From positions 1-15,559 of the forward strand of contig JBFRWI010000020.1 of assembly GCA_051439505.1 (NCBI GenBank): a stretch of 15,559 nt of DNA, given 5' to 3'. The notes below the pieces were generated by a model that worked only from the letters and a program-made list of their open reading frames with translations, searched no databases and was not told where the DNA came from. A program made the position numbers and the translations under genes. Shown piece by piece: positions 1-15,559 of this stretch (positions within the stretch are counted from its first letter, which is position 1; every line of letters begins with the position of its first letter). This stretch comes from Hormoscilla sp. Its GTDB lineage: Bacteria; Cyanobacteriota; Cyanobacteriia; Cyanobacteriales; Desertifilaceae.

Positions 1-1
1 C

Positions 2-1336
2 CCCCCCGCCCGTGCTCGCCGGCGCTGCCTCCGCGCCGCACGCCGCCCCCCCCCCGCCCTTCGTCTGGGGGGTGGGGGGCGCATAGGCGGGGCCCGCCAC
101 CAACGGATCCCCCCCGGCCCCCCTTCCAAAGGGGGGAGTAAGAGTTTCTTCGGGGCCCCTCTTTTCTTGGAGTTGTTGAGAAGCGGGATCCCCCCCGGCC
201 CCCCTTCCAAAGGGGGGAGTAAGAGTTTCTTCAGGTGCCCAAGTTAAGGAAGTGGGATCTGCCTCCGGCCCCCCCCTTTCTAAGGGGGGTTGGGGGGGAT
301 CCTCCGGTTCCCTTTCTATTTCCCACTTGACGATAGTCTGGCCACCACTTTCCTCCGGGAAACTCTCCGTTCCCAACTCCGAACTCCGAACTCCGAACTC
401 CGAACTCCCTACGAGGATATAACGACTGTCTGGTGTGAGTGCGACGGCGTAGAATGGTTCGCCATTCTCATTCTCTAGCTCGTGCAGGCATTTTCCTGTC
501 TGGACTTCCCAGATCTGTAATATCCCATCTGCGGTTCCGCTCAGGGCGATGCCCATGTCTGGGCTCAGGCTGACTGCGTAGATGTCTCCTGAGTTGAGTT
601 CTTCCTCTGCTTCGGCGTCCGGCAACCTCTCGGGAAACTCCTTTACTAAGGCTCCGGTTTCCAGTTCCCACAGTTTCACGGTCTGGTCCCTGCTGCCCGA
701 TAGGGCATATTTGCCATCGGCAGAGATCTCTACTGACATGACTTCCTTCTGGTGCCCTGTCATTGTCAACAGGCATTTGCCACTGGCTATGTCCCACAGT
801 TTCAGGCTGCGGTCGAAGCTGCCTGACAGCAGTTGGCTGCCGTCTGGACTCAGGGCTAGGCTCCGCACTGGCCCTTGATGTCCCTCTAAGGTGCGGAGGC
901 ATTTTCCCGTGGCTATGTCCCACTGTTTGATGCTTTTGTCGGTGCTGCCGGAGAAGCCATAGCGACCATCGGCACTCTCACAGACTGCCATTACTGCTCC
1001 GCTATGTCCGATAAATGTTTGCTGGCATTCTCCTGTGGCTTCGATGCCTCCGGGATGCTTCCCAAAAACCCCGGAGGCTTCGATATCCCACCGTTTCATG
1101 GTCTGGTCCCGGCTGCCTGATAGGGCGTACCTACTATCCTGGCTGATGTAGACTGAGTAGATATGGTCTTGATGTCCGACAAATGTTTGCTGGCATTCTC
1201 CAGTGGCGATGTCCCACAGTTTGAGGGTTTTGTCCGTGCTGCCTGATAGGACTTGGCTGCCTGAGGCGCTGACTCTGAGGGTGACGATCTCGCTTCCGTG
1301 ACCCTGGTTAAATTTGGTCCCCTTTCTCACCTTCAT
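2..1336 (-). CDS. WD40-repeat (7-bladed beta-propeller) protein with a Pro/Gly-rich repeat-derived tail; 3'-partial, runs off the window; absent from the supplied ORF track
   Basis: Manual translation from ATG at 1336-1334 gives MKVRKGTKFNQGHGSEIVTLRVSASGSQVLSGSTDKTLKLWDIATGECQQTFVGHQDHIYSV...SGSRDQTMKRWD...SGSTDKSIKQWD...SGSFDRSLKLWD...SGSRDQTVKLWE...SGTADGILQIWE...QTIVKWE. This is seven WD40 repeats, the last two degenerate. There is no stop codon in this frame down to position 2, and AGGAGG lies 5 nt upstream of the ATG. Confidence 0.92.
   Translation of the reverse strand, partial: MKVRKGTKFNQGHGSEIVTLRVSASGSQVLSGSTDKTLKLWDIATGECQQTFVGHQDHIYSVYISQDSRYALSGSRDQTMKRWDIEASGVFGKHPGGIEATGECQQTFIGHSGAVMAVCESADGRYGFSGSTDKSIKQWDIATGKCLRTLEGHQGPVRSLALSPDGSQLLSGSFDRSLKLWDIASGKCLLTMTGHQKEVMSVEISADGKYALSGSRDQTVKLWELETGALVKEFPERLPDAEAEEELNSGDIYAVSLSPDMGIALSGTADGILQIWEVQTGKCLHELENENGEPFYAVALTPDSRYILVGSSEFGVRSSELGTESFPEESGGQTIVKWEIEREPEDPPQPPLERGGPEADPTSLTWAPEETLTPPFGRGAGGDPASQQLQEKRGPEETLTPPFGRGAGGDPLVAGPAYAPPTPQTKGGGGAACGAEAAPASTGGG
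105..232 (+). repeat. Two identical 47-bp direct repeats (105-151 and 186-232) containing a CCCCCC-TTCCAAA-GGGGGG hairpin, a cyanobacterial short dispersed repeat type, inside the WD40 ORF
   Basis: GGATCCCCCCCGGCCCCCCTTCCAAAGGGGGGAGTAAGAGTTTCTTC occurs twice, 81 bp apart (in frame). Both copies fall within the repeated peptide PEETLTPPFGRGAGGDP on the minus strand. Confidence 0.85.
269..302 (-). repeat. Third copy of the same C/G hairpin repeat family, in the opposite orientation
   Basis: The minus strand reads GGATCCCCCCCAACCCCCCTTAGAAAGGGGGGGG, matching the GGATCCCCCCC-NN-CCCCCCTT-NN-AAAGGGGGG pattern of the 105 and 186 copies. It is translated in frame as DPPQPPLERGG. Confidence 0.75.
375..409 (+). 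repeat. Heptamer tandem repeat (AACTCCG)x5, STRR-like, within WD40 repeat 7
   Basis: AACTCCG occurs at 375, 382, 389 and 396, and AACTCCC at 403. It is translated in the WD40 frame as GSSEFGVRSSEL. Confidence 0.85.
1037..1084. repeat. Small palindromic insertion flanked by 9-bp direct repeats, in frame within the WD40 gene
   Basis: GGCTTCGAT occurs at 1037-1045 and 1076-1084 (39 bp apart). The stem is GCCTCCGGG (1046-1054) / CCCGGAGGC (1070-1078). The protein reads WDIEASGVFGKHPGGIEATGEC versus WDIATGEC in the neighbouring repeat. Confidence 0.8.
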
Positions 1337-1341
1337 TTCTT

Positions 1342-1347
1342 CCTCCT
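1342..1347 (-). promoter_or_regulatory. Ribosome-binding site (AGGAGG) of the WD40 gene
   Basis: Plus-strand CCTCCT reads AGGAGG on the minus strand. It lies 5 nt before ATG 1336, in the 28-bp gap after the upstream stop codon. Confidence 0.75.
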
Positions 1348-1364
1348 ACTCTTCGTCCCCTGGT

Positions 1365-4300
1365 TTACATCAGCCGCTGGATGCTGGCTATGGCTTCACT
1401 ACAATAACTGTCGTTAGGATTGAGTTCCAAGGCTTTTGCAAAGCTAGCAAGGGCTTCCTGGTAGCGTGCTAGGCTCATTAAGGCTTGGCCGCGCCCCCTC
1501 CAAGAGTAACAGTAGTCTTGCTTGAGTTCCAGGGCTTTGTCATAGCTAGCAATTGCCTCTTCGTACCGCCTTAGTTTAGAGAGTGCATCTCCCCGTTTTC
1601 TCCAAGCAGCATAGAAGTCCGGTTTGATTTCTAAAGCTTTGTCATAGCTATCAAGTGCTTCTTCGTTGCGGTTGAGGTTATAGAGCAGCACATTCCCCCG
1701 TTCTGCCCAAGCACCATAGTGCTTCGGTTCTGCTTCTAGAGCTTTATCATAGCTAGCGATTGCTTCTTCGTTGCGATCGAGGTTAAGTAGAGCAAAACCT
1801 CGCCTGTACCACGCAGGGAAATCATTATCTTTGATAGCGATCGCCTTATCGAGGCTTGCAATGACTTTTTCATAGCGTCCTAATCTTATTAAGATATCAC
1901 TTCTGCGGTTCCAAATATTGTATTCATCTGGCTTGGCGGACATTGCCAGATTATAGCTAGCCATTGGAGTTCTCCCGCAGCCTAAGTCTCGAAGTGCATC
2001 TCCCAGACTGTGCCAAGCCTCGCCAAGTGCATCCTGCTGCCAGTCCCAAGCTATATCGTCATCAGGCTTAACTTCTAAAGCCTTGTCGTAGCTAGCCAGC
2101 GCCTCCTCGTTACGCCCTAATGCATGGAGCACTTGACCCCGCCAATACCAAGCATCGTAATAATTAGGGTTGATGTTTACAGCCCTGCAAAAGCTACCCA
2201 AGGCTTCTATTTTGCGGTCTAGATGGTATAGGGCATAACCTCGCCAATACCAAGTAGCGTAGTCATCTGAATTCAAATTACAAAGAATATCATACCGCCC
2301 GAAAAGGGCATCCTTATTATTTGGTTCTGCTTCTAAAGCTTTGTCAAAGCTGGCTAGAGCTTCATCCCAGTGATTTAACTTGCGAAGCGCCTCGCCCCGT
2401 CCATACCAAGCTCCATAGCCGTTAGGCTGAAGTTTAATTCCCCTGTCATAGCTAGCAACTGCATCCGAGTATCGATCGCAACGTCTAAGCCAACCGCCTC
2501 GCAAACACCAAGCATCATAGTCATCTGCCTTAATTTCTAGGGCTTTGTCAATGCTAGCAATAGCTTCGTCTAAGCGTTCCATCTCTGCCAGTCCGACAGC
2601 CAAATTTTGCCAAGTCTCGCAGTCACGGGGGGGGTTTAGAGAACAAAGTGCCTCATTCCGATATATATTTGTCCTCGATACAAAATCCTCATCTGATGAA
2701 CCGTATTCAATAGCTTTGTCGTAACTTGCGATCGCATCTGAATAGCATTTTAGTTGGAAAAGCGCCTGCCCTCTTTCTTGCCAACTACTATAACTATCCG
2801 GTGAAATTTCAATAATTTTGTTATAGCTCTCAATTGCTTCTGCATATTTTTTTTGCTTACAAAGTACCCCGGCTTTCCCATGCAAAGCATCTTTGTAATT
2901 GGGATTTACTTCTATGGCACGGTTATAGCTATCCAACGCTTCTGATAATTTTCCTAATTTTACAAACGCATCACCTCTTAGAGACCATACTACATCCCTA
3001 TCATAGCCAATTTGGATAGCTTTTTCATAGCTTGTAATTGCTTCTTCATAACGCCCTAAGAATGCAAAAAACCATCCTATAAAACCCCAAGAATCATCAC
3101 TATCACTCTCTGGAGGATTGGCTAAAATTGCTTTTTTATAGCTTTCAATTCCTTCTTCATAACGCTCTAAAGCGCCTAATGCATATCCTCTCCAATACCA
3201 AGCATCATAATTATTGTCCTTTGCTATAATAGCCTGGTCTAAGTTCTTAATTGCTTCTTCACATTCTCTGAGTTGACAAAGTGCATTACCCTTCCCATAC
3301 CAAGCATCGTAGTTATTATGCTTGGCTTCGATCGCCTTGTCATATTTAGCGATCGCTTCTTGCCATCGACCTTGAAGGCGAAGTGCCTCCCCTTGTGCAA
3401 GCCATGCCTTGTATTCTACCTCATTACTGGAGGAGCGAACAACACGCCTCCTAGAAACCTTTTTCAGTGACTGTTTTAGTATATGTAGTAAAATCGACTG
3501 CTCTTGCTGCCAATTTTCCTGTATGGAACCAAACTTTCCTGGGGAGTTACACATCCGATCGTAAGCTATCTGTATCCCCTCATCTTGTGCTATAGTCAGA
3601 AAAGCCAAACGCGCCACTTTCGGATCTTGGTAAAGTAGTTGCAATGAATTATCGAAGCCCTCGGAGAGGATCTCCGCTCTAGACCCAAGGTTGAAAAGCC
3701 TATTGAAATCCAATTGAGAGAGATTGTACTCTCCCATGGCTAGTTTCAAGTTATCATCTTCAGATGGCACTCTATTTTGAGCCCGTTCTTGTTTTGCTAT
3801 TATCAGCCTTTGCAACCCGAGATACTTTTTCCCAACCCAGGCGACGGTATGCGCTACCTGGTCTGGACTTTCCAACTGCTGTTCTTTGGCAAGGCTAGCA
3901 AAAGCATCTGCATGGCGACCTAGTTTATGTAGCGTAACGCTCTGTTCTATCCAGACATTATCGTTACTTAGATCTCGTTCCAGCGCTTTCTTGTAGAACT
4001 CTAGGGCTTTTTCGTAGCGACCCTGGTTATGCTGGACAACTCCGCGAATTTCCCAAGACTCGGAGTGCTGACGCTTGAGCATTTCTGCCAAACGATCGAA
4101 CCCTGGTAGATTAACCTGATATAGTTCTAGAAGTTCTAATAACTCTAGGGCTACATGACGCAACCAACCGATAGGCGGATCTTTCTCATCCAGGATTTGC
4201 TTTATTTCCGCCAAACCACGCTCTGTTTCTCCCAACAGAATAGTGCAAAGCGCTCTATGCCACTTATCTAAGGGAGTGTTCCCTTTTGATGAGGCTAGAC

Positions 4301-7300
4301 TCTGTTGCCAATAATCTCTGGCTATATCTGCTTGTCCTCCCAGGATGCTCCTTATACCCAACCAGTAAAAAGTATGATCTAGATCTTCAGAATCTCCTTG
4401 ATTCTCAAAAATTCTATAGAATTCTTGGAAAGCATGTTCTGCTTGGCTCAAATCTCTTTCCCACAGGTACAGTTTGCCATACCATAACCGTATACGCCAA
4501 TCGGTCCGGTAAAGTTCGATCGCAAAGTTAAGTACCTCCCTTGCTTTATCGTACTCACCGAATCTCATATGCAACATCACATTATAGTTAATAAGCCACA
4601 TCGACTGCTCTTCACCCACCTTCGCTTTGTTGATGTCATTGAGAGCGCTATCATAGTCGCAAAGGTAAATATATGCTAAGATGCGATATAGCCTCAGCCG
4701 TGCTATGTCTTCCTTTTTTACAGCACTGCTTAATGCCTGGTTGATATGAGCGAGAGCTTGCTCGAAGTCATGTAGGTTAATATGTATCTCACCAAGCCCC
4801 TCGTGAGCTAATCTGTAGTTGGGGTCAAGCTTCAGCGCTTGCTGGTAGGCATCTTTAGCTCGGTTAAGGTCGCCCTGGGAGAGTACATCCCCTAAGCCAT
4901 AATAGTTATAGGGTTTTTCTGGTTCAATCTCAATAGCACGTTGGCATTCTTGTATCCCATCGTCGTATCGTTTTAATTCCTTATATGCAAATCCGCGATA
5001 AACATAGTAAGCCCCATTTTCTGGGTGCAGCTCTATTGCATGATTAAAGATAGAGAGTGATTCATGCAATTCTGCCTGAGATTCCGCTTGCTTATTGAGG
5101 GCTAGCCATCCCACATCCGCGATCGCCTCTGCTAAATATTCGCGCAAGACTTTCGCCTCTTCCGGTACGCACTGCTTGGCTTCCAGATACTTGGACAGAG
5201 CCTCTGGGTATCGTTCCTGGTTGAAGAGTAAAACACCGCGCCACCTCAACGCCATCGCCACCCACTCTTTTTTTCCCGGTTCCCGGTTGATTAGGGGATC
5301 CAACTCATCCAGCAGGCGAGATGAATCTTCTGGAGTAGCAGAAGAAGCTAACCCCTGCTGGAAAAGCTGCAACCGAGTCCCATTTTGTCTGGTAACTGTA
5401 AATGGCTCCGCAATTTCCAAGAGACTACGCGCCCAATTTTTATTGTATAACCAACCTTCTACCAAATGGGGAATCAGATACTCCCAGCCCTCGTCTTCGC
5501 CCATCCAGAAGGAATGGTGCGCCAGATCGGCTATTACTTCCTGGACTTCTTCCTTCTCCAGACGCTTATCTGCGCTAGTCAAGCCCTCGGTTAACTCAGA
5601 CAGTCGGTTTTGCAAATATACTAGCGCCCGCCTGTTAATTTCCTGCACCATTTCATCGGTACGCTGCGCTGGATCCAGCAAATATTGCTTCAGGAAATAA
5701 TCAAATTTATTATTTAGTTCCAGTCTTTCTGGCAAAATTACAGAAGGATAGCGTTCGTAAAGCTCTTGCACTCTCCCCTGCACATCTGTCACCTCCAGCA
5801 CCGCCTGCAATAATCCCTCATCCCAGCGACGCATCATCCCCATCGCGTACACCGCCAGCAAATCTTTCTTATCTTCCTTATCCTGGAGGCAGTGAACCAA
5901 AAATCGTTCGCAGATCTCGTCAACCACCCGCTGATAAGGAGTCTTCTTCTGAGGATCGCTAACCTTAGGAAGGGGATGGGCAATAACTTCCAGGTTTACC
6001 CCCTCGCGCCACATAGAGGCGGCCTTGTTGACCACAAAGGGAATACCCAGGCTGAATTTGGCGATTTCCTCAGCGTCTTTTTCCTTCAGGGGTCGTTCCG
6101 GGACGAACTGTTTAAAATAGGTAATGATGTTATCCCGGTTAAACTCGCTCAGTTCCTTGGCGAACAGGCGCTCTTCGGGGAAGTCCTGGCGATAACCCCG
6201 AAAATAAACCTTCCCACTGCGACTGCTGTCTGCGAGATTGGCCCGTCCGGCAATTAGCCACACAGTCCGACTGCCACTATGCTTAATCACTTCCCGCAGA
6301 GTATAGTCACAGTCTGGGGAGTCGGCCACCTCGTAGGTATCGAAAAAGAGCAGCAGGGGCTTTTTCTGGGACAGTTGAGCAATACCCCTGCCCAGGGCCC
6401 AGGCCAAACAGCGTTCTGACTGTTGATAGACCTCCAGTTCCGCCTCAGTCAAGCGAGACTGCACGAACTGCAAAGCGAGATTAAAAGTTTCCAAGGCTTC
6501 CGGATCCTCCGGTTGACCTTGACGCAGCAACTTAATTATCCCCTCAGCACCCAAACGACCCAGTGAGTTGAGGGAGTCCCTTTCCCCGTGCAGTTCCGGT
6601 TTGGGTTGCAAAGCTTCCTCAATTTTCCTCTTCGCCTCATTCCAGAGATCCTGCTGCTGACGGTACTCCTGGAAATCTTCATTACTCCCCTCCCCGACCA
6701 ATCTCTGATAGATGACCTCCAGAGTAGTATGGGGCTGGATGTTATCGTGTCCTACTTGCAGACCGATGTAGCGGTCTCTTTCCACCTCCCAGTCCAAGAA
6801 CAGAGTCTGGAACTTACCCTCAAAAGGATGTTTGCTGCTATTCTGTTGCAGGCGTCGCAACAGTTGAGTTTTGCCCATACCCCCAACACCGGAAAAGAGA
6901 AAAATATGGGGCAGGTTATCCCCCCCCTGCTGAGGTTCCAGAGACTCCAAAACCCCTGCCAACTTTTCCTGTTCCTGGAGGCGTCCGAGAAAAACTGATT
7001 TATGGGCGCTCAGGGGACGGGGCAAAACCTCCTCGGTAAAGACCTGCTCGTAAATGGGATTATAGATCTTCAGATAGCTTCCCCGCTTGACCACCAAACC
7101 CGTCAGGCGAAACTCCAGTTGTTCGGGACTGTCCTGAGCGAGTAATTGTCCCTGCTCTCGCAGATCGCGATACAGTGATAAAAGCCGAGAGGAATTCGGG
7201 CTTTTCATGATGCGGTCTCGGATCGTCTGCAAATGTATGGGCTTATCTTGCTCTTCCCAGTCCCCAAGGATCTTGGTTTGCACCAACTGTTTCACCCGTT

Positions 7301-8117
7301 CCTCTTCCCTGCCTGGGGGAATAGGATCTGAAACCTTGGACAGCAGGAGACAAAGTTTTTGAGTCAGGAAAGGTTGACCCCCGGTCCACTTTAACACCTC
7401 ATCCAGTATTTTTTGGGGATTGTCGGAAATTCCTGACAACCCCCTCTGCAAGGGTTCCGTGTCCTTTAATTCAAAACCGGTCAATTCGATCGCCTGGCCG
7501 ATATTGAAAGGACTGTTAGCCTTATCTTGAATCAGGTCGTAGGGACTGGCGACCCCCAACATGGCAAAAGTGAGTCGCCCATAGGCAGCATTGCCAGCTC
7601 TTCTGTTATAGCAAGCCTTAATTTGGGCAAAAAAGTCATCTCTGTTAAAGCCTTGCAAGCTGAGGAGGTTATCGATCTCATCTATAAATAAAACTATATT
7701 AGCATCGAGCAACTGTAGCAGGACATCTTCAAAAAACTTGCTGAGTCTTTGGGGATAAGACAGAACCTTGTGTTCGGACCACCAGATCTCCAGATCGAAC
7801 CGGTCATCAATATCCAGATTGACGCTGCTCGCGATACTGTCTATTAAGCCCAGATAAAATTCCTGGGGAGTAGCATTTCTGCCAATTTCGGTAATATCAA
7901 CCCAACCGCAGACCAAACCGTCAGTTTCCAGTCGCTGTTTAGTCCGCCACCCCAAGCTGGACTTACCCATCTGCCTGGTGTTGAACACGTAACAGAATTG
8001 GCCGGACTTTAAACCTGCGTAGAGCTCATCATCAGCCTGTCGTTGCACGTAGGTGAGGGCACCTTCCTCTAGGCTACCACCGACTTGGTATTTGTAATTT
8101 AGGGGTGTGTCGTTCAT
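1365..8117 (-). CDS. 2250-aa AAA_35-like NTPase + STAND/AAA_16-like NTPase + helical region + large tetratricopeptide-repeat array
   Basis: The N-terminus has YQVGGSL...[11 protein letters not shown], Walker A-like [11 protein letters not shown], Walker [15 protein letters not shown] and [13 protein letters not shown] (cyanobacterial AAA_35). A second module has [25 protein letters not shown] and SLGIPF. The C-terminal part has many TPR units of the type [22 protein letters not shown]. Confidence 0.93.
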
Positions 8118-10102
8118 TTGTCAACTCCTAAACGATAACGATGGCCAAAATATTGACGATACAAACCGCAAGCGGGAATCACCGCATTGCCCTGAAACTT
8201 AACTAGGCCCCTACTAGCGAGATTAAAAGCCTCTTCGGTCTGAATTTCTACCGGTCCCTTAGCGGAGAGCACCTGTTGGAATTCTACCTTAGTTTGGGGA
8301 TGTTTTTCCAAATAAGTTAAGTGGCGGCGGAGAATGTGAGAGTAGTCACCTGCTTCCGTGGGGGCCATTTCCAATAGTACACTCAAAGTTTTCCGTCCCC
8401 GGGCGATTTCATAGAGACCCAACCTGATCATATAGGGATGACCGCCTACCATAGCCATAAGTTGGTCTAGCTGCTCGGTTGACCAGTCCAACCCGTGCCT
8501 GTTAACTAAATCCATCACCTGGGTCCGGTCCAGTTCTGGCAGTTGGATGGGAAGTCCGACGTTAAAGGGGGACTGGTTAATGTTTTCCTGAGAAATGTAG
8601 ACCTCCTTAGAATGGACGATTATCAACCGGAGCTTCTGCCATAGTACTTCATTTTTGCCCCGTTCGTGTAAGGCTCTGAGGATCGCAAAAAAATCCGTTG
8701 CGATTTCCGCAGCATCGAAAACCCGGTCCACTTCATCCAATGCTAGCACTACGGGGCTAGGAATTTTGGCCAATACATATTTCTTAATATAGTTGATACA
8801 TTTTTTATTGCTGCCCAGGGCACTGCGCCAATGGTCATCTACCCTAGCTTCCAAGTCTAACCCGTCTCTAAGCTCTTCGCAGAGCCAGCGCAAGAATCGA
8901 TCTATATTATGTAGAGCATCTCTATCTGCCTCTCCAATGGATATATTGGCGGTCCGATAGCCCTGACCTTCAGCATGAAAGAGAATCCGCATCAATAAGG
9001 AAGATTTGCCCATTTCTCTAGGTGCCTTGATCCGGATCATAGCACCGGGTCTGACAATTGTCTCGTAACAGTCTGATTCTATGGGAGGGCGTTCTATATA
9101 AAAAGGTGAGTCCAGAGGCACTTGACCTTTAGGCTCCTCCAAATCTGGTGTTAACTTAATTGTCGGCGATATGGGGCGAGGGCCATTTTGCTGAGGTTGC
9201 GTCTTGCCTCCGGACTGATTATATCCTACAGGCTCGAAAGGCTCCGAAACCTCCGAAACAGTTGGTAATGCTTGTAATGCTGCCAAAGCTTCAGATCCAT
9301 CTTGGTAGCGATCGCGAAAATCATAGCGTACCATCTTATTCAAGAAACTGGCCAATTCGTCGCTTACCTGGGCCCTTTTTTGCCAAATCACTTCTTTGTT
9401 CGAGCCAGTTTTAAACTTTCTCGGTTTCACGCCGGTCAAAGCTTCAATAGCAGTCATGCCCAAAGCATAGAGGTCAGTGCTATATTGAGCATTACAGGTT
9501 TGCTGCTCAAAGGGGGCATAACCGGGAGTGATAATCACGGCCAGGGAAATACGGGTAGTAACGGGTTCGCCATCAGGACCTATTTCCATACTAGCCACTT
9601 CTTTGACCGCCCCAAAGTCGATCAGCACCAAGCCCCCGGACTGCGATCGCATGATATTAGCGGGCTTAATATCGCGGTGAATAACATTATTTTGATGGAC
9701 AAAAGCGAGAATTTCCAGGACTTCAGCCAAGAGTTGACGGACCTGGGGTTCGGTCCAGGGATGGCCCGGTTTAATTTCCTGGCTGAGGTCGTGACCGGGA
9801 ATCAATTCCTGAACCAGATAAAAATGTTGACCTTCTTCAAAGTAGGCATAGAGTTGAGGAATTTTGTCGCTTTCGGTGCCCAGTCTTTGTAAGACCCTAG
9901 CTTCTCTACGGAACAGCTCGATAATGCCTCTTTCTCGGCGTATTCTAGGTTTGAGCCGCTTGACAACGCATTCCCGCTCGTCTGGGAGGTCCAAGTCTGC
10001 CGCTAAATAGGTTTCCCCCATGCCGCCCTCAGTGGACCCCAATTTCCGGAGGATTTTGTAGCGCTGTCGCACTGTCTTCCCAATGATGTTGTTACCAAAC
10101 AT
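8114..10102 (-). CDS. Hanks-type Ser/Thr protein kinase fused to a C-terminal AAA_35-like P-loop domain
   Basis: Kinase motifs are [41 protein letters not shown] and DLYALG. A Pro-rich linker follows, then [41 protein letters not shown] and VGGHPY. The stop codon overlaps the next start (ATGA, 8117-8114). Confidence 0.94.
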
Positions 10103-10114
10103 AAGTCACTTCGC

Positions 10115-10177
10115 TGTTAGCCCGCCGGGGGTTCAAACCCCCGGCTAATAGCTGAAGTCGGTTAAAACCGACTAACA
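10115..10177. repeat. Double-hairpin REP/MITE-like element just upstream of the kinase start
   Basis: Hairpins GCCGGGGGTTCAAACCCCCGGC (10124-10145) and AGTCGGTTAAAACCGACT (10156-10173) are bracketed by inverted TGTTAG / CTAACA. Confidence 0.65.
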
Positions 10178-10436
10178 AATAATGTCATGGTATTAGACGT
10201 ATTAGACTCTAGCATAGCCCGGGACTAATCGGATGGCAAGCCGGAATTATTAAGAAATTCTTTAATTCCGTCTCATGCACCGGCGATTTTTTTCTCTTCG
10301 CTTTTGGCCCGCTAATAGCATTATACCATAATCATCCCAGAATGCTTGAGATAATTTTACATTTTTTGACAAGATGGGACGATCGGGCGATCGCCTGTTA
10401 CCGGTGTCAGAGAACATGGGGCGATCGCATGTGCCC

Positions 10437-10498
10437 GGGGCACGGCGATAATAACATTTTTCCATATCCCGAAACATTGACCGATGCCGTGCCCCTAC
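10437..10498 (-). repeat. GTAG-type REP-like palindromic element, copy 1
   Basis: GGGGCACGGC ... GCCGTGCCCC form inverted arms, followed by TAC, so the minus strand begins GTAGGGGCACGGC. Confidence 0.7.
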
Positions 10499-10559
10499 AT
10501 TTTATCAGATGGGCGATCGCCCAAGGCATTCCCATTCCGAGAACAGGCGATCGAGCGGG

Positions 10560-10626
10560 GTAGGGGCACAGCGCAGCGTATCCATAACATAACAATTAAG
10601 ACCGAAATCTATCTATCGCCGTGCCC
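10560..10626 (+). repeat. GTAG-type REP-like palindromic element, copy 2 (inverted relative to copy 1, different interior)
   Basis: The sequence is GTAGGGGCACAGCG ... TATCGCCGTGCCC. Its reverse complement starts GGGCACGGCGATA and ends GTGCCCCTAC, like copy 1. Confidence 0.7.
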
Positions 10627-10732
10627 TGGCCATTGGGTGGCATTCCCATTCCGAGGGCGATCGCCTGTTACCGGGGCCCGAGGACATGAGGCGATCGCCT
10701 GTTACCGGTGTCCGAGAACATGGGGCGATCGA

Positions 10733-10891
10733 GCGGCGATAGCGGGTCAGTTCGGCGGGAGTAGGATAGTCTTGCTTGAGAACCTTCAGGATAACTGCTT
10801 GGTTATCCACCTCTCGGATAGCTCGATAGACGAGGGAATTGGCACTTTCGTAGATTTGGGCTCCAATCTGGTAGCCAGTCAGAGCGATCAT
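10733..10891 (-). pseudogene. 5' remnant (~52 codons) of a cyanobacterial multidomain Ser/Thr kinase-AAA ATPase-sensor (HstK-like) gene
   Basis: MIALTGYQIGAQIYESANSLVYRAIREVDNQAVILKVLKQDYPTPAELTRYR matches the characteristic N-terminus of this family, which normally continues as ..QEYEI... An AAGGAG RBS lies upstream. Homology stops where the HIP1 repeat cluster begins, and the frame then reads repeat sequence to a stop at 10613. Confidence 0.8.
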
Positions 10892-11248
10892 ACTTGTATT
10901 CTCCTTATATATTGGGCACAGATCGACCTACAGTAGGCACCCGACTATCTGGCCCCACCCGATCGCATCAGGGCGATTCCGGCTGGGACTGGTATAGTTT
11001 ATTGTAGTTCCGATCTACTATAATATAGCAATTATCTTTGATTTGTGAACTAGATCACTTACTGTAAATCCGTAAATACTACGAAACTACGAACCGGAAG
11101 GACTAAAGTCCGCCACGATCGAACCGGGCCGTCATTGTGGCCTATTGGTGGGATTAATTCCCAGTGCGATCGCTTACCCGTATTTTCTAGAATAGGTTTT
11201 ACTTGAAAAGTCTGTACAATGAGTAATATGATGTGGTAGGATTAAACT

Positions 11249-11860
11249 ATGACTAGACCCCCAATTCTGAATCCTTCAGAAACCTACACTTTTAGCAGAT
11301 ACGCCGAACTCACCTTTGACCCAGAGGATATTCTAGCGGAGTTAGGTTTTAGTTTAGAAAAGGCAGATCTACAGCTTCCCCAATTTGCCGGACATTTGGA
11401 CTGCACCGATCTGAAAAAGAGATTAGAGCAAGATCTCCTCTACGTCGATCTTACCAGTGAAACCGCACGTAGAGAAGTTTTGATTGCACCAACGCTGTTA
11501 GAAATTTGTCGTTTATCTCAGGCAAAATTGAAGATCCATTATCCCGTCCTAGTGAATAACTTTTTGAAAGGAATTCTCGACTACTGCGTTATCTCACCAA
11601 ATAACTTGCTAGTCGTAGAAGCAAAAAATGCCGATTTGTCAAGAGGATTTACACAGCTGGCAGTGGAGTTAATTGCTCTGGATCGGTGGACAACTTTGGA
11701 TGTTCCCATACTTTATGGCTCCGTGACCACTGGAGATATATGGAAGTTCGGTCTCTTGCAGCGCGATCGCAAATCTGTGGTTCAGGATATTAAACTCTAC
11801 AGATCCCCAGCAGATTTGGATAATTTGTTAGACATTCTTATGGGAGTTATTCAATCTTAA
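11249..11860 (+). CDS. Conserved cyanobacterial protein with a predicted PD-(D/E)xK restriction-endonuclease-like fold (HsdR N-terminal-like)
   Basis: This 203-aa ORF has SETARRE..IAP, GILDY, VVEAK, GFTQL..ELIA and YGSVTTGDIWKFG, a D...ExK...Q pattern typical of this family. An AGGA lies just upstream of the ATG. Confidence 0.8.
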   Translation: MTRPPILNPSETYTFSRYAELTFDPEDILAELGFSLEKADLQLPQFAGHLDCTDLKKRLEQDLLYVDLTSETARREVLIAPTLLEICRLSQAKLKIHYPVLVNNFLKGILDYCVISPNNLLVVEAKNADLSRGFTQLAVELIALDRWTTLDVPILYGSVTTGDIWKFGLLQRDRKSVVQDIKLYRSPADLDNLLDILMGVIQS

Positions 11861-12056
11861 TGCAATTACAACAGCACTACAAAGAACCAATCATATTGTC
11901 TATCAAAATCATCTCTACTGTTCTCATACTTAGCGCGATCGCCTGAGAAGGCATCTTTATGCAACTTTACCCAAATGCCTATTCCCAATTTTATGAATAT
12001 AATTTTGGGGATCGAACGCTTTGCTCCGATCGCGCACTTACTGGAAGGCGCTCTTT

Positions 12057-12094
12057 AACTCCTTCGGTGGAGAACTCCTTCGGTGGAGAACTCC
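12057..12094. repeat. 16-bp tandem repeat with an internal mini-hairpin downstream of the cyclase stop codon
   Basis: AACTCCTTCGGTGGAG occurs twice (12057-12072, 12073-12088), followed by AACTCC. Each unit has CTCC/GGAG arms. Confidence 0.7.
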
Positions 12095-12112
12095 CCGATC
12101 GGGTGCAACGCC

Positions 12113-14974
12113 TCAAGTTTTTTTACCTATTAACCAATAAGTAGTCATTTCTCCTTTACCTTTGACGCTGATCTGGCCCCGTTCCTCAAATAGGTACTTA
12201 TCTAACAATAGCTTGTGGGTCGCTGCTGTTACTTGAATTCGGCCCGGTTCTCCAGATGATTCCATCCGAGAGGCAACGTTAACTGCATCACCCCACAAGT
12301 CATAGATAAACTTCTTGATGCCAATTACTCCTGCTACTACTACCCCACTGTTTATGCCTACACGAATTTGGAACGAGTCACCAACTTCTACTTGGAAATT
12401 GTTCACGGCAGCTTGCATTGCCAGTGCCATGTCCGCGATCGCCTCTGCATGATCTGGCCTCGGTACGGGGAGTCCCGCCGCCACCATGTAGGCATCGCCA
12501 ATGGTTTTAATCTTTTCTAAACCCAGTTGTTCAGCCAGTTCGTCAAAGCAGGAAAATATTTTATTCAGCAAATTTACCAAGGCGATCGGTTCTAGTCGCG
12601 CGGATAGGGGCGTAAAGCCGACAATATCGGCAAACATGATCGTCACCTCCTCAAAATTTTCCGCAATATGTTCTTGGCTTTGCTTGAGTTTGGCCGCGAT
12701 CGGCTCTGGTAAAATATTCAGTAATAATCGCTCGGATTTTTCCTGTTCGAGTCGTAGGGCTTGCTCGGCGGCCTGCCGGGCCCGGGCGATCGCAATTATC
12801 TCCCCAACTAACTCAAGCATTTTAATATCTTCTTCAGTCCAATCCTTAGTTGAATGAGAATCTAGACCGATAAATCCCACCAGTTTATCTAAATGAAGCA
12901 TAGGCACGTGGAGCGTGGCCTGGATACCGTACTCCTCCAGGAATGCTTTTTCAGCATCCGCCTCGATAGGAGGTAAATCAGCAGGAGAGCAAATTTTTAT
13001 GGTTTGGCCCGACTGGCACTGTTGGTGAAACCAAGATAACGCCGATTCGGAAAGGCCCTGTAATTGGTCAATTAAAGGCTCAATTCCCGCTACCCGCCAG
13101 GCGTGAGTGATGCTATATTGGTTTTGGTCATAGCCCATGACATAGCTGCGATCGCACTCTGTAAATTCCCCCATGAGTTGTAGCGCCAAATTGATTGCCG
13201 TATCCAGGTCTCGGTCAATAAAAGCGCGAGAGATTTGACTGAGCAGATTATCTCTCGCTGCTTCCAGTGCCAGGGCCCGTTCTGCTTGCTTGCGACTCGT
13301 GATATCCCGCGCTACCCAAATAACTGAGTTGTCTGAGATCCTCGTTATACTAGCAGCAGACCAAATTTCGCGTCCGGAAACCGCCAAGCAATATTCCACA
13401 TTCAGAGTTCGCTTCCTCTGCAACGCTTGTTGGATGTAGCCCAGAAATAGATCGGCAATTTCCAGTGCAAACACCTCATCCAACTTCTGGCCCAGCCTTT
13501 CTGTATAAGATTCATATAATAGAGATGGATTGATCGAGGCAATTTTCAGGTGGCGTCCTTCAGCATCAAATACAATCACCAATTCCGTCATCACTTCAAA
13601 CAAACCCCGCAACTCTGCCTCGGCGGCAACAAGTTGGGCCGTCCGTTCTTCAACTCGCTCCTCTAATTGCTCTTTGCTCTCTTCTAGGGCCAAAAACGAC
13701 TGACTCAACTGCATGGCCATTTGCTTAAATGCATCGGCCAAAACTCGCAGTTCCCTGATATAGAGGGGGCGATCTTTGTACACCTCTCGGTTTTGCTTGA
13801 TTCCCTCCCTAGCAATGGTGCGACTAGCTTCCCCCAAGCGCAGGATGGGTTTGGCGATCCAGTGAGCGGTCAAAAGTCCCAGTAAGGTGGCGATGCCTAA
13901 AGCCGCCGCGCACAGTCCAATGGTTGTGCGGGTGTTAGCGTTGATTCGTGCCATGAAATCGGCCTCAGGAACCACCACTACGATCGTCCATTCCAGCCCC
14001 CACTGGTCTCGATAAGGCGTTACCTGCACTAGCTGCCGATCGCCCTTGAACTCAAATTCCAGTTGAAGAGTTTCATCTATCTGGGTAAAATCGTCAAATT
14101 CTGCTTGTAGATGTGCTGCTGTCGATTGAATTAAAGCATTATCTACCTCGATCGCTTGCAGTCGCTGCGGTTCTCCGGAGTCCATAATAAAGGGCGGTTG
14201 GGAGGTCGAGGAAGCTACTAACAGTCCATTTGACTCCATGATGAAAGTTTGGCCCCTGCGACCGACTTTCAAACTCGCTAGAAAATGACTAATATCTAAC
14301 AAAGACAAATCTACAGCAAAAACCCCCATCAGCTTTCCTGGGGCTTCGTAGACAGGCTTGACCGCAGGCAGGGCCACATTCGGGTAGGGGGCTGCCCAAA
14401 CATATATCTCTCCCCATGTGGCTTTTTCCGCTTTCAATGCTGCTCTGTACCAGGGCCGATTTCGCAATTCATAGTTCTCTGTCACCGATATCATTTTTGT
14501 GCGATCGCCTTGCTCATCTGTGGCGTAGGTATAAAAAGCGCTCTGGGGAGATTTACCATCCCAATAGCCAACATGAAAATTTCCGTCTGCCGCTCGTTCC
14601 GCACCGCTGGCAAACAGTTTTTTTTCGCTACTGAAATAAATGTAGCTTGCCCAATCAAATAACTGGATCTGCTTGATAAAATGACTTTCTAAACCCCCGA
14701 TATCTTGCAAATTTAATTGGCCTATTTCCAGCTCAGCCGCGTTAATTTTATTAATCAGATGGGGCGTACTTAAGTAGTTGTCGAGTCGATCTTGGATGCG
14801 GTTGACGATCTCCAGGCGCAGCTGGGTGCTGAGGTCTTCAACTGACTGCTGACCGTTTCTAAATGAGAGATATCCCACAAGTCCCACTGCTGTAAATATT
14901 TGCATGACAAACGGCAGGACCATAAGACTTCTCAGAGGTACTTTTCCCGAAATTTTATTAAGCAACTGGTTCAT
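12113..14974 (-). CDS. Membrane-bound class III adenylate cyclase with TM-Cache-TM-HAMP-PAS-GAF-cyclase architecture
   Basis: There are two hydrophobic helices, Cache-type RNRPWY, HAMP (IAKPILRL...ELRVLADAFKQM), PAS (VIVFDAEGRHL...VARDIT) and GAF (TLHVPM...GFIGLD...WTEEDIKML). Cyclase motifs are IMFADIVGFT, KIKTIGDAYM and IYDLWGDAVNVASRMES, where the Lys/Asp pair indicates ATP specificity. The start is placed at the second Met (14974); 15034 is an alternative. Confidence 0.93.
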   Translation of the reverse strand: MNQLLNKISGKVPLRSLMVLPFVMQIFTAVGLVGYLSFRNGQQSVEDLSTQLRLEIVNRIQDRLDNYLSTPHLINKINAAELEIGQLNLQDIGGLESHFIKQIQLFDWASYIYFSSEKKLFASGAERAADGNFHVGYWDGKSPQSAFYTYATDEQGDRTKMISVTENYELRNRPWYRAALKAEKATWGEIYVWAAPYPNVALPAVKPVYEAPGKLMGVFAVDLSLLDISHFLASLKVGRRGQTFIMESNGLLVASSTSQPPFIMDSGEPQRLQAIEVDNALIQSTAAHLQAEFDDFTQIDETLQLEFEFKGDRQLVQVTPYRDQWGLEWTIVVVVPEADFMARINANTRTTIGLCAAALGIATLLGLLTAHWIAKPILRLGEASRTIAREGIKQNREVYKDRPLYIRELRVLADAFKQMAMQLSQSFLALEESKEQLEERVEERTAQLVAAEAELRGLFEVMTELVIVFDAEGRHLKIASINPSLLYESYTERLGQKLDEVFALEIADLFLGYIQQALQRKRTLNVEYCLAVSGREIWSAASITRISDNSVIWVARDITSRKQAERALALEAARDNLLSQISRAFIDRDLDTAINLALQLMGEFTECDRSYVMGYDQNQYSITHAWRVAGIEPLIDQLQGLSESALSWFHQQCQSGQTIKICSPADLPPIEADAEKAFLEEYGIQATLHVPMLHLDKLVGFIGLDSHSTKDWTEEDIKMLELVGEIIAIARARQAAEQALRLEQEKSERLLLNILPEPIAAKLKQSQEHIAENFEEVTIMFADIVGFTPLSARLEPIALVNLLNKIFSCFDELAEQLGLEKIKTIGDAYMVAAGLPVPRPDHAEAIADMALAMQAAVNNFQVEVGDSFQIRVGINSGVVVAGVIGIKKFIYDLWGDAVNVASRMESSGEPGRIQVTAATHKLLLDKYLFEERGQISVKGKGEMTTYWLIGKKT

Positions 14975-15188
14975 GTTTTTAACCTTAATACAGGACCTGC
15001 TAAAATTTTGAATCGTTAATAAGCTGTCGCGCATCTAAACTGCATGTTGGGGCCGACGGTAAAATCGAGGTAACCCACGACAGGAAAACGTTTCAGCCAG
15101 AACGGCAATTTTAGACTATGCAATTTAAATGCATCACAGCTTATAGCATTTTATCTTATTAGTGCGATATCTGGTGAAATAGCCTCTT

Positions 15189-15349
15189 ATATCATGTCCA
15201 GTTAAATGCCCATAATAAAAATTTTATCCCCCGTAGGTTGGCTTGACCCACGTTACCCAACTGCCGTAAGCCATGTTGGGTTTCGCTGGGGCTCAACCCA
15301 ACCTACGAAGAGATCTTTTTTATTACGGTTAATCATCCGGACTTGATAT
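15189..15349. mobile_element. ~161-bp MITE-like element with imperfect terminal inverted repeats and a nested GTAG REP doublet (15232-15307)
   Basis: The left end ATATCATGTCCAGTTAAAT matches the reverse complement of the right end ATATCAAGTCCGGATGATT at 14/19 positions. The interior is CGTAGGTTGGCTTGA...ACCCAAC / GTTGGGT...TCAACCCAACCTACG, with flanking TAATAAAAA / TTTTTATTA arms. Confidence 0.7.
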
Positions 15350-15559
15350 TACATTTATGCTGCAAGCAATCTCCCGTACCTCATCAATCGCATTTTCGAT
15401 CGCATCTATCTGAGAAACGCTATATGTATTCTCATTTTGGCGTTGCACAACGACGGGATGATGAGGTCTGCTAATTGCTTATACGAAGTGCGCGACGCAG
15501 GAGCGCTATTGTCAATGGTTAATTGAGAGCGTCATTTATAGTCATGAATAGATAGCTTT

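Follow-up and report, generated by a model that had tools for sequence, protein, structure and literature searches.

Three adjacent genes of Hormoscilla sp. encode a protein kinase, several NTPase modules and two kinds of repeat scaffold, which raises the question of whether they act as one system and what the output of such a system might be. The window, which is the whole stretch of DNA analysed here (15,559 nucleotides), represents contig C20 in full. The cassette found in it is likely an undescribed signalling relay that recurs in distant species.

Organization of the cassette

The three open reading frames are all located on the minus strand. Genes 1 and 2 overlap by ATGA at 8117-8114, whereas genes 2 and 3 are separated by a gap with AGGAGG placed 5 nt ahead of the gene 3 ATG at 1336. 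Gene 3 (445 aa) is open at its 3' end. The following features were identified:

8114..10102, minus strand, gene 1 (P0001), Hanks-type Ser/Thr kinase with C-terminal AAA_35 domain of type A, 662 aa
9302..10060, minus strand, protein kinase domain (Pfam Pkinase), aa 15-267
8144..9133, minus strand, AAA_35 type A, aa 324-653 (Pfam, 432 bits)
1365..8117, minus strand, gene 2 (P0002), AAA_35 type B, STAND module S2 and two TPR arrays, 2250 aa
7035..8075, minus strand, AAA_35 type B, aa 15-361 (Pfam, 84 bits)
5268..7016, minus strand, second STAND module S2 with helical and winged-helix region, aa 368-950
6210..6218, minus strand, site (~aa 634-636) uninterrupted here and split in related cassettes by the HEAT...X...NACHT-HEAT insertion
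3858..5237, minus strand, first TPR/helical array, irregular, ~aa 961-1420
1389..3392, minus strand, second TPR array, regular, 19 repeats, ~aa 1576-2243
1337..1364, minus strand, gap of 28 nt with AGGAGG ribosome-binding site
2..1336, minus strand, 5' part of gene 3 (P0003), seven WD40 repeats followed by a Pro/Gly linker that is encoded by repeats and cut by the contig end
1..308, no strand assigned, repeat array at the assembly break, short palindromic element and 55-nt direct repeats

The coordinates and sequence of the reading frames agree with the co-oriented arrangement described by the first-pass annotation, and its domain assignment (three P-loop modules, Ser/Thr kinase, TPR and WD40 scaffolds) was confirmed by Pfam and a local HMM. 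A second study (run X5) provides a contig across the 28-nt gap, in a record that spans 609-1559 with 44 differences. The palindromic element of the terminal array has ~190 further matches in the genome. A promoter and terminator scan upstream of the cassette yielded chance-level signals only; a truncated kinase fragment with repeats is located directly upstream.

The kinase has retained the VVK lysine (K48), HRD and DFG motifs, and carries IT where most paralogues have GT and orthologues have CT. Walker A and B motifs are intact in all three P-loops, reading APREMGKS and LALDE in type A and TRQMGKS and LFIDE in type B. The model of type B is closest in fold to the archaeal proteins PAB2304 and SSO1545 (2qen and 2fna, ranks 1 and 2, TM ~0.55), presumably MNS-type ATPases, and to ORC/Cdc6; searching the PDB by sequence with profiles of the two domains yielded no more than weak matches to RecA/ORC2. 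The S2 module, in which Pfam detected AAA_16 at aa 376-612, most closely resembles MalT, Apaf-1, one archaeal STAND-TPR protein, CED-4 and Avs3 in fold. According to the local HMM, gene 2 comprises 25 TPR repeats in total, and no transmembrane helix was found in it.

Gene 3 very likely continues on a second contig

The first-pass annotation had described gene 3 as a WD40 propeller that could act as adaptor or co-sensor. However, gene 3 in the window is not a whole propeller protein on its own: past ~aa 345 the gene enters the repeat array and is then cut by the contig end, and contig C69 (G000:C69:3-2315, plus strand) opens with the same repeat peptide in a reading frame that is itself open at the 5' end. 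The C69 frame contributes another seven WD40 repeats and a TM helix, and its C-terminal domain of ~120 aa has two conserved Cys residues; the TM and C-terminal tail of the orthologues has a single match in the window's genome, which is on C69. Joining the two contigs on this sequence match, gene 3 very likely continues with a second propeller, the TM helix and a small outer domain, and its product is likely a membrane-anchored two-propeller protein rather than a soluble one. A link between the products of genes 3 and 2 is suggested by the S2C-WD40-TM fusion in relatives.

The first propeller itself is weak evidence of orthology, as the proteins of loci L059 and L071 rank 26 and 28 of 122 WD40 proteins, and generic multi-WD40 proteins dominated the homologue search made with it. 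For the C-terminal domain, such a search gave 0 among 406 candidates, and the Atlas search on it returned only TPR-like leads, all below 0.9. We also considered whether gene 3 could be a WD40 tail that had become detached from an ordinary B-WD40 gene; this was rejected, the B-WD40 protein of the genome not being among its top BLAST matches.

Two types of AAA_35 domain and their predicted pairing

The two AAA_35 domains are distinct paralogues, types A and B, with 20% identity. The Walker A lysine is present in 27/27 sequences of each type and the Walker B DE in 27/27 of type B. A/B pairs are common in cyanobacteria: of 63 type A genes, 24 are accompanied by a B gene in the same orientation at no more than 300 bp, 14 more have a B farther downstream in the fetched regions, and 25 are without any B in the region fetched for them. 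The remaining A and B genes of the window's genome are unpaired. The N-terminal segments of type A (n = 58) comprised TIR (24), GerE-type HTH (5), cyclase (3), CHAT (3) and kinase (1). Type B tails carried WD40 repeats in 17/37 and a TM-like segment in 18/37 cases, and GAF was detected in 9 of the 19 non-WD tails scanned. Judged by these domains, type A carries effectors and type B carries sensors. In the papers searched, no functional study of AAA_35 was found, and only a sigma-factor survey mentions the domain.

That the two domains couple with each other, as had been suggested initially, is so far a prediction. The A+B complex model scored 0.73 (0.71-0.73 in three runs) versus 0.27 for the best of three controls, a set without A-A, B-B or non-cognate A-B pairs; the mark used was reached by 116/157 solved pairs and by 2/215 mismatched pairs. 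Contact agreement was at least 94% and partner pLDDT at least 87. In the predicted interface, the A face with R476, invariant in 27/27 sequences, would pack on the Walker A/B pocket of B. Conservation in the interface columns does not exceed that of the remaining columns (0.66 vs 0.645, p ~0.34), and because the two domains are homologous and AAA+-like, generic AAA+ packing may be what the model reproduces.

Related cassettes, common origin and mobility

Orthologous kinase-A, B-STAND and WD40-TM genes were found in the same order in four full-length Nostocales-type loci, which are related to each other; carriers include Calothrix parasitica NIES-267 and Mastigocoleus testarum BC008. FastTree analysis (38, 70 and 48 sequences for kinase, A and B) grouped the kinase, A and B of the window with L059, L071 and L164 (support 0.97, 0.91 and 0.99, respectively). 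The two halves of the window's S2 fall together with the split S2 family (support 89/96 and 100), and the trees of kinase, A, B and S2 are congruent. The combination of WD40 repeats and C-terminal domain was found in 4/4 full-length kinase-A/B cassettes versus 0/5 full-length GUN4-type ones, and the window's genome shares this rare C-terminal domain with distant cyanobacteria at ~34-46% identity.

These data bear on a chance juxtaposition, in which the AAA_35 pair would be an ordinary one, the STAND-TPR gene would be independent of it, the WD40 gene would be unrelated and the three would have no joint function. In favour of this reading, S2-TPR stands alone, without a conserved upstream neighbour, in 71/80 loci, AAA_35 occurs in 54/61 genomes of the order, and WD40 proteins of the gene 3 type are common. 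However, the same order, the congruent trees and the sharing of the rare C-terminal domain with distant cyanobacteria make chance highly improbable; by sequence comparison, co-conservation already largely refutes it.

In the four Nostocales-type cassettes the STAND module is split by an insertion (HEAT...X...NACHT-HEAT), while it is uninterrupted in the window. An Atlas search with protein X of the insertion gave no match. A single clade of split S2 forms was not rejected (p-AU 0.25). Re-fusion of the window form from a split ancestor is disfavoured, its linker having the full intact length. We also rejected the idea that the split STAND is restored by programmed excision or by a shufflon, as no shared junction repeat (examined by eye) and no recombinase inside the insert were found.

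S2 was not found in any of 4/4 congeners and 13/13 family members searched; in genome contigs, a single-sequence pattern scan found nothing, whereas an alignment scan found it. The Calothrix parasitica copy (L071) is situated between the nifD halves, in a nifD excision element with an 11-bp direct repeat and an integrase. Another copy adjoins a gene that probably encodes a DNA methyltransferase, judging from a motif identified by eye. By sequence comparison and trees, domain anatomy, common origin with the Nostocales-type cassettes, patchy distribution and varied insertion sites could be demonstrated. The genes named by the first-pass annotation thus do recur together, an interface between their AAA_35 domains is predicted, and the patchy locus is no housekeeping operon.

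An FHA-wHTH regulator gene lies directly upstream of the kinase in 4/4 full-length orthologous cassettes, and no orthologue of it was found in the window's genome (93% complete). This absence fits a decaying or incomplete copy of real ancestry in which the regulator was lost and signalling has ceased, as do the truncated kinase fragment and the repeats just upstream, the repeats invading the gene 3 linker and a lysine in place of the Arg conserved in 24/27 type B domains. We consider decay improbable, because the 6.75-kb reading frame is intact, every catalytic motif is kept and P0004 from another record (2233 aa) has the same architecture as P0002 with an 86% identical S2. The Arg is also absent in two aligned orthologues, which indicates that its loss is old.

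Proposed mechanism and output

For the rare cassette we propose, with even odds of being right, a mobile membrane-tethered phosphorylation relay from STAND to kinase, in which the type A domain of the kinase docks on the type B domain of gene 2. The gene 3 product would cross the membrane once, with a Cys-containing domain on the outer side and cytoplasmic propellers that would scaffold the STAND-TPR protein. A trigger, likely stress or an invader, would switch the S2 STAND to an ATP-bound oligomer; this would cluster the fused B domains, recruit A and so activate the kinases in trans. The resulting phosphothreonine would be read by the FHA-winged-helix regulator in relatives and by another target in the window's genome. 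The position of the FHA-wHTH gene in the orthologous cassettes points to an output that is probably transcriptional.

The alternative output is anti-phage abortive infection, where TPR arrays or propellers would sense a phage protein, S2 would oligomerise as in Avs and the kinase would poison the host by phosphorylation. The S2-TPR architecture and fold are indeed Avs/NLR-like, the slot of the kinase is occupied by TIR in 24/58 type A genes, and the cassette is patchy and mobile, with one copy as nifD-element cargo and one beside the probable methyltransferase gene. Sister S2 cassettes contain EAD1, EAD7, TRADD-N, caspase, trypsin, CHAT and GUN4 genes, which are regarded as conflict-system markers by Kaur et al. 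(PMC8195603). The kinase also matches PADLOC PD-T4-6 (E 8e-88), but the best match (aa 9-287 to profile positions 29-306 of 350) appears to cover the kinase domain only. Neither AAA_35 domain was matched by any PADLOC model, and for S2 there were only two marginal matches. Moreover, no defence island was seen in the flanks here or at L059, and the FHA-wHTH regulator, the TM protein with its outer domain and the GAF sensors on many B genes fit signalling better. An anti-phage role appears the less likely of the two outputs. Of the split immunity or signalling module first suggested, the predicted coupling and the co-conservation of the parts are supported, and immunity is not.

Beyond the relay itself, we would tentatively suggest that A/B is an unrecognised plug-and-socket ATPase coupler by which sensors (WD40, GAF, membrane receptors) and outputs (TIR, HTH, cyclase, kinase), both interchangeable, are joined across cyanobacteria. 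Here it would be stacked on an NLR, giving the order membrane receptor, NLR, ATPase pair, kinase and FHA regulator, with the NLR of the relatives split in two genes by the NACHT-HEAT insertion and apparently kept. If true, this pathway would be, in its logic, the bacterial equivalent of immune signalling that runs from NLR to kinase to transcription. To our knowledge, most bacterial NLR-like proteins have the effector fused in the same polypeptide and cause cell death. The picture suggested by the cassette is one in which effector recruitment by the NLR takes place in trans, through a second ATPase pair, and the NLR itself is linked to a membrane protein; in relatives, it would have a transcription factor that reads phosphothreonine as a neighbour. 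A-B docking offers a concrete, testable role for AAA_35, and the two named carriers of the related cassette are cultured, which makes the proposal testable.

Comparison with known systems

Judging by titles and abstract openings, no account of the full cassette was found in the papers searched. Among the MNS-clade STAND NTPases, Leipe et al. in 2004 reportedly described Npun2340/2341 of cyanobacteria as a tandem pair whose paralogous NTPases lie at the C-terminus of the first product and at the N-terminus of the second; AAA_35 may be this family, for which no described function was found. The tandem layout is the same here, and the archaeal SSO/PH-type ATPases closest to type B in fold would belong with this clade. 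In contrast, B here continues into a second STAND of the classical kind, and the next gene encodes a likely membrane WD40 protein.

Hanks kinases also form pairs with FHA regulators, such as PknH-EmbR, in which the kinases themselves are membrane receptors. The orthologous cassettes resemble these in that the kinase adjoins a protein with FHA and OmpR-type wHTH; the kinase described here differs in being soluble and, as proposed, tied to the membrane via the NTPase modules, and the FHA regulator was not found in the window's genome.

With Avs (10.64898/2026.01.04.697583), gene 2 shares a STAND followed by a large TPR sensor, and Avs3 is among the S2 fold matches, but gene 2 is without the N-terminal effector; type B takes that place and is predicted to recruit a separately encoded kinase in trans. 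No Avs profile matched in PADLOC-DB 2.0.0, a library older than the newer Avs families. The S2 sister cassettes, in which EAD1, TRADD-N, GUN4 or caspase genes lie directly upstream of S2, resemble the TRADD-N/EAD conflict systems with AP-ATPase-TPR neighbours (PMC8195603), whereas the window has no EAD or TRADD-N gene and the kinase-A/B pair occupies that slot. Finally, nSTAND2 two-gene operons likewise have STAND modules in adjacent genes, for which a hetero-multimer has been proposed (Kaur et al. 2021, PMC8195603, where the name Npun2340/2341 also occurs). One nSTAND2 partner is inactive and carries GT4 or HEPN (PMC8195603); here, in contrast, Walker A and B are intact in both partners, and a kinase serves as effector in place of GT4 or HEPN.

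The cassette and its surroundings

The window spans a complete contig (C20) from a genome of 6.47 Mb that is 93% complete. Its gene content and the density of GCGATCGC sites point to a cyanobacterial genome. Re-examination of the sequence found three open reading frames, an ATGA overlap and a 28-nt gap with AGGAGG as the first-pass annotation had described them, and its domain calls were borne out by Pfam. NCBIfam matches to the locus were generic kinase and TPR-type only. The features are as follows:

2-1336, minus strand, gene 3, WD40 protein, open at the 3' end
1365-8117, minus strand, gene 2, type-B AAA_35 domain, AAA_16 and TPRs
8114-10102, minus strand, gene 1, kinase with type-A AAA_35 domain
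11249-11860, PD-(D/E)xK-like gene
12113-15034, Cache-HAMP-PAS-GAF adenylate cyclase

Congeners retain the flanking PD-(D/E)xK and cyclase genes; among the matches listed, all that was found of the cassette is 426 bp of the kinase gene, in one congener. Each flanking gene shares 87-90% identity with its counterpart in three of the four congeners; in the two congeners that have both among the matches listed, the genes are on separate contigs. Just upstream of the cassette, 10613-10891 is probably a pseudogene: it encodes the N-terminal part of a large kinase, is cut short by GCGATCGC-rich repeats, and has 76% DNA identity to the kinase gene at C69:15415 on another contig of this genome. A high-copy intergenic repeat (10104-10190; 344 BLAST matches in the genome and many in congeners) lies immediately before the kinase start codon. 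Composition is mosaic: 301-1336 and 5268-8117, which cover 3.9 kb of B, second STAND and WD40 sequence, have a GC3 of 0.56-0.62 and no GCGATCGC sites, whereas the TPR region (1365-5267) has a GC3 of 0.42 and four such sites, against a genome-wide density of about one per kb.

Orthologous cassettes

Related cassettes, in which the second STAND module of gene 2 (S2, aa 368-950) is split into S2N and S2C, were of two types:

Type 1, full-length: L059 (Mastigocoleus testarum BC008), L071 (Calothrix parasitica NIES-267), L164 (metagenome), L261 (genome G869)
Type 1, partial: L067, L070
Type 2, full-length: L056, L072, L074, L161, L262
All loci with split STAND: L056, L059, L064, L065, L067, L070, L071, L072, L074, L161, L164, L261, L262

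Type 1 has the order FHA-wHTH (winged-helix), kinase-A, B-S2N-HEAT, gene X, NACHT-S2C-WD40-TM-C-terminal domain; in L164 the WD40 part is set off by an in-frame stop. In type 2, WD40 and the type-1 C-terminal domain are both missing and the genes upstream contain GUN4; the four loci scanned additionally have EAD1, EAD7, TRADD-N, trypsin, CHAT or caspase domains in these genes. In the kinases of the four full-length type-1 loci HRD is replaced by HMD (non-RD type), and the window kinase has HRD.

The best match in this genome for each of the L071 kinase, A, B and WD40 was the C20 gene. Trees joined the window kinase, A and B with type 1 (support 0.97, 0.91 and 0.99, respectively) and grouped the S2 halves with the split family, so that the gene neighbourhood, whose conservation the first-pass annotation had left to be checked, is kept elsewhere with the same parts. 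In the reverse direction, the window kinase, A and B find higher-scoring matches in some in-genome paralogues. Flanks differ among type-1 copies; given the type-1 loci, a chance juxtaposition of the three genes is highly improbable. The L071 cassette is flanked by the two halves of nifD and accompanied by an 11-bp direct repeat and an integrase, and is thus cargo of an excision element. This nifD-interrupting element occupies about 14 kb (L071:1143-15450) and is followed by a second nifD break.

Gene X, a conserved gene of about 280 aa between the S2 halves, had no Pfam, PADLOC or Atlas match and occurs in 9/301 genomes of the L071 family. Neither it nor the FHA-wHTH regulator was found in this genome. 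A decayed copy of the cassette is an improbable reading of this locus. Read coverage of the locus is even in two runs, possibly from the source sample; a run from another study contained diverged fragments of each of the three genes, including one that spans the gene 2/gene 3 junction.

The second STAND module

S2 was predicted as a confident fold (pLDDT 87), with MalT, Apaf-1, an archaeal STAND-TPR protein, CED-4 and Avs3 as best structural matches at modest TM-scores (0.24-0.40). The patchy distribution to be looked for was found: S2 occurred in 4/401 phylum genomes by single-sequence search and 11/401 order genomes by profile search, and in none of the 4 congeners and 13 family members searched. 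It was contiguous, without B and without a conserved upstream neighbour in 71 of 80 genome loci; in the remaining nine it was split at a single fixed point (S2N-HEAT, X, NACHT-HEAT-S2C). The complete B-S2-TPR fusion is also present in a 2233-aa protein from another record (P0004; 86% identity over S2). The split STAND and gene X are maintained across several cyanobacterial families with swappable upstream effector genes, and merit their own study.

The AAA_35 pair

The Pfam AAA_35 model matched the type-A domain strongly and the type-B domain weakly; the two are paralogues with 20% identity across 327 columns. AAA_35 was present in 54/61 genomes of the order, and the A/B ATPase pair is common yet apparently unstudied; the C20 pair is the sole adjacent one in this genome. 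The structure model of B (pLDDT 92) most resembled archaeal PAB2304 and SSO1545, and also ORC/Cdc6, which fits the MNS clade including the Npun2340/2341 family. AAA_35 is probably the Npun2340/2341-type MNS domain. That clade and family are named in PMC8195603, where a search of the supplement found no "AAA_35"; PMC11119718 gives AAA_35 as a sigma-factor accessory domain.

A genes were surveyed in 60 regions around high-scoring type-A matches from the order list, a non-random choice comprising 63 A genes. A co-oriented B gene lay at most 300 bp away in 24, further downstream in 14, and was missing from the surveyed region in 25. N-terminal segments 60 aa or longer (n=58) carried TIR_2 (24), GerE-type HTH (5), cyclase (3), CHAT (3), sigma-70 region 4 (3) or kinase (1) domains. 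Tails were present in 37 of 45 B genes, with WD40 in 17 and a TM-like segment in 18; of the 20 tails lacking WD40, 19 were scanned and nine had GAF. Accordingly, A generally carries outputs and B sensors. Natural B-A single-ORF fusions (L140:9441-11738, 766 aa; G005:C1:5710357-5712984, 910 aa) agree with joint action of the two domains. A further arrangement, in L103, L107 and L116, is a kinase protein of 1,876-1,946 aa with a C-terminal type-B domain, convergent to a short type-A gene. Genome G004 contains some 20 AAA_35 fragments that are short and repeated; several lie at the ends of contigs, which suggests that a mobile element carries a piece of the gene.

The interaction of the two AAA_35 domains proposed earlier was supported by modelling: the pair, built from 27-row alignments, scored 0.73 against 0.27 for the best control, with contact agreement of at least 94% and partner pLDDT of at least 87. 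The score mark is met by 116/157 solved and 2/215 mismatched pairs, counts that are only rough for custom alignments. In the model, A residues including R476, invariant in 27/27 aligned sequences, face Walker A and Walker B residues of B (R48, E147). Generic AAA+ packing may account for the score, and interface columns were not more conserved than average (p ~0.34). The equivalent Arg of B is present in 24/24 ordinary pairs and replaced by K, T and A in the three STAND-fused B domains aligned, which hints that coupling in this cassette might be one-way, not alternating.

Probable continuation of gene 3 beyond the window

The WD40 assignment of gene 3 was confirmed; as a plain WD40 protein it was incompletely described. 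The genome has one match to the TM and C-terminal tail of L059 and L071, located where the first ORF of C69 ends (E 1e-15 and 4e-24). This ORF, open at its 5' end, begins with the repeat peptide within which gene 3 is cut. It encodes seven WD40 repeats and a TM helix of hydropathy 2.7, together with a domain bearing two conserved Cys residues; this domain was found in 2/2 type-1 genomes tested and 0/3 type-2 genomes. Judged from these sequences, the two ORFs probably belong to one protein, over 1,100 aa long, which would combine two propellers with a single TM helix and a small outer domain. Neither gene 1 nor gene 2 encodes a TM helix.

Proposed function and relation to known systems

These results demonstrated the anatomy, shared ancestry, rarity and mobility of the cassette: it is real, rare and mobile, and combines a common ATPase pair with an NLR-like protein and a propeller protein that is likely membrane-bound. 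A membrane-tethered STAND-to-kinase relay is the favoured reading, to which we give an even chance. A is predicted to dock onto B, gene 3 would tether the relay to the membrane, S2 would oligomerise NLR-fashion, and clustering would lead to trans-activation of the kinase, whose signal the FHA-wHTH regulator may read out in relatives. An abortive anti-phage system is a less probable reading. By their defining features, the cassette falls outside both Avs and nSTAND2. The relay and anti-phage readings could be compatible, as a defence-related signal ending in transcription. No description of the cassette was found in the literature searched, which covered few subscription papers, in line with the first-pass annotation, which had not recognised the combination as a named system. 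It would work like a split NLR.
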